64,000 nt of DNA from Collinsella sp. (GTDB taxonomy: Bacteria > Actinomycetota > Coriobacteriia > Coriobacteriales > Coriobacteriaceae). Positions 1 to 64,000 of the stretch are shown here, piece by piece. The translations under genes and the position numbers were made by a program. The notes under the pieces are model-generated. The model was not told the DNA's origin. It did not search any database and worked only from the letters and a program-made list of their open reading frames with translations. The DNA lies in contig DXZW01000018.1 of assembly GCA_019419455.1 (NCBI GenBank), positions 17,676-81,675 on the forward strand, written 5' to 3'. Each line of letters begins with the position of its first letter. Position 1 is the first letter of the stretch.

Positions 1-1
1 G

Positions 2-841
2 CCAATCGTCGCCGATATCCATTTTAACCATAAGCTTGCCATTGGCGCTGTCGAGGCTGGTGCCTCTAAGCTGCGCATCAACCCCGGCAATATCGGCGAT
101 TGGGCTAAGGTCGATGCCGTCATCGATGCCGCGGGTGCCGCGGGCTGCGCGATTCGCATTGGCGTGAACGCGGGCTCGCTTGAGCAAGATATTGCCGAGC
201 GCGACGACCTCACGCAGCCCGAAAAGCTCGTGATGTCGAGCGAACGCTTTGTGCGGCACTTTGAGGACCGTGGGTTTACCAACATCGTGCTATCCGCCAA
301 GGCCCATAGCGTACAGACGACACTTGATACCTATCGCGCCCTGTCGCGCGAGATACCGCATGTTCCGCTCCACCTGGGCGTGACGGAGGCGGGGACCAAG
401 CTTCAGGGCACCATCAAGAGCTCTGTAGGCTTGGGTATCTTGCTTTCCGAAGGCATCGGTGACACCATGCGTGTGTCGCTCACGACCGATCCGGTTGAGG
501 AGCCGCCGGTCGCCTGGGGAATTCTACAGTCGCTGGGCCTGCGTCGCCGTGGTCCCGAGATTGTCTCGTGCCCCACGTGCGCCCGCTGCCAGGTTAACCT
601 GATTCCCATCGCCGAGGAGGTCACCGAGCGGCTTAAGAACTATTCCGCGCCGCTTTCGATCGCCGTGATGGGATGTGCGGTCAACGGCCCCGGAGAGGCA
701 TCTGACGCCGACCTGGGTGTTGCCTGCGGACGTGGTCAGGGCCTGCTCTTTTCGCATGGCCAGATCATTGGTAAAGTAGCTGAGGATCAAATTGTCGACG
801 CGCTTATGGCCGAGGTCGACAAACTTATTGAGGAGAAATAA
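2..841 (+). CDS. ispG: 4-hydroxy-3-methylbut-2-enyl diphosphate synthase IspG (5' end outside window)
   Basis: The frame is open from nt 2 (PIVADIHFNHKLA..LRINPGNIGD) into ORF 164..841. C-terminal Cys motifs SCPTCARC..GCAVNGPGE are typical of GcpE/IspG. Confidence 0.9.
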   Translation, partial: PIVADIHFNHKLAIGAVEAGASKLRINPGNIGDWAKVDAVIDAAGAAGCAIRIGVNAGSLEQDIAERDDLTQPEKLVMSSERFVRHFEDRGFTNIVLSAKAHSVQTTLDTYRALSREIPHVPLHLGVTEAGTKLQGTIKSSVGLGILLSEGIGDTMRVSLTTDPVEEPPVAWGILQSLGLRRRGPEIVSCPTCARCQVNLIPIAEEVTERLKNYSAPLSIAVMGCAVNGPGEASDADLGVACGRGQGLLFSHGQIIGKVAEDQIVDALMAEVDKLIEEK

Positions 842-2563
842 ATGACCCGAGCAATGTATATGTCTAAGCTCTATGCGCCGACGCTCAAAGAGGATCCGGC
901 GGATGCCGAGCTAGCGAGCCACCGTCTGCTGCTTCGCGCTGGCATGATCCGCAAGGAGGCCGCCGGCCTGTATTCCTATCTGCCGCTCGCTTGGCGCTCG
1001 ATCCGCAAGATCGAGAACATCGTGCGCGACGAGATGGATGCCGCCGGTGCTCAGGAGCTCATGATGCCCATCATGGTCGATGCCGAGCTGTGGCGTGAGT
1101 CCGGCCGTATCGATGCCTATGGCAAGGAGCTTGTGCGCTTTGATGACCGCCACGGCCGCGAGTTTGTGCTCGGACCCACGCACGAGGAGACCGTGACTGC
1201 CCTGGTGCGCAATGAGTTGCGTTCCTACAAGCAGCTGCCAGTGAACCTTTATCACATCCAGGATAAGTTCCGCGACGAGTTCCGTCCCCGTTTTGGCCTG
1301 ATGCGCGGTCGCGAGTTCATCATGAAGGACGCCTACAGCTTCTCTGCTACGCAGGAGAGCCTGCAGGAGGAGTACGACAAGATGAAGCAGGCCTATGCCA
1401 ACATTTGCGAGCGCTGCTACATCAAGGCTCTGCCCGTTGTCGCCGACTCCGGCGAGATCGGTGGCGATACCTCCGTCGAGTACATGGCTTTGGCCGACGC
1501 TGGCGAGGCTTCGCTCGTCTACTGCGACGATTGCGGCTTCGCTGCCGACGATGAGGCCGCAAGCACCAAGGTCGTTGTGACCGAGGGTCCTGGCGACGGT
1601 ACGCTTACCAAGGTCGAGACTCCGGGCATGGGCACCATCGAGGCCGTTGCAAAGTTCTTCGGCTTCCCCGAGAACGGCACGCGCAAGTCTCTGGCACTCC
1701 TCGACGCCGAGGGCAAGCCCGTCGTGGCCATTGTTCCGGGCGACCACGAGCTCAACGATTGCAAGGCCGAGCATGTCTTTGGCAAGGCCTATCGCATGAT
1801 GACTGATGAGGAGCTCCAGACCTACGGTCTGCATAAGGGCTTTATCGGACCGGTTAACCTGCCCGAGGGCATTCGCCTGGTGTGCGACGAGAGCCTGCGC
1901 GAGTCCAAGCAGTGGGCCTGCGGTGCCAACGAGGTCGATTATCACTTTACCGGTGCCTGCCCCGAGCGCGACTTTACCGTCGACGAGTGGGCCGACCTGG
2001 TAACCGTCGTTGCCGGCGATCCCTGCCCGCACTGCGGCAAGCCGCTCTCTGCTGCTCGCGGCATCGAGGTCTCGCAGGTCTTCCAGCTGGGTACCAAGTA
2101 TTCCGAGGCCATGGGCGCCACCTTTATGGACGAGGACGGCAAGGAGAAGCCGCTTATCATGGGTTGCTACGGCGTTGGTGTGTCCCGCTCGCTTGCTGCC
2201 GTCGTGGAGCAGCACAACGACGAACACGGCATCGTCTGGCCGGTCTCCGTTGCCCCGTACGAGGTCGCGGTGATTCCGCTCGATCCCAAGAAGGAGGAGT
2301 GCGCTAACGTTTGCGACCAAATCGTCGAGGGCCTGTGCGCCGAGGGTATCGAGGTCGTCGTCGACGACCGTGACGAGCGTCCTGGCTTTAAGTTTGCCGA
2401 TAACGACCTCATGGGCTTCCCGTATCAGGTCGTGCTTGGCAAGCGTGGCCTCAAGAATGGTACTGTGGAGCTCAAGGACCGTGCCACGGGCGAGCGTGAG
2501 GACGTGGCGATCGACGAGGTCGTCGCCAAGATTGCCGAGCTTGTTAAGGCGGCCCGCCGTTAA
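842..2563 (+). CDS. proS: Prolyl-tRNA synthetase
   Basis: 573 aa, bacterial-type ProRS with an editing insertion. It has class II motifs (FRDEFRPRFGLMRGREFIMKDAYSF). The ATG directly follows the ispG stop. Confidence 0.95.
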   Translation: MTRAMYMSKLYAPTLKEDPADAELASHRLLLRAGMIRKEAAGLYSYLPLAWRSIRKIENIVRDEMDAAGAQELMMPIMVDAELWRESGRIDAYGKELVRFDDRHGREFVLGPTHEETVTALVRNELRSYKQLPVNLYHIQDKFRDEFRPRFGLMRGREFIMKDAYSFSATQESLQEEYDKMKQAYANICERCYIKALPVVADSGEIGGDTSVEYMALADAGEASLVYCDDCGFAADDEAASTKVVVTEGPGDGTLTKVETPGMGTIEAVAKFFGFPENGTRKSLALLDAEGKPVVAIVPGDHELNDCKAEHVFGKAYRMMTDEELQTYGLHKGFIGPVNLPEGIRLVCDESLRESKQWACGANEVDYHFTGACPERDFTVDEWADLVTVVAGDPCPHCGKPLSAARGIEVSQVFQLGTKYSEAMGATFMDEDGKEKPLIMGCYGVGVSRSLAAVVEQHNDEHGIVWPVSVAPYEVAVIPLDPKKEECANVCDQIVEGLCAEGIEVVVDDRDERPGFKFADNDLMGFPYQVVLGKRGLKNGTVELKDRATGEREDVAIDEVVAKIAELVKAARR

Positions 2564-2596
2564 TCGACGTTTCTGCTATTAGATGTAATTGCGGGG

Positions 2597-2644
2597 CTGC
2601 TCCGTATCTCTCTTAGGATGAGATGCGGAGCAGTCTATTTTGTT
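2597..2644 (+). terminator. Rho-independent terminator after proS
   Basis: A 14-bp stem (CTGCTCCGTATCTC/GAGATGCGGAGCAG, one G-U pair) is followed by TCTATTTTGTT. Confidence 0.7.
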
Positions 2645-2665
2645 GGAATAAACTCGATGGGTAAA

Positions 2666-2701
2666 GAAAACCCCACAGCCCATATGAGCTGCGGGGTTTT
2701 C
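2666..2701. terminator. Bidirectional hairpin between convergent proS and the kinase-like gene
   Basis: Stem GAAAACCCCACAGC / GCTGCGGGGTTTTC with one mismatch; the A/T runs are built into both ends. Confidence 0.6.
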
Positions 2702-2735
2702 TTGTGCCTCCGATGCGAAATAAATCGCTCAGATA

Positions 2736-3500
2736 TTACTGATAATCGACGACGTCGATCCAGTTCTTCAGGAACTCATCGTTCACGTTGCGCTTACGAG
2801 CGAGCTCGGAAGCGGCGACGATGCTCGTCCACTGACGCACGACCTGCATGGGCATGTCGGCGCGGTCGCAGTAGAGCTCCAAGTAGGCCTCAGCCTGGTC
2901 CTTGCTGTTGAGGGCGAAGAGCAGGTAGGTGGTGGCAACGTCGGCAGCAGGGGAGCCCTGGGTGGCGTGTGCCCAGTCGCACACATAGAGCTGGCCGTCG
3001 TCGCCGACGATGACGTTGGAGGGGTTGAAGTCGCCGTGGCAGACCTTGAACTCCTTGGTCATGCCGTCCAGACGCTCCTGAAGGTTGTAGCGCGTGGTGG
3101 CATTGAGCTGATCAAGGCTGTCGATCATGCGGGCGAACTTGTCGCGCTGACGGTTGAGCAGCGGGGAGGTGTAGCCGTGGATCTCGATCTGGAGGCCGAC
3201 GAACATCTCGAGATACTCACCAAAGCGCTGGGGCTCGGCAGTCATCTTCTCGGCAAGGGTGGTGCCCGGAACCTTCTCGGTCACGAGCGCCCAGCCGTTG
3301 GCGTTCTCGAGCTGGGAAACCTCGAGAGCCTTGGGGCTGCGGATGCCGCACTCATTGATGCGGGCAAGATTCAAAGCCTCGTTGAACACGTCGGAGACAG
3401 GCTTGGTCTCGTTAAAGACCTTGACAATCTTGTCGCCCAGGTCGTAAACGACCTTGTTGCCACGGCGGACGAGCTCGGTCTTGGAATCGGGTAGCAGCAT
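2736..3500 (-). CDS. Phosphotransferase enzyme family (APH/choline-kinase-like) protein
   Basis: 254 aa. The catalytic loop CHGDFNPSNVIV and the downstream ..VCDWAHA.. are typical of the APH/ChoK kinase fold. The substrate is unknown. Confidence 0.75.
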   Translation of the reverse strand: MLLPDSKTELVRRGNKVVYDLGDKIVKVFNETKPVSDVFNEALNLARINECGIRSPKALEVSQLENANGWALVTEKVPGTTLAEKMTAEPQRFGEYLEMFVGLQIEIHGYTSPLLNRQRDKFARMIDSLDQLNATTRYNLQERLDGMTKEFKVCHGDFNPSNVIVGDDGQLYVCDWAHATQGSPAADVATTYLLFALNSKDQAEAYLELYCDRADMPMQVVRQWTSIVAASELARKRNVNDEFLKNWIDVVDYQ

Positions 3501-3532
3501 GGTTGCATCCTTTCAACGATGCGATAGAAGCG

Positions 3533-3571
3533 ACGGCGGGGGTGTGTGAAACACCCGTGCACCCCCGCCGT
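3533..3571 (-). terminator. Terminator-like hairpin downstream of adhE
   Basis: A 12-bp GC stem (ACGGCGGGGGTG/CACCCCCGCCGT) lies 18 nt past the adhE stop. There is no clean U-tract on the minus strand. Confidence 0.5.
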
Positions 3572-3588
3572 TAAAAACCGTGCTAAAA

Positions 3589-6237
3589 CTAGCAGACGGC
3601 GTAGTCCTGAGGCTCGCGGCCGTAGTAGGCGTCCAGGTAGAGCTCCTTGATCTCGCTCATGAGCGGGTAGCGCGGGTTGGCGCCGGTGCACTGGTCGTTG
3701 AATGCCTGCTCGGTCATCTCGTCGAGGGTGTCGAGGAAGTACTGCTCGTCAACACCGTAGTCGGCGATGGTCTTCTTGACGCCGATGAAGTCCTTGAGCT
3801 CCTCGAGCTTCGTGATGAAGTTCTCGAAGACCTCCTTGTCGTCCTTGCCCTCGATGCCGCAGTACTTGGCCATCTCGGCGTAGTTGTGCAGCGCGTTGGG
3901 GTAAGGATACTGGGAGAACGTGCCCATCTTGACGGGAGCCTCGGCGGCGTTGTAGCGCATAACGCGGGTCAGGATGACGGCGTTTGCGAGGCCGTGGGGC
4001 AGGTGATGGAAAGCGCCGAGCTTGTGGGCCATGGAGTGGTTGAGGCCCAGGAAGGCGTTGGCGAAGGCCATGCCGGCCATGCAGGAGGCGTTGTGCATCT
4101 CCTCGCGGGCGTGCGGGTCCTTGGCGCCGTTCGTGAAGCTGGAGGGCAGGTTCTCGAAGACGAGCTTAGCAGCGCGCTCGGAGAGGCCCTTGGTGTAGTC
4201 GGAAGCCATGATGGAGACGTAGGACTCGATGGCGTGCGTCATGACGTCGATGCCGGAGGCAGCGGTCAGGCCGCGCGGGGCGGTCATGCAGTTGTCGGCG
4301 TCGACGATAGCCATGTTGGGAAGCAGCGCGTAGTCGGCGAGCGGCCACTTGATGCCGGTCTCCTTGTCGGTGATGATGGCGAACGGCGTGCACTCGGAGC
4401 CGGTACCCGAAGAGGTCGGGACGGCGACGAAGTAGGCCTTCTTGCCCATCTCGGGGAAAGTGAAGATACGCTTGCGGATGTCCATGAAGTCCATGGCCAT
4501 GTCCTCAAACTTGCACTCGGGGTGCTCGTACATCATCCACATGATCTTGCCGGCGTCCATAGCGGAGCCACCGCCGACGGCGATGATCACGTCAGGCTCA
4601 AAGAGAGCCATCTGCTTGGCGCCGCGACGTGCGCACTGCAGCGACGGATCGGGCTCGACGTCGTAGAAGCAGTCGTGGGCGATGCCCATCTCGTCGAGCT
4701 TGGCCTCGATGGCGCGGGTGTTGCCATTCTTGAAGAGGAACTGGTCGGTGACGATGAAGGCGCGCTTCTTGCCCATGACGGTACCGAGCTCGTCGAGGGC
4801 GACGGGCGTGGAACCCTTCTTGAAGTAGACCTTCTCGGGAGCGCGGAACCACAGCATGTTCTCACGGCGCTCGGCCACAGTCTTAACGTTGATCAAGTGC
4901 TTCACCCCAACGTTCTCGGAGACGGAGTTGCCGCCCCAGGAGCCGCAGCCCAGGGTCAGAGACGGCTTCATGCCAAAATTGTACAGGTCACCGATGCCGC
5001 CGTGCGAGGACGGGGTGTTGATGACGATACGGCAGGCCTTCATGACGTGCTCGAACAGGCTGATCTTCTCGGCCTGGGCGGGGTGCACATACAGAGAGGC
5101 GGTGTGGCCCGGGCCACCGGCGAGCACCAGGTGCTCGGCCTTGTCGACGGCCTCCTGGAAGTCCTTGGCGTGGTACATGGCCAAGACCGGGGAGAGCTTC
5201 TCGTGGGAGAACTCCTCCTTTGCGGGGTCGGTGGAGGTGACCTCGGCGATCAGGATCTTGGTCTTTGCGGGAACCTCGATGCCGGCGAGCTCGGCGATCT
5301 TAGCGGCAGCCATGCCGGGGATGCGGTGGTCGAGAGCGCCGTTCTTGAACATGGCGCCACGCAGGGCCTCCATCTCGGCACCCTGCTTGACGAAGTAGCA
5401 GCCGCGCTTCTGGAACTCGGCCTTAACCTGGTCATAGATGGTGTCGATGACGGTCACGGACTGCTCGGAAGCGCAGATCATGCCGTTGTCGAAGGTCTTG
5501 GAGTGGATGATGGAGTTGACGGCGAGCAGCACGTCGGCGGTGTCGTCGATGATGACCGGGGTGTTACCGGCGCCAACGCCCAGGGCGGGCTTGCCCGAGG
5601 AGTAAGCGGCCTTGACCATGCCCGGGCCACCGGTGGCGAGGATGATGTCGACGTCGCGCATAACCATGTTGGTCAGCTCGATGGAGGGGACATCGACCCA
5701 GCCGATGATGCCCTCGGGAGCGCCAGCCTTGACAGCGGCGTCAAGCACGAGCTTGGCGGCGGCGATGGTGCACTTGGCGGCAGCCGGGTGCGGGGAGATG
5801 ATGATGCCGTTGCGGGTCTTCAGGCTGATCAGCGTCTTGAAGATTGCGGTGGAGGTGGGGTTGGTCGTCGGGATGACGGCGCCCACGATGCCGATGGGCT
5901 CGGCGATCTTGGTGATGCCGTAAGCCTCGTCGCGCTCCAGGACACCACAGGTCTTGGTGTTCTTGTAAGCGTTGTAGATGTACTCTGCGGCGTAGTGGTT
6001 CTTGATGACCTTGTCCTCAAGAACGCCGCGGCCGGTCTCCTCGATGGCCATTTTCGCCAACGGGATACGAGCCTTGTTGGCGGCCATGGCGGCCTCATAG
6101 AAGATCTTGTCGACCTGCTCCTGCGTGTACGTAGCAAAAAGCGCCTGGGCCTCTCGCATCTGAGCGAGCTTAGCCTCAAGCGCCTCTACGTTGTCCACAA
6201 TTGCGGGAGTAGTGTTTTCCGGTGACTTTTTCACCAT
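3589..6237 (-). CDS. adhE: Bifunctional acetaldehyde-CoA/alcohol dehydrogenase AdhE
   Basis: 882 aa, with an N-terminal aldehyde dehydrogenase domain and a C-terminal iron-type alcohol dehydrogenase domain (GGGSAMDAGK, His-rich metal site). Confidence 0.95.
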   Translation of the reverse strand: MVKKSPENTTPAIVDNVEALEAKLAQMREAQALFATYTQEQVDKIFYEAAMAANKARIPLAKMAIEETGRGVLEDKVIKNHYAAEYIYNAYKNTKTCGVLERDEAYGITKIAEPIGIVGAVIPTTNPTSTAIFKTLISLKTRNGIIISPHPAAAKCTIAAAKLVLDAAVKAGAPEGIIGWVDVPSIELTNMVMRDVDIILATGGPGMVKAAYSSGKPALGVGAGNTPVIIDDTADVLLAVNSIIHSKTFDNGMICASEQSVTVIDTIYDQVKAEFQKRGCYFVKQGAEMEALRGAMFKNGALDHRIPGMAAAKIAELAGIEVPAKTKILIAEVTSTDPAKEEFSHEKLSPVLAMYHAKDFQEAVDKAEHLVLAGGPGHTASLYVHPAQAEKISLFEHVMKACRIVINTPSSHGGIGDLYNFGMKPSLTLGCGSWGGNSVSENVGVKHLINVKTVAERRENMLWFRAPEKVYFKKGSTPVALDELGTVMGKKRAFIVTDQFLFKNGNTRAIEAKLDEMGIAHDCFYDVEPDPSLQCARRGAKQMALFEPDVIIAVGGGSAMDAGKIMWMMYEHPECKFEDMAMDFMDIRKRIFTFPEMGKKAYFVAVPTSSGTGSECTPFAIITDKETGIKWPLADYALLPNMAIVDADNCMTAPRGLTAASGIDVMTHAIESYVSIMASDYTKGLSERAAKLVFENLPSSFTNGAKDPHAREEMHNASCMAGMAFANAFLGLNHSMAHKLGAFHHLPHGLANAVILTRVMRYNAAEAPVKMGTFSQYPYPNALHNYAEMAKYCGIEGKDDKEVFENFITKLEELKDFIGVKKTIADYGVDEQYFLDTLDEMTEQAFNDQCTGANPRYPLMSEIKELYLDAYYGREPQDYAVC

Positions 6238-6330
6238 TTGTGTCTCCTTGCGATCGGAGATTTACCCTACAAGATGCATGATAGCAAGAAATAATTCGGT
6301 GAACGGTCAGATTCCTCTAAAAGGCACACT

Positions 6331-6357
6331 AAAACGCTTCAATAAAATGAAGCGTTT
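6331..6357. other. Perfect 11-bp palindrome with A/T-run ends, upstream of adhE
   Basis: The sequence is AAAACGCTTCA-ataaa-TGAAGCGTTTT. It could act as a bidirectional intrinsic terminator (insulator) or as an operator. Confidence 0.5.
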
Positions 6358-6393
6358 TAACTAGAACTATCTGCCTGCTGCATCTCCCCGCTT

Positions 6394-6440
6394 ATTGGGG
6401 ACAGACTTACATGAGTGCTTTCACTCATTTGGGACAGACA
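6394..6440. repeat. Left inverted repeat of the Y1 unit
   Basis: The sequence is ATTGGGGACAGAC-TTAC-ATGAGTG-cttt-CACTCAT-TTGGGACAGACA: two direct GGGACAGAC copies flanking a 7-bp hairpin. Confidence 0.9.
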
Positions 6441-6569
6441 TCGTTTTGCCATTTTGCCGTTCTGGGCCTGTTATTGCCGCTTATTGGATATAAATAGGTT
6501 GCAGGCTCAGCATTTCGCGTTGCTTCTCTCCTTTTAGGTGTTGCCTGAACAGTTTTGAAAGGAGAGATT

Positions 6570-7346
6570 ATGCCCCGATGCGCCCGCCCCGTTTCGATCA
6601 CCGGCTATTACCACGTCTTTGACCGCGGCAACTCCAAACAGATTATTTTTGAAGATGACTCCGACCGTTATCGTTTCTTATCGGATATCTCGGACAGGTT
6701 TGCGCGCCATGAAGTGGCGGTGTTGGCTTGGTGCCTTATGGACAATCACTTCCATTTGATGGTTGATGACCCATTTGACAACCTTTCAAAGGCAATGCAG
6801 TGCGCGCTGACGGCATATGCTAAGTATTTCAATGGAAAAACGGGGAGAACGGGACATCTGTTTGACAATCGCTATTCGCGGGTCGCGGTTGAGTCGGACA
6901 CGCAGGCGGTGCAGCTGCTCGACTATATTCATCTCAATCCCGTGAAGGGTGCGCTTGACTCGCTCGATGCGTACCGCTGGTCAAGCTATAAGGCGTATCA
7001 GCTGGGCTATGATCCCTTTGACATCTGTGATGCGGCTCCTATGCTCGATATTGTCGGTGGCTCCCGTTGCTATTGCGAGCATCTCGAGGAAGTTGCCGGG
7101 CGCATCTGGCCAATGGAGGTTCTTCCACGCCGGCGGATCCCCGATGAGGAGGCCCTTTCCGTTGCGCGCGAAGTTCTGCCGAGCATAGATCCTGCACTGC
7201 TCAAAGCCCTGCCACGCCCCGAACGCGATGCGTGTCTGCTGAGGCTTAGGCGGGCGCATCTCACGGTCAAGCAAATTGCCCGTATCACCGGCATCGGCGC
7301 TACAAGCGTGACCAAGGCAACTGCAGGCTGGAAGGATGCTGCGTGA
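6570..7346 (+). CDS. IS200/RayT-like Y1 (HUH) tyrosine transposase with C-terminal HTH
   Basis: It has an HUH motif (DNHFHLMV) and a Tyr motif (DYIHLNPVKG..YRWSSY). The C-terminal segment LTVKQIARITGIGATSVTKA looks like an HTH. GAAAGGAGAG lies 5 nt upstream of the ATG at 6570. Confidence 0.8.
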   Translation: MPRCARPVSITGYYHVFDRGNSKQIIFEDDSDRYRFLSDISDRFARHEVAVLAWCLMDNHFHLMVDDPFDNLSKAMQCALTAYAKYFNGKTGRTGHLFDNRYSRVAVESDTQAVQLLDYIHLNPVKGALDSLDAYRWSSYKAYQLGYDPFDICDAAPMLDIVGGSRCYCEHLEEVAGRIWPMEVLPRRRIPDEEALSVAREVLPSIDPALLKALPRPERDACLLRLRRAHLTVKQIARITGIGATSVTKATAGWKDAA

Positions 7347-7388
7347 GGCAGGGGCCGGAGCCAGTCAGTGCGTCGCATGCGTGCTTCA

Positions 7389-7435
7389 TGTCTGTCCCCA
7401 ATGCGTGAAAGCACTCATGTAAGTCTGTCCCCAAT
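7389..7435. repeat. Right inverted repeat of the Y1 unit
   Basis: TGTCTGTCCCCAATGCGTGAAAGCACTCATGTAAGTCTGTCCCCAAT is the reverse complement of 6394-6440 with 2 mismatches. Confidence 0.9.
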
Positions 7436-7440
7436 GAGTG

Positions 7441-7474
7441 CAAAAAGGAACCCTCCGTAGGGGAGGGCTCCTTT
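7441..7474 (-). terminator. Rho-independent terminator of rpmB
   Basis: On the minus strand the sequence AAAGGAGCCCTCC-cctac-GGAGGGTTCCTTTTTG forms a stem followed by a T-run. Confidence 0.7.
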
Positions 7475-7542
7475 GGTAAGTTCTATGTGAACGCGAGGTC
7501 TTTGACCCGGAGAGTCCGAGGTACTTGTTGGTAAGACCTTAT

Positions 7543-7731
7543 TTAGGAGCGCGCAACCTTGCCGGACTTGAGGCAGGTGGAGCAAACGTTCATCTTGCGA
7601 CGGTGACCATCGACGACGACGTAGACGCGCTGGATGTTGGGGCGGAACTTACGGTTGGTGACGCGGTGAGAGTGGCTGATGGAGCGACCGGCAACGGGGT
7701 GCTTACCGCAAACTTCGCAAACTTTGGACAT
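7543..7731 (-). CDS. rpmB: 50S ribosomal protein L28
   Basis: MSKVCEVCGKHPVAGRSISHSHRVTNRKFRPNIQ.. is the L28 signature. GGAGG lies 6 nt upstream of the internal ATG at 7731, so the longer ORF start at 7779 was rejected. Confidence 0.9.
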   Translation of the reverse strand: MSKVCEVCGKHPVAGRSISHSHRVTNRKFRPNIQRVYVVVDGHRRKMNVCSTCLKSGKVARS

Positions 7732-7785
7732 AACTGACCCTCCTTGGGCGACAAACGAACATGTCGCGTTAACAAACAAGCCTGA

Positions 7786-7794
7786 ACTATAGCA
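7786..7794 (-). promoter_or_regulatory. Candidate extended -10 promoter for rpmB (TGCTATAGT)
   Basis: Minus-strand TGCTATAGT lies about 55 nt upstream of the rpmB start. The same 9-mer occurs upstream of rpsT. Confidence 0.4.
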
Positions 7795-8058
7795 CAGAAG
7801 CAGCTCCCTGTGCGCAATCTACACAGAGATATTCCTCTTTTGGCGATAGTGCCCACGCTACGGCCCTGGACGTAGATCCGATTTGCGTGCAGCAGAGGGG
7901 ATTATGCCAGCTCGAACCAAGGTTTTCAAGCTCGTCCCACAAATATATATAGGTTTATGGAGTGTTGGGCTCCGTTTACGGATTGCTCTGTATTTATGCT
8001 CGCAATTAAGCTCGAGGTTGGCTACACTATCCAGTGACCATTAAAGGGGTACGAGATA

Positions 8059-8104
8059 CCCACATGGAATTACATTGCTGCCAAAGAGCAGCCCTTCCTG
8101 TGGG
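8059..8104 (+). promoter_or_regulatory. Candidate PyrR-binding leader hairpin
   Basis: The stem CCCACA(T)GGAA/TTCCTGTGGG encloses GCTG-CCAAAGAG-CAGC. The apical loop resembles the PyrR box core (CCAGAGAG). A T7 run follows at 8137-8143. Confidence 0.3.
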
Positions 8105-8170
8105 TGTCTGGTCCGCTTTGAGCGGTCGGGCATCTATTTTTTTGACTGTGTCAGCAGTCAAGACATGTGA

Positions 8171-9699
<1,529 letters not shown>

Positions 9700-9716
<17 letters not shown>

Positions 9717-10989
9717 GAATGCCCACGTCGTCGACCCGTCCGTCGAGCTTGACGGTGTCGTTGACGTCCTGATTGACGGCGACAAGATCGCCGAGGTCGG
9801 CGAGAATCTCGCCGTCGAGGGAGCCGAGGTCCGCGACTTTTCCGGCAAGTACCTCGTCCCCGGCCTGGTGGATATGCACGTTCACCTTCGCGAGCCCGGC
9901 TACGAGGTCAAAGAGGACATCGAGAGCGGCACCCGCGCAGCTGCAAAGGGCGGCTTTACCGGCGTGTGCTCCATGCCCAACACCGATCCCGTTACCGATA
10001 ACGGTACCGTCGTGGAGTTCGTCAAGTCCCGTGCTGCCGAGGTCGGTCACTGCCGCGTCTATCCGTCGGGCGCTATGACCCGCGGTCTTAAGGGCGAGGC
10101 CATGTCCGAGATGGGCGATATGGTCGCCCACGGCGCCGTCGCCTTCACCGACGATGGTCGCGGCGTGCAGGGCGCGGGCATGCTCCGTCGCTGCATGGAC
10201 TACGGCAAGATGTTCGGCAAGGTCTTTATGAGCCACTGCCAGGACGAGGATCTGGTCGGCCATGGCCAGATCAACGAGGGCAAGGTCTCGACCCGTCTGG
10301 CCCTCGAGGGCTGGCCGGCCGCCGGCGAGGAGCTTCAGATCGCCCGCGACATCGAGATCGCCAAGCTGACCGGTGCCAAGCTGCACATCCAGCACATCTC
10401 CACCGCTCACGGTCTCGAGCTCGTGCGTGCCGGTAAGGCCGCCGGTGTCCAGGTGACCTGCGAGGCCACCCCGCACCACATGTTCCTGACCGAGAACGAC
10501 CTGGACGAGACCTACAACACCTCGCTCAAGGTCAATCCGCCGCTGCGCACCGACGAGGACGCCGAGGCCATTCGTCAGGGTGTCATCGACGGTACCGTCG
10601 ACGCTATCGTCACCGATCACGCTCCCCACACCCCGTGGGAGAAGGCCCGCGAGTTCGAGCTTGCGCCCTTTGGCATGATCGGCCTCGAGACCTCCCTGTC
10701 GCTCGTACTCACCGAGCTGGTCAACACGGGCAAGATGAGCGTGGGCCGCATGGTCGAGCTCATGGCCATCAAGCCGCGTGAGATCCTGGGCCTCGACCAG
10801 GTTCAGGTCAAGGCGGGCTCCGTTGCCGACCTGACCGTGTTCGACCCCTCTGCCACCTGGACGGTCGGCGAGGACGGTTATGAGTCGCGCGCCGAGAACT
10901 CCGGTTTTGCCGGCCGCACGCTTACCGGTCGCGCTACCGATGTGTTTGTCGGCGGTAAGCAGACGCTCGCCGACGGCTGCATCTGCTAG
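9700..10989 (+). CDS. pyrC: Dihydroorotase
   Basis: It has the metal-binding motif DMHVHLREPG and ..VTDHAPH. GGAGG precedes the ATG at 9700. Confidence 0.9.
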
Positions 10990-11009
10990 CATAGCCTTAT
11001 CGCTTTTGT

Positions 11010-11048
11010 GCGCGGTGCCCTTGCGGTGCCGCGCTTTCTGTTCGTTTT
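11010..11048 (+). terminator. Internal terminator/attenuator-like hairpin between pyrC and pyrK
   Basis: The stem GCGCGG..CCGCGC is followed by the T-rich run TTTCTGTTCGTTTT. This is weak. Confidence 0.4.
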
Positions 11049-11081
11049 GACCATGCAACCGCATGGGGGATTGGAGCGTCT

Positions 11082-11873
11082 ATGCCCACACCTTCCACTG
11101 CACGCATGCACGACTTCGAGGTCGTCTCGAACCGGGAGATCGCCGATGGCATCTTCTCGCTCGTCATCTCGGCCCCCAAGCTTGCAAGTGCGCTCAAGCC
11201 CGGCCAGTTTGTGAACATTGCCGTGCCCGGCGATGCGTCCTCGCTGCTTCGCGTGCCCTTGAGCTTCTATCGCGCCGACGCCCAGGCCGGCACCGTCGAG
11301 CTGTGGTACGCCGTCGTGGGTGACGATACTCGTCGTCTGTCGCAGATGGCCCCCGGTTCCACCTCTAACCTGCTGGGCCCCGGTGGCCGTGGCTGGATGG
11401 TACCCGAGGGCACCAGGAAGGCCCTGCTCGTCGCCGGTGGCATCGGCGTTCCGCCTGTGCTGTGCCTTGCCGGCATGCTTGCCGAGCAGAGTGTTGATGT
11501 GGACGTGTGCCTGGGCTTTGGCACCGCTTCCAAGGCCGTGGGCATCGACGAGTTCCGCGCGCTGGGCGCCACGGTTAACGTGTGCACCGACGATGGCACG
11601 CTGGGCACGCACGGTTTTTGCACCGACCCGGCAGCCGAGCTGCTCGGCGAGGGCGGCTACGACTACGTCGCCAGCTGCGGTCCCGCCGTCATGATGAAGA
11701 AAGTCGCCGCCGCTGCCGCCGAGGCCGGTGCGTACTGCGAGGTGTCGCTCGAGCGCATGATGAGCTGTGGCTTTGGCGCCTGCAACACCTGCAATGTCGA
11801 GACGGTCGACGGTATGAAGGGTGCTTGCATGTGCGGCCCCGTGTTCGATGCTTCCAAGGTGGTGGTCTTCTAG
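11082..11873 (+). CDS. pyrK: Dihydroorotate dehydrogenase electron-transfer subunit
   Basis: 263 aa with an FAD/NAD-binding fold. The C-terminal 2Fe-2S Cys cluster is CGFGACNTC..C.C. Confidence 0.85.
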   Translation: MPTPSTARMHDFEVVSNREIADGIFSLVISAPKLASALKPGQFVNIAVPGDASSLLRVPLSFYRADAQAGTVELWYAVVGDDTRRLSQMAPGSTSNLLGPGGRGWMVPEGTRKALLVAGGIGVPPVLCLAGMLAEQSVDVDVCLGFGTASKAVGIDEFRALGATVNVCTDDGTLGTHGFCTDPAAELLGEGGYDYVASCGPAVMMKKVAAAAAEAGAYCEVSLERMMSCGFGACNTCNVETVDGMKGACMCGPVFDASKVVVF

Positions 11874-11887
11874 TGGGTACCGTGAAC

Positions 11888-12796
11888 ATGGCCGTCGATT
11901 TCGGCGGCGTCAAGATGCAAAACCCCATCAACACCGCAGCCGGTACCTTTGGCTACGGCTGGCAGTTCCAGAACTTCTTTGATGTTTCCCAACTGGGCGC
12001 CATCACCACCAAGGGTTGCGCAGCCGAGCCCTGGCCCGGTAACCCCGCGCCCCGCATGGCCGAGATCCCCGGCGGTATGATCAACTCCGTGGGCCTTCAG
12101 AACCCCGGCGTGGCCGCCTTTGCTCGCGAGTCCGGTCCGTGGCTCGAACAGCTGTCCAAGGACGGCTGCCAGGTCATCTGTCAGGTTGCCGGCCACTCCG
12201 TTGACGAGTTTGTGCGCGCGCTCGAGATGTATGTCGAGCTATGCCCCTGGGCTGCCGGCTACGAGATCAACGTGAGCTGCCCCAACATCGCCGCCGGCGG
12301 TGCCGCCATGGGCTCTACGCCCGAGGGCGCCTCTTCCGTTATGGCTGCCTGCCGCAAGGTGACCGATAAGCCGCTGTTCGTGAAGATGGCGCCGGTCAAC
12401 GTCGCCGAGATCGCCAAGGCCCTCGAAGCCGCCGGCGCCGACGGCCTTTCGGTCATTAACTCCATCCAGGGCATGGCCATCGACGTCCATACCCGCAAGT
12501 CCCGCGTGGCAAAGCCCAAGGGCGGCCTTTCGGGCCCGCTGTGCCACCACATCGCCGTGCGCATGGTCTGGGAGGTCGCCCAGGCCGTCGATATCCCCAT
12601 CAACGGTGTCGGCGGTGTCATGACCGGCGAGGATGCGGCCGAGTTTATCCTGGCCGGTGCCACCTGCGTGTCGGTTGGCATGGCCAACTTCGTCGATCCG
12701 TGCGCTTCGCTCAAGATCGCGCACGAGCTCGAGGCCTGGGCGGAGTCCCAGGGCGTAAAGGACATCAACGAGCTGGTAGGTGCTTTCGAATGCTAG
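11888..12796 (+). CDS. pyrD: Dihydroorotate dehydrogenase B catalytic subunit
   Basis: The DHOD class 1B region begins at MAVDFGGVKMQNPINTAAGTFGYG. The upstream part of ORF 11582.. overlaps pyrK and was rejected. An alternative GTG start at 11873 is possible. Confidence 0.9.
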   Translation: MAVDFGGVKMQNPINTAAGTFGYGWQFQNFFDVSQLGAITTKGCAAEPWPGNPAPRMAEIPGGMINSVGLQNPGVAAFARESGPWLEQLSKDGCQVICQVAGHSVDEFVRALEMYVELCPWAAGYEINVSCPNIAAGGAAMGSTPEGASSVMAACRKVTDKPLFVKMAPVNVAEIAKALEAAGADGLSVINSIQGMAIDVHTRKSRVAKPKGGLSGPLCHHIAVRMVWEVAQAVDIPINGVGGVMTGEDAAEFILAGATCVSVGMANFVDPCASLKIAHELEAWAESQGVKDINELVGAFEC

Positions 12797-13506
12797 AGAC
12801 CGATGCCCGCGACCGTGTGATCGTCGCCCTCGACTGCGACCGTGAGCGCGCACTCGAGCTCGCCCACGAGCTTTCGGGCCATGCCGCCTGGCTTAAGGTT
12901 GGTATGACGCTCTATTACGCTGAGGGCCCCGAGATCGTCAAGACCTTTAAGGACCTGGGCTTTAAGGTCTTCCTTGACCTTAAGTTCCATGATATTCCGC
13001 ATCAGGTTCGCGGTGCCGCCCGTTCGGCCTCGCTTGCCGGTGCCGACCTGCTCTCGGTTCACGGCTTGGGTTCGGGCGCCATGCTCGCTGCCTGCCGCGA
13101 GGGTGCCGAGGAGGCGCGCGAGGACCGCGCCAAGCTCGTCGCCATCACCGTGCTCACGAGCATGAATCAGGATGCCTTGAGCGAGATCGGCGTCGAGTCG
13201 CCCGTGGCCGAGGAGGCCGCCCGCCTGGCAAAGCTCGCTCAGGCCAACGGCATCGATGGCATTGTGTGCTCGCCGATGGAGGCTCACGACATGCGTGAGC
13301 TGCTGGGCCCTGATGCCCTGATCGTGACTCCGGGTGTGCGTCCGGTGGGTGCCGCCCTTGGTGATCAGTCCCGCGTGGCGACGCCTTCCCAGGCTATCGA
13401 GCGTGGCGCAAGCCACATTGTGGTGGGCCGTCCCATCACCGGTGCCGACGATCCGGTTGCCGCCTTTGACGCCATCGTCGCTGAGCTGGTCGAAAACGTC
13501 GCGTAA
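12790..13506 (+). CDS. pyrF: Orotidine 5'-phosphate decarboxylase
   Basis: MLETDARDRVIVALDC..FLDLKFHDIP is the OMPdecase signature. The ATG overlaps the pyrD stop. Confidence 0.9.
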   Translation: MLETDARDRVIVALDCDRERALELAHELSGHAAWLKVGMTLYYAEGPEIVKTFKDLGFKVFLDLKFHDIPHQVRGAARSASLAGADLLSVHGLGSGAMLAACREGAEEAREDRAKLVAITVLTSMNQDALSEIGVESPVAEEAARLAKLAQANGIDGIVCSPMEAHDMRELLGPDALIVTPGVRPVGAALGDQSRVATPSQAIERGASHIVVGRPITGADDPVAAFDAIVAELVENVA

Positions 13507-13551
13507 AAGATTCCCCTAAGTCACCACTTTTGGGTCTCATTAGCACAAAAT

Positions 13552-13609
13552 AGCCCCTGTGCCTGCGTAAACTTTCCCATCCTTTGTGTGGAATCGCAGG
13601 TCAGGGGCT
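13552..13609 (+). terminator. Long-loop hairpin downstream of pyrF
   Basis: AGCCCCTG(TG)CCTGCG / CGCAGG(T)CAGGGGCT forms 8+6 bp around a 27-nt loop, followed by TAACTTT. Confidence 0.45.
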
Positions 13610-13745
13610 TAACTTTGGGCGCAGTATATTGCACTTTTTGCGGGTATCGTCTAACCTATGGAGCCGCGATTGGGCATTTTGTACGTTCTACGTGCTAAAA
13701 TGCCAATTATTGAATCAGATATAACCCAACTATTTGGAGGTACGA

Positions 13746-14054
13746 ATGGCACTCCCTCAGCTTACCGATGAGCAGCGTAAGCAGGCTCTTGAGAAGGCTG
13801 CTGCCGCACGTCACGCCCGCGCTGAGCTTCGCGAGCAGATCAAGAAGGGCGAGAAGTCCCTCGAGTCCGTGCTCAACTCCGATGACCCCATCGCTTCCCG
13901 CATGAAGGTTTCCACCCTCATCGAGTCTCTTCCTGGTTATGGCAAGGCCAAGGCCGCCAAGATCATGGAGGAGCTCGGTATCTCCGCTACCCGTCGCGTC
14001 CAGGGCCTCGGCGTCCGTCAGCGCGAGCAGCTCCTCGAGCAGCTGACCAAATAA
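13746..14054 (+). CDS. mihF: Actinobacterial integration host factor (mIHF)
   Basis: MALPQLTDEQRKQALEKAAAAR..LPGYGKAKA is typical of mIHF. GGAGG precedes the ATG at 13746, and the gene lies upstream of gmk as in other actinobacteria. Confidence 0.8.
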   Translation: MALPQLTDEQRKQALEKAAAARHARAELREQIKKGEKSLESVLNSDDPIASRMKVSTLIESLPGYGKAKAAKIMEELGISATRRVQGLGVRQREQLLEQLTK

Positions 14055-14624
14055 GTGAGCGCTCAGGATTCCAAGCTCTTTGTGATTTCTGGACCGTCAG
14101 GCGCAGGCAAGGGTACGCTCGTCACTCGTGTGCGCGAGCGCCGCTCGAACCTGGGCCTGACGGTTTCGGCTACCACGCGAGCACCACGCAAAGGTGAGGT
14201 CGACGGCGTCAACTACTTTTTTCTGACGCGCGAGGAGTTCGACCGCCGCGTGGCAAACGGCGAGTTTGTTGAGTGGGCCGAGGTCCACGGTAACTGCTAC
14301 GGGACGTTGGTGAGCGAGGTCACATCCAAGCTCGCCTCGGGCGCGTCTCTGATTTTGGAGATCGATGTCCAGGGCGCCCTGCAGGTGAAGGAGCGTTTCC
14401 CCGAGGCCGTGCTGATCTTTATCAAGCCGCCTTCGCTTGAGGTGCTCCGCGAGCGTCTAGTCGGTCGCGGTACCGAGACGCCCGAGACGATTGAGCTGCG
14501 TATGGCAAACGCCGCCGATGAGCTTGCCCTTGCCGACCGCTACGACGACGTCGTGGTTAATGACGATCTCGACCGCGCGACCGATGAGCTCGTTCGCGTT
14601 CTCGATATGCATGAAAGGATCTGA
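14055..14624 (+). CDS. gmk: Guanylate kinase
   Basis: It has the P-loop GPSGAGKGT and the TTRAPRKGEVDGVNYFF motif. Confidence 0.9.
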   Translation: MSAQDSKLFVISGPSGAGKGTLVTRVRERRSNLGLTVSATTRAPRKGEVDGVNYFFLTREEFDRRVANGEFVEWAEVHGNCYGTLVSEVTSKLASGASLILEIDVQGALQVKERFPEAVLIFIKPPSLEVLRERLVGRGTETPETIELRMANAADELALADRYDDVVVNDDLDRATDELVRVLDMHERI

Positions 14625-14629
14625 GGTCC

Positions 14630-14911
14630 GTGTCCGTTGTAAAGCCTTGCATTGACGATCTTCTGGAGAAGACCGATCACAACCGCTTCCTGCTCGCTTC
14701 GCTTGCCTCCAAGCGCGCCTGCGACATCAATAGCATGCTGCGTGGCCAGCACAACCGCGTGCTTGCCGTCCAGGATGTCGATGACATCACCATCGGGCTT
14801 TCCGGTGCCGATACCATCTCGATGGCTATGGATGAGATTGTCGACGGCGACATCTCTTACGACGAGGCCCGTTACGAGAAGGCGCTCGGCCACAAGGTTG
14901 CTGAAGCCTAA
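14630..14911 (+). CDS. rpoZ: DNA-directed RNA polymerase subunit omega
   Basis: 93 aa. The motif NRF.L...ASKRA fits RpoZ, as does the conserved gmk-rpoZ synteny. Confidence 0.85.
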   Translation: MSVVKPCIDDLLEKTDHNRFLLASLASKRACDINSMLRGQHNRVLAVQDVDDITIGLSGADTISMAMDEIVDGDISYDEARYEKALGHKVAEA

Positions 14912-16156
14912 ATGGCGGCTCGCGTCTGCCTGGTCCACTATCACGAGGTTGGACTTAAGGGTAAGAACCGCGCACATTTTGAGCATATCCTCATGGATAA
15001 CATCAAGGCGGCCTTGGCCGCCTTTTCCGTGAATGCCGTGTCTCGAATTTCCGGTTATATCCTCGTGACCTTTAACGAGCATCAGGCCGACGAGGCGGCG
15101 CGTGTCATTCGCACCGTTCCCGGCGTTGCTCGTGTGTCTTTGGCGTATCACACCAATCGCGACCCTCAGGAGTACTGTGCTGCCGCCGTGAAGGCGCTGC
15201 GTGAGTTTGGTTCCTTCGATTCGTTTAAGGTGCACGCCAAGCGCTCCAATACCGACTATGAGCTCACCTCGATTGACATCAATCGTCAGGTGGGCGAGGT
15301 GTTGTGCGAGGCGTTTCCTGATAAAAAGGTTCAGATGCACGATCCTGACGCTATGGTGAACGTACTGGTGGTCCAGGGTAGCGTCTACGTGTATGCGCGC
15401 TCCGAGCGCGGCGTGGGCGGTCTGCCGGTGGGTTCTGCTGGCAAGGTCGTGACGCTGCTGTCGTCGGGTATCGATTCTCCGGTGGCGACCTGGATGCTCG
15501 CGCGTCGCGGCGCGGTGTGCGTGCCGGTACATTTCTCTGGTCGTCCGCAGACGCCCGATACGAGCGAGTATTTGGTGCAGGACATCATCCGTGCGCTGGA
15601 GCCGGGTGTCCAGATCGGCCGCCTGTACGTGGTGCCGTTTGGCGACTGCCAGCGTGAGATTTCGGTCACCTGTCCCAGCAACCTGCGCGTGATCATGTAT
15701 CGCCGCATTATGTATTCGGTTGCCGAGCGCATTGCACACATCGAGGGCGCCAAGGCCATCGTGACGGGCGAATCGCTTGGACAGGTTGCCTCCCAAACGC
15801 TTGAGAATATCATGGCCGTTAACGAGGCCGTGAAGATCCCCGTGTTCCGTCCGCTCATCGGTTCGGACAAGCAGGAGATCATCGCGCGCGCCGAGGAGAT
15901 TGGTACGTTCGATATCTCGACTGAGGCCGCTCCCGACTGCTGCACGCTGTTTATGCCGCGTCGTCCCGAGACGCACGCTAAACTCGATGCCGTGCATGAG
16001 GCCTGGGAGTTGTTCGATCACGAGGAGATGATCGAGCGCCTACTCAAGCAGACCGAGTACATCGACTTCGAAAGCAACACGTATAAGGCCCCTAAGACCT
16101 TAAAGCGCAAACATTCGGAGCTTGCTCCGCGTGAGATTTACCAAGATCACGAGTAA
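14912..16156 (+). CDS. thiI: tRNA 4-thiouridine synthase ThiI
   Basis: 414 aa with a THUMP-like N-terminus and the PP-loop SSGIDSPVA. Confidence 0.85.
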   Translation: MAARVCLVHYHEVGLKGKNRAHFEHILMDNIKAALAAFSVNAVSRISGYILVTFNEHQADEAARVIRTVPGVARVSLAYHTNRDPQEYCAAAVKALREFGSFDSFKVHAKRSNTDYELTSIDINRQVGEVLCEAFPDKKVQMHDPDAMVNVLVVQGSVYVYARSERGVGGLPVGSAGKVVTLLSSGIDSPVATWMLARRGAVCVPVHFSGRPQTPDTSEYLVQDIIRALEPGVQIGRLYVVPFGDCQREISVTCPSNLRVIMYRRIMYSVAERIAHIEGAKAIVTGESLGQVASQTLENIMAVNEAVKIPVFRPLIGSDKQEIIARAEEIGTFDISTEAAPDCCTLFMPRRPETHAKLDAVHEAWELFDHEEMIERLLKQTEYIDFESNTYKAPKTLKRKHSELAPREIYQDHE

Positions 16157-16166
16157 ATTTGTGCAT

Positions 16167-16200
16167 AGACCGACGATGCGCTTGCATCGTCGGTCTTTTG
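16167..16200 (+). terminator. Rho-independent terminator after thiI
   Basis: AGACCGACGATGC-gctt-GCATCGTCGGTCT followed by TTTG; a perfect 13-bp stem. Confidence 0.8.
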
Positions 16201-16369
16201 CTATCTGGGCATTTTGCGGCTAAGTGTTCATTTGCTGACGTGTGCCTGAATAAATGGACAGATTTGTGCAAGGTTTTGGTCAGCTTTTGGTTTGACCGCG
16301 AAAACCGGTTTTGAAGCATGGCTGTTGCAGGGCTCTTTTCCTGACACGATGTTGTTGGGAGGTTTTGCT

Positions 16370-17083
16370 ATGGCGCAGCGCGAACAACACGAACGGGTCA
16401 AAAAGATGGACCGCTGGGCGGGCAAGCTGCTCGGTCATAAGGCTGTGGTGGTGGCGATGCTGGGCGTCATTGCGATGGCGAGCGGCTTGGCGATGGCGAA
16501 CCTTGGCGGCGGTGCCGGCGGTGTGTCGTTTGAGCGCACTGATGGTACGGGCTCGTTAGTGGAGCCGGGATCCGGCGATGCTTCGAGCGGAAAGACATCC
16601 GAAGGCTCTTCGACTAAGGCTTCTGCCGTGGCAGAGGTCTATGTCGATGTCGATGGCGCCGTTGTGTCGCCCGGTGTATATCGTCTCCAGGACGGCGCGC
16701 GGGTGGCTCAGGCGATAGATGCCGCCGGCGGGCTGGCGCCCGAGGCAGACGTTACGGGGCTCAATCGGGCATCTAAGGTCGTCGATGGGCAGAAGATTCA
16801 CGTTCCAACGGTGGGGGAGCAGCAGGCGTCCATTGCGGAAGCCGGTGTTGATGGTGGGGCTTCCGCATCATTGGGCGTGAGTGGCGCAACGGGCCTAGTC
16901 AACATCAATACGGCAAGCGCGGCAGAGCTGCAGACGCTCTCGGGCATCGGCCCCTCCATGGCCCAGTCGATTATCGATGAGCGTACAAAGAACGGTGCTT
17001 TTGCCTCGGTTGACGATCTGATGCGTGTGTCGGGAATCGGCGAGAAGAAGCTTGCCAAAATTAAAGATTGCATCTGCGTATGA
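16370..17083 (+). CDS. comEA: ComEA family DNA-binding competence protein
   Basis: It has an N-terminal TM segment, an SLBB-like region, and a C-terminal helix-hairpin-helix pair (INTASAAELQTLSGIGPSMA..VSGIGEKKLAKI). GGGAGG precedes the ATG at 16370. Confidence 0.8.
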   Translation: MAQREQHERVKKMDRWAGKLLGHKAVVVAMLGVIAMASGLAMANLGGGAGGVSFERTDGTGSLVEPGSGDASSGKTSEGSSTKASAVAEVYVDVDGAVVSPGVYRLQDGARVAQAIDAAGGLAPEADVTGLNRASKVVDGQKIHVPTVGEQQASIAEAGVDGGASASLGVSGATGLVNINTASAAELQTLSGIGPSMAQSIIDERTKNGAFASVDDLMRVSGIGEKKLAKIKDCICV

Positions 17084-19383
17084 GTGCGACAGAGCGCGAG
17101 CATGTGATGCCTCCGCGGCCCTTGATGCCGTGGACGATGGCTCTGTGTGCCGGCGTGTGCATGAGCTGCGCCTTGGTGCTCAACGTGGCCGCTGATGCGC
17201 TGCTGAGGGAGCAGGCGCCGGCGGTCGGGCTGCTATGGGCCATTCCCGTTGCGGCGGCGGTATTCGTTGTGCTGGCTCAATTTTGTGCACCGCTTGCTCC
17301 TTGGAAGCGGTGGCTGTATGCCGCGTCCGTTGGTCTCGTGGCGGGAGCGGTCGTCTCGGCGTGGTGGGCTGCGGGCACGCTCAACGCCTCGAAGGCGCTC
17401 GACGGTCGAGCGGCAAGCGGCCTCGAGTTTGTCGTGCAGGGCGATCCATCCATAAACGACGACGTGTATTCCTATACCTGCGAGGCACGTGCGGACGGTA
17501 AGAACTTGGCAACGGTTCGCCTATCGTGCGACCTCGAGCTCAAGGTCGGGGCGCACGCGCGTGTTATCGGTCGCGTTTCACGTTTTGAGAACGATGCATA
17601 TGGAAGATCGCGCGTGCTCCGAGGCGAGGTGCGCAAGGTTCAAGCCGTTCGGATTGTGTCGGTCGATGAGGGCTTTCCGGGGCCGCTGCTTCGACTGCGA
17701 AATGGGCTGCTTGCGTCCATCGCGCCTGCGACCGACCCGGCGCGTGCGCTCATAGCCGGTGTCGTCTGTGGTCGTTCGGCCGAGCTGCGCGCCCAACCGG
17801 CGGGCGACTGGTTTTCGGTGACGGGAACGGCGCATCTTATCGCCGTCTCGGGCAGCCATTTGGCTATCGTGGGGTTTGTAATCGAGGGTGTATTGCAAAA
17901 GACTCGGTGTTCGCGTGGTCTTCAGCGGGCGATATTGGCGATAACGCTTGTGGGCTACGCTGCCTTTACGGGCGCGTCTCCCTCGGCCGTGCGCGCATGC
18001 TGCATGGTGTTCGCGACGCTTGTCGTAAACGGCGCGGGGCGTCGCCGGCACGGCGCATCGGCTCTCTTCGTAACCATGTCCATCTTTGTGCTACTGCGGC
18101 CGAAGGTGCTGTTCGAGATGGGCTTTCAGCTTTCATGTGCCAGCGTTTTAGCCATTCTGTGCTTTTGCCCCTATGCGACCTACGCTTTGGGTGAGCTGGG
18201 CGTGCCATCGGGCGTCGCCAGCATGCTTTCCGTCACGCTGTGCTCGCAACTGGCGACTCTTCCCATTACCATTCCCGCCTTCGGTACGTTCTCGCTCATT
18301 GCTCCGCTGGCAAATGCAGTCATCGGTCCGGTGGTGAGCGTACTGCTTGCTGTGTCGATCGTGCTTGTTCCCTTTTCGCTCGTGGCGCCGTTGCGGACTT
18401 GGGCGCTCGTTGTGCCCATGCTTGCCGCCCGTTGCGCGCTGTTCTTTGAGCAGCTCTTTGCTGCCGTTCCGGGCGCATCCGTGAGTGTGTCGCCCGATAG
18501 CGTGTGGATTTACCTGGTGCCGTGTTTGCTGGCGGTTCTGCTGGTCTGGTGGCCGCGTCCCCGTGCACGTCCTATGGCGGTGGGGCTTGCATGCCTGGTG
18601 CTCTTGGCTGCTATTCCGTATGTCTACTGGGATCGATTCGCTCCGCCTTCGGTGACGGTGCTCGATGTGGGCCAAGCCGATGCGATTCTTATCCGCCAGG
18701 GCGGCGTAGTAGCGCTCGTCGACTGCGGGCTCGACGAGCGCGTGGTAGCGGCGTTGGTTCGCAATAACGTGCACCATATCGATGCCGTCTTTGTGACGCA
18801 TTGGGATGAGGACCACTGGGGTGGTCTGCCTGCCATGCTCGAACAGTTTTCGGTCGGAACGATTGCTGTGGCGGCGGATGCGCTTGAGGATGCTCCTGCT
18901 GAGGTATTGAACCGACCTGGCGTGGAGTATCGGCAGGTGCGCCGTGGGGATACGGTCGACATCGGCTCATTTTGCGGCCGCGTGATGTGGCCATTCAAGT
19001 CCGTGGATGGCGAGGGAAATGAGGACTCGCTTGTCCTGCTGCTCTCTTATGTTCAGGAAGGCAAGGGCCTGCGTATGCTCCTCACCGGTGATGCCGAGCT
19101 CGATCAAGAACGGGAATTCGTGCAGGAGGTGGGGGATATCGATGTACTTAAACTTGGGCATCACGGCTCTAAGGTTTCAGTCGATGGTGAGTTGCTGGAC
19201 GTCCTGAAGCCCGAGCTTTCCCTTGCGAGTGCGGGCGAGGGGAATCGATACGGCCATCCGTCCGATGCCTGCATCGATGCCGTTAAGGAAACGGGTGGTG
19301 TGTTCGCGTGCACTATCGAACACGGCGACATTACCGTCACGCCGACTGCGAATGGCTTTGCGATGCGATGCCAGCGACCGTGA
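17080..19383 (+). CDS. comEC: ComEC/Rec2 DNA internalisation protein with metallo-beta-lactamase domain
   Basis: It has a polytopic membrane core plus a C-terminal MBL fold (VLDVGQADAILI..HWDEDHWGG..GHHGS). The ATGA start overlaps the comEA stop. Confidence 0.85.
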   Translation: MSATEREHVMPPRPLMPWTMALCAGVCMSCALVLNVAADALLREQAPAVGLLWAIPVAAAVFVVLAQFCAPLAPWKRWLYAASVGLVAGAVVSAWWAAGTLNASKALDGRAASGLEFVVQGDPSINDDVYSYTCEARADGKNLATVRLSCDLELKVGAHARVIGRVSRFENDAYGRSRVLRGEVRKVQAVRIVSVDEGFPGPLLRLRNGLLASIAPATDPARALIAGVVCGRSAELRAQPAGDWFSVTGTAHLIAVSGSHLAIVGFVIEGVLQKTRCSRGLQRAILAITLVGYAAFTGASPSAVRACCMVFATLVVNGAGRRRHGASALFVTMSIFVLLRPKVLFEMGFQLSCASVLAILCFCPYATYALGELGVPSGVASMLSVTLCSQLATLPITIPAFGTFSLIAPLANAVIGPVVSVLLAVSIVLVPFSLVAPLRTWALVVPMLAARCALFFEQLFAAVPGASVSVSPDSVWIYLVPCLLAVLLVWWPRPRARPMAVGLACLVLLAAIPYVYWDRFAPPSVTVLDVGQADAILIRQGGVVALVDCGLDERVVAALVRNNVHHIDAVFVTHWDEDHWGGLPAMLEQFSVGTIAVAADALEDAPAEVLNRPGVEYRQVRRGDTVDIGSFCGRVMWPFKSVDGEGNEDSLVLLLSYVQEGKGLRMLLTGDAELDQEREFVQEVGDIDVLKLGHHGSKVSVDGELLDVLKPELSLASAGEGNRYGHPSDACIDAVKETGGVFACTIEHGDITVTPTANGFAMRCQRP

Positions 19384-19461
19384 TGACATCGTTGGCGCGC
19401 GGCTGGCCCCTGGGCTAAAATGGCACGGTACGAATTCGAGAGCCTGCGGGAGGGGAGCGCA

Positions 19462-20424
19462 ATGTCCGAAACCGGTCTGCTGCCGGCATATCTGATCGTC
19501 GGTACCGACGGCGTCAAGCGCGATCACGCCGTCTCGCGTATGAAGGCGCGTCTGGAAAAGTCGGGTATGGTCGAGTTCAATCTCGACGAGCGCGACATGA
19601 CCAAGGACCCCGATATCGAGTCCATTATCGGCTCGCTTAACACCTTTCCGATGGGCAGCGAGTTTCGCTTGGTAATCCTTGATGGCTGCTCAAAGCTCGC
19701 TAAGGCGGTCTCAGAGCCGCTCGTCGAGTACCTCGCAAGTCCCAGCCCCACAACGGTCTGCCTCATCATCGCCGACTCGCTTGCCAAGAACACGCGCCTG
19801 TATAAGGCGATCGCCAAGATCGACAAGAAGGCCGTGATCGATTGCTCCGGCACCAAGCGCTGGGAGCTACCGCGCCGCGTGCAGCAGATGGCGACGCAGC
19901 ACGGCAAGTCGATCTCGACGGCGGCCGCCGAGGAGCTCGTCTCGCGTTCGGGTGAAAACACCCGCATGCTCGATAACGACTTGGCCAAGCTCGCTCAGAT
20001 GGTCGAGGCACCGCAAATTGAGCTTTCCGATGTGGAACGCTGGATCGTGCGCACGGCCGAAGTCCAGCCTTGGGACTTCCTCAACGCCGTCTCGGCTCGC
20101 GATATGCGGCGTTCGCTCGAGCTCTTTAAGATTCTGCCCTCCAAGAGCTACGTGTGGACCTACACGCTGCTATGCGGCCGCATCCGTGAGCTGATCGTCG
20201 CCAAGGCGCTCGATGGGCGTGGACAGGGGCGTGAGCTCGCCGCGACGCTCAAGCTTCAGGCCTGGCAGGTCAAGAATCACCTTACCTGGGCACGTCGTTT
20301 TTCGATGACCGAGCTCGTTGCCGCGCTCGAGGGTGCCGTCGATGTGGAGCTCGCGCTCAAGGGTTCGGCCGATTCTCAGACCGCGCTTTTGCTCTGGATT
20401 ACGAACATCTTGAGAAAATCGTGA
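19462..20424 (+). CDS. holA: DNA polymerase III delta subunit
   Basis: It has a HolA-like N-terminus (LPAYLIVGTD) and conserved comEC-holA synteny. GGGAGGGGAG precedes the ATG at 19462. Confidence 0.8.
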   Translation: MSETGLLPAYLIVGTDGVKRDHAVSRMKARLEKSGMVEFNLDERDMTKDPDIESIIGSLNTFPMGSEFRLVILDGCSKLAKAVSEPLVEYLASPSPTTVCLIIADSLAKNTRLYKAIAKIDKKAVIDCSGTKRWELPRRVQQMATQHGKSISTAAAEELVSRSGENTRMLDNDLAKLAQMVEAPQIELSDVERWIVRTAEVQPWDFLNAVSARDMRRSLELFKILPSKSYVWTYTLLCGRIRELIVAKALDGRGQGRELAATLKLQAWQVKNHLTWARRFSMTELVAALEGAVDVELALKGSADSQTALLLWITNILRKS

Positions 20425-20473
20425 TGATACCTGCCTATTTGACAAATTCGTTCTATCCCTTTGAGGGGGAGCG

Positions 20474-20482
20474 TGCTATAGT
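20474..20482 (+). promoter_or_regulatory. Candidate extended -10 promoter for rpsT (TGCTATAGT)
   Basis: TGCTATAGT lies about 76 nt upstream of the rpsT start. It is identical to the 9-mer upstream of rpmB. Confidence 0.4.
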
Positions 20483-20557
20483 AGGCGCTTGCATGACCTC
20501 ACCGTGTCTCAGAGGTGTCATACATTTTTTGCAAGGAACTCGAAAGGAACTCCAGAA

Positions 20558-20824
20558 GTGGCAAACATCAAGTCTCAGAAGAAGCGTATCCGCACCAATG
20601 AGGCAGCTCGCATGCGTAACAAGGCTGTCAAGTCCGAGCTCAAGACGCTGACCAAGCACGTCCAGTCCGCCGTCGCCGAGGGCGACGCCGAGAAGGCCCA
20701 GGCTGCCCTCAAGACCGTCACCAAGCGTCTCGACATGGCTGCCGCCAAGCATGTTATCCACAAGAACCAGGCTTCCAACCGCAAGTCCGGTCTTGCCAAG
20801 CTCGTGAACAGCATCAACGCCTAA
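20558..20824 (+). CDS. rpsT: 30S ribosomal protein S20
   Basis: (V)[22 protein letters not shown].. is the S20 signature. I chose the GTG start at 20558. Confidence 0.9.
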
Positions 20825-20860
20825 GTTGTAAATTTCACACCACACAGATTACGCGCATAA

Positions 20861-20896
20861 ATGGAGCCTGTTTTATGGAACAGGCTCCATTTTTTG
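20861..20896 (+). terminator. Rho-independent terminator after rpsT
   Basis: ATGGAGCCTGTT-ttatgg-AACAGGCTCCAT followed by TTTTT; a perfect 12-bp stem. Confidence 0.85.
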
Positions 20897-20920
20897 TACC
20901 GCTCGGGTAAGATAGTCCGC

Positions 20921-22732
20921 ATGAATACTTCATTTGACATTTCCCACATCCGCAACTTCTCGATTGTTGCGCACATCGACCATGGCAAGTCCACGATCAG
21001 TGACCGCATTCTCGAGCTCACCCATACCGTCGACGAGCGCGACATGGAGTCGCAGCTGCTCGACACCATGGATATCGAGCGCGAGCGCGGCATCACGATC
21101 AAGTCCAATGCCGTTCGCGTGTCCTATGACGCCGACGATGGCGAGACGTATCAGTTCAACCTGATCGATACGCCGGGCCACGTGGACTTTACCTATGAGG
21201 TCTCGCGCTCGCTGGCAGCCTGTGAGGGCGCGGTGCTCGTTGTCGACGCCACGCAGGGCGTCGAGGCGCAGACCGTCTCCAACGCGACGCTCGCCATGAA
21301 CGCCAATCTGGACATTGTGCCGGCCATCAACAAGATCGACCTGCCCTCGGCACACCCCGACGAGGTTAAGACCGAGATCGAGGATGACCTGGCGATCCCT
21401 GCCGATGATGCCGTGTGTGTCTCGGGCAAGACCGGCGAGGGCATCCACGATCTGCTGGAGTCCATTGTCTTTTTGATCTCTCCGCCCAAGGGCGATGCGA
21501 ACGCGCCGCTCAAGGCACTTATCCTGGATTCGTACTTCGACGAGTATCGTGGCGTCGTCGCCACGGTGCGCGTCTTTGACGGCTCAATCAAAAAGGGCGA
21601 TACCCTGCGCATGATGCAGGAAAAGGGCGACTTTTTGGTCGATGGCGTGGGCGTCAAGCGTCCCGCCGAGACCCCGGTCGACGCGCTCACGGTCGGCGAG
21701 GTCGGATACGTGGTCACGGGCCTGAAGGACCCCGAGGCCGTTCGCGTGGGCGATACCCTCACGTGGGCGTCGAATCCCTGCCCCGAGCCGCTTCCTGGCT
21801 ACCGCGAGGCCAAGCCCATGGTCTATACGGGCCTGTTCCCGATCGATAACAAGGACTACGAGAACCTGCGTGACGCGCTCGATAAGCTGCACGTCAACGA
21901 CCCGTCGTTGGTGTGGGAGCCCGAGACCTCGGTGGCGCTCGGCTTTGGCTTCCGCGTGGGCTTCTTGGGCCTGCTGCATATGGAGGTCGTCAAGGAGCGC
22001 CTGGAGCGCGAGTTCAATCTTGACCTCATTGCCACGAGCCCCTCGGTGGACTATCACGTGTACAAGACCGATGGCGAGATGATCGATGTCCGCAGCCCGC
22101 AGGATCTGCCCGAGGCTACGCGCATCGAGCGCATTGAGGAACCCTACCTCAAGGCAAAGATCATCTGCCCGCCTGAGTACACGGGTGCCGTCATGCAGCT
22201 CGCCATCGAGCACCGCGGCGTTACGACCGACATGATCCACCTGACGAGCAAATCGGTCGAGATGCGCTTCGATATGCCGCTTGCCGAGCTCATCTTGGAC
22301 TTCTTTGACCAGCTCAAGAGCCGTACCAAGGGCTATGCCTCGCTCGACTACGAGTTCAACGAGTACCGTCCCTCCGAGCTCGTTAAGCTCGATATCTTGC
22401 TTTCGGGCGACGAGGTGGACGCGCTGTCGTTTATCGTCCATAAGGACAAGGCCTACGGTCTTGCCCGCGGCCTGTGCGACAAGCTCAAGGAGATTATTCC
22501 ACGCCAGCTGTTCGAGGTGCCCATCCAGGGTGCTATCGGCAACAAGATCATTGCCCGCTCCACCGTTAAGGCGCGCCGTAAGGACGTTTTGGCCAAGTGT
22601 TACGGCGGCGATATCTCGCGAAAGCGCAAGCTGCTCGAGAAGCAGAAAGAGGGCAAGAAGCGCATGAAGGCCATCGGCTCGGTTGAGGTCCCGCAGGAGG
22701 CCTTTATGGCGATCCTCAAGGTGGACGAGTAG
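20921..22732 (+). CDS. lepA: Elongation factor 4 (LepA)
   Basis: [24 protein letters not shown] are the GTPase motifs. The longer ORF start at 20861 lies inside the rpsT terminator and was rejected. Confidence 0.95.
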
Positions 22733-22736
22733 GTCT

Positions 22737-23780
22737 ATGGCGCTTTGTGAATACAGTACGCGGTTGCTGGGTGCCTATGCCGAGCAGCCGTTCCTTATGG
22801 CTCCCATGGCGGGCGTAACCGATCCCGCTTATCGCATCATGTGCCGCCGCCGCGGTGCCAATCTCGCCTATAGCGAGATGGTGAGCGTGGCGGGCCTTGC
22901 CTATGCCAGCAATAAGACGTGGCGCCTGGTACTGCCGGCCGATGAGGAGCAGCAGATCTGCGTGCAGCTCTTTGGCTCCAAGCCCGATCAGTTTGCGAGC
23001 GCTGTTGCTGCCGTCGAGGAGCGTGTGGGCGATCGCCTGTCGCTGATCGATATCAACATGGCCTGCCCGGCTCGCAAGGTCGTCACCAAGGGCGAGGGCT
23101 CGGCGCTTATGCGCACTCCCGATCTGGCCGAGCAGATCGTCGAGGCGGCGGTGGGCGCGGCGCATGTGCCCGTGACCGTAAAAATCCGTAAGGGCTTTTA
23201 CGCCGAAGACCGCAACGCCGCGACGTTTGCCCAGATGCTTGAGGGAGCAGGGGCCGCCGCGGTGGCGGTACATGGTCGCTGCGCCACGCAGCTCTATACG
23301 GGCCAGGCCGATTGGTCGGTCGTCGATGAGGTGGCCGACGTCGTCGAGATTCCCGTTATCGGTTCGGGCGATGTGTTCTCGGCAGAGGACGCTGCTGAGC
23401 ATCTGCAAAGCTCGGGTGCCAGCGCGGTGTTTATCGCGCGCGGCATCTACGGCAATCCATGGGTGTTCGGCGATGCCCGAGCCCTTGCACTCGATGGCAC
23501 GCCGGTTCCTTCTCGCTCCTCGGTTGAGCGCCTGGATGCCCTGCGCGAGCACCTGACGCTCACGCACGAGCTGTTGCCGCTCATGTCGCGTGCCCGCACG
23601 TACGCAAGCTGGTATCTAAAGGGCATGCCCCATGCTGCCGCCTGGCGCGCTCAGGTGGTGCGTTGCTCCACATACGAGGAGTTCATGGCACTGGTCGATG
23701 ATATCGAGCACGATGTGGTGGCCTGTGAGGCCGCACTTGCCGCCGGCGAGTCGGTGCCCGCTCATCCGTTGGAGGCCTAA
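22737..23780 (+). CDS. dus: tRNA-dihydrouridine synthase
   Basis: The N-terminus LMAPMAGVTDPAYRIMCRR and the TIM-barrel FMN motifs fit Dus. I chose the ATG at 22737. Confidence 0.85.
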   Translation: MALCEYSTRLLGAYAEQPFLMAPMAGVTDPAYRIMCRRRGANLAYSEMVSVAGLAYASNKTWRLVLPADEEQQICVQLFGSKPDQFASAVAAVEERVGDRLSLIDINMACPARKVVTKGEGSALMRTPDLAEQIVEAAVGAAHVPVTVKIRKGFYAEDRNAATFAQMLEGAGAAAVAVHGRCATQLYTGQADWSVVDEVADVVEIPVIGSGDVFSAEDAAEHLQSSGASAVFIARGIYGNPWVFGDARALALDGTPVPSRSSVERLDALREHLTLTHELLPLMSRARTYASWYLKGMPHAAAWRAQVVRCSTYEEFMALVDDIEHDVVACEAALAAGESVPAHPLEA

Positions 23781-23782
23781 CG

Positions 23783-25015
23783 GTGGCCGTTACCGCGCTG
23801 TACGTGCATGTGCCGTTTTGCGCCCAAAAATGCCGGTACTGTGACTTTGACTCACGCAGTTTTGCTCCGTGCAACATGAGCGTTGCGCTCGATACCTATT
23901 TTGAGCAGTTGTATGCGCGCCTCGATGCTTTTGGCGACGCAGGCGCGCTTGCACAGATCCGCACCGTCTATGTTGGCGGCGGCACGCCGTCGCTGGCGGG
24001 GGAGCGTTTGGTAGAATTTGCCCGGCGTATCTCTGCGTGGTGCAAGCCTGTTGAGTTTACCTGCGAGGCCAATCCCGAATCGCTGACCGCAGAGCTTGCC
24101 ACTGCGCTTGCCGGGGTGGGTGTCACGCGCGTCTCTCTGGGCGTGCAAACGCTCGATAACGCCGAACTTACCGCCATCGGCCGCATTCACGATGCCGATC
24201 GGGCGCTCGCTGCCATCACGACGGTCAAGGACGCTGGGCTTGTCGTGTCGTGCGACCTGATGTGCGGCCTTCCCGGGCAGACCGACCTAAGCTGGCAGCG
24301 CACACTCGATGGCGTGTTGGCGGCGGCGCCGCATCATGTGTCGGTGTACCCGCTCACGCTCGAGGAGGGCACGCCGCTCTATCGCATGGCGTGTCGCGAC
24401 GAGTCGCTCGAGCCCGACGAGGATTTTCAGGCTGCATGCATGGATGCGGCGCGTGAGCGCCTGAGTGCGGCCGGCTATCACCCGTATGAGGTGGCAAGCT
24501 ACGCGCTCGACGGCCATGAGTGCGCCCACAACATTGCCTATTGGACCGGACAGGGCTATCTGGGTTTGGGCCGCTCTGCCGCCGGTATGCTCGACGCCGA
24601 GGATTTCGATCGCTTGGCCGGGCTGTTTCCCGACGTGCTTGCTCGCGGCGATGCGTATCGCGTGCGCTTGGTGCAACGCGACGATGCCGCGACGACGTTT
24701 GATGCCGAGTATCTGTCGCAGCGCGAGGCGGCGGCCGAGGATTTGATGCTTGCCTGTCGCATGACGCGTGGCATTGGGCCCGATCTGTTGGTTCGCTCGG
24801 CAAGCGTGATCGCTGCAGATGAGTTGGCGGCGGCCTGCGACCGTGCGGTCGAGTTGGGCCTTGCCACCTGGGTGCCCGATCATATTGAAGGACATGCGGG
24901 GCGCGTCACCTCGAAAGACGTTATCGCAGGTCGCGTCCGTGCTCGTTTAGCGCCCACTCACTTGGGCTGGCTCGATGGAAATGTGCTGTTCGAGCTGTTT
25001 TGGGGTCTAGCCTAG
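23783..25015 (+). CDS. hemW: Radical SAM heme chaperone HemW (HemN-like)
   Basis: It has the CxxxCxxC motif (CAQKCRYCDF) and the conserved lepA..hemW synteny of Gram-positives. Confidence 0.85.
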   Translation: MAVTALYVHVPFCAQKCRYCDFDSRSFAPCNMSVALDTYFEQLYARLDAFGDAGALAQIRTVYVGGGTPSLAGERLVEFARRISAWCKPVEFTCEANPESLTAELATALAGVGVTRVSLGVQTLDNAELTAIGRIHDADRALAAITTVKDAGLVVSCDLMCGLPGQTDLSWQRTLDGVLAAAPHHVSVYPLTLEEGTPLYRMACRDESLEPDEDFQAACMDAARERLSAAGYHPYEVASYALDGHECAHNIAYWTGQGYLGLGRSAAGMLDAEDFDRLAGLFPDVLARGDAYRVRLVQRDDAATTFDAEYLSQREAAAEDLMLACRMTRGIGPDLLVRSASVIAADELAAACDRAVELGLATWVPDHIEGHAGRVTSKDVIAGRVRARLAPTHLGWLDGNVLFELFWGLA

Positions 25016-25073
25016 GCCGCTCGGGTAGAATTACCGCAATATATACGCTGCTGTGAGCAGGAGGTTGCCGCGC

Positions 25074-26177
25074 ATGGCGACGATGAACGAAAAAGATTAC
25101 TACGAGATTTTGGGTGTCTCCAAGGACGCCACCTCGCGTGATATACAGAAAGCCTTCCAGCAAAAGGCCCGCAAGCTCCATCCGGACGTCAACAAAGAAC
25201 CGGATGCCGAGGAAAAGTTCAAAGAGGTTTCCGAGGCCTATGCTGTGCTTTCGGACGAGCAGAAGCGTGCGCGCTACGACGCCATGCGCTCGGGCAATCC
25301 CTTTGCCGGCGCTCCCACGGCTTCGCCCTATGGCGGCGGTTACGCCGGCAGCGCGGGCTACGGCAATCCCTTTGAGGGCGGCTTTCCCTTTGGTGGCGCC
25401 TGGGGTCAGCCGCGTCGCGGGCAGGCTGCCTATAATCCCGAGAACGGCGCTAACGTGGTCGTCGATATTAAGCTCGACGCCAAGGAGGCCAAGGGCGGTG
25501 CCCGCAAGACCGTCCGCTATACGCGCTTCGATACCTGTGGTCACTGCGGCGGTTCGGGCTCTGTTTCGTCCGAGCATGCACATACCTGTCCGAGCTGCGG
25601 CGGTCGCGGCCACATCGATGTCGACCTGTCCTTTCTGTTTGGTGCCGGCACGTTCCAGTCTGTCTGCCCTGAGTGCGGTGGCTCCGGTAAGGTCGTCGCC
25701 GACCCCTGTCCCGATTGCGGCGGCAGCGGGCGAACCCGTGTGACCTCCGAGCAGACGATTGAGTTTCCCGCCGGCACGCACGATGGCGACGAGGTCCGTA
25801 TTGGCGGCATGGGTCACGCCGGCACCAACGGCGCCTCTGGCGGTGATCTGGTCGGTCGGGCCCATGTTGAGGCCGAGCGCCTGGAAGGCAAGGCCCGTAC
25901 CGGTTTTTACCTGATGGGCATCGTGGCGCCGTTTTTGGTGCTATCGGCCATCTCGGGCGTGTTCTCGGCCTTTGCCGTGATGTGCTTTATTCCGTTTGCC
26001 ATGGGCCTGTTCATGGTGCTCTCGGACGGCGTGCTGCACCGCAGCCTGCTGTGGTGGAAGCGCGGCGCGATGCAGTTTGCCAACGGTTTTGCCAACGGAT
26101 TTATGTTTGCGCTCGTGTCGGTTTGGTTTGCGAGCTGCTCGCAACGTGCCATGCTTTCGCCCTACGCAATGCAATAA
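25074..26177 (+). CDS. Membrane-anchored DnaJ-like protein (J domain, 4x CxxCxGxG zinc finger, hydrophobic C-terminus)
   Basis: J domain: [11 protein letters not shown]. Zinc-finger repeats: [32 protein letters not shown]. The last ~100 aa look like 3-4 TM helices in place of the DnaJ C-terminal domains. Confidence 0.7.
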
Positions 26178-26258
26178 CATCAAACCCTCTGTTTGCGGCC
26201 GGCCCAGCTTGGGTATAGGACGCACTGTGACAATAATGAAAGTCGGAAGGATTCGGTC

Positions 26259-27407
26259 GTGTCGGAAAATAGGGATTACTACGAGGTGCTTGGCGTCGAC
26301 AAGGATGCCGACGCGCGGACGATCAAGCGCGCGTTTCTAAAGAAAGCCCGTACGGTACACCCGGATGTTTCGGACGACCCCGAGGCCGAGGCCAAGTTCA
26401 AGGAGCTTAACGAGGCCTATTCTGTCCTTTCCGATGAGCAGAAGCGTGCTAACTACGACCGTTACGGCACCGCGGACGGCCCCGGTGGCTCTGGTTATGT
26501 CGACATCAACGATATCTTTGGTGGCATGGGCATGGACGACCTGTTCTCGTCGTTTTTTGGCGGCGGTGCCGGTGGTGGCGCCCGCAGCCGTCGTGAGCGT
26601 CGTCGCGGACGTGACATGGCCATCTCGCTTTCGGTGACGCTCGAGGAGGCGGCGCTCGGCTGCAAAAAGACGATCAGCTATGATCGCCTTGCTCCCTGTG
26701 AGGACTGCAACGGTACCGGTAGGGCCGAGGGTGCACAGGAAAAGCAATGCAGTCGCTGCCACGGTACGGGCTACGTCACGACGGTTCAGCGATCGTTTTT
26801 GGGCCAGGTTCAGTCTTCCTCGCCTTGCCCCGACTGCCATGGCGAGGGCACGGTTATCGACCATCCCTGCGAGACCTGCGACGGTCAGGGCCGCACGCCT
26901 TCGCACGAAAAGATCGACATCGATATTCCCGCCGGCGTTTCGACCGGTCGCCAGCTGCGTGTGAGCGGCTTTGGCGAGGCCGGCCTTCGCGGCGAGCCTT
27001 CGGGCGACCTGATTGTCAACGTGCGCGTTGCCGACCATGAGCGCTTTAAGCGCAACAGTGACGACCTGTACCTGGTGAGCGATATCTCGATTGCGCAGGC
27101 TGCGCTCGGCTGCGAGATCGAGGTCGAGGGCATTATGCCCGACGAGGTCGTTAAGGTGACGGTTCCCGCCGGCGCCCAGTACGGCGACACCGTGAGCGTC
27201 AATAATTACGGCATGCCGCGCATTGGCGGTGGCGGTTCGCGTGGCCGCCTGATCGTGCAACTGCGCGTGGTCGTTCCCACCAATCTTTCCAATAAGCAAC
27301 GCGAGCTGCTCCGTGCTTTTGCCGATGAGATGGGCGATGACGTCGCTTCCGGTAAGAAGTCGGTGACCGACCGTATCAAGAGTGCCCTCGACGATATCCT
27401 CGATTAA
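26259..27407 (+). CDS. dnaJ: Molecular chaperone DnaJ
   Basis: It has the full type I architecture: J domain (HPD), G/F region, 4 CxxCxGxG repeats and the C-terminal domains. GTG at 26259 lies 8 nt after GGAAGG. Confidence 0.9.
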   Translation: MSENRDYYEVLGVDKDADARTIKRAFLKKARTVHPDVSDDPEAEAKFKELNEAYSVLSDEQKRANYDRYGTADGPGGSGYVDINDIFGGMGMDDLFSSFFGGGAGGGARSRRERRRGRDMAISLSVTLEEAALGCKKTISYDRLAPCEDCNGTGRAEGAQEKQCSRCHGTGYVTTVQRSFLGQVQSSSPCPDCHGEGTVIDHPCETCDGQGRTPSHEKIDIDIPAGVSTGRQLRVSGFGEAGLRGEPSGDLIVNVRVADHERFKRNSDDLYLVSDISIAQAALGCEIEVEGIMPDEVVKVTVPAGAQYGDTVSVNNYGMPRIGGGGSRGRLIVQLRVVVPTNLSNKQRELLRAFADEMGDDVASGKKSVTDRIKSALDDILD

Positions 27408-27416
27408 GGAGCCCGC

Positions 27417-28709
27417 GTGCTCGCACCCCATATTTCCGTCGTCAACCTCGGCTGCCGTGTCAACCGGGTTGAGTCTGACCGTATCACTGCCGATCTTATG
27501 CGCCTGGGCTTTGCTATGGTGGAGCCCCAGGATGCCGATCTGATCGTCATTAACACCTGTGCCGTTACGGGCGAGGCCGAGGCCAAGACACGTAAGGCCG
27601 TCCGTCATGCGCTGGCCCATCCAAACGAGCCTTATGTGCTCGTGACCGGTTGCGTGGTCAATTTGCATCCCGAGGAGCTGTTGGAGCTTTCGGATCGCGT
27701 GATCGCCGAGCCGTCCAAGATCGATGTCGCCGAACGTGTCTGCGAGGTGCTGGGCGTTGAGTCCGATAGCGTTCCCGCCTGCAGCGATGGCGAGGTGGTC
27801 GATGCGCTCGGTCGCTCTCGCCTGGGCGTGAAGATCCAGGACGGCTGCAACCATCGCTGCACCTATTGCATTGTGTGGAAGGCGCGCGGCCCCGAGCGCT
27901 CCGTGCCCGTCGAGTCCGTGCTTGAACAAGTTCGCGAGGCCCAGGAGGCCGGCGTGCCCGAGGTGGTGCTGACCGGTGTGAACCTGGGTGCCTACGATGG
28001 CAAGAGCGCGACCGACGAGCATGTCGAAATCGATGAGCTGCTCGAGGCCATCATGGAGCGCACGACTATTGCGCATGTGCGCATTTCCTCGGTCGAGCCC
28101 ATGGATATCTCTGAGCGCCTGCTTAAGGTTATGGCGCGCTATCCGCAGCGTATCGCCCCGTTTTTGCACCTGCCCGTGCAGTCCGGCTGTACGGCGACCC
28201 TGCATCGCATGGGTCGTCCCTATAGTGCGGAGGCCTTTGAGGACACGGTGCGTATGATTCGCGCCAACTTGCCCCAGGCGTCTCTTTCGTGCGATGTCAT
28301 CGTCGGTTTTCCTGGTGAGACGGACGAGGAGTTCGAGGAGTCGCTGGCGCTGTGCCGCCGTGTGGGTTTCTCGCGTATGCACGTGTTCCGCTACAGCAAG
28401 CGTCCCGGTACCCTTGCTGCCGACATGCCCGACCAGGTGCCGCCCGAGGTTATGGCCGAGCGCAGCCGTCGTATGCGAGACACGGCGCAGGAGCTCGCTA
28501 TTGCCGATGCTCGTCGTCGCGTGGGCACGGTCGAGCGTGCCGTGCTCGAGTATGGTGACAACCTGACGCTCGGTTCGTTCCATCATGCCCGTCTTGACGA
28601 TACCTGTGGACTTACAGCCCCGTGCCTGCTCGATGTTGCTATCATCGGAGTCGATGATTCCGGCTTGGTCCATGCGCGCAGGGAGGTCCATGGAAGCCTC
28701 GAAGATTAG
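27417..28709 (+). CDS. mtaB: MiaB-like tRNA methylthiotransferase (MtaB type)
   Basis: It has a UPF0004 N-terminal domain (NLGCRVN), a radical SAM motif (CNHRCTYC) and a TRAM-like C-terminus. Confidence 0.8.
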   Translation: MLAPHISVVNLGCRVNRVESDRITADLMRLGFAMVEPQDADLIVINTCAVTGEAEAKTRKAVRHALAHPNEPYVLVTGCVVNLHPEELLELSDRVIAEPSKIDVAERVCEVLGVESDSVPACSDGEVVDALGRSRLGVKIQDGCNHRCTYCIVWKARGPERSVPVESVLEQVREAQEAGVPEVVLTGVNLGAYDGKSATDEHVEIDELLEAIMERTTIAHVRISSVEPMDISERLLKVMARYPQRIAPFLHLPVQSGCTATLHRMGRPYSAEAFEDTVRMIRANLPQASLSCDVIVGFPGETDEEFEESLALCRRVGFSRMHVFRYSKRPGTLAADMPDQVPPEVMAERSRRMRDTAQELAIADARRRVGTVERAVLEYGDNLTLGSFHHARLDDTCGLTAPCLLDVAIIGVDDSGLVHARREVHGSLED

Positions 28710-29676
28710 ACTTACCGTTCCCGAGGGAATTGATCCCTCGCGCGTTTTGGGCGCCGGCGACGGCGTCCTTCGCGAGGTCGAAGACTTGGTTCGCGCCCAT
28801 GTGGTTGCGCGCGGTGACCAGATTGCCGTGAGCGGCGACCCGGACGAGGTAGAACTCGTGGCGCGTTTTTTCGAACACGCTTTTCGTGAGGCGGCTGCCG
28901 GTCGCGCGCTGTCTGCCGACGACGTCTCGCGTTGCTTGGCTGTCCTGCGCGATGGCGAGCACGACGCTTCGTCGCTGCGCGATGACGTGCTGCTGTCGTA
29001 TCGCGGCCGCGTCATTCGTCCCAAGACGCTCGGCCAGAAGCGCTATGTTGACGCCATCCGCTCGCATACCATCACGTTTGGCCTGGGTCCCGCCGGTGCC
29101 GGTAAGACCTATCTAGCCATGGCCCTCGCCGTCGCCGCGCTCAAGCGCCACGAGGTGGGTCGTCTGGTGCTTACGCGGCCCGTTGTCGAGGCGGGGGAGA
29201 ATTTGGGCTTTTTGCCCGGCACCCTCGAGGAAAAGATCGACCCTTACATGCGTCCGCTCTACGATGCCTTGTTTGACATGATGGACCGTGAACGCACCGA
29301 TGAGCTCATGGAGCGTGGCGTGATCGAGATTGCCCCGCTTGCCTACATGCGCGGCCGAACGCTGAGCGACGCCTTCGTGGTACTCGACGAGGCACAAAAC
29401 ACCACGCCTGAGCAGATGAAGATGTTCCTGACGCGCTTGGGTTTTAACTCCAAGTTCGTGATTGCCGGCGACCTGAGCCAGCGTGACCTGGTGGGTCGTC
29501 GCGGCGGTCTTGCCGATGTCGAAAGAATTTTGGGTCGCGTCGACGATGTGGCGTTTTCTCACCTCGAGCGTGCCGACGTGGTGCGCCATGCCCTGGTTGG
29601 CCGTATCGTTGAGGCCTATGATGCATACGACGATGCGCGTGAGCAGCGCGCACACGATCGAAAGGAGTCCCGTTGA
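28690..29676 (+). CDS. phoH: PhoH-like ATPase
   Basis: Walker A motif GPAGAGKTYLA and the conserved phoH-ybeY synteny. GGGAGG precedes the ATG at 28690. Confidence 0.9.
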   Translation: MEASKIRLTVPEGIDPSRVLGAGDGVLREVEDLVRAHVVARGDQIAVSGDPDEVELVARFFEHAFREAAAGRALSADDVSRCLAVLRDGEHDASSLRDDVLLSYRGRVIRPKTLGQKRYVDAIRSHTITFGLGPAGAGKTYLAMALAVAALKRHEVGRLVLTRPVVEAGENLGFLPGTLEEKIDPYMRPLYDALFDMMDRERTDELMERGVIEIAPLAYMRGRTLSDAFVVLDEAQNTTPEQMKMFLTRLGFNSKFVIAGDLSQRDLVGRRGGLADVERILGRVDDVAFSHLERADVVRHALVGRIVEAYDAYDDAREQRAHDRKESR

Positions 29677-30182
29677 GTGTATTGATCAGCAACGATGCCG
29701 AGCTCGATACGCTGCTCGATGCCCAGGAGGTGGAGCACATCTGCGGAGTTGTGCTTGCCGCCGAGGGTGTTGAGCGTGAGGTCGAGATTTCCCTTTCGTA
29801 TGTCGATGAGGACGAGATGCACGAGCTCAACCTTGAGTGGCGCGGCATCGACCGCACGACCGACGTGCTCTCGTTTGAATGCGACTCGGCCTTTGACGAG
29901 GACATTCCCACCGACGAGACGCTCGAGCTCGGCGATATTATCCTTGCGCCGCAGGTTATTGCCCGCCAGGCCCCCGGCTTTGGCAACAGCCCCGCCGATG
30001 AGTGCCGACTGATGCTCGTGCACGGAATGCTGCACCTGCTGGGTTACGACCACATTGAGGACGATGAGGCCGAGGTCATGGAGGCACGCGAGGATGCCAT
30101 CCTGCGCGACTTGGCGCTTGAGCGCGGCGAGGACCCCAAGCTGGTCCACGTCGGCCCCATAACCAATCATGCCCACGACTAG
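29673..30182 (+). CDS. ybeY: rRNA maturation endoribonuclease YbeY
   Basis: It carries the HGMLHLLGYDH zinc motif. Confidence 0.9.
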   Translation: MSVLISNDAELDTLLDAQEVEHICGVVLAAEGVEREVEISLSYVDEDEMHELNLEWRGIDRTTDVLSFECDSAFDEDIPTDETLELGDIILAPQVIARQAPGFGNSPADECRLMLVHGMLHLLGYDHIEDDEAEVMEAREDAILRDLALERGEDPKLVHVGPITNHAHD

Positions 30183-30191
30183 GAGCCGTCT

Positions 30192-30569
30192 ATGATTCCC
30201 GGATCGAACAAGGACCATCCGTCCTTTTTAAAGTCGTTCTCATATGCCATGGAGGGCTTCATCACCGCCGTCAAGACCGAGCGCAATATCAAAGTCATGC
30301 TCGTGGCGGGCGTGTGCACCGTCATTGCCGGCTGCATCGTGGGGCTCGATATTGCCGAGTGGGCTACGGTCATCATCTGCTGCGGCCTGGTGATTCATGG
30401 CGAGTTGTGCAATACCGCCATGGAGGCGATTGTCGACCTGGCGACCCAGGAGCTGCATCCGCTGGCCAAGCGCGCGAAGGATATCGCCGCTGCCTCTGTA
30501 TACGTTCTTTCCATTACCGCCGCGATCGTGGGCTTGCTTGTCTTTGCCCACGCACTCGACTTTATTTAG
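30192..30569 (+). CDS. dgkA: Diacylglycerol/undecaprenol kinase family membrane protein
   Basis: 125 aa, three TM segments, with the DgkA-like motif SF.YA..G...A...E.N. Confidence 0.8.
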   Translation: MIPGSNKDHPSFLKSFSYAMEGFITAVKTERNIKVMLVAGVCTVIAGCIVGLDIAEWATVIICCGLVIHGELCNTAMEAIVDLATQELHPLAKRAKDIAAASVYVLSITAAIVGLLVFAHALDFI

Positions 30570-30581
30570 AAAGGGATTTCC

Positions 30582-31652
30582 ATGTCCGACAATATGCAGC
30601 CTACCGATGAAGTTTTGGATGATGAGGTCCTGGACGAGGCTGAAGGTGCCGATTCGTTTGACGAGGTCGTGGAGTTCGACCCGTTTGAGGGTATGAGCGA
30701 CGAGGAACTCGATGCCCTGTGCGACGAGGATGAGGGCCTCGCGGGCTTTGGCGACGTGGAACCCGGTTTCCGCAGCGGCTTCGTGGCCCTGGTCGGTCGC
30801 CCCAACGCCGGCAAGTCCACCCTGCTCAACGCCTGTTACGGCAAGAAGGTCGCCATCACCTCTCCGGTGGCCCAGACGACTCGCCGCCGTATGCGCGCCG
30901 TGGTCAACCGCCCTGGCTATCAGCTGGTCTTCGTTGACACGCCGGGTATCCATAAGCCCAAGGACGGCCTGGGCTCCGAGCTCAACAAGAGCGCCCTGTT
31001 TGAGCTCAATGACGTAGACGTCGTCGCGTTTCTGATCGACGCCACCAAACCCATCGGCAGGGGAGACGCCTGGGTTGCCGAGCGTGTCAAGAGCGCCCGT
31101 TCCAAAAAGGTCCTGGTGCTCACGAAGGCCGACGAGGCCGATCCCGCCCAGGTTATGGAACAGCTCAAGGCCGCTCACGAGCTCATGGAATATGACGACG
31201 AGATCGTGACGTCGTCGGTCAAGAACTTCAACGTCGATGCGTTTATCGAGACCGTCGCTCACTTTTTGCCCGAGGGCCCGCGCTGGTTCCCTGAGGACAT
31301 GGGCACCGACGCGTCCGACGAGACCCTCGTGGCCGAGTTTGTACGCGAGAAGGTTCTGCGTCGCACCCGCGACGAGATCCCTCACTCCGTGGGCGTCATC
31401 TGTGACGCGCTCGAGCAGACTAAGAAGGTTCTGCGCGTGCACGCCACTATTTACGTCGAGCGCGAGGGGCAGAAGGGCATCATCATCGGCAAGGGCGGCG
31501 AGATGATTAAGCATATCGGCATCGATGCCCGTCGTGACCTTGAGCGTATCTTTGGCACGCAGGTCTTTTTGGAGCTCGACGTGAAGGTCAAGGCCGGCTG
31601 GCGCGATGACGAGGCACAGATCCGCCGCTTTGGCTACAATGCCGAAGATTAA
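30582..31652 (+). CDS. era: GTPase Era (with ~60-aa acidic N-terminal extension)
   Basis: G motifs GRPNAGKST, DTPG and TKAD, plus a C-terminal KH domain. Confidence 0.9.
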   Translation: MSDNMQPTDEVLDDEVLDEAEGADSFDEVVEFDPFEGMSDEELDALCDEDEGLAGFGDVEPGFRSGFVALVGRPNAGKSTLLNACYGKKVAITSPVAQTTRRRMRAVVNRPGYQLVFVDTPGIHKPKDGLGSELNKSALFELNDVDVVAFLIDATKPIGRGDAWVAERVKSARSKKVLVLTKADEADPAQVMEQLKAAHELMEYDDEIVTSSVKNFNVDAFIETVAHFLPEGPRWFPEDMGTDASDETLVAEFVREKVLRRTRDEIPHSVGVICDALEQTKKVLRVHATIYVEREGQKGIIIGKGGEMIKHIGIDARRDLERIFGTQVFLELDVKVKAGWRDDEAQIRRFGYNAED

Positions 31653-31664
31653 GCCTCGGCGTTC

Positions 31665-32414
31665 ATGGCAGGCTCCCGGACATATCGCACGAAGGTGCTC
31701 GTCCTCGATAAGACGAAGCTCAAAGAGACGGACCTGATCTTGACCATGCTCGACGAACGGGGACGGCAGGTGCGTGCCGTGGCTAAGGGCGCGCGTAAGC
31801 CCGGCGGTCGCCTTGCGGCCCGCTGCGAGCTTTTCTGTACCGTCGATATGCTGCTCGCGCGTGGTCGCTCGCTCGACGTGGTTTCTCAGGCGGAGCTTAT
31901 GGAGGCGCCGCTTGGCGCTGCGCCCGATTACGAGACGACCTGCGCCGCAAGCGCGATCGCCGAGGTTGCGCGCGTGTGCTCGTTCGAGGACGCCGAGGAC
32001 CCGTTTACCTTTGCCATAACGCAGCGAGCGCTTGCCCTGGTGGGCAGCGGGCTTGACACGGCACATATGGACCTACTTGTGGCGGCATATGTCTTTAAGC
32101 TGCTGTCGCACGTTGGCTATCGACCCGATTTTTCGGCCTGCGTGCTGTGCGGAGACCCCATGCTGTCGTATTTTTCGCCCCAGGCGGGCGGTCTCATGTG
32201 CGGGTCGTGCGCATCGAGCGTTCCGGGTGCCGAGCTGGTGTCGACCGGTGAGGTCGCGTGGCTGCGCGCCCTCATGTCGATGACCTTCGATGCGCTTGTG
32301 GCCGAGAAAATCGACCCGCATACGGCGGCGTTCTTGCTCGGGCTTTCGCATGTTTGGGCCGCCACGCACACCGATCAGCGCCTCCGTGCGATGGAATTCA
32401 TGTTGGGTCGGTGA
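31665..32414 (+). CDS. recO: DNA repair protein RecO
   Basis: It has an OB-fold N-terminus and a Cys4 zinc motif (C.LCG..C..C), with era-recO synteny. Confidence 0.85.
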   Translation: MAGSRTYRTKVLVLDKTKLKETDLILTMLDERGRQVRAVAKGARKPGGRLAARCELFCTVDMLLARGRSLDVVSQAELMEAPLGAAPDYETTCAASAIAEVARVCSFEDAEDPFTFAITQRALALVGSGLDTAHMDLLVAAYVFKLLSHVGYRPDFSACVLCGDPMLSYFSPQAGGLMCGSCASSVPGAELVSTGEVAWLRALMSMTFDALVAEKIDPHTAAFLLGLSHVWAATHTDQRLRAMEFMLGR

Positions 32415-32552
32415 TGATGCGCAGGCGCGGGCTGCTTGTGGTAACATACCGATCTGTTGGTACCTCGACCTTGGTTGCTCGCTCCACCGGCGGCTTCCCA
32501 GTCCGAGGCGAATCGAGTCGCCCGATGGCGACGCAAAACGAAAGGTGAAACA

Positions 32553-32831
32553 ATGACTGTTTCCAAAGAGCGCAAGGCGGAGCTGACTGCCCAGTTCGGT
32601 AACACCCCGGTCGACACCGGCAACCCCAAGGTTCAGGTCGCCATCCTGTCCGAGCGCATCAAGGAGCTGACCGAGCACATGAAGTCCCACCAGAAGGACT
32701 TCCACACCCGTCGTGGCCTGCTCATGCTCGTCGGCCGTCGTCGTCGTCTTCTCTCCTACATCAAGAAGAACGACATCGTCGAGTACCGTGAGCTCATCAA
32801 GGCTCTGGGCATCCGCGACAACATCCAGTAG
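32553..32831 (+). CDS. rpsO: 30S ribosomal protein S15
   Basis: MTVSKERKAELTAQFG..DTG..EVQVA.L..RI..LT.H is the S15 signature. I chose the ATG at 32553 after GAAAGG. Confidence 0.9.
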   Translation: MTVSKERKAELTAQFGNTPVDTGNPKVQVAILSERIKELTEHMKSHQKDFHTRRGLLMLVGRRRRLLSYIKKNDIVEYRELIKALGIRDNIQ

Positions 32832-32845
32832 GATTTGTACATGCT

Positions 32846-32878
32846 AAGAGCGTCCTGCGCAGCGGGGCGCTCTTTTTG
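32846..32878 (+). terminator. rpsO terminator/attenuator hairpin
   Basis: AAGAGCGTCC / GGGGCGCTCTT followed by a T5 run. It lies between rpsO and pnp, as in other bacteria. Confidence 0.7.
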
Positions 32879-32980
32879 TGTAAGGGCGCGAACAATCACG
32901 CTCTGAAGCGTGGCGGGGGCAGGGGGCCCGCGTCACATGAGAAGCCCGCAGGCAAGGGGCCTGTGGGGTAAAGGAGAACA

Positions 32981-35227
32981 ATGACACTCGTATCCAAGAC
33001 CTTTGAGCTGTACGGCAAGACCTACACCTTCGAGTCGGGCGAGCTTGCCAAGCAGGCCACCGGCGCCTGTCTTGTCAAGCAGGGCGACACCACGATGCTC
33101 GACACCGTGGTCGTCTCCAAGGAGCGCAAGAACTACGACTTCTTCCCGCTGACCGTCGACTTCAACGAGAAGATGTACGCCGCAGGCCGCATCCCGGGTG
33201 GCTACCTCAAGCGTGAGGGCCGTCCCAGCGAGAAGGCCACGCTCACGGCCCGCATGATCGACCGTCCGATTCGCCCGAGCTTCCCGGACGGCTTCCGTAA
33301 CGAGGTGCACATCGTCGCCACCTCGCTCGTCGCCGACCAGGTCAACCCCTTCGATGTCATCAACGTCATGGGTGCATCCCTGGCCATGACGCTCGGCGGC
33401 GTGCCCTTCGAGGGCCCGCTTGCCTGCGTGCGCATCGGCCGCAACGTGGAGACCGGCGAGTTTATCGTCAACCCCACCTATGAGGAGCGCGAGAACTCCG
33501 ATCTGGACCTGGAGCTGGGCGGCTCTGCCGACTTCATCTCGATGGTCGAGGCCGGCGCCGAGGAGATCTCCGAGGACGACATGCTCGCCGCTATGAAGTT
33601 TGGCCAGGAGGCCCTCGCTGCCTTCTGCCAGGCCCAAGACGAGTTCGTCGCCGAGTGGGAGCAGGTCAACGGCGCTATCGTCAAGAAGGAGTACCCGCTC
33701 GACCAGCCTGTCGAGGAGGTCCAGGAGCGCATCTTCGCCCACTACGACGAGATGGCCGCTGCCCTGCGCGACGCCGACAAGCTTTCCCGCATCGGTAAGG
33801 TCGAGGCTCTGAAGGAGTCCATCCGCGCCGAGTTCACCGACGAGGAGCAGGCCGCCTGGGAGCGCGAGATCCCCGTGGCGCTCAAGAAGCTCGAGAAGAA
33901 GGCCATGCGCACCATGGTCGTCGAGACCGGCGAGCGCGTCGACGGCCGTGCCGCCGATGAGATTCGCCCCATCATGGTGAAGGATAACTACCTGCCGCTC
34001 GTTCACGGCTCCGGTCTGTTCCAGCGTGGCCAGACCCAGGTGCTTTCCGTCCTGTCGCTCGGTATGCTCAACGAGGGTCAGCGTCTGGATACCATCGAGC
34101 CCACCGAGGGCAAGCGCTATATGCACCACTACAACTTCCCGCCGTTCTGCACCGGCGAGACTGGCCGCATGGGCAGCCCCAAGCGCCGCGAGATCGGCCA
34201 CGGCAACCTGGCCGAGCGCGCCCTGCTCCCGGTGCTCCCCGACGAGAACGAGTTCCCCTACGCTATTCGCGTGGTCTCCGAGGTCATGGAGTCCAACGGC
34301 TCCTCTTCGATGGCTTCGACCTGCGGCTCCACGCTCGCCCTTATGGACGGCGGCGTGCCTATTAAGCGCCCGGTCTCCGGTATCGCCATGGGCCTGATCC
34401 AGGAGGAGGGCAAGACCGTGGTCCTGTCCGATATCCAGGGTCTCGAGGACTTCCTGGGCGACATGGACTTTAAGGTCACCGGCACCACCGAGGGCATCAC
34501 CGCCCTGCAGATGGACAACAAGGCCACCGGTCTTACCTTCGACATCTTGGCCCGCGCCCTGCAGCAGGCCAAGGAGGGTCGCGCCTTCATCCTGCAGAAG
34601 ATGCTCGATGTGATCCCCGAGCCGCGCCACACCACGCGCAGCACCGCTCCGCGCATCGTCTCCATCCAGGTTCCGACCGACAAGATCCGCGACGTTATCG
34701 GTTCTGGTGGTAAGGTCATCCGCGGCATCCAGGACGAGACCGGTGCCTCGGTCGACATCCAGGAGGACGGCACCGTCTTTGTCGGCGGCACCGGCGAGTC
34801 CGTCGACCAGGCTGTCGAGCGCATCAAGCTCATCATCAAGGTTCCCGAGCCGGGCGAGGAGTACACCGGTCGCGTGGTCTCCATCCAGCCCTTCGGTGCC
34901 TTCGTGAACCTTCTGCCCGGTAAGGACGGCCTGCTCCACATCTCCCGCGTCGCCAAGGGCCGCGTGGAGAAGGTCGAGGACGTCCTCAACGTGGGCGACG
35001 AGGTCAAGGTCGTCGTCATCGAGGTCGACGACCGTGGCAAGATCTCGCTCGATCGTCTTGACAAGCCTGAGGCCCCGGCTCGCGCCGAGGGTGCCTCCGA
35101 GGGCGACGGCGAGCACTTCCAGCGTCGTGAGCGTCCGCGTCGCGAGCGCTCCGAGCGCAGCGACCGTCCGCGCCGTCCCGGCGACAACGGAGGCCGCAAG
35201 CCCCGCCGCCACCACGACGCCGAGTAA
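32981..35227 (+). CDS. pnp: Polyribonucleotide nucleotidyltransferase (PNPase)
   Basis: 748 aa with two RNase PH domains, KH and S1 domains, and a basic C-terminal tail. Confidence 0.95.
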   Translation: MTLVSKTFELYGKTYTFESGELAKQATGACLVKQGDTTMLDTVVVSKERKNYDFFPLTVDFNEKMYAAGRIPGGYLKREGRPSEKATLTARMIDRPIRPSFPDGFRNEVHIVATSLVADQVNPFDVINVMGASLAMTLGGVPFEGPLACVRIGRNVETGEFIVNPTYEERENSDLDLELGGSADFISMVEAGAEEISEDDMLAAMKFGQEALAAFCQAQDEFVAEWEQVNGAIVKKEYPLDQPVEEVQERIFAHYDEMAAALRDADKLSRIGKVEALKESIRAEFTDEEQAAWEREIPVALKKLEKKAMRTMVVETGERVDGRAADEIRPIMVKDNYLPLVHGSGLFQRGQTQVLSVLSLGMLNEGQRLDTIEPTEGKRYMHHYNFPPFCTGETGRMGSPKRREIGHGNLAERALLPVLPDENEFPYAIRVVSEVMESNGSSSMASTCGSTLALMDGGVPIKRPVSGIAMGLIQEEGKTVVLSDIQGLEDFLGDMDFKVTGTTEGITALQMDNKATGLTFDILARALQQAKEGRAFILQKMLDVIPEPRHTTRSTAPRIVSIQVPTDKIRDVIGSGGKVIRGIQDETGASVDIQEDGTVFVGGTGESVDQAVERIKLIIKVPEPGEEYTGRVVSIQPFGAFVNLLPGKDGLLHISRVAKGRVEKVEDVLNVGDEVKVVVIEVDDRGKISLDRLDKPEAPARAEGASEGDGEHFQRRERPRRERSERSDRPRRPGDNGGRKPRRHHDAE

Positions 35228-35250
35228 CAGCCGTACATAACCAGCACCGC

Positions 35251-35282
35251 AAGGGCGACTCCGGACAGGGGTCGCCCTTTTG
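35251..35282 (+). terminator. Rho-independent terminator of pnp
   Basis: AAGGGCGAC-(11 nt)-GTCGCCCTT followed by TTT. Its T-run overlaps the first bases of repeat A1. Confidence 0.7.
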
Positions 35283-35420
35283 CTTGCGCCCGGGAGGGCC
35301 GCATATGAAGTTTCCTGCTCTACAGTCCTGCGCAAGACGGAAAGCACATTAAGTGCTTTCCTTTGCGTGCGGAACTCGCGATAAACTTCATATGCGGCCC
35401 TCCCGGGCGCAAGCAAAAGG
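35276..35420. repeat. Nested-palindrome element A1 (145 nt)
   Basis: A perfect 38-bp outer stem (35276-35313 / 35383-35420) encloses a 69-nt core with the apical hairpin GGAAAGCAC-attaa-GTGCTTTCC. Confidence 0.9.
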
Positions 35421-35546
35421 ACTGGTTAGTGCCGCTCGCTATTTAGTTAGACAGTCTATTCAGTAGTCAGATTTCAGATCTGTAGATAGCCGCAGCAGCA
35501 TCTTCCCAGATAAAATCGACCAAAATAAACCTGTCCCTTTTTGGCA

Positions 35547-35679
35547 GGTTTCCCGTGGGGCGGGCACTGATGAAGTTTATCGCGAGTTCCGCACGAACAG
35601 GAGGCCACTTAATGTGGCCTCCGTCGTGAGCAGGACTGTAGAGCAGGAAACTTCATCAGTGCCCGCCCCACGGGAAACC
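35547..35679. repeat. Nested-palindrome element A2 (133 nt), inverted relative to A1
   Basis: A perfect 32-bp outer stem (35547-35578 / 35648-35679) encloses a 69-nt core that is the reverse complement of the A1 core (59/69). The apical hairpin is GGAGGCCAC-ttaat-GTGGCCTCC. Confidence 0.9.
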
Positions 35680-35867
35680 GGCGGGATAGACCGGTTTGGA
35701 TGGGGCTTTGATGCATGGGTGGTCTGTTGGTGGGCAAATGGGTATCATACTGTGGTTATTGCATCGACTCTGCGATGCATGTTTGTACGTTCCCGGCGGT
35801 CGGTTTGCCAGAAGCGCCCCGTCGGTTGTTCCAGACCCGTTTCGAAGAAAGGAAACCACACTAACCT

Positions 35868-37538
35868 ATGGCAGCTAAAAAATCATCTCCCTTGAAGATC
35901 ATCCCGCTTGGCGGCCTTGACGGCATCGGCAAGAACATGACGGTCTTCGAGTGCGGCGACGACATGGTGCTCGTCGACGCTGGCCTCATGTTCCCGGATG
36001 ACTCCCAGCCCGGTATCGACCTGGTGCTTCCCGACTACACCTATGTTCTTGAGAACGAGGAGAAGCTCCGCGGCATCATCGTCACCCACGGCCACGAGGA
36101 CCACACCGGTTCGCTTCCGTATCTGCTGCAGGACCTCAACAATAAGGTGCCCATCTTCTCGAGCAAGCTGACGCTCGGCTTTATCGAGGGCAAGCTCTCC
36201 GAGTTCCGCATCCGCGCACCCAAGTTCCGTGAGGTCAAGGGCGGCAGCCATGTCAACCTCGGCGGCATCTCGCTCGACTTCTTCTCGATGACGCACTCCA
36301 TTCCCGGCGCTCTGGGTGTGTTCATTCGCACCAACCAGGGCACCGTTATGCACACCGGCGACTTTAAGCTCGACCAGACGCCCATCGACGGCGTCACGCC
36401 CGACTATGCCGCTATCAGCCGTTTTGCCAAGCAGGGCATCGACCTGCTGCTTTCCGACTCCACCAATGCCACGGTTCCCGGCTTTACCAAGTCCGAGGCC
36501 GAGGTTGGTCCCAACCTGTTGCACGCCATCAAGAACGCCCCGGGTCGCGTGTTCGTCGCGTCGTTCTCGAGCCACATCCATCGTCTGCAGCAGATCTGCG
36601 ATGCCGCCCGCAAGTGCGGCCGTAAGGTCGTTGTGACCGGTCGCTCCATGCTCACGAACACCCGCGTGGCGCGTGAGCTGGGCTACCTCAACATCGATGA
36701 CGCCGATATCATCGATGCCTTCGATATCGATAACCTGCCCGACGATAAGATTGTCGTCATGTGCACCGGTTCGCAGGGCGAGCCGCTGTCGGCCCTGTCC
36801 CGCATGGCCAATGGCGAGCACAAGACGCTCTCCATCCACGAGGGCGATACCGTTATCCTTTCGGCAACTCCCGTTCCTGGCAACGAGAAGGCCGTCCAGC
36901 AGGTCGTCAACAGCCTGGCCAAGCTCGGCTGCGACGTGTGGGATAAGAACCGCGCTCTCGTCCACGTCTCGGGTCACGGTAGCCAGGAGGAGCTCAAGCT
37001 CCTGATGGCCATGGCCAAGCCCACGTACTTTATGCCGGTTCACGGTGAGGCCGTGCATCTGCGCGCCCATGCGCAGCTGGCCCGCAAGATGGGCATCAAG
37101 GACGATCATATCTTTATCCTCGATAACGGCGACACGCTCGAGATGCGCGGTGGTATCGTCAAGCGCGGTACGCCCGTCGAGTCCGGTGTCGTTTACGTCG
37201 ACGGCCTGCGTATCGGCGATACCGACCCCATCGTCCTGCGCGATCGCCAGAAGCTCGCCAACGACGGTATGGTCACGGCCGTTGCCATCGTCTCCCTCAA
37301 ACACAAGAAGATCGAGGCCATCGAGTTCTCGGGCCGCGGCGTCTCGTTTGCCATCGACGACCAGTTCTCCGAGGATGCCTCCGCGTCCATTATGAAGACG
37401 ATCGAGAAGGGTAAGTTTAGCTTTACCAGCAGCGGTTCCGATGCCATTCGCAAGGCCGTGCGCGATTCGCTCTCTAACTTTATCTGGAGCCGTACGCGCA
37501 CCCGTCCGATGATCATCCCGGTCGTCATGGAGGTTTAG
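35868..37538 (+). CDS. rnj: Ribonuclease J
   Basis: Beta-lactamase/beta-CASP fold with HGHEDHTG. 556 aa. Confidence 0.9.
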   Translation: MAAKKSSPLKIIPLGGLDGIGKNMTVFECGDDMVLVDAGLMFPDDSQPGIDLVLPDYTYVLENEEKLRGIIVTHGHEDHTGSLPYLLQDLNNKVPIFSSKLTLGFIEGKLSEFRIRAPKFREVKGGSHVNLGGISLDFFSMTHSIPGALGVFIRTNQGTVMHTGDFKLDQTPIDGVTPDYAAISRFAKQGIDLLLSDSTNATVPGFTKSEAEVGPNLLHAIKNAPGRVFVASFSSHIHRLQQICDAARKCGRKVVVTGRSMLTNTRVARELGYLNIDDADIIDAFDIDNLPDDKIVVMCTGSQGEPLSALSRMANGEHKTLSIHEGDTVILSATPVPGNEKAVQQVVNSLAKLGCDVWDKNRALVHVSGHGSQEELKLLMAMAKPTYFMPVHGEAVHLRAHAQLARKMGIKDDHIFILDNGDTLEMRGGIVKRGTPVESGVVYVDGLRIGDTDPIVLRDRQKLANDGMVTAVAIVSLKHKKIEAIEFSGRGVSFAIDDQFSEDASASIMKTIEKGKFSFTSSGSDAIRKAVRDSLSNFIWSRTRTRPMIIPVVMEV

Positions 37539-37539
37539 T

Positions 37540-40320
37540 TTGGCGCGCGGATCTGCAAAAAACGCCAAAGGCAATAAGGCCAATAACCAACCGGCATCTG
37601 CTAAGGGTGCCGGTTCCCATCTGCGTGCCAATAAGGGCCACGAGTCCGAGTTTGATGAGTTTGAGCCCCTGGTCGAGCCTTCGGCCAATCGCGATATCGC
37701 CGGTGTGGTCATCGCCGTTTTGGCGATCGCGTCCTTCATTGCCGTGATCTCTCCGGCAACAGCGCCCGTGACGGCTGCGGTTGCCGGTTTCTACCACCTG
37801 GGCTTTGGTCTGGGCGCCTACGTGCTGCCGATCGTCATCTTGCTGTTTGCCGCCACGCTCTTTTTGGGTGAGGACTCGCCGCTCAACGTGCGCTCTGTTG
37901 CGGGCGGCGCCTTGGTCTTTATCGCCGTCGTCTCCATTCTTTCGCTGATGGTGCCGGGCACGAGCGATTCGTGCGACCTTATGTTTACGCCGCAGAACCT
38001 TTCCGTGTCGGGCGGCTACATTGGCGCCTTTATCGCAAGTGCCTTGCAAAACGCCTTGGGTAAACCTATCGCCATGGTTGTCTTGCTGGGGCTTGTCGTC
38101 GTTGGTTTGGTCATTATCGGCTTTTCGGTGGGTGGCGTTTTGCGCTCCGCACGCGATCGCGCTGCCGATTTTGCCGAGCGTCGACGTGCCGATGTCAATG
38201 CGAGCCCGTGGGGCGATGAAGAGGCCCTGTCTGTTCCCGGCGTCGCTCGTCCGCACCTGAGCATTTTGCGCCAGAAGGGGACTGACGCCGCGGTGACCAC
38301 GGTCATGGGTGGCGATGTCGACCCGGTTTTGGATGACGACGAGGACGATGACCCGTTTGTCGACGTATCCGAGTCGGTTGAAGCCGAGCGGGCCAAGACC
38401 ACGCTGCTGCCGCGCCGTCATGCCAAGAAGGGCAAGACGGTTCCCAAGCTCAATACGAGTGAGCCCGACCCGTCTTGGTCCGATAGCGAGATTGAGCTCA
38501 CCGAGGGCGATGACGAGGACGACGAGGCTCCGATTGAGACCGCAAAGACAACTTTGCTGCCGCGTCGCCATGCAAAGCGCGGCCAGGTCACCGGACAGCT
38601 TTCGATGGAGGACGATCCGGACAAGGTTGACGAGTCCGAGCCGCCGTTTTCCGTGAATCCCGTCTCGGCCGCCCCCCAGATCCCCGACTTCCTGAAGCAC
38701 CCCAAGGTCGCTGACGCCTCAACCTCTACGGCCTCTGCCGCTCCTGTTGCGGCTGACAATGGGGGAGCGAGCGACACCGCAACTGACGCCGAGGGCGAAG
38801 AAGAGGACGGCCTCAAGCTTCCGCCGCTCGAAATCCTGCATGCCAACCCGCAGTCGGCTTCCGCTGCGTCTTCGGACAAGGAGCTGGAGCAGACCGCTGA
38901 GTCACTGCAATCCACCTTGCTTGAGTTTGGCCGCAGTGCCCGCGTGGTCGGCTGGATCGCCGGCCCCACGGTGACGACCTTTAAGCTGCAGCCCGGTGAG
39001 GGCGAGCGTGTGAGCAAAATCTCGAGCCTCGAGGACGATATCGCGCTTTCGCTCGCTGCCCAGTCGGTGCGTATCTTTGCCCCGATCCCCGGCACCTCGC
39101 TCGTGGGCATCGAGATTCCCAACCGCAAGCGCCAGAACGTCAATCTGGGCGACGTGCTGCCCTATGTGAAGGGCGGTCCGCTCGAGCTCGCTATCGGCCG
39201 TGACGCCGAGGGCACGCCGGTCGTCGCCGACCTCGCCAAGATGCCTCACCTGTTGATCGCCGGTACGACTGGTTCTGGTAAGTCGGTGATGATCAACTCC
39301 ATCATCACGACCTTGCTCATGCGCGCCCTTCCCGAGGACGTTCGCCTGATTATGGTCGACCCCAAGCGCGTCGAGCTTGCGGGCTATAACGGTCTGCCGC
39401 ATCTCTATGTGCCCGTGGTGACCGAGCCTAAGCAGGCCGCGAGCGCTCTGCAATGGGCTGTGTCCGAGATGGAGCGTCGCCTGAAGGTTTTCGAGCGTCT
39501 CAACGTGCGTAAGATCTCGACCTACAATGAAAAGCAGGCCGCCGGCGAGTTTGAGCATTACGACAACCCGCCGCAAAAGATGCCCTACCTGGTCATCATC
39601 ATCGACGAGCTTTCGGACCTGATGATGGTCGCCGGTAAGGATGTCGAGGCCTCGATCGTGCGTATTGCACAGCTGGGCCGTGCCGCCGGTATTCATCTTA
39701 TCGTGGCCACGCAGCGCCCCAGCTCCAACGTGGTGACGGGCCTCATCAAGGCTAACATCACCAACCGCATCGCCTTTAACGTCGCCACGGGCATCGACTC
39801 GCGCGTCATCATCGACCAGATGGGCGCCGAGAAGCTCACCGGTTTGGGCGACATGTTGTTCTCCAAGGTCGACTGGGGCAAGCCCCGCCGTATCCAGGGC
39901 TGCTTTGTCTCGGACGACGAAATCAACGAGATTGTCGAGTTCGTCAAGTCGCAGAGCGAGCCCGACTACCACGAGGAGATTCTGTCCGCCGTGGCGCCCG
40001 CTTCCATGTCCATGGCGGGTGGCGGCGGCATTGTCCGCACCGGAGTCGCCGAGCCGCAAGACGATGATCCGCTCATCTGGGAAGCCGCCCATATTGTGGT
40101 GGAATCGCAGCTTGGCTCCACATCTGGCCTGCAACGTCGTCTGAAGGTTGGCTATGCGCGCGCCGGGCGTATTATGGACATGCTGGAAGAAAAGGGTGTC
40201 GTCGGCCCGCCCGACGGTTCCAAGCCGCGCGAGGTCCTGTTGGACGAGGAGGGGCTTGCCGCGCTGGAATCTGTCGACGCCGAGATGGCACGTGAAGATC
40301 GTGAGTTTGGAGGATTCTGA
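37540..40320 (+). CDS. ftsK: DNA translocase FtsK/SpoIIIE
   Basis: It has an N-terminal TM domain, a long low-complexity linker, a motor domain (GTTGSGKS) and a C-terminal gamma/winged-helix domain. Confidence 0.9.
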   Translation: MARGSAKNAKGNKANNQPASAKGAGSHLRANKGHESEFDEFEPLVEPSANRDIAGVVIAVLAIASFIAVISPATAPVTAAVAGFYHLGFGLGAYVLPIVILLFAATLFLGEDSPLNVRSVAGGALVFIAVVSILSLMVPGTSDSCDLMFTPQNLSVSGGYIGAFIASALQNALGKPIAMVVLLGLVVVGLVIIGFSVGGVLRSARDRAADFAERRRADVNASPWGDEEALSVPGVARPHLSILRQKGTDAAVTTVMGGDVDPVLDDDEDDDPFVDVSESVEAERAKTTLLPRRHAKKGKTVPKLNTSEPDPSWSDSEIELTEGDDEDDEAPIETAKTTLLPRRHAKRGQVTGQLSMEDDPDKVDESEPPFSVNPVSAAPQIPDFLKHPKVADASTSTASAAPVAADNGGASDTATDAEGEEEDGLKLPPLEILHANPQSASAASSDKELEQTAESLQSTLLEFGRSARVVGWIAGPTVTTFKLQPGEGERVSKISSLEDDIALSLAAQSVRIFAPIPGTSLVGIEIPNRKRQNVNLGDVLPYVKGGPLELAIGRDAEGTPVVADLAKMPHLLIAGTTGSGKSVMINSIITTLLMRALPEDVRLIMVDPKRVELAGYNGLPHLYVPVVTEPKQAASALQWAVSEMERRLKVFERLNVRKISTYNEKQAAGEFEHYDNPPQKMPYLVIIIDELSDLMMVAGKDVEASIVRIAQLGRAAGIHLIVATQRPSSNVVTGLIKANITNRIAFNVATGIDSRVIIDQMGAEKLTGLGDMLFSKVDWGKPRRIQGCFVSDDEINEIVEFVKSQSEPDYHEEILSAVAPASMSMAGGGGIVRTGVAEPQDDDPLIWEAAHIVVESQLGSTSGLQRRLKVGYARAGRIMDMLEEKGVVGPPDGSKPREVLLDEEGLAALESVDAEMAREDREFGGF

Positions 40321-41831
40321 TGGCTGCACGCTTTGGTGACATGCTGCTCGAGCAGCGTCGCCGAATGGGCCTTTCCATTCAGCAGGTCGCCAACACCATC
40401 AAAATCAGGCCGCAGATCATCGAGTTTTTCGAGACCGGTAACTTTGCTTCGATGCCGCCGCGCGGCTATGCGCAGGGCATGATTTCGAGCTATGCTCGTT
40501 TTTTGGGCCTCAATCCGCGCGAGGTCGTCAATGCCTACTTTGACGACCTGATGGCATACGAACGCGAGACGTCGCAGCAGGGCGGTCGTTTTCAGGACGC
40601 TGCCGGCTACGTCAATTCGCGTTCCTCGGTCGATAACGGGCGCTTCCTGATGGTTCAGGGCGGTCGCTCAACGCGTTATGGTCAGCGTCCGCAGCAGGCT
40701 GGCTATATTACCGAGACGGGGTCCAGTGAGGAAATCCGTTCTCAGCGCGACCGTTTCCGCAGCACGCCTATGCCCGACGATCGTGCGCTTCCCGCTGCCC
40801 GCGGTGTGGTGCGCGATCCCCGTGTCGGCTACGGAGATGGCGGCTATTCCGATCGTGGCTACCGTGGTGTCTCTGCCGGTCGTGCTCTCGGCGGCTATGC
40901 GGACGCCGATGCCACGCAGGTGACGCCGCGTCTTCGCTCTCAATCACAGCCGTATGGCCAGCGCTCTTCGGCTCCGCGTGCGGGCCAGCGTGGCTATCAA
41001 GGCCGCGGTGAACTTGCGCCCCGCTCGGGTCAGCGCAGCCTTCAGGGCCAGGGTGGCTATCGCGGCCGTTCCGACAGCAATCGTGGTCGTATGCCTCAGG
41101 GAGGCGGCCGCAGCAGTTCCAGTCGTGGACGCGGCGGTTCCCGTACTCCTCAAAACAACGGTCTCGATCCGCGTATCGTCTACGCCGGCATCGGTGCCGT
41201 GGCGTTGCTGCTGATCGTGCTCATCGTGGTACTTCTGCGCGGCTGCGCATCTTCGACGCCCGAGACCACGCCCGAGACGCCCACTGCTACCAAGACGACG
41301 CCCAAGAAGTCTTCTAAGAAGACCGAAACGGTCGACGAGGACGAAGACACCGATGAGGCGACGGATGAGTCGACCGATTCGGACTCCACCAAGACGACGG
41401 CTAAAAAGGAAGAAAACGAGGTAACGAAGGTCAAGGTCTCCGTTGCCAAGGGAAAGACCGCCTGGATTGAGGTCAAGGTCGATGGCAAGTCGGTCTATGG
41501 CGCCCAGGCGACTGGCCCCTTTGAGCAGGAGTACACGCCTGAGTCCTCGATCGAGATCACCACGTCCAAGCCTTCCGATGTCACCGTTACCAAGAACGGC
41601 GAAAAGGTCCGTTACGATACCAAGACCTCGGGCGTGGCGCGTGTGACGATCACCGTTCCCAAGAAGGAGACGACTGGTTCCGAGAATGGTGAAAGTTCTG
41701 ATGGTACCGACACCACCGATGGTACCGACACCACCGACGGCACCGATGCCCAGTCCACGGATGGCGCCGATACCGCAACTGATGACCAGACGCCCACCGA
41801 TTCTACCGACTATTCGTACGATAGCTACTAA
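40320..41831 (+). CDS. RodZ-like HTH / DUF4115 membrane protein with long disordered linker
   Basis: It has an N-terminal XRE-type HTH (LSIQQVANTIKIRPQIIEFFETGNF), one TM segment, a C-terminal DUF4115-like beta domain and an acidic T/D-rich tail. Confidence 0.6.
   Translation: MAARFGDMLLEQRRRMGLSIQQVANTIKIRPQIIEFFETGNFASMPPRGYAQGMISSYARFLGLNPREVVNAYFDDLMAYERETSQQGGRFQDAAGYVNSRSSVDNGRFLMVQGGRSTRYGQRPQQAGYITETGSSEEIRSQRDRFRSTPMPDDRALPAARGVVRDPRVGYGDGGYSDRGYRGVSAGRALGGYADADATQVTPRLRSQSQPYGQRSSAPRAGQRGYQGRGELAPRSGQRSLQGQGGYRGRSDSNRGRMPQGGGRSSSSRGRGGSRTPQNNGLDPRIVYAGIGAVALLLIVLIVVLLRGCASSTPETTPETPTATKTTPKKSSKKTETVDEDEDTDEATDESTDSDSTKTTAKKEENEVTKVKVSVAKGKTAWIEVKVDGKSVYGAQATGPFEQEYTPESSIEITTSKPSDVTVTKNGEKVRYDTKTSGVARVTITVPKKETTGSENGESSDGTDTTDGTDTTDGTDAQSTDGADTATDDQTPTDSTDYSYDSY
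41700..41735 (+). repeat. 18-nt tandem repeat (2 perfect copies plus 1 degenerate) inside the RodZ-like gene
   Basis: GATGGTACCGACACCACC occurs twice, followed by GACGGCACCGATGCCCAG. This encodes DGTDTT repeats. Confidence 0.85.
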
Positions 41832-41857
41832 GCCGCTCGTACGCGAAAGGAAACATC

Positions 41858-42355
41858 ATGGCTAAAGATTCCAGCTTCGACGTCGTGTCCGAGGTCAACA
41901 TGCAAGAGGTCGACAACGCCTTCCAGCAGACCACGCGCGAGATTTCCCAGCGCTATGACCTGAAGGATTCCGGCGCCACGATCGAGCTTTCGAAGGGCGA
42001 CAAGCTCTTTACGATCAACGCCCCGGCCGACTTTGTCTCCAAGCAGATCATCGATGTCCTGAGCTCCAAGCTCATCAAGCGCGGCATCGACCTCAAGGCT
42101 GTTTCGTGGGATGCTCCGCAGGCGGCATCGGGCGGCACCGTGCGCGTGCTCGGCCATATCGTCGAGGGTATCGACCAGGCGACCGCCAAGAAGATCAACA
42201 AGGACATCAAGGATCAAAAGCTCAAGGTCAAGGTGACCATCGAGGCCGACAAGCTGCGTGTTTCCTCTGCTTCGAAGGACGCGTTGCAGACCGTGATTCA
42301 GTTCCTGCGCGACCAGGACTACGGCCAGCCGCTGCAGTTCACCAACTACCGCTAA
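41858..42355 (+). CDS. yajQ: YajQ family nucleotide (c-di-GMP)-binding protein
   Basis: It is collinear with the UPF0234/YajQ family: SFDVVSEV..QEV.NA..Q...E...RYD.K ... QP.QF.NYR. Confidence 0.85.
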   Translation: MAKDSSFDVVSEVNMQEVDNAFQQTTREISQRYDLKDSGATIELSKGDKLFTINAPADFVSKQIIDVLSSKLIKRGIDLKAVSWDAPQAASGGTVRVLGHIVEGIDQATAKKINKDIKDQKLKVKVTIEADKLRVSSASKDALQTVIQFLRDQDYGQPLQFTNYR

Positions 42356-42382
42356 TATCATTCGAAAGGACCGCTCTCCAAC

Positions 42383-43732
42383 ATGGATACACCGTTGGGC
42401 TCCGTGCTCTACATCACCCTCGGGTGCGCTAAGAACGAGGTTGACACCGACCGCATGCGTTCTCTTTTGACCGCCGCAGGCTACGAGGAGGCATTCGATC
42501 CGCAGGATGCCGATATCGCTATCGTCAACACTTGCTCGTTCCTCGCCTCCGCAACGTCCGAGAGCATCGAGACCACGCTCGAGCTCGCCAACGAGGTTCA
42601 GGACGGCGTTCGTTCTTGTCCCATCGTCATGTGCGGCTGTGTGCCGTCGCGCTATGGCGACGACCTGCCTGACGAGCTGCCCGAGGTCGCTGCCTTTGTG
42701 AAGGCCGACGAGGAAGACGGCATCGTGGCGGTCATCGATGGCGTGCTGGGTGTCGAGCGTGAGATCGCCGCCTATATTCCGCAGGTCAAGCGCACTGTCG
42801 AGGGCGCTGTCGCCTACGTCAAGATTTCCGATGGCTGCAACCGCTTCTGCAGCTTCTGCATGATTCCCTACATCCGCGGTCGCTATCACTCGCGTAGTGC
42901 CGAGAGCATTATCTCCGAAGTGCACGACCTGGTTGCCGGCGGTGTGCGCGAGATCGTACTGATCGGTCAGGACACGGGCATTTGGGGCACCGACTTTGCC
43001 GACGAGGACGTCGCCGAGGGCTCGCCGCGCAATCTGGCGCAGCTGCTGCGCGCCGTTGCCGAGGCCGTGCGCCCGCACAATGTTTGGGTTCGAGTGCTCT
43101 ACCTGCAGCCCGAGGGCATGACTGACGAGCTTATCGAGACGATTCGCGATACCCCCGAGGTGCTGCCCTATATCGATATCCCCGTGCAGCACTGCGACGC
43201 GCGCATCCTCAAGGCTATGCGCCGTTCCGGTTCGCGTCAGGAGCTCGAGGACCTGTTCCACGATTTGCGTGAGCGCATCCCCGGCATCGTGATCCGTTCC
43301 ACGGCCATGGTCGGCTTCCCGACCGAGACCGACGACGAGTTCCGCGACCTTATCGACTTTATGGACACCGTCGGCTTTGACTACACGAGTGTCTTTGCCT
43401 ACTCGCGTGAGGAGGGCAGCCTGGCCGCCAAGATGGAGGGTCAGGTCGACGAAGGGGTCAAGCTCGAGCGCGCCCAGGAGGCCATGGACCTGGCCGAGTC
43501 GCTCGGTTTTGCCGCCACCGCCGCACATGTGGGCGAGCGCGCCCAGGTGATCGTCGACGGCATCGAGGAGACCGAGGACGGCGCCGAGCTGATCGGCCAT
43601 GCCTGGTTCCAGGCGCCCGATTCCGATGGCGCGGTGCACTTGGACGCCAGCGAGGCGTCCGTGGGCGATATTCTGACTGTCGAGTTTACCGATAGCTTCT
43701 GCTATGAGCTTATCGGCCATGTTGTGGAGTAG
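42383..43732 (+). CDS. rimO: Ribosomal protein S12 methylthiotransferase RimO
   Basis: TLGCAKNEVD N-terminus, radical SAM motif CNRFCSFC and a TRAM C-terminus. Confidence 0.85.
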   Translation: MDTPLGSVLYITLGCAKNEVDTDRMRSLLTAAGYEEAFDPQDADIAIVNTCSFLASATSESIETTLELANEVQDGVRSCPIVMCGCVPSRYGDDLPDELPEVAAFVKADEEDGIVAVIDGVLGVEREIAAYIPQVKRTVEGAVAYVKISDGCNRFCSFCMIPYIRGRYHSRSAESIISEVHDLVAGGVREIVLIGQDTGIWGTDFADEDVAEGSPRNLAQLLRAVAEAVRPHNVWVRVLYLQPEGMTDELIETIRDTPEVLPYIDIPVQHCDARILKAMRRSGSRQELEDLFHDLRERIPGIVIRSTAMVGFPTETDDEFRDLIDFMDTVGFDYTSVFAYSREEGSLAAKMEGQVDEGVKLERAQEAMDLAESLGFAATAAHVGERAQVIVDGIEETEDGAELIGHAWFQAPDSDGAVHLDASEASVGDILTVEFTDSFCYELIGHVVE

Positions 43733-43741
43733 GAGAGCGTC

Positions 43742-44380
43742 GTGGCTAACGAGAGCAATAAGGAACTGACGAGTGTCTGGACGCCCGCCAACATCGTGAC
43801 GTGCGTGCGCATCGTCTTTATCCCGGTGTTCATGATCGTCTCGGCGCTGTCTCACACGAGTGTTGCCGGTACGAATTGGAGCACCTTCGACGGCCCGCTC
43901 GCCGCCGCTGCCTTCATTCTGTATGTGATCCTGTCGTGCACCGATAAGGTTGACGGTTATCTGGCGCGCTCGCGCAACGAGATCACCGACTTCGGTAAGT
44001 TCTTGGACCCCATCGCCGACAAGCTACTCGTGTTCTCGGCCCTGCTGCTGTTCCTCGATTTTGGCGCGGTGACCGTGTGGTCCGTGTTCATTATCTTGTT
44101 CCGCGAGCTGTTGGTGAGCGCCCTTCGCATGGTCGCGAGTGCGGCCGGTGTGGTCATTGCCGCCGATAAGCTCGGCAAGTACAAGACGGCGACCACGATG
44201 GTCTCCATCTGCGGCTACCTGTGCGTCTTTGCGATGACCGGCCTCCAGTTGGGGCCTGCGGAGCTGTTGCTCGGTGTCTATGGCGTTTCACGCTTCCTGT
44301 ACGCTGTTGCCGTTGTCCTGACCGTTATCTCGGGCGCCCAGTACTTCTGGAACTGCCGCAAGATCGTCTTTTCGGTCTAG
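43742..44380 (+). CDS. pgsA: CDP-diacylglycerol--glycerol-3-phosphate 3-phosphatidyltransferase
   Basis: It has the CDP-alcohol phosphatidyltransferase motif DKVDGYLAR..G.FLDPIADK. Confidence 0.85.
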   Translation: MANESNKELTSVWTPANIVTCVRIVFIPVFMIVSALSHTSVAGTNWSTFDGPLAAAAFILYVILSCTDKVDGYLARSRNEITDFGKFLDPIADKLLVFSALLLFLDFGAVTVWSVFIILFRELLVSALRMVASAAGVVIAADKLGKYKTATTMVSICGYLCVFAMTGLQLGPAELLLGVYGVSRFLYAVAVVLTVISGAQYFWNCRKIVFSV

Positions 44381-44386
44381 GTCCTG

Positions 44387-44923
44387 GTGGGTATGGCGGA
44401 CTCTTTTGAGCAGATTTCCGCACATAACGAGGAGCTGGCGCGCGATATTGTCGAGCGCGCGAGCGCTCGGGGCGTGACGGTTTCTACGGCTGAGTCGCTG
44501 ACGGCGGGTATGATCGCCTCGACGATTGCCGATATCCCGGGCGCCTCGGCGGTGCTGCGCGGCGGTGCGGTGACCTATTGCGATGAGATCAAGCATCGTG
44601 TTCTGGGTGTTGAGCAGGAGACGCTCGATCGGTTTAGCGCCGTGTCGCACCAGACGGCGCGCGAGATGGCCGCGGGCTCGCTGGACCTCTATCAGAGCGA
44701 TGTGGCCGTGAGCGCAACGGGCTACGCTGGGCCCGGTGGTGGCACCGAGCAAGACCCCGCCGGCACGTTCTATATTGGCTGGGCGTATCGCGCGGCCGAT
44801 GGGGGAGCGCCGGTTGTCGAGTCTGCGCGCTGTCATTACGAGGGCGACCGTTCGTGTGTTCGTGCCCATGCGGTCACGGAGGCATTGGGTCGCATTGCCC
44901 TTGTGCTCAACTCTATGGAATAG
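44387..44923 (+). CDS. pncC: CinA-family nicotinamide-nucleotide amidohydrolase (PncC domain only)
   Basis: TAESLTAGMIAS motif, and the gene lies immediately upstream of recA as in many Gram-positives. Confidence 0.8.
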   Translation: MGMADSFEQISAHNEELARDIVERASARGVTVSTAESLTAGMIASTIADIPGASAVLRGGAVTYCDEIKHRVLGVEQETLDRFSAVSHQTAREMAAGSLDLYQSDVAVSATGYAGPGGGTEQDPAGTFYIGWAYRAADGGAPVVESARCHYEGDRSCVRAHAVTEALGRIALVLNSME

Positions 44924-44932
44924 ACGTGTTTT

Positions 44933-44957
44933 AAGGGGCCTTCGGGCCCCTTAATTG
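44933..44957 (+). terminator. Terminator-like hairpin after cinA
   Basis: AAGGGGCC-ttcg-GGCCCCTT followed by AATTGT; the U-tract is weak. Confidence 0.55.
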
Positions 44958-45028
44958 TGGAGATAGGGACCTTAGGCTTATTTGGCGTTTGTGCTGGTTG
45001 TAGACGTAATTTTGCCTGCCTTGTTCAT

Positions 45029-45096
45029 ATTTGGTCCTTTGTGGTCAAGCATTTGGTCAGTGTTTGGTCGGCGTTTGGTTGGGTTTTGGAAAGGTC
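45029..45096 (+). repeat. Helically phased TTTGGTC-like repeat array upstream of the recA promoter
   Basis: TTTGGTCC, TGTGGTCA, TTTGGTCA, TTTGGTCG, TTTGGTTG and TTTTGGAA occur with GGT spacings of 10, 12, 11, 11 and 11 nt. Confidence 0.75.
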
Positions 45097-45121
45097 GGCT
45101 GCATATGATTTATCTGAACGG

Positions 45122-45150
45122 TTGACCACGAACAGCCGTTCGTTTATTAT
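45122..45150 (+). promoter_or_regulatory. recA promoter (TTGACC-N17-TATTAT)
   Basis: The hexamers are near consensus with a 17-nt spacer that contains the LexA box. The promoter lies ~30 nt upstream of the recA ATG. Confidence 0.65.
45129..45142. promoter_or_regulatory. LexA (SOS) box
   Basis: CGAACAGCCGTTCG is a perfect Gram-positive CGAAC-N4-GTTCG palindrome. Confidence 0.8.
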
Positions 45151-45180
45151 CGATGCAGGTTGTTAAGAGGAGGGCTATTC

Positions 45181-46329
45181 ATGGCCAAGAATTCAGGTCC
45201 CGTACGTACCGTTCATGCTCGCACGACGGGTAAAGAGCGCGATGAGATGATCGCCACCACCAAGGCCGAGATAGAGAAGAAATTCGGCCAGGGTTCCATC
45301 ATGAGGTACGGCGACGGTGGCCCCGAGCTCGAGGTCGAGGCCATCCCTACGGGCGCTCTGGCACTCGATGCCGCACTGGGTATCGGCGGTGTGCCGCGCG
45401 GCCGAATCGTCGAGATCTACGGTCCCGAGTCCTCCGGTAAGACGACGCTTTCGCTCGAGATCTTGGCCGAGGCCCAGGCAATGGGTGGCGTTGTGGCATT
45501 TATCGATGCCGAGCACGCGCTCGATCCCGCGTATGCCGCACGCATCGGCGTGGATATCGACGAGGTGCTCATTTCCCAGCCCGATACGGGTGAGCAGGCG
45601 CTCGAAATCGTTGACATGCTTGTGCGTTCTGGTGCCATCGATGCCATCGTCGTCGACTCCGTCGCCGCGCTGACCCCGCGTGCCGAGATCGAGGGAGAAA
45701 TCGGCGACACTACGGTCGGTCTTCAGGCTCGCCTGATGAGCCAGGCGCTCCGCAAGCTCGCCGGCTCGCTGTCCAAGTCCAACACGACGTGCATCTTCAT
45801 TAACCAGCTGCGTGAGAAGATCGGCGTCATGTTCGGCAACCCCGAGACTACGACGGGCGGCCGTGCCCTTAAGTTCTTCTCTTCGGTGCGTATCGACATT
45901 CGCCGCATCGACAGCATTAAGCTTAAGGACGAGGTTATCGGTAACCGCGTGCGCGCCAAGGTCGTTAAGAACAAGGTGGCAGCTCCGTTCCGTTCTGCTG
46001 AGTTCGACATCATGTACGGTACGGGCATCTCTAAGGAGGGCTCGATCTTGGACATGGCTGTCGAGTGCGGCATCTGCAAGAAGATGGGCTCCTGGTTTGC
46101 CTATGGCGAGGACAAGCTCGGCAACGGTCGCGAGGCCGCCAAGGCGTTCCTGCGCGAACACCCCGATTGCGCTGATGAGATTGAGCATAAGGTCCGCCTT
46201 GCCTGCGGGCTTGAGTTTGATGACGATGCTCCGTCCGAAGTCGAGCTGACCGATCAGCCTGCGCCTGAGGAGTTTGACGAGCTTTACGCCATCGATGGTT
46301 CCGCCATGCTCGATGATGACGACGAGTAG
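45181..46329 (+). CDS. recA: Recombinase RecA
   Basis: GPESSGKTT Walker A motif, full-length RecA collinearity and an acidic C-terminal tail. GAGGAGGG precedes the ATG at 45181. Confidence 0.95.
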
Positions 46330-46340
46330 CGGTTACGCTC

Positions 46341-47033
46341 ATGTCGTATACGGTGACCGAGGCCACGGTCGTCTTTCCCGATAAGAAGGCGGCCTCCTCG
46401 TTCTCGAGCGGGTATGCGTCCAAAAAGCCTTGCGCACGTATCGATTGCGAGCTTGAGGGCGGTTTTAAGCGGTCCATTTGGATTCCCGTGCGGGCCGCGC
46501 GCCTGTATGTCAAAAACCGCCCTGATCTTCCCTGTGATTGGGATAACTTTCGTGAGGCGGTTCAGCTCATCGAGCGTAAATGTGCTCTCACCATGGTGAC
46601 CGAGATGTTGTCGCGCCGCGACCATGCGACGGGTGAGGTCCGTGACAAGCTGGCTCGCTACGGCTTTCATCAGCTCGCGATCGATTTCGCCGTCGAGCGC
46701 GCCACCGAGTATCGCTTTTTAGACGAGAACCGCTTTTGCTCGTACTTTATCGAGGAACGCAAGCGGCGTGGTTGGGGACAGCGCAAAATCGAGACCGAGC
46801 TCAAGCGCCGTCATGTCGTGCTCGATGACATTCCCGGTTATCCCGAGGATTATTTTGCCGTCGAAGACGATTTGGCGCGTGCGTCAGCCCTGCTCGCCAA
46901 GCGGCGTGTTCCAGAGACGCGCGGATTCGAAAAACTGGTTCGGTTTTTGATGGGCAAGGGCTTCTCGTATCACATCGCCGCCGATGCCGTTAAGGCACGT
47001 CTCGATGCCGAATGCGAGGAATGTGCGGTTTAG
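46341..47033 (+). CDS. recX: Recombination regulator RecX
   Basis: It lies downstream of recA and has RecX-type helical repeats (..RKRRGWGQRKIETELKRRHV..). Confidence 0.8.
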   Translation: MSYTVTEATVVFPDKKAASSFSSGYASKKPCARIDCELEGGFKRSIWIPVRAARLYVKNRPDLPCDWDNFREAVQLIERKCALTMVTEMLSRRDHATGEVRDKLARYGFHQLAIDFAVERATEYRFLDENRFCSYFIEERKRRGWGQRKIETELKRRHVVLDDIPGYPEDYFAVEDDLARASALLAKRRVPETRGFEKLVRFLMGKGFSYHIAADAVKARLDAECEECAV

Positions 47034-47095
47034 GCGTATGTGTTTTGTGGCCCTGCCGTTCACCGCGTTTTAACCGCCGTACTGGGGCCATTTAT

Positions 47096-47124
47096 TTGAC
47101 AGTTGTTGTGGTTCAACGTACGAT
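47096..47124 (+). promoter_or_regulatory. Candidate rny promoter (TTGACA-N17-TACGAT)
   Basis: The -35 hexamer is consensus with a 17-nt spacer. It would give a ~165-nt leader containing the hairpin GCGAGCCGT/ACGGTTCGC. Confidence 0.5.
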
Positions 47125-47290
47125 AAACACTGTCATTTGCTTTGTGATATGTGCTCATCTGTGATGAGTTTGTTTATATGTTTATCTGTATCCGACCCGC
47201 ATAAGCTGCGCCCATATTACTCAAATGTCGCGAGCCGTTCGTAAGGACGGTTCGCTTTGTTGTGTAACGAATCCATAAAAAGGAGTGAGC

Positions 47291-48841
47291 ATGCCTATCA
47301 TTGCAGCGCTCGTTGGCATCGTTTTGGGTGCCGTCGCCGCCATTGCCTACATGCGCACCGCCAAGCAGGGTAGTCTTCACGAGGCCGACGAAAAGATCCA
47401 GTCGGCACACGCACAGGCTGAGTCCCTGATCGGTGATGCTAAGCGTCAGGCCGAGACCCTCAAAAAAGAGGCTCTTCTCGAGGCTAAAGAGGAGATCATC
47501 AAGAACAAGCAGGCCGCCGAGGCCGAGGACAAGCAGCGTAAGAGCGAGATTCGTACGCTCGAGAACCGCGTGATGCAGCGCGAGGAATCCCTCGATCGCC
47601 GTAACGACGCTCTCGACAAGCGCGAGCATCAGCTGTCCAGTCAGGCCGGTCAGGTCGAGAAGCGCTCCCGAGAGCTCGAGGAGCTCTGCGCAAAGCAGAC
47701 CTCCGAGCTTGAGCGTATCGCCGACCTTACCCGCGAGGACGCCCACAAGGAGCTCCTCGATAAGGTTCGTGGCGAGGTCACCCACGAGGCTGCCACGATT
47801 ATTCGCGAGTCTGAGCAGCAGGTTCGCGCCGAGTGCCACAAGACCGCCCAGGAGATTCTGTCCCTGGCGATTCAGCGCTGCGCTGCCGACCACACTGCCG
47901 AGGTCACCGTTACCTCCGTGCACATTCCCTCTGATGACCTCAAGGGCCGTATCATCGGTCGCGAGGGTCGCAACATCCGGACATTCGAGCAGGTTTCCGG
48001 CGTCAACCTCGTGATCGACGACACGCCCGAGACCGTCGTTCTTTCGAGCTTCGACCCGGTCCGTCGTGAGACCGCCCGCGTTGCCCTCGAGAACCTCATC
48101 GCCGACGGCCGCATTCACCCCGCCCGCATCGAGGAGATGTATCACAAGGCTGCCGACCTGGTTCAGCAGCGCGTGCGCGAGGCTGGCGAGCAGGCTGCCT
48201 TCGATACCGGCATTCACGACCTGCACCCCGAGATCGTCAAGACCCTTGGTGCCCTGCGCTACCGTACTTCGTTTGGTCAGAACGTGCTTCAGCACTCCCT
48301 CGAAGTCTCTGACCTGTGCGGCGTGATGGCTTCCGAGCTTGGCCTGGACGTTGTGACTGCCAAGCGCGCCGGCCTGCTGCACGACCTGGGCAAGGCAATC
48401 GACCATGACGTCGAGGGCCCGCATGCCGTCATCGGCGCCGAGCTTGCCCGCCGTTATGGCGAGAAGCCCGTTATCGTCCACGCTATCGAGGCTCACCATG
48501 CCGATGTCGACCCCAACACGGTACTCGATGTCCTGGTACAGGCCGCCGATGCCGTCTCTGCCTCTCGCCCCGGTGCCCGTCGCGAGTCTGCCGAGAACTA
48601 CATCAAGCGTCTTGAGAAGCTCGAGGAGATTGCCAACTCCCATGACGGCGTCGAGCGTACCTATGCCATGCAGGCCGGTCGTGAGGTCCACGTCATGGTC
48701 CAGCCGGACAAGATTTCCGATGCCCAGTCCACGGTTCTGGCTCACGATATCGCCCATCAGATCGAGGAAGAGATGGAGTATCCCGGTCAGGTGCGCGTCG
48801 TCGTGATTCGCGAGAGCCGCGCTGTCGATATCGCTAAATAA
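47291..48841 (+). CDS. rny: Ribonuclease Y
   Basis: N-terminal TM segment, coiled coil, KH domain and HD domain (..HDLGK..). AAGGAG precedes the ATG at 47291. Confidence 0.9.
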
Positions 48842-48842
48842 C

Positions 48843-49928
48843 ATGAGCGACGCGAACGAGCTCATCTCATTTATCGCGTCGATGTCGGGGGAGGGCAACC
48901 TTCGCGTCGAGGAGAACCTTGGCGAGGGGTATGTCCGCCTCCGCGTTTCGGAGGCCGAGCGGCGCCAGGCAAAGCACGACATTCAGCATGTCGAGGATAT
49001 CGTCATCGAAATGCTCCGTAATGCTCGCGATGCTGGCGCCGACAAGGTCTATCTCGCCACGACCAAGGAAGATGGCGTCCGCACGCTTGTCTTTCTGGAT
49101 AACGGTTCGGGCGTTCCGCAGGATATGCAAGAGCGAATCTTCGATGCCCGCGTTACCTCCAAGCTCGAGAGCATGAAGATGGACCGTTGGGGCGTTCACG
49201 GTCGTGGCATGGCATTGTTTTCGATCAAGCAGAACACCGACGAGGCCCGCGTGGTCACGTCCGGTGTCGATCTTGGCTCAGCCTTTAAGGTGAGCGTTGC
49301 GGCCGACCGCCTCAGTGAGCGTGCCGATCAGTCCAGCTGGCCCCAGGCCGTCAAGGATGAGGACGGACGTTATGTCTGTGCTCGCGGTCCGCATAATATT
49401 ATTCGCGCTGCCTGTGAGTTTGCGCTCGAGGAGCTGCGTGGTTGCGATGTCTATCTTGGTTCTCCGTCTGAGATTGCCGCGACTCTTTATGCTCAGGCGT
49501 CAAGTCGGCTCGATACGTCTCGTCTCCTGTTTATTGATGACGAGAGCGAGCTTCCGGTTGTCGACCGTTTAGGCCTTGCCTCTGATGCCGAGGACTTTAT
49601 CCGTATCTGTTCGGGTTTGGGTCTTGAGATGTCCGAGCGCACGGCTCATCGCATTTTGGCAGGGCAGATTAAGCCCGTTCGCGGTGTGACTGCGCGTCTG
49701 CTGCGCGAGCGTGACTCATCCTCGCATGCGCCGGCTCCTGTCGATCTCGCGAAGGATCGTCGCGGGCTACGTATTGCCAAGGATGACATGGCACAGTTTT
49801 CGCGTGCTGTGGAGCGCGACTTTAATGACCTTGCCGCCCGGTACTATCTCAACCTTTGCGGCGACCCAAAGATCCGTGTTTCGCGTGATCGAATCACCGT
49901 GACCTTTGATCTTGCCAAAGAGGAATAG
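48843..49928 (+). CDS. GHKL-superfamily ATPase with MutL-N-terminal-like motifs (function unknown)
   Basis: Motifs EMLRNARDAGA (ExxxNAxDA), DNGSGVP, RVTSK and GVHGRGMALFSI. The ~200-aa C-terminus has no motif I recognise. The ATG lies 1 nt after the rny stop. Confidence 0.6.
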   Translation: MSDANELISFIASMSGEGNLRVEENLGEGYVRLRVSEAERRQAKHDIQHVEDIVIEMLRNARDAGADKVYLATTKEDGVRTLVFLDNGSGVPQDMQERIFDARVTSKLESMKMDRWGVHGRGMALFSIKQNTDEARVVTSGVDLGSAFKVSVAADRLSERADQSSWPQAVKDEDGRYVCARGPHNIIRAACEFALEELRGCDVYLGSPSEIAATLYAQASSRLDTSRLLFIDDESELPVVDRLGLASDAEDFIRICSGLGLEMSERTAHRILAGQIKPVRGVTARLLRERDSSSHAPAPVDLAKDRRGLRIAKDDMAQFSRAVERDFNDLAARYYLNLCGDPKIRVSRDRITVTFDLAKEE

Positions 49929-50002
49929 TGCCTTTACCGAGTCCACTCGGTACGATACAGTTATTGCAGTTAAAACGTACTTTTAAATGCAGGAGTTTCT
50001 TC

Positions 50003-50320
50003 ATGGATTGCCTGAAGGTATCAAGCAAATCATCGCCAGCGTCCGTTGCTGGCGCCATCGCCGGCATGGTCAAGGATGGTGTACCCGTCAACATCCAGTG
50101 TGTCGGCGCCGGTGCCGTCAACCAGGCCATTAAGGCCGTTGCTATCGCGCGCGGTTTTTTGATTCCAACCGGTTTTGATATTTCCTGCGCGCCCGTGTTC
50201 TCCGACATCCTCATTAACGGGGAGTCGCGCACGGCCATCCGCCTTTCTATCTACGTTCACCAGATCAATCGAGCTGCTATGGATAACGTCGTCATGGATG
50301 ATGTTAAGCCTGTGGCATAG
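50003..50320 (+). CDS. spoVS: SpoVS-family protein
   Basis: LKVSSKSSPASVAGAIAG..IQCVGAGAVNQAIKAVAIARGF is nearly collinear with B. subtilis SpoVS, with a ~20-aa extra C-terminus. I chose the ATG at 50003. Confidence 0.8.
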   Translation: MDCLKVSSKSSPASVAGAIAGMVKDGVPVNIQCVGAGAVNQAIKAVAIARGFLIPTGFDISCAPVFSDILINGESRTAIRLSIYVHQINRAAMDNVVMDDVKPVA

Positions 50321-50365
50321 CTTCTGCTTGCCTTGTTTCTCTCCCCATCGTTAGGACTTATGCAC

Positions 50366-51736
50366 ATGGACCAGCGTTCCGTACGCGATATTCTTGCCGG
50401 TAAAACCTACTTTATCCGCACCTTTGGCTGCCAGATGAATCAGCACGACTCCGAGCGCGTGAGTGGTCTGCTCGATTCGTATGGTTGCCTCATGGCGCTC
50501 GATCCCGCGCATGCCGATATCGTTGTCTTCATGACTTGCTGCGTGCGCGAGGCCGCCGATACTCGCCTGTACGGTCAGTGCAATTCCTGCAAAAGCCTGC
50601 CGCCTTCGCCTTCGGGCAAGCGCGTGGTTGCCGTTGGCGGTTGCATCGCGCAGCGCGATGGCGAGGGCCTGCTCACCAACGTCGATAACGTCAATGTCAT
50701 CTTTGGCACGCATTCCATTGCACATGTGGCCGAGCTCATTGCCGAGGCGTTCCTTGATGGTAAGCGTCATATCCGCACCAATGAGCATGAGGATACGGAC
50801 GCCATGAGCATGCCGTGGCATCGCGAGACCCAGTATCACGCCTGGGTGCCCATCATGACAGGCTGCAATAATTTCTGCACCTATTGCATCGTGCCGTACG
50901 TACGCGGTCGCGAAAAGAGCCGCCCCTTCGAGGAGATTGTCGACGAGGTGACCGGTCTGGTGCGCCAGGGCGTGCGTGAGATTACGCTGCTGGGCCAAAA
51001 CGTTAACTCATATGGTCGCGATCTGTTTGGCAAGCCGCGTTTTGCCGATTTGCTGCGTGCCGTGGGCGATACGGGTGTGGAGCGTATCTTCTTTACGTCT
51101 TCGCATCCTAAGGACCTGCTGCCCGAGACCATCGACGCCATGGCCGAGACACCTGCCGTAATGCCGCAACTGCACCTGGCCGTCCAGTCAGGTTCGACGC
51201 GGATTCTCAAAGAGATGAATCGCCGTTATACACGCGAGGACTATCTGGGCCTGGTCGATCGCATTCGCAGCCGCATGCCCGATATCGCGCTCTCGACCGA
51301 CATTATCGTTGGCTTCCCGGGCGAGACTGAAGAAGACTTTGAGCAGACGCTCTCGCTTGCTGAGACGGTCCGCTATGCTCAGGCCTATACCTTCATCTAT
51401 TCCAAGCGTGCCGGTACCCCGGCCGCCGAGATTGACGATCCTACGCCGCATGAGGTTATTCTCGAGCGTTTCAACCGCCTGGCTAAGGTTATCGAGACCA
51501 CGGCACACGAGTATAACCAGGGCGAGCTTCATACTGTGGTTCCCGCGCTCATTGAGGGAACGAGTAAAAAGAACGATGCGGTCCTGCTGGGCAAGAGTCT
51601 CAAGAATCAGACCGTGCATGCGCCTATCCCCGAGGGTTACAGCATCGATCAGCTTGTTGGCAAGATTGTTGATGTTGACGTTGACGTTGCCAAGACCTGG
51701 TATTTATCCGGTTCCGTTGTGGGCGAGCCGCGCTAA
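50366..51736 (+). CDS. miaB: tRNA-2-methylthio-N6-dimethylallyladenosine synthase MiaB
   Basis: TFGCQMNQHDSE N-terminus, radical SAM motif CNNFCTYC and a TRAM domain. The start could be 50360 or 50366. Confidence 0.9.
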   Translation: MDQRSVRDILAGKTYFIRTFGCQMNQHDSERVSGLLDSYGCLMALDPAHADIVVFMTCCVREAADTRLYGQCNSCKSLPPSPSGKRVVAVGGCIAQRDGEGLLTNVDNVNVIFGTHSIAHVAELIAEAFLDGKRHIRTNEHEDTDAMSMPWHRETQYHAWVPIMTGCNNFCTYCIVPYVRGREKSRPFEEIVDEVTGLVRQGVREITLLGQNVNSYGRDLFGKPRFADLLRAVGDTGVERIFFTSSHPKDLLPETIDAMAETPAVMPQLHLAVQSGSTRILKEMNRRYTREDYLGLVDRIRSRMPDIALSTDIIVGFPGETEEDFEQTLSLAETVRYAQAYTFIYSKRAGTPAAEIDDPTPHEVILERFNRLAKVIETTAHEYNQGELHTVVPALIEGTSKKNDAVLLGKSLKNQTVHAPIPEGYSIDQLVGKIVDVDVDVAKTWYLSGSVVGEPR

Positions 51737-52674
51737 TGGTTTCTTCCGGGGCAGGTCTTTCCGCCGTTGCGATCGTCGGTCCGACGGCGGTTGGTAAGAG
51801 TGATGTTGCCGACCGTTTGGCAGCTCGTCTTTCGTCCGAAGTGCTGTCGTGCGATGCGATGCAAATCTATCGCGGCATGGACATCGGTACCGCAAAGATG
51901 GCGCCCGATGAGTGCACGGCGCCGCTGCGTCTCGTCGACATTGTAGAGCCGGGTGTGGCATATTCTGCTGCGCTTTATCAGGCTGACGCTCGCGCGCATG
52001 TTGAACGTCTCCTTGGTTCGGGTTGCCTGCCGGTTTTTTGCGGAGGTACGGGGCTATATCTCAAGGCAGCCCTCGATGAGATGGACTTTCCCTCGGGTGA
52101 ACTTGAGGACGATCGCCGTGCGGGCTATCAGGAGCTTGCCGAGCGTATTGGCGAGGAAGAACTGCATGCCCTGCTTGCCGAGCGCGATCCAGAATCGGCT
52201 GCTGTTATTCATCCCCATAACGTGCGCCGTGTGATTCGTGCGCTCGAGATGCATGATGATGGTATCTCCTATGCACAGCAAAAAAGTCAGTTTAGTGTTC
52301 CGCGCGAGCATTATCATGCCCTATGGTTTGGTCTGACGCGTAATCGCGAGGTGCTCTACGAGCGCATTAATCTGCGCGTCGATCTGATGTTTGAGCAGGG
52401 TCTTGTCGATGAGGTCCGCGGTCTTATGGCCCAGGGTCTGGGAGATGCCCTGACGTCGATGCAGGCAATTGGCTATAAAGAGATCATTGATGCTTTCAAT
52501 GGCGTGATGAGCATGGATGAGGCCCGCGAACTCATTAAGATGCGTTCGCGTCGTTATGCCAAGCGTCAGCTTTCGTGGTTTAAGCGCGATGACCGTATCG
52601 TGTGGTTTGATATGGATGAATGTACGATCGATGAGGTCGTTGAGGATATCCTGCATCGTATTGAGGCTGCCTAA
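51736..52674 (+). CDS. miaA: tRNA dimethylallyltransferase MiaA
   Basis: P-loop GPTAVGKS. The TAATG start overlaps the miaB stop. Confidence 0.9.
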   Translation: MVSSGAGLSAVAIVGPTAVGKSDVADRLAARLSSEVLSCDAMQIYRGMDIGTAKMAPDECTAPLRLVDIVEPGVAYSAALYQADARAHVERLLGSGCLPVFCGGTGLYLKAALDEMDFPSGELEDDRRAGYQELAERIGEEELHALLAERDPESAAVIHPHNVRRVIRALEMHDDGISYAQQKSQFSVPREHYHALWFGLTRNREVLYERINLRVDLMFEQGLVDEVRGLMAQGLGDALTSMQAIGYKEIIDAFNGVMSMDEARELIKMRSRRYAKRQLSWFKRDDRIVWFDMDECTIDEVVEDILHRIEAA

Positions 52675-53963
52675 TGGCCCGTTTCCCCCTTGTTCCCACG
52701 GCACCCGAGCCCGAGCGTGCCATTTTAGTTGGTGTTGAGTGGCGCGACAATGCATGGCCGCTCGATCGCTCGCTTGATGAGCTGGAGCGTCTTGCCCACA
52801 CAGCTGGTGCCCGGTGCGTGGCACGCTTGTCGCAGCGTTTGGTAAAGCCGTATCCTAAATCGTTTATCGGTTCCGGTAAGGTTGAAGAGCTGTGCGGCCT
52901 GGTGCATCGCATGGATGCCGATGTCGTTATTTTTGACGAAGACCTGACCCCCTCGCAGCAATCCTATTTGGAGAAAGCCGTGGGCGAGCCGGTAAAGATT
53001 ATCGATCGTACAGCACTGATCCTGGATATCTTTGGCCTGCATGCTCAGACGCGTGAGGGACGCCTGCAGGTACAGCTGGCACAGCTTCAATATTTGTTGC
53101 CTCGCCTGCGTGGCATGTGGAGCCATCTCGCCAAGGAGCAGACGCGCGGCGGCATCGGCTCACGTTTTGGTCAGGGCGAAAGTCAGCTCGAGGTCGACCG
53201 TCGCCTCATTCGTAATAAGATCGCTGCGCTTCGTCGTGAGCTCAAGCAGGTTGAACAGCGTCGCGATGTTCAATCCAAGAGTCGCATTGAGTCCCCGGCG
53301 TTTCGCGTCGCGTTAGCCGGTTATACCAATGCCGGTAAATCGACGTTACTCAATCGTCTGACCGGCTCTACGGTACTTTCGCAGGACAAGCTGTTTGCTA
53401 CGCTCGACCCGACGACGCGTTCGTATCGTCTGCCCGGCGGTCGCGGCATGACGATTACCGATACCGTCGGCTTTATTCAAAAGCTGCCCCATGGTCTGGT
53501 CGATGCCTTTAAATCGACGCTGTCCGAGGTTTTGGGTGCCGATCTAATTCTCAAAGTCGTAGATGCGTCTGACGAGGACTATGAGCGGCAGCTGGAGGCT
53601 GTCGACCGCGTGCTTGATGAGATCGGCGCCGGAGAGCGTTTAACGCTGACCGTATTCAATAAAATCGATCTTCTCGATAGCGTCGATCGATTGAGTTTCC
53701 GTCGTCGCTATCCGGAGGCCGTTCTGTTCTCGGCCCAAACGGGCGAGGGGCTCGACGATCTCGTCGACCGGATTGCTCGCGAGGCAGCTGCCACCGATGT
53801 GTTGCTCTCCGCTGATATCCCGTATCGTGAGGGCGCTCTCATCACGCTGGTGCATGAGCAGGGAACCCTTCTGCATGAGGAATATCTCGAGGACGGCGTT
53901 CGCATTGTGGCGAAACTGCCGGCTCGTATTGCACCGCGGCTCGAGCGTTATCGCACCGAGTAG
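52674..53963 (+). CDS. hflX: GTPase HflX
   Basis: HflX N-domain plus G motifs (GYTNAGKSTLLN, DTVGF, NKID). The TAATG start overlaps the miaA stop. There is no hfq between miaA and hflX. Confidence 0.9.
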   Translation: MARFPLVPTAPEPERAILVGVEWRDNAWPLDRSLDELERLAHTAGARCVARLSQRLVKPYPKSFIGSGKVEELCGLVHRMDADVVIFDEDLTPSQQSYLEKAVGEPVKIIDRTALILDIFGLHAQTREGRLQVQLAQLQYLLPRLRGMWSHLAKEQTRGGIGSRFGQGESQLEVDRRLIRNKIAALRRELKQVEQRRDVQSKSRIESPAFRVALAGYTNAGKSTLLNRLTGSTVLSQDKLFATLDPTTRSYRLPGGRGMTITDTVGFIQKLPHGLVDAFKSTLSEVLGADLILKVVDASDEDYERQLEAVDRVLDEIGAGERLTLTVFNKIDLLDSVDRLSFRRRYPEAVLFSAQTGEGLDDLVDRIAREAAATDVLLSADIPYREGALITLVHEQGTLLHEEYLEDGVRIVAKLPARIAPRLERYRTE

Positions 53964-54652
53964 ACGATCTCCAAAATGCCCAGAATGATGGGCTGATGCA
54001 GCAGATAAAAGGGGAGAGCGTGACGTCCAAGGCTGGCGAGCGCCGGCAGGGGGTTGGCGTAGGCCCAGCTAGGGACGGTCTTATCGATACTCTTCGCTAT
54101 GTGTGCGGCGAAGTATCCTGCAAGATACATAAAGATAAACGGGATGATGGGGTAGTAATCACCTGAGACAAACCCAGGGCTCGGAAATCCCAGCCACGCC
54201 AGGTAGGGGACAGGGTAGATCGTTTTGGGGATGCTCCAGGTGAGGGCGAACAACACAAGGCATAGGGGCATGCCCCATCTCGCCGTTATCTTCTTAAGGA
54301 CGGAATCGGTCAACGCCACGATGCCGGTGCATGCGGCCATGCAGTAGATGATGCCAAAATTAACCGAATCGTTGAATGAGACAAGTGTTGTTGCCAACCA
54401 GACGACGAGTGCTGCTAAGGCGTATTTGGCGGCACGTTTGATATTGTTGCGCGAAAGAGTGCACATCCAACCCGCGATAAACAAAAATACCCAGCTGATG
54501 CTGGCGCGCCAGACGTCTTGAAAGACAGTCTGGGTAAACCAAGGCATATCCCAGCCGTACAGGTAGGCGAGATCATAGCAAGCGTGAAAACCTGCCATAG
54601 AAATCATCGTAAACCCGCGGACGGTATCAAAGATGGTTATGCGTTTTTGCAT
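53948..54652 (-). CDS. DUF1624 / heparan-alpha-glucosaminide N-acetyltransferase-like membrane protein
   Basis: Polytopic, with the N-terminal motif F DT(V)RG..M..M..FH. Its ATG shares one base with the lexA stop (TAATG). Confidence 0.65.
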   Translation of the reverse strand: MQKRITIFDTVRGFTMISMAGFHACYDLAYLYGWDMPWFTQTVFQDVWRASISWVFLFIAGWMCTLSRNNIKRAAKYALAALVVWLATTLVSFNDSVNFGIIYCMAACTGIVALTDSVLKKITARWGMPLCLVLFALTWSIPKTIYPVPYLAWLGFPSPGFVSGDYYPIIPFIFMYLAGYFAAHIAKSIDKTVPSWAYANPLPALASLGRHALPFYLLHQPIILGILEIVYSVR

Positions 54653-55296
54653 TACGAGAACCGGCGCATCAAGCCGACGACTTTGCCCAGGATAACGGGA
54701 TTCGTTGCATAGATAGGTTCCATGGTGTCGTTCTCGGGCTGCAAGCGCACACGCCCCTGCTCCTTGTAGAACGTCTTGACGGTCGCCGAACCATCAATCA
54801 TGGCCACGACAATTTCGCCGTTCATGGCACTCTTTTGTTCACGGACGATGATGTAATCGCCATTGAAGATGCCGACATTGATCATTGAGCTCCCATGCAC
54901 CTCAAGGATAAAGGAACCCTGATCAGTGGCGATTTCGGTCGGGATAGTAAACGTGTCTTCGATATTCTGCTCGGCCAGAATGGGAATCCCAGCCGCGACG
55001 CGACCAACGAGCGGTAGCGAGACCGTTCCGCGAGGTGCGGTGGGCTCGTCAGATTTGGAAATTGAGACAGAGGAACCATCCTCGTTAAAGAGTTCCAGGG
55101 CGCGCGGCTTGGTGGCATCGCGCTTGAGTAGCCCGCGCGCCTCCAGGGCAGAGAGATGGGCGTGCACGGTGCTGGGGGAGGAAAGGCCCACGGCAGAAGC
55201 CATCTCGCGCACGCTGGGCGGATAACCCTTCTCCTGCTGATATTCCTTGATGAAGTCGTAAATTTGCTGCTGACGCTTGGTAATTTTGCGAGCCAT
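54652..55296 (-). CDS. lexA: SOS repressor LexA
   Basis: Winged-helix N-terminus (YPPSVREMA..GLSSPSTVHAHL), a VAAG cleavage region and an S24 peptidase C-terminus. I chose the ATG at 55296 after GAGAGGA. Confidence 0.9.
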   Translation of the reverse strand: MARKITKRQQQIYDFIKEYQQEKGYPPSVREMASAVGLSSPSTVHAHLSALEARGLLKRDATKPRALELFNEDGSSVSISKSDEPTAPRGTVSLPLVGRVAAGIPILAEQNIEDTFTIPTEIATDQGSFILEVHGSSMINVGIFNGDYIIVREQKSAMNGEIVVAMIDGSATVKTFYKEQGRVRLQPENDTMEPIYATNPVILGKVVGLMRRFS

Positions 55297-55320
55297 CAGG
55301 GCATCCTCTCTACCCATGTC

Positions 55321-55333
55321 AAACAAATGTTCG
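55321..55333. promoter_or_regulatory. Degenerate LexA box
   Basis: AAACAAATGTTCG has one mismatch in the left half-site. Confidence 0.4.
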
Positions 55334-55341
55334 AATTTTGC

Positions 55342-55370
55342 TTGACAGGAACAACTGTTCGAAGATAATA
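55342..55370 (+). promoter_or_regulatory. Promoter of the divergent LysM gene (TTGACA-N17-ATAATA)
   Basis: The hexamers are near consensus. One LexA box lies in the spacer and another just downstream of the -10. Confidence 0.55.
55349..55360. promoter_or_regulatory. LexA (SOS) box
   Basis: GAACAACTGTTC matches GAAC-N4-GTTC. Confidence 0.7.
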
Positions 55371-55375
55371 ATAAC

Positions 55376-55388
55376 CGAACATTCGTTC
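55376..55388. promoter_or_regulatory. LexA (SOS) box
   Basis: CGAACATTCGTTC matches GAAC-N4-GTTC. Confidence 0.7.
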
Positions 55389-55456
55389 TCGCGCTAGACA
55401 TTTTTGTCCGCGCGGCTTGATAAAACTGTTCTCAGCAAAACACGCGAGAGGAGAAC

Positions 55457-55909
55457 ATGATGAACGTAACGAATATGGTCCAGGGAAACCTCGCCCTTAA
55501 GCTCGAGACGCCTGCAGAACCCACTTTTACGGTTGTTCAGGGTGGCCGCTCCGGCTTTCAGCCTTTGACCGTAAAGCCTGCGCGCAATCAGCAGGCTGTA
55601 GTCGCGCCGGCCCGCGTTGCCCTGAAGGTTCCGACGATTGTCGCCGTCGCCGTTGCGCTTACGCTCTTCTTTGTCCTCGCTATGTTGGTCTTTAGCGCTC
55701 GTCACGCCGCGTATGCCGAGTCCGTTTCCAACATTACCTACGAGACCATTCGCGTTCAGCCTGGCGATTCTCTTTGGTCGCTTGCCGAAGAATATCCAAT
55801 CGAACGCCTTTCCACGCAAGAGACTTCCGACATGATCCGTAGCGTCAATCATCTGGAGCATGGTTCGCTCGCCGCCGGTGCGCATCTTAAGGTTCCTGCT
55901 CGTTCGTAA
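55457..55909 (+). CDS. TM + LysM protein, likely SOS-induced division inhibitor (YneA/ChiZ-like)
   Basis: It has one TM segment and a C-terminal LysM domain (IRVQPGDSLWSLAEEY...HLKVP). It is divergent from lexA, behind LexA boxes. Confidence 0.7.
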   Translation: MMNVTNMVQGNLALKLETPAEPTFTVVQGGRSGFQPLTVKPARNQQAVVAPARVALKVPTIVAVAVALTLFFVLAMLVFSARHAAYAESVSNITYETIRVQPGDSLWSLAEEYPIERLSTQETSDMIRSVNHLEHGSLAAGAHLKVPARS

Positions 55910-55960
55910 TCATTATCGCGCTGCGCATGGTACCCTTGTTATCGTTTAAGAGGAGGTACC

Positions 55961-56404
55961 ATGCGCTGTCCCAAATGCGGCAAGGCACATACCCGCGTTG
56001 TTGATTCCCGTATGCAGGAGTCAAATAACACCATTAAGCGCCGTCGCGAATGTTGCTCGTGTAACTATCGCTTTACAACGTTCGAGCGATGCGAAGACCC
56101 AATCGAGGTCATTAAGTCAGACGGAACCAAGCAGCGGTTCGATCGCAATAAGCTGCTCGTCGGCTTGATGCGCGCCACCATCAAGCGCGATATCGACACT
56201 AAGAAGCTCAATGAGATTATCGATGACATCGAGGTCGAGCTTCGCTCTCGCACGCTGACGGCCGTCACGTCCCATGAGTTGGGTGACATGGTGCTCAAGC
56301 GCTTGGCCAAGATCGATAAGGTGGCGTACATCCGCTTTGCCTCGGTCTACCGCGATTTCAAAGACGTCGATGAGTTTCTGCAAGAGCTCGACAAGCTAAG
56401 GTGA
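55961..56404 (+). CDS. nrdR: Transcriptional repressor NrdR
   Basis: MRCPKCG....VVDSR zinc ribbon plus an ATP-cone domain. Confidence 0.9.
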
Positions 56405-56408
56405 TTCC

Positions 56409-56852
56409 ATGCCCAACATTACCGTCAACATAAAGCGTCTCGATCCCACCGTTGAGCTTCCCAAATACGCCCATCCCACCGATGCCGGCTTGGATTTGCG
56501 CTCCAACGAGGACTGCGTCCTGAAGCCCTTCGAACGCCGCCTGGTCTCTACCGGGCTGGCCATCGCCCTGCCCGATGGCTACGCCGGCTTCGTCCAGCCC
56601 CGCAGCGGCTTGGCCATCAAGCAGGGCCTGTCTATAGTCAATACGCCGGGTCTCATTGACGCCCACTACCGAGGAGAGCTCAAGGTTATCCTCATCAACC
56701 TGGATCCCTCCAATATCATTCAAATCAATAAAGGCGACCGCATAGCCCAACTCGTCATCCAAGAAGTCCCCACGGTCAACCTCGTAGAAGTAGAAGAACT
56801 AGACGAAACCGACCGAGGCAAAGGAGGCTTCGGCTCCAGCGGCATCGCCTAG
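56409..56852 (+). CDS. dut: dUTP diphosphatase
   Basis: It has the trimeric dUTPase motifs (AGLDL, PRSGLA, IDA.YRGE, GGFGSSG). Confidence 0.9.
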
Positions 56853-56867
56853 GGCGCTCGTATCCCT

Positions 56868-56970
56868 CCCGCCCGGGGCTTACCTATATCATTCCATGCT
56901 CAAACATTCTCGCGTCGCTTCGCTCGCTGCGAAACTGCGCGTGGAACGATATAGGTAAGCCCCGGGCGGG
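56868..56970. repeat. Nested-palindrome element B1 (103 nt)
   Basis: A perfect 23-bp outer stem (56868-56890 / 56948-56970) encloses a 57-nt core. Confidence 0.9.
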
Positions 56971-57003
56971 CGGCTACTCGCTTGAAACAGTATTTACTTT
57001 TCT

Positions 57004-57052
57004 AGTAAGTCGATGCGATAAAGGGACGCCTCCTTTGTCGCATCGACTTACT
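57004..57052 (+). other. 21-bp hairpin with T-rich tail in the AT-rich centre between B1 and B2
   Basis: AGTAAGTCGATGCGATAAAGG-gacgcct-CCTTTGTCGCATCGACTTACT followed by GTATTTATATTTTT. Confidence 0.7.
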
Positions 57053-57128
57053 GTATTTATATTTTTCGGTTTCGCCTTTGCAGATTTTAATGGTGGGGAT
57101 CCGGTATAGCTGCTAGCACGTAAACGTA

Positions 57129-57232
57129 GCTGCTCGGCGGGAGCCGCCCATATATCGTTCCACGCGCAGTTTCGCAGCGCAGCGAGAATGTTTGAGCATG
57201 GAATGATATATGGGCGGCTCCCGCCGAGCAGC
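57129..57232. repeat. Nested-palindrome element B2 (104 nt), inverted relative to B1
   Basis: A perfect 28-bp outer stem (57129-57156 / 57205-57232) encloses a 48-nt core. The core equals the reverse complement of the B1 core over 23+23 nt, with a 9-nt apical indel. Confidence 0.9.
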
Positions 57233-57242
57233 AGACTATCGC

Positions 57243-58544
57243 CTAGCGGATATGCGCGGGTTTTCCGCCCCAGTAGAAGCGGCAGAAGGCTCTTTTGCGC
57301 TTTTGGGGTTTGCCTACGAGCTCCATGGTTGCGATGGCTATGTCTTCGGCTCCATGGGGGCGGCGTAGTACTTCGCCGTTGATGAGTAGGGCTTTGAGTG
57401 ATTCGGGATGGTCGTGCAAGTGACGTAGGGTAACGATGAGTTCTCGTGCGGTGGTGACATGCATGCTGGCGCCCATGCCGGTGAGCATCGTGGTGTTGGC
57501 CTTTTCCTGGCCGTATGATTTGCCCAACAGGATCATCGGCAGATGCGCGCACAGGCACTCGGTAACAGTGAGTCCGCCCGATTTGAGAATTGCCAGGTCG
57601 CAGCCGTGCATGAGGGCCGCCATGTCGTCCACGTAATCCAGAACTGTGACGTTTTCGAGCTTCATGGCGTCGAAGAGCGTCTTCAGCCGGGTGGCATATT
57701 CGGTGTCTTTGCCCGGCAAGAAGATAAAGTGCATGTCCTCGAAACTGCGCAGGAAGGGGAGGGTGCGGTCCATCTCCGCGCGAAAGCGGACGTACGGTTG
57801 AGGCAAACTGGCGCCGGCCATTACCAGCACAATGGTCTTGTCGGCGGGGAGGTTGAACTTCTGAAGTTCTTCCTCGCGATTGTAATCCGTGTCAAACCCG
57901 GCGCGAATAGGGATGCCTGTAATGCGAATCTTTGCTTCGGGGACCTTGCGGGGGCGCAGCGTTTCGGCCATAAACTCGTTGGCAACACAGAATAGATCGG
58001 TGTCCTTGTGGGGCCACCAGCCCTCGACTTCGTAGTCGGTCGGTACGCAGATGACCGGATAATCGATACCCGTAATTACGCGGGCACCCACGGCAACATT
58101 GGCTGCTGTGATGTGCGTTGCGACCACGGCTATGGGCCTGCGGCTACGAATATATTCGTTGAAGGCGGGGAACATGATTCGCGACCATGCCGTGCCGCCA
58201 CCCCAGAGAAGATGTCCCGTAAGTGTATATCTCCAGGTCAGGTCGTAGATGGGGCGCGTGGCTCCCGTAAAAGATGCCGCGGTCTTATTGCCGTCGAATT
58301 TAATGCGTCCAAAATCAAGGATATCGAGCACTTCAATCTCAATATCCTCGGGGATGCCTCTGGTGCCGCGAATGAGGTCGAACGCCTGCGCAATTGCATT
58401 TGCGGCGGCCTTGTGGCCCGAGCCAACGGAGGCGTGCACGATGGTCACGAGAGGTTTTTGCTGAGCCGAGAGCGTGGTTTTCTTCGATTGGGGAGTGCTG
58501 AGCGTAAGCAGGGGAGCGTCGTCGCTCGTCTGCGTCTGATCCAT
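57243..58544 (-). CDS. GT28-family glycosyltransferase (MGDG-synthase/UgtP-like diacylglycerol glycosyltransferase)
   Basis: The N-terminus ..IVHASVGSGHKAAANAI is typical of the MGDG_synth domain, followed by a GT-B C-terminal domain. I chose the ATG at 58544 after AAGGGGAG. Confidence 0.8.
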   Translation of the reverse strand: MDQTQTSDDAPLLTLSTPQSKKTTLSAQQKPLVTIVHASVGSGHKAAANAIAQAFDLIRGTRGIPEDIEIEVLDILDFGRIKFDGNKTAASFTGATRPIYDLTWRYTLTGHLLWGGGTAWSRIMFPAFNEYIRSRRPIAVVATHITAANVAVGARVITGIDYPVICVPTDYEVEGWWPHKDTDLFCVANEFMAETLRPRKVPEAKIRITGIPIRAGFDTDYNREEELQKFNLPADKTIVLVMAGASLPQPYVRFRAEMDRTLPFLRSFEDMHFIFLPGKDTEYATRLKTLFDAMKLENVTVLDYVDDMAALMHGCDLAILKSGGLTVTECLCAHLPMILLGKSYGQEKANTTMLTGMGASMHVTTARELIVTLRHLHDHPESLKALLINGEVLRRPHGAEDIAIATMELVGKPQKRKRAFCRFYWGGKPAHIR

Positions 58545-58662
58545 CGATAACTCCCCTTCAGCTTTGTAATACGGATTTATCATTGTAGTGCATGAGTGTC
58601 ACGTTTGCTTAAATTTGGGTATGAGCGCAAAGAACGTCAATGTTTCGACGAAAGGACGCTTC

Positions 58663-59601
58663 ATGACTACCGATAAGCCGATCGATGTTGCGATTATCGG
58701 TGGCGGCCCCGCGGGCTATGCTGCCGCCATTTATGCTGCGCGTGCCAACCTGACGACGACCGTGATTGAGCAGGGCATGTCGGGAGGGCAGATCGCCACA
58801 ACCAATGAGGTCGAGAACTATCCGGGTTTCCCGCTCCTGAGTGGCGCCGAACTCGGCGAGCGTTTTCAGCAGCATGCAGAGGGCCTGGGAGCACAGGTTA
58901 CATGGAGCATGGTTACGGGTATCGATTACGATGCCGATGCAGCGTTGTTTACGGTGCATCACGATATGGGCGATACGCTGGCCTCGAGCGTTATCGCTTG
59001 CATGGGTGCCACGCCGCGTCCGGCAGGTTTCGCAGGCGAGGATACGTATCGCGGTCGTGGCGTTTCATATTGCGCAACATGTGACGGCATGTTTTTCCGC
59101 GGCAAGCAGGTTTTTGTAATCGGTGGTGGCAATTCGGCATGCGAAGAGGCTCTGTTCCTGTCCGACATTGCCAACAGTGTGACCATCGTGCTGCGCCGCG
59201 ACCAGTTCCGTGCGCCCGATGGTGTTGTTCAGAAAGTACTCGCAAAGGACAATATTACAGTTAGGTACCAAACTAGTATTGTGGAGCTATCGGGCGAAGC
59301 CATGCCAACGACGATTACCTTTAAGGACAATGCATCCGGCGAGACTCATACCGAGTCATTTGAGCCCGGCTCGTTTGGCATCTTTGTCTTTACCGGAACG
59401 CAGCCCCATACCGAGCTTGTTGAGCATCTAGTCGATCTGGCGCCTGATGGCGGCATTCTGACTGATGAATCCATGGCGACCCGCACGCCAGGTCTATTTG
59501 CCGCTGGCGATATCCGTTCCAAACGTTTACGCCAGGTTGTGACCGCTGTTTCGGACGGAGCCATAGCGGCAACGAGCGCATACGCGTTTCTCCGTGGATA
59601 A
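58663..59601 (+). CDS. trxB: Thioredoxin-disulfide reductase
   Basis: GGGPAG FAD-binding motif, CATCDG redox centre and GGGNSA NADPH-binding motif. Confidence 0.9.
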   Translation: MTTDKPIDVAIIGGGPAGYAAAIYAARANLTTTVIEQGMSGGQIATTNEVENYPGFPLLSGAELGERFQQHAEGLGAQVTWSMVTGIDYDADAALFTVHHDMGDTLASSVIACMGATPRPAGFAGEDTYRGRGVSYCATCDGMFFRGKQVFVIGGGNSACEEALFLSDIANSVTIVLRRDQFRAPDGVVQKVLAKDNITVRYQTSIVELSGEAMPTTITFKDNASGETHTESFEPGSFGIFVFTGTQPHTELVEHLVDLAPDGGILTDESMATRTPGLFAAGDIRSKRLRQVVTAVSDGAIAATSAYAFLRG

Positions 59602-59646
59602 GTACGATAATATATCTTATGTAAGGTTGTTATCAATTTACTAAAT

Positions 59647-59687
59647 GGCGGGACGAAGCATCAGTGCACTGTCCCGCCAATTTTCTT
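59647..59687 (+). terminator. Rho-independent terminator after trxB
   Basis: GGCGGGAC-(16 nt)-GTCCCGCC followed by AATTTTCTT. Confidence 0.65.
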
Positions 59688-59754
59688 GGCGGCTATGTGG
59701 TATGCAAAACTAGATAACCTAGAATACAATATAGAAAACGAACGGAGGCCTCTT

Positions 59755-60366
59755 ATGAACCACGCTAAATACGTTATTCCGATGTCCGATTCGTCGGTCA
59801 GCATTAAGCCCGAGGATATTCAGCCCACGGTGCTACCCGATGCATTCATTCAGTCCGATATCGTGCGTAAACTCAATACGTTGAGTCTGCCGCGCTATAA
59901 CCAGTTGCCCAATGTGACGCTCTACCGCGACCAGGTCATTGAGTATGTTGCGCTGTGGATGGAGCCGCTGTCCATTTGCGTTGAGCACCCTGTCATTACG
60001 CCATCGATGATCAATAACTACGTGAAGGTCGGCCTGGTGCCTGCTCCGGTCAAAAAGCAATATGGCCGCGAGCAGATTGCCCGCCTGATCGCTATCTGCC
60101 TCTTTAAGCAGGTGTTACCTATTGCTGCGGTGCAGGCACTCTTTAACATTCAGCGTTTGAGCTACGATGCCCCGACGGCCTTCGATTATGTGGTCGATCA
60201 GCTCGAGGCATCGATTCGTTCGGCGTTTTCCGTCGAGCAGACGCCGGTTCCCGATACGGCGCATCAGGTAACGCGTGAGTCGCTGCTTGTGCGCAGTGCG
60301 GTTTCATCCTTCGTTTCGAAGGCGTACCTGATGAGCTATCTAAAGTTTAATGGGTTTAATAGCTAG
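59755..60366 (+). CDS. DUF1836 domain protein
   Basis: ..TPSMINNYVKVGLVPAPVKKQYGREQIARLIAICLFKQVL.. is typical of DUF1836, a family frequently adjacent to degV. Confidence 0.6.
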   Translation: MNHAKYVIPMSDSSVSIKPEDIQPTVLPDAFIQSDIVRKLNTLSLPRYNQLPNVTLYRDQVIEYVALWMEPLSICVEHPVITPSMINNYVKVGLVPAPVKKQYGREQIARLIAICLFKQVLPIAAVQALFNIQRLSYDAPTAFDYVVDQLEASIRSAFSVEQTPVPDTAHQVTRESLLVRSAVSSFVSKAYLMSYLKFNGFNS

Positions 60367-60375
60367 CCGACGTAT

Positions 60376-60426
60376 AAAACGGGCGGAGCAAAGGGTCATC
60401 TGTCACTTTGTCCCGCCCGTATTTTT
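60376..60426. terminator. Bidirectional terminator between the DUF1836 gene and degV
   Basis: AAAACGGGCGG(A)GCAAAG..CTTTG(T)CCCGCCCGTATTTTT. Confidence 0.7.
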
Positions 60427-60439
60427 GCTTGGTTGGACG

Positions 60440-61306
60440 TTATTGGCCCGAAGCCACGCCCATGCCGTAGCCGATAATGAGCCCATGCATTTCGGCATAG
60501 TATGAATCTAGCCCGTTACAGGGCATGATGATAGTCTTGGAACCTGGCCAGCGCTCCACAATTCGGCTGGCAAGTGCTTGGGCGCCTGCCTCATTCTCGA
60601 CATGGTCGATAACGACCTCGCCGCCCGTAAAACCTTCGGCTTCCATGGTGTCGATGATCTTGTTTAGCATCTTCTTTTCGCCACGCGTGTGACCGACGAG
60701 TTCGATTTTACCGGCCTCACTCGCCGTGCCCAAAATGCGGATATTGAGCTTGTTGGCAATGACGCCGGCTGCCTTAGGGATACGTCCGGCTTTGGCCAGG
60801 TTTTCGTAATTGCACAAGCTGAAGAGGATTTTGCTGTTCTGCTCAAGGCTATCGAAGTATGCGCAAGCGTCCTCGAATGAGACATCCGGATTGCTTGCAA
60901 GATAGCGGTCGAACAGCAAGAAAATGAGGTCCATTTTGCCGCCAGCTGCGCGCGAATTGACAAGATGAATATTGCGGTCCGGTTCCTCGGCAAGAACCAT
61001 ATCGCGAGCCGTGGCTGCTGCGTTGTAGCTGCCCGACACGCCCTCAGAGATTGGCATGCAGATGGTCTTGTCTGCCAATTTGAAGAGCTCGGCCCACTCC
61101 CCTACGCTGGGACAAGCGCTCGAAGAAGCGTTCGTCTCCGCCTGAACAGCGCAGTTGAGCTCATGAACATCGAGTGAAAGGTCATCGATGAATTCACGCT
61201 CCCCCACTCGAATTTTGAGGGGCGCAAATGCAAAGGTGGTATGGGGCGCGGTCGGTTGCCAATCGCGGAGGTTGCAGCTTGAATCGGAGATAAGTGCCCA
61301 GCTCAT
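60440..61306 (-). CDS. degV: DegV family fatty-acid-binding protein
   Basis: 288 aa, collinear with the DegV/EDD fold family (..DSSCNL.., ..SGSYN..). Confidence 0.85.
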   Translation of the reverse strand: MSWALISDSSCNLRDWQPTAPHTTFAFAPLKIRVGEREFIDDLSLDVHELNCAVQAETNASSSACPSVGEWAELFKLADKTICMPISEGVSGSYNAAATARDMVLAEEPDRNIHLVNSRAAGGKMDLIFLLFDRYLASNPDVSFEDACAYFDSLEQNSKILFSLCNYENLAKAGRIPKAAGVIANKLNIRILGTASEAGKIELVGHTRGEKKMLNKIIDTMEAEGFTGGEVVIDHVENEAGAQALASRIVERWPGSKTIIMPCNGLDSYYAEMHGLIIGYGMGVASGQ

Positions 61307-61360
61307 AGAGGGTCCTTTCTAATTGTTCCTCAACAATTATAGCCATCTTGCAAACTGAAT

Positions 61361-61397
61361 GTACGGCTATCTAGTTTTGAATACTAGATAGCCGTAC
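61361..61397. other. Perfect 15-bp palindrome upstream of degV
   Basis: GTACGGCTATCTAGT-tttgaat-ACTAGATAGCCGTAC lies ~55 nt upstream of the degV start. Confidence 0.8.
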
Positions 61398-61404
61398 AAG
61401 ATTA

Positions 61405-61447
61405 GAAAAAAAAGAATGGACCTCGCGACTTAAAGCCACGAGGTCCA
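61405..61447 (-). terminator. Rho-independent terminator of the NlpC/P60 gene
   Basis: On the minus strand TGGACCTCG-(13 nt)-CGAGGTCCA is followed by TTCTTTTTTTT. Confidence 0.8.
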
Positions 61448-61471
61448 CATTCACACGCTGTGTAAGATGAC

Positions 61472-62596
61472 TTAGTAACGCACGAAGATATAGTTGTTGT
61501 TCATGCCGGCGGCAACGGAGCTGATGATAACACCCGTATTGTAGTCGGAAGCATGAATCATCTGACCACCACCGATGTAAATGCCGGTGTGGTACGAGTT
61601 GACCACAACGTCACCGGGCTGCGGATCGGACACACGCGTCCAGCCCATAAAGGTACCCGTGGTGCCGAGGCGGCAATAGCGACCAGTGAGGCAATAGCTA
61701 ACAAAACCAGAGCAGTCGAAGCTGTTCGGGCCAATTCCGCCCCAGGAATAAGCGCAACCAAGCTTGCTGTAGGCGCGCGAAACAACGGAACCGCCATCGA
61801 CGGACTGGCTCGGAGCAGAAGGCGTCGGAGCCGGAGCAGGCGTGGAGGGCTGCGGCGTCGGAGCGGGTGTCGGCGTAGGAGCCGGAGTGTTGCCGCCCTG
61901 GTTGTTATTGCTGGTCTGACCACCGTTGTTGGTGTTCTCGGTCGTACCGGCAGTCTCGTTGCTCACCGTGGCCTTCTCGGCAGTACTGGCGTTGATGCCG
62001 GCCTGCAGCGCGGCGTTGGCCTCGGCCTCTGCGGCAAGCTCGGCCTGCAGCTGCGAATCCAGGGAGTTTACGACGTTCTGGGCTTCAGCCTGCTGGGCGT
62101 TAAGCTCGTCGACCTTCTTTTGCGTGGTGGCGACGTTCTTCTCCTGCTCGGCCTGCTTATCGGTGAGCTGCTGCTTAAGCTCCTTGACCTCTTGAATGGT
62201 CTGAGCTTGCTTGTCGGAAACTTTGCCGTAGTAGAACAGGCGGTTGAGCATATCGCTCAGATCATCGACACCCGTCAAAACCTGAAGCAGGCTCAGACCG
62301 CCGGTTTTGTACTCGCCGGCGACATAGGTCGAGAGCTTGGCCTGACCATCGGCGATCTCCTGCTGCTTTTGCGTGATCTCGCCGGCAGTCTGATCGAGCG
62401 CCTGCGTCTGCGTGGCAAGCTCATCGTAAATCTGCTGGGTTTGGGTGCCGATCTGCTCGAGTTTCGTACGAGCAGCGGCAAGGTCGGATGCGGTATCGGC
62501 GTAGGCAGGAGCCGCGAGGCCCAAGCCCAAAACACAAGCGAGGGTTGCCGTAGCAGCGCAGCGTGCCATGTTTTTGTGCGTGTTTGCTGTGCGCAT
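61472..62596 (-). CDS. Secreted coiled-coil + NlpC/P60 peptidoglycan endopeptidase
   Basis: Signal peptide, a Q/A/E-rich coiled coil, a P/T linker and a C-terminal NlpC/P60 domain (FDCSGFVSYC ... H). Confidence 0.8.
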   Translation of the reverse strand: MRTANTHKNMARCAATATLACVLGLGLAAPAYADTASDLAAARTKLEQIGTQTQQIYDELATQTQALDQTAGEITQKQQEIADGQAKLSTYVAGEYKTGGLSLLQVLTGVDDLSDMLNRLFYYGKVSDKQAQTIQEVKELKQQLTDKQAEQEKNVATTQKKVDELNAQQAEAQNVVNSLDSQLQAELAAEAEANAALQAGINASTAEKATVSNETAGTTENTNNGGQTSNNNQGGNTPAPTPTPAPTPQPSTPAPAPTPSAPSQSVDGGSVVSRAYSKLGCAYSWGGIGPNSFDCSGFVSYCLTGRYCRLGTTGTFMGWTRVSDPQPGDVVVNSYHTGIYIGGGQMIHASDYNTGVIISSVAAGMNNNYIFVRY

Positions 62597-62628
62597 GTAG
62601 CTTCCTTTCCAGTAACTAAGGGTAACGG

Positions 62629-63159
62629 CTAGTCTACCGTCACCAGGCTAAAGAGCTCCACATCGTCATCAGACGGCGTGAGCTTCTCGCGCGGGTTGAG
62701 AAACGCAAGCTCAAGTATACAACCGTAACCGATAAGCTTTGCGCCCATATCTCGCACCAGTTTACCTGTTGCCTCGACGGTTCCGCCCGTCGCGACCAAG
62801 TCGTCCAGAATCAACACGGTATCTTTAGAGCTGATAGCGTCGGCATGGATCTCAATTGAATCGGTGCCGTACTCGAGCTCGTAGCTCTGGCTTACGGTCT
62901 CGCGCGGCAGCTTGCCCGGTTTACGTGCGGGAACAAAGCCGGCGCCAAGGGCTACAGCCACCGGTACGCCAACCATAAAGCCGCGAGCCTCGGGACCCAC
63001 GACCTTGGTGATTCCCATGCCGGCAAAGTGCTCGGCGAGGGTATCGGTCATGGCTTTGAGCGCCTCGGGATTGCCAAAGAGCGGCGTGATGTCTTTAAAG
63101 ATGACTCCGGGCTCGGGATAGTCGGGGATGTCGACGATTTGAGATTCGAAGTCGTACAT
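62629..63159 (-). CDS. apt: Adenine phosphoribosyltransferase
   Basis: ..YPEPGVIFKDITPL.. and the PRTase motif VLILDDLVATGGT. I chose the ATG at 63159. Confidence 0.9.
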   Translation of the reverse strand: MYDFESQIVDIPDYPEPGVIFKDITPLFGNPEALKAMTDTLAEHFAGMGITKVVGPEARGFMVGVPVAVALGAGFVPARKPGKLPRETVSQSYELEYGTDSIEIHADAISSKDTVLILDDLVATGGTVEATGKLVRDMGAKLIGYGCILELAFLNPREKLTPSDDDVELFSLVTVD

Positions 63160-63199
63160 TGCATGACCTTTCAATGGGTTGCCGGATAAGCGGCAGCGG

Positions 63200-64000
63200 T
63201 TATTTGCCCGCCGTGGCGGTACCGGAGTGCGAAGGGGCGACGACCTTGAGCGGCTTTACGAGAGAATCCTCGTGCGAAGCCGGCGTGGCTATCTCTTCGT
63301 TTTTGGCTTTGGTGGACTCGGAGCGAGTGATTTCCTCATCGAGTGCATCGATGTCGGCGTCCTCGACCACGGCATTGAGAGACTCAAAAACGCGGTTCTT
63401 GAGCAGCGCAGTGTGCACACCCTCGGTCAGGTCGTGAAGCTTCTTAAACGCACGTTCGAGCTTGGCGTCGCGCTCGTCATCGGAGGTATCCATTCCGAGC
63501 ATGCTCACGAGCACCTGCTCAAACATCGAGGACTCGCGGTTGGCGGAAGACACGTACTGACGCAGGTTGCGGGGCTCGATATGGAAGCGTGACAGCTCGG
63601 AGCAGTAGCGGATGATTGGAAAATCGCGACCATCGACGAGCTCACGATTCTGCGGACTCTTGATGATGCGAATGAGGTCGTTCTCGGCGAGCGAGCGGAT
63701 AAACGAAATCTCGACGCCCAGCATATCGGGAATGGTCTCAATGGGATGCAGCTTTTGCTTAGTCTCCTTGGGCTCCGTCTTGAGCGGAACATCGGACAGC
63801 AAGCCCACCTCGTAGGCGAGCGTTGACAGGTCCGTGGCGTTTTCCAAGCGCTGCTTAATCACGTTGAGCGGCATGTAGCGGGTCTTCTGCAAGTGCAGGA
63901 TGACCTCCAGGCGATCAACGTCCTCCTTGGAGTACTGACGGTATCCCTTAGGCGTACGATGAGGGGTAATGAGCCCCTCATCCTCTAGAAATCTAATTTT
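63200..64000 (-). CDS. MerR-family transcriptional regulator (N-terminus beyond the window edge)
   Basis: The frame stays open to nt 64000, reading ..IRFLEDEGLITPHRTPKGYRQYSKEDVDRLEVILHLQKTRYMPL (MerR HTH/wing). The ORF-track 'M' at 63892 is an internal TTG. Confidence 0.7.
   Translation of the reverse strand, partial: KIRFLEDEGLITPHRTPKGYRQYSKEDVDRLEVILHLQKTRYMPLNVIKQRLENATDLSTLAYEVGLLSDVPLKTEPKETKQKLHPIETIPDMLGVEISFIRSLAENDLIRIIKSPQNRELVDGRDFPIIRYCSELSRFHIEPRNLRQYVSSANRESSMFEQVLVSMLGMDTSDDERDAKLERAFKKLHDLTEGVHTALLKNRVFESLNAVVEDADIDALDEEITRSESTKAKNEEIATPASHEDSLVKPLKVVAPSHSGTATAGK

Follow-up and report, generated by a model that had tools for sequence, protein, structure and literature searches.

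Intergenic DNA palindromes of Collinsella with a nearly invariant core and freely varying, perfectly matched arms

Sequences of the REP, REPIN and BIME type are extragenic, palindromic and multi-copy; they are vertically inherited and are found either alone or in inverted doublets whose folding gives long hairpins. The palindrome of a REP is 20-40 nt long and imperfect, with a GTAG head at the foot of the hairpin, and hundreds of copies are present per genome. REP and BIME sequences also form mosaics with other short motifs between operons, and the proposed action of BIMEs is on DNA, by the binding of gyrase and IHF. In REPINs the arms are conserved and the interior is variable, and the RAYT gene, a single-copy Y1 transposase gene, is flanked by the repeats. 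Compensatory changes are seen in REPIN hairpins (PMC3116915).

Foldback MITEs (Correia/NEMIS, ERIC/IRU, RUP and BOX) are short, non-coding, hairpin-forming intergenic elements that lie beside promoters and terminators. Their terminal inverted repeats are shared with all copies and with a parent IS, and they show target-site duplication and presence/absence polymorphism. The attC sites are conserved in structure above sequence and are recognised as folded single strands; conserved outer boxes (RYYYAAC/GTTRRRY) enclose a variable centre, and the sites form direct arrays beside intI. Invertons occur in both orientations. Finally, quasi-palindromes of E. coli and yeast are made perfect, and also longer, by template switching, which high transcription stimulates (PMC7202029, PMC3820800). 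This correction, in which one arm is copied onto the other, operates as a mutational hotspot mechanism in laboratory reporters; it is not known as a means of maintaining a repeat family over the long term.

The window, that is, the whole stretch of 64 kb analysed here, contains two hairpins of a family termed family A, namely A1 and A2, and no other copy of it. Both are located in locus A, the spacer between pnp (32981-35227) and rnj (35868-37538). The intrinsic terminator of pnp, detected as an inverted repeat (AAGGGCGACTCC-GGACA-GGGGTCGCCCTT followed by TTTGC; 35251-35279, plus strand), overlaps the outer left arm of A1 with its 3' tail. A1 (35276-35420, minus strand), delimited by inverted-repeat and fold analysis, has perfect arms of 38 bp and a 69-nt core. 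The core (35314-35382) is oriented GTTCC-first on the minus strand, and its two invariant blocks, ATCGCGAGTTCCGCACG and GCAGGACTGTAGAGCAGG, are arranged around the apical hairpin GGAAAGCAC-TTAAT-GTGCTTTCC. The covariance model matches A1 at 35289-35407 on the minus strand with 138 bits. A2 (35547-35679, plus strand) has perfect arms of 32 bp and a 69-nt core, and its stem reaches 35 bp at 97% over 35544-35682. The core of A2 belongs to a different apical subtype (GGAGGCCAC), and its covariance-model match (35554-35672, plus strand) scores 140 bits. The 126-bp centre between the two hairpins (35421-35546) is AT-rich, with a GC content of 42.9% as compared with 59.5% in the whole window, and is conserved at approximately 75-80% between haplotypes. 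Motif M (ACCAAAATAAACCTGTCCCTTTTTGGCAGG; 35519-35548, plus strand) lies immediately 5' of A2. In addition, a degenerate inverted M is present at the left end of the centre; this means that the entire locus A is a quasi-palindrome of 400 bp.

The interiors of A1 and A2 are reverse complements of each other, with 59 of the 69 positions identical. Their 9-bp apical stems differ at three pairs, all of which are compensated (GGAAAGCAC/GTGCTTTCC in A1 and GGAGGCCAC/GTGGCCTCC in A2), and the 18-nt and 17-nt blocks flanking the apical stem are identical. When folded as single-stranded DNA, the hairpins gave energies of -60 to -69 kcal/mol (z = -14 to -16 versus shuffles), equal on both strands. The first-pass annotation of these hairpins proved correct in every detail upon re-measurement of stems, interiors, loop and flanks: the arms of A1 are 100% complementary, and the perfect stem of A2, the inverted interiors with their compensated apical pairs and identical flanks, and the AT-rich centre were all recovered. 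One point is corrected: the repeated unit is the single hairpin and not the composite pair, since many sites hold one copy.

Family A shares with REP, REPIN and BIME sequences the extragenic position, the palindromic form, the copy in single or inverted-doublet arrangement, the vertical inheritance and the compensatory changes, and its mosaics are formed with motif M and other hairpin families. However, its arms are perfect and 25-55 bp long, its interior is invariant while the arms are specific to the site, and GTAG lies inside the core, 7 nt from the arm. Copies number in the tens (5 in 573 kb), and no flanking RAYT gene was found in the 573 kb read of the related isolate. Like the foldback MITEs, the hairpins are short, non-coding and intergenic and lie beside promoters and terminators, but only the inner 8-12 bp of the arms recur between copies and no parent IS was found; target-site duplications were also not found, although a palindrome running into its flank makes them unscorable. 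No empty sites were found, and the sites are fixed across species. With attC the family has in common the conservation of structure above sequence, the length (57-141 nt in attC) and the presence of gene cassettes nearby, whereas its outer ends vary, GTTCCGC departs from GTTRRRY, and the copies are single or inverted with no integrase alongside. Unlike in invertons, the centre has one orientation in all genomes and metagenome contigs examined. An intrinsic terminator was also considered and rejected: neither strand has a T-run after A1 or A2, and pnp has its own terminator upstream of A1. Family A lacks the conserved arms and GTAG head that define REP/REPIN, and likewise defining features of MITEs, attC, invertons and intrinsic terminators. 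The earlier statement that no known family could be recognised is borne out by a scan of the window against Rfam 15, which gave no match at the gathering threshold and, under permissive settings, only sub-threshold generic hairpin (miRNA) models. ARAGORN, which was run as GTAGAGCAGG resembles a tRNA D-arm, called no tRNA or tmRNA. A description of these elements was not found in the literature, and the family is considered to be one of previously undescribed intergenic DNA palindromes of Collinsella.

To survey the distribution, one genome per species was scanned with a two-block pattern of the core. At least 120 loci were matched, nearly all of them from Collinsella; two matched contigs were binned as Methanobrevibacter and resemble contamination. 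A profile search for the core gave 153 copies within the at least 120 loci listed, and grouping by outer flanks gave approximately 28 chromosomal sites among these listed matches. The local pair is not a one-off duplication. All copies are extragenic. The core is 67-69 nt long, and the arms are unique to each site: arm sequences sought elsewhere, as if they were acquired spacers, were present only at their own site. Many sites consist of a single hairpin. Where pairs occur, they are always in the order minus, plus, with the GTTCC ends directed towards the centre, at a spacing of 200-290 bp, with a few at 470-900 bp. Many contigs terminate within the core, as is expected of repeat sequence. A covariance-model scan of 573 kb of the isolate C. 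aerofaciens TSDC17.2-1.1 found five copies, namely the pnp-rnj pair and single hairpins upstream of rpsL, rplC and rplJ; this census covered 573 of the 900 kb of record NZ_OY725717.1. It should be mentioned that this record is labelled as a plasmid and yet contains housekeeping genes.

Every listed locus that covers a given flank pair carries the element there, and no empty site was found among the listed loci with common flanks. By this comparison of flanks, the sites of family A are shown to be orthologous and vertically inherited across Collinsella. Sampling anchored on S15 added further haplotypes and one deletion allele, and no clean empty site. A search with RNase J for homologues in distant relatives returned no outgroup, its best 120 matches all being approximately 100% identical. 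BLAST of the hairpins against phages gave no match. The sole match in a plasmid BLAST was a chromosome-like Collinsella record, and a scan of viral contigs gave two matches, one of which (L121) is a known chromosomal site beside a prophage end.

Conservation and covariation were measured on 44 distinct copies of family A (35 pairs, 1540 cells). The core has a nearly invariant and asymmetric layout, in which TCGCGAGTTCCGCACG is followed by a short apical hairpin with the TTAAT loop and then by GCAGGACTGTAGAGCAG. None of the 44 copies deviates in the blocks TCGCGAGTTCCGCACG and CAGGACTGTAGAGCAG or in the TTAAT loop. Paired cells make up 98.4% of the 1540, and both sides change in 29 of the 35 pairs. 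The covariation score was 0.788, as compared with 0.185 in shuffles, and none of 500 shuffles reached 0.788; controls with slid partners gave 0.08-0.15. The covariation first noticed between two copies is therefore present in the larger alignment as well. Only one of the 1540 cells is a G-U pair, which means that the covariation is Watson-Crick only. Without pre-filtering, 57 mismatches were counted in 3862 stem pairs (1.5%). They include 15 G-T and 21 A-C mismatches, so that there is neither an excess of G-T nor a strand asymmetry. For the 16 copies of the window and isolate genomes, the count is 4 mismatches in 554 pairs. Within sites, two or more Watson-Crick pair types occur in 72 stem columns, and a mismatched allele occurs in 27 columns.

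Between sites, the arm sequence recurs only in the inner 8-12 bp (..TTAAGTTT). When the arms are read inwards, most copies follow a loose consensus, ..CCCGG..GGGCGG..(AT-rich)AAGTTT, and G is abundant in the 5' arm. This consensus suggests descent from one ancestral long inverted repeat, with later outward growth; an ancestor with long terminal inverted repeats would be MITE-like.

The divergence of the arms was compared between the window and the isolate. At four-fold degenerate sites, the two genomes differ by 15% in pnp, 26% in rnj and 19% in ftsK. In locus A, approximately half of the variable part is different in both arm pairs, and despite this divergence the stems of the isolate are perfect at 40 and 38 bp. 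A 5-nt indel occurs in both arms of A2. In the arms of B2, a hairpin of locus B described below, 5 of 28 positions differ, all of them compensated, and the stem is perfect in both genomes; the arms of B1 are identical in the two. Furthermore, A1 includes the tail of the pnp terminator (GCCCTTTTGCT) at its outer end, and across the core, on the inner side, the mirror image AGCAAAAGGGC is found. The end of the right arm of A1 is an inverted copy of this tail (AGCAAAAGG), and the mirrored tail is seen in all haplotypes. At the rpsL site, the right arm likewise overlaps a terminator-like hairpin. One arm mismatch persists in four metagenomes; this means that correction is not immediate.

Watson-Crick-only covariation, symmetric indels and the copy of the terminator tail together point to copying of arm from arm at the DNA level and not to selection on an RNA fold. 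The concerted change proceeds at or above the neutral rate, passes through no wobble intermediates and captures neighbouring sequence, as would be expected of arm copying and not of independent compensation. In this respect family A behaves like the corrected quasi-palindromes of highly transcribed DNA, in which arm identity is extended: template switching would account for the concerted Watson-Crick change, for the symmetric indels and for the absorption of the terminator tail. The arms thus appear to have been copied from each other as DNA. The first-pass annotation had ascribed the pattern to selection on a fold, RNA or single-stranded DNA, rather than on sequence. The first half of this holds, as it is the fold and not the arm sequence that is kept; selection on an RNA fold is not in keeping with covariation of this kind or with symmetric indels.

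The explanation that we prefer, and to which we would give about an even chance, is that family A consists of vertically inherited nested-palindrome DNA repeats whose arms are homogenised by template switching within the element, and whose core is probably a protein-recognition module on folded DNA. One arm would serve as template for the other, probably by template switching within one molecule or by gene conversion inside the folded strand. The same copying would also let the palindrome grow outward into the flanking DNA. The conserved core might be a putative recognition module for a protein that sees hairpin or cruciform DNA, and the family itself might descend from a long-inverted-repeat (foldback) element, either as a fixed relic or in domesticated form. 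Its present action, if any, would be DNA punctuation by strong promoters (insulation or supercoil handling, as for BIMEs) and not that of an RNA gene. In position and function the family seems closest to REP/BIME punctuation and in origin closest to a foldback MITE, with the pattern of conservation inverted. Protein binding, cruciform extrusion and conversion between arms at the hairpins are all inferred from comparison of sequences. As a counterpoint, the shared orientation of the single copies equally fits an RNA function or replication-coupled insertion.

Locus B of the window had been described as having the same architecture as locus A. This is the case, although its core is different from and unrelated to that of family A. 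Its neighbours are dut and a convergent glycosyltransferase gene (57243-58583, minus strand). Hairpin B1 (56865-56973, plus strand), which begins 13-16 nt past the stop codon of dut, has a 57-nt family-B core (ATTCCATGCTC...GCGCGTGGAAC) and perfect arms of 23 bp. Hairpin B2 (57129-57232, plus strand), with a 48-nt family-B core and perfect arms of 28 bp, ends 11 nt short of the stop codon of the glycosyltransferase gene. The AT-rich centre of the locus contains a terminator-like hairpin with a T-rich tail (57004-57052, plus strand). Further families of the same design, with long perfect arms and a conserved interior, are B, C, D, E and F; the core of family C is GTCCTCGGAC...GTCCTGCGGAAT. A G[CT]GGAA[CT] motif beside one arm is common to families A, B and C. 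Both B and C are found between convergent genes, 11-17 nt past a stop codon, and in this place directly behind a gene they would be transcribed.

The position of family A is different. At rpsL, the upstream gene and its terminator are followed by motif M, the hairpin, a predicted promoter and then rpsL; this promoter, TTGACG-17-TATCCT, starts 96 nt past the hairpin. At rplJ, a predicted promoter, TTGACC-17-CATAAT, starts 35 nt past the hairpin, and comparable -10/-35 matches are present downstream of the hairpins at other sites. All promoters and terminators are predicted solely from consensus, and the tool predicted no promoter for rnj or rplC. The single copies of the isolate (rpsL, rplJ and rplC) sit between an upstream terminator and a predicted downstream promoter; A2 lies before rnj without a predicted promoter. 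The genes downstream include rnj, rpsL, rplC, rplJ, ptsH, cstA, an amino-acid-binding lipoprotein gene and an Rrf2 regulator gene, and those upstream include pnp, rpoC and metK. Three of the four loci of the isolate lie before ribosomal-protein operons, for which the chance is on the order of 10^-3 by a rough estimate. Of 65 non-independent cases of single copies, 50 have the sense orientation of the gene downstream, as do all three in the isolate. A block of motif M, hairpin and promoter was considered as a portable promoter cassette and rejected: M occurs only at rnj and rpsL, and rplC and rplJ share the hairpin alone.

These positions bear on the reading that the hairpins are structured RNA, that is, a cis-acting leader, a stabiliser of 3' ends or a small RNA released by RNase III, with the invariant blocks binding a protein or a target RNA. 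RNase III would accept perfect stems of 30-55 bp as substrates. The strongly conserved fold with its invariant unpaired blocks, the sense orientation of single copies to the downstream operon, the neighbouring genes of RNA turnover and translation (pnp, rnj, rpsL, rplC and rplJ) and the location of families B and C in 3' UTRs are also compatible with an RNA. However, copies of family A follow terminators and precede predicted promoters, which argues against a leader or small-RNA role as far as these predictions hold, and one member of each pair is always antisense to the flanking genes. G-U pairs are nearly absent, and the mismatches have no strand asymmetry. Furthermore, the arms co-evolve, indels included, at or above the four-fold-site rate, which is too fast for selection of compensatory mutations, and there is no Rfam match at the gathering score. 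A structured RNA, including the structured ncRNA pair suggested at first, is accordingly regarded as unlikely.

Almost the same low standing is given to an active non-autonomous mobile element, a substrate of an HUH/Y1, RAYT-like or other recombinase whose arms are rebuilt from the flank by fold-back priming; we doubt this reading. Near-identical cores in many copies at unrelated sites, contigs that frequently break at the core, the orientation bias and the copied flank in the arms (the pnp terminator tail) would all be expected of it, and the compensatory changes of REPIN hairpins offer a parallel (PMC3116915). Two identical IS200/IS605 tnpA genes are also present in the 573 kb of the related isolate. 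However, the tnpA copy examined has its own small, unrelated hairpins and no element of families A-C alongside, and no transposase or recombinase gene flanks any copy read. In 1.9 Mb of Collinsella sequence, no core fragment was found at IS ends, not even as a partial match. The copy number is low. Presence/absence polymorphism was not found at sites covered by several genomes, these sites are orthologous across many species, and the sole shorter allele is an imprecise deletion. The loose consensus of the arms also indicates that they are not arbitrary flank. Two earlier suggestions lose ground here. Hairpin substrates of an HUH/Y1 enzyme find no associated Y1/HUH gene in the sequence read, and regeneration of the arms upon insertion finds no insertion polymorphism, while the arm consensus points to an ancestral inverted repeat.

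The pnp-rnj spacer occurs in a few discrete haplotypes, in which the alleles of A1 and A2 assort independently. In two metagenome contigs, rnj (1671 nt) and the 3' ends of pnp (540 nt) are 100% identical and the spacer haplotypes are unrelated; the divergent block extends from the loop of the pnp terminator to approximately 100 nt beyond A2. The subtypes of the apical stem are shuffled across sites and haplotypes, which indicates gene conversion between copies, and the two members of each examined pair are always of different subtype. The invariance of the core across species may be caused by such gene conversion among copies, instead of or besides selection. Hairpins with non-matching arms were seen in L003, L004, L066, L102 and L131; all five are from MAGs or metagenome contigs, in which the assembly may have joined different sequences through the repeat. 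In metagenome contig L151, an imprecise deletion of 355 bp runs from inside the core of A1 to the end of A2; since most of the locus is missing, it may be dispensable. The centre contains an acetyltransferase gene in one related MAG (L102) and tandem repeats in L087 and L112. Motif M also precedes the rpsL hairpin. In several genomes, a 2-kb low-GC sigma/anti-sigma cassette lies between rpoC and rpsL with inverted M at both ends, and in some of them two direct 195-bp modules, each with the hairpin, likewise enclose it. Locus A and these cassettes fit a region prone to inverted duplication and insertion rather than a demonstration of site-specific recombination.

That the hairpins are recombination sites bounding exchangeable or invertible intergenic cassettes, by dif-module-like exchange or with the inverted cores as crossover sites, is quite improbable: inverted pairs that flank variable content, the bounded sigma/anti-sigma cassette, the sharp borders of the two unrelated spacer haplotypes and the tyrosine and serine recombinase genes of a related genome would agree with it, but the centre, like the cassettes, keeps a constant orientation in all genomes examined (the inverted-centre allele that an invertible segment, as once proposed, would show was not seen in approximately 25 genomes), the borders of the divergent block are not the cores, single hairpins make up most sites, there is no neighbouring recombinase gene, and the chimeric hairpins in MAGs may be assembly artefacts.

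A further reading, in which the hairpins are a cis-acting DNA device of a new kind, may be considered, although it is speculative and we regard it as improbable. Self-templating palindromes a short way upstream of strong promoters, those of ribosomal-protein and RNase operons, might extrude cruciforms, show the invariant asymmetric core to a dedicated Collinsella protein and thereby couple promoter activity or local recombination to DNA topology. The local recombination would here be an exchange of whole promoter-region haplotypes and small cassettes.

Collinsella is a prevalent genus of the human gut, and its non-coding DNA is essentially unannotated. Hairpins such as those described here cause breaks or false joins in assemblies from short reads and metagenomes, and as strain markers their haplotypes are hypervariable. 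Family A marks the regions upstream of core operons for translation and RNA decay. In family A, as in at least four sister families, conservation is confined to the interior, and the arms vary freely and yet match perfectly, so that the usual rule for repeats is inverted. These families would provide a natural system for measuring templated repair within palindromes over evolutionary time.

Among the retrieved loci (L-numbers), the spacer between pnp and rnj, which in the window carries the inverted family-A hairpins A1 and A2, varied. In two metagenome contigs (L128 and L130; 500-1230), the 3' ends of rnj and pnp were 100% identical, whereas the spacer haplotypes between them were unrelated and had sharp borders. 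Such a contrast is either a long-standing polymorphism or the result of recombination on a very local scale. In one MAG (L102; 6612-7596), an acetyltransferase gene of the hexapeptide-repeat type, encoding approximately 190 amino acids, is located between the two hairpins, where the window has a centre of only 126 bp. In L151, the spacer was only 292 nt long (6675-6968). The deletion is imprecise: it starts inside the A1 core (..CCTGCTCTAC) and ends at the end of A2 (GGGAAACC..). This deletion suggests that the hairpin locus may be dispensable; alternatively, the short spacer is an assembly artefact. Collinsella pnp-terminator and hairpin sequence was also found in contigs L018 and L047, both binned as Methanobrevibacter smithii, which is probably MAG contamination.

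The family-B hairpin pair of locus B (56865-57232 of the window) lies between dut and a convergently oriented glycosyltransferase gene, and its AT-rich centre contains a terminator-like hairpin (57004-57052). In a comparison with one isolate, C. aerofaciens TSDC17.2-1.1, the B1 arms were identical; those of B2 differed at 5 of 28 positions, and all five differences were compensated.

The isolate record (NZ_OY725717.1; L123-L127 and L138-L144; 899,693 bp) is labelled "plasmid 6". Its gene content includes ribosomal-protein operons together with rpoBC, recA, dnaE, and comparable genes; this housekeeping content marks it as chromosomal sequence despite the label. Within this record the ribosomal-protein cluster is interrupted: a 35-kb island containing selenium-dependent xanthine dehydrogenase genes, IS21, IS3, and AbiE separates rplE from rplX.

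Further hairpin-repeat families, C to F, and a short AGTTGCGGTGAAATAG family whose loops are 29 nt long were also observed in Collinsella genomes (L139 21285-21413; L142 15185-15307; L061, L070, and L095; L144 16829-16928; L139 32255 and 38519; L141 36472). Several of them repeat the pattern of a conserved interior with variable arms. A tRNA T-arm sequence (GGGTTCGAATCCCTCCG) recurs as an inverted copy approximately 650 bp from one hairpin site (L037 762-859; L101 4834-4931; L105 4340-4437; L121 8000-12900). In a viral contig a prophage end adjoins this site, so that its surroundings are probably a phage attachment region.

The rpoC-rpsL interval holds a 2-kb low-GC cassette (L120 4347-6476; L084; L051; L144 14593-16980) that encodes an ECF-type sigma factor and a DUF4179 anti-sigma-like protein. 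Its edges are inverted copies of motif M, the 30-nt motif just before A2, and in some genomes it is additionally flanked by two direct 195-bp hairpin modules. Motif M is common to the upstream regions of rnj and rpsL, as is GTGGTCTGTTG[AG][CT]GG around the predicted -35 (window 35700-35760; L144 14686-14760). Judged from these shared sequences, the regulatory regions of rnj and rpsL are partly homologous.
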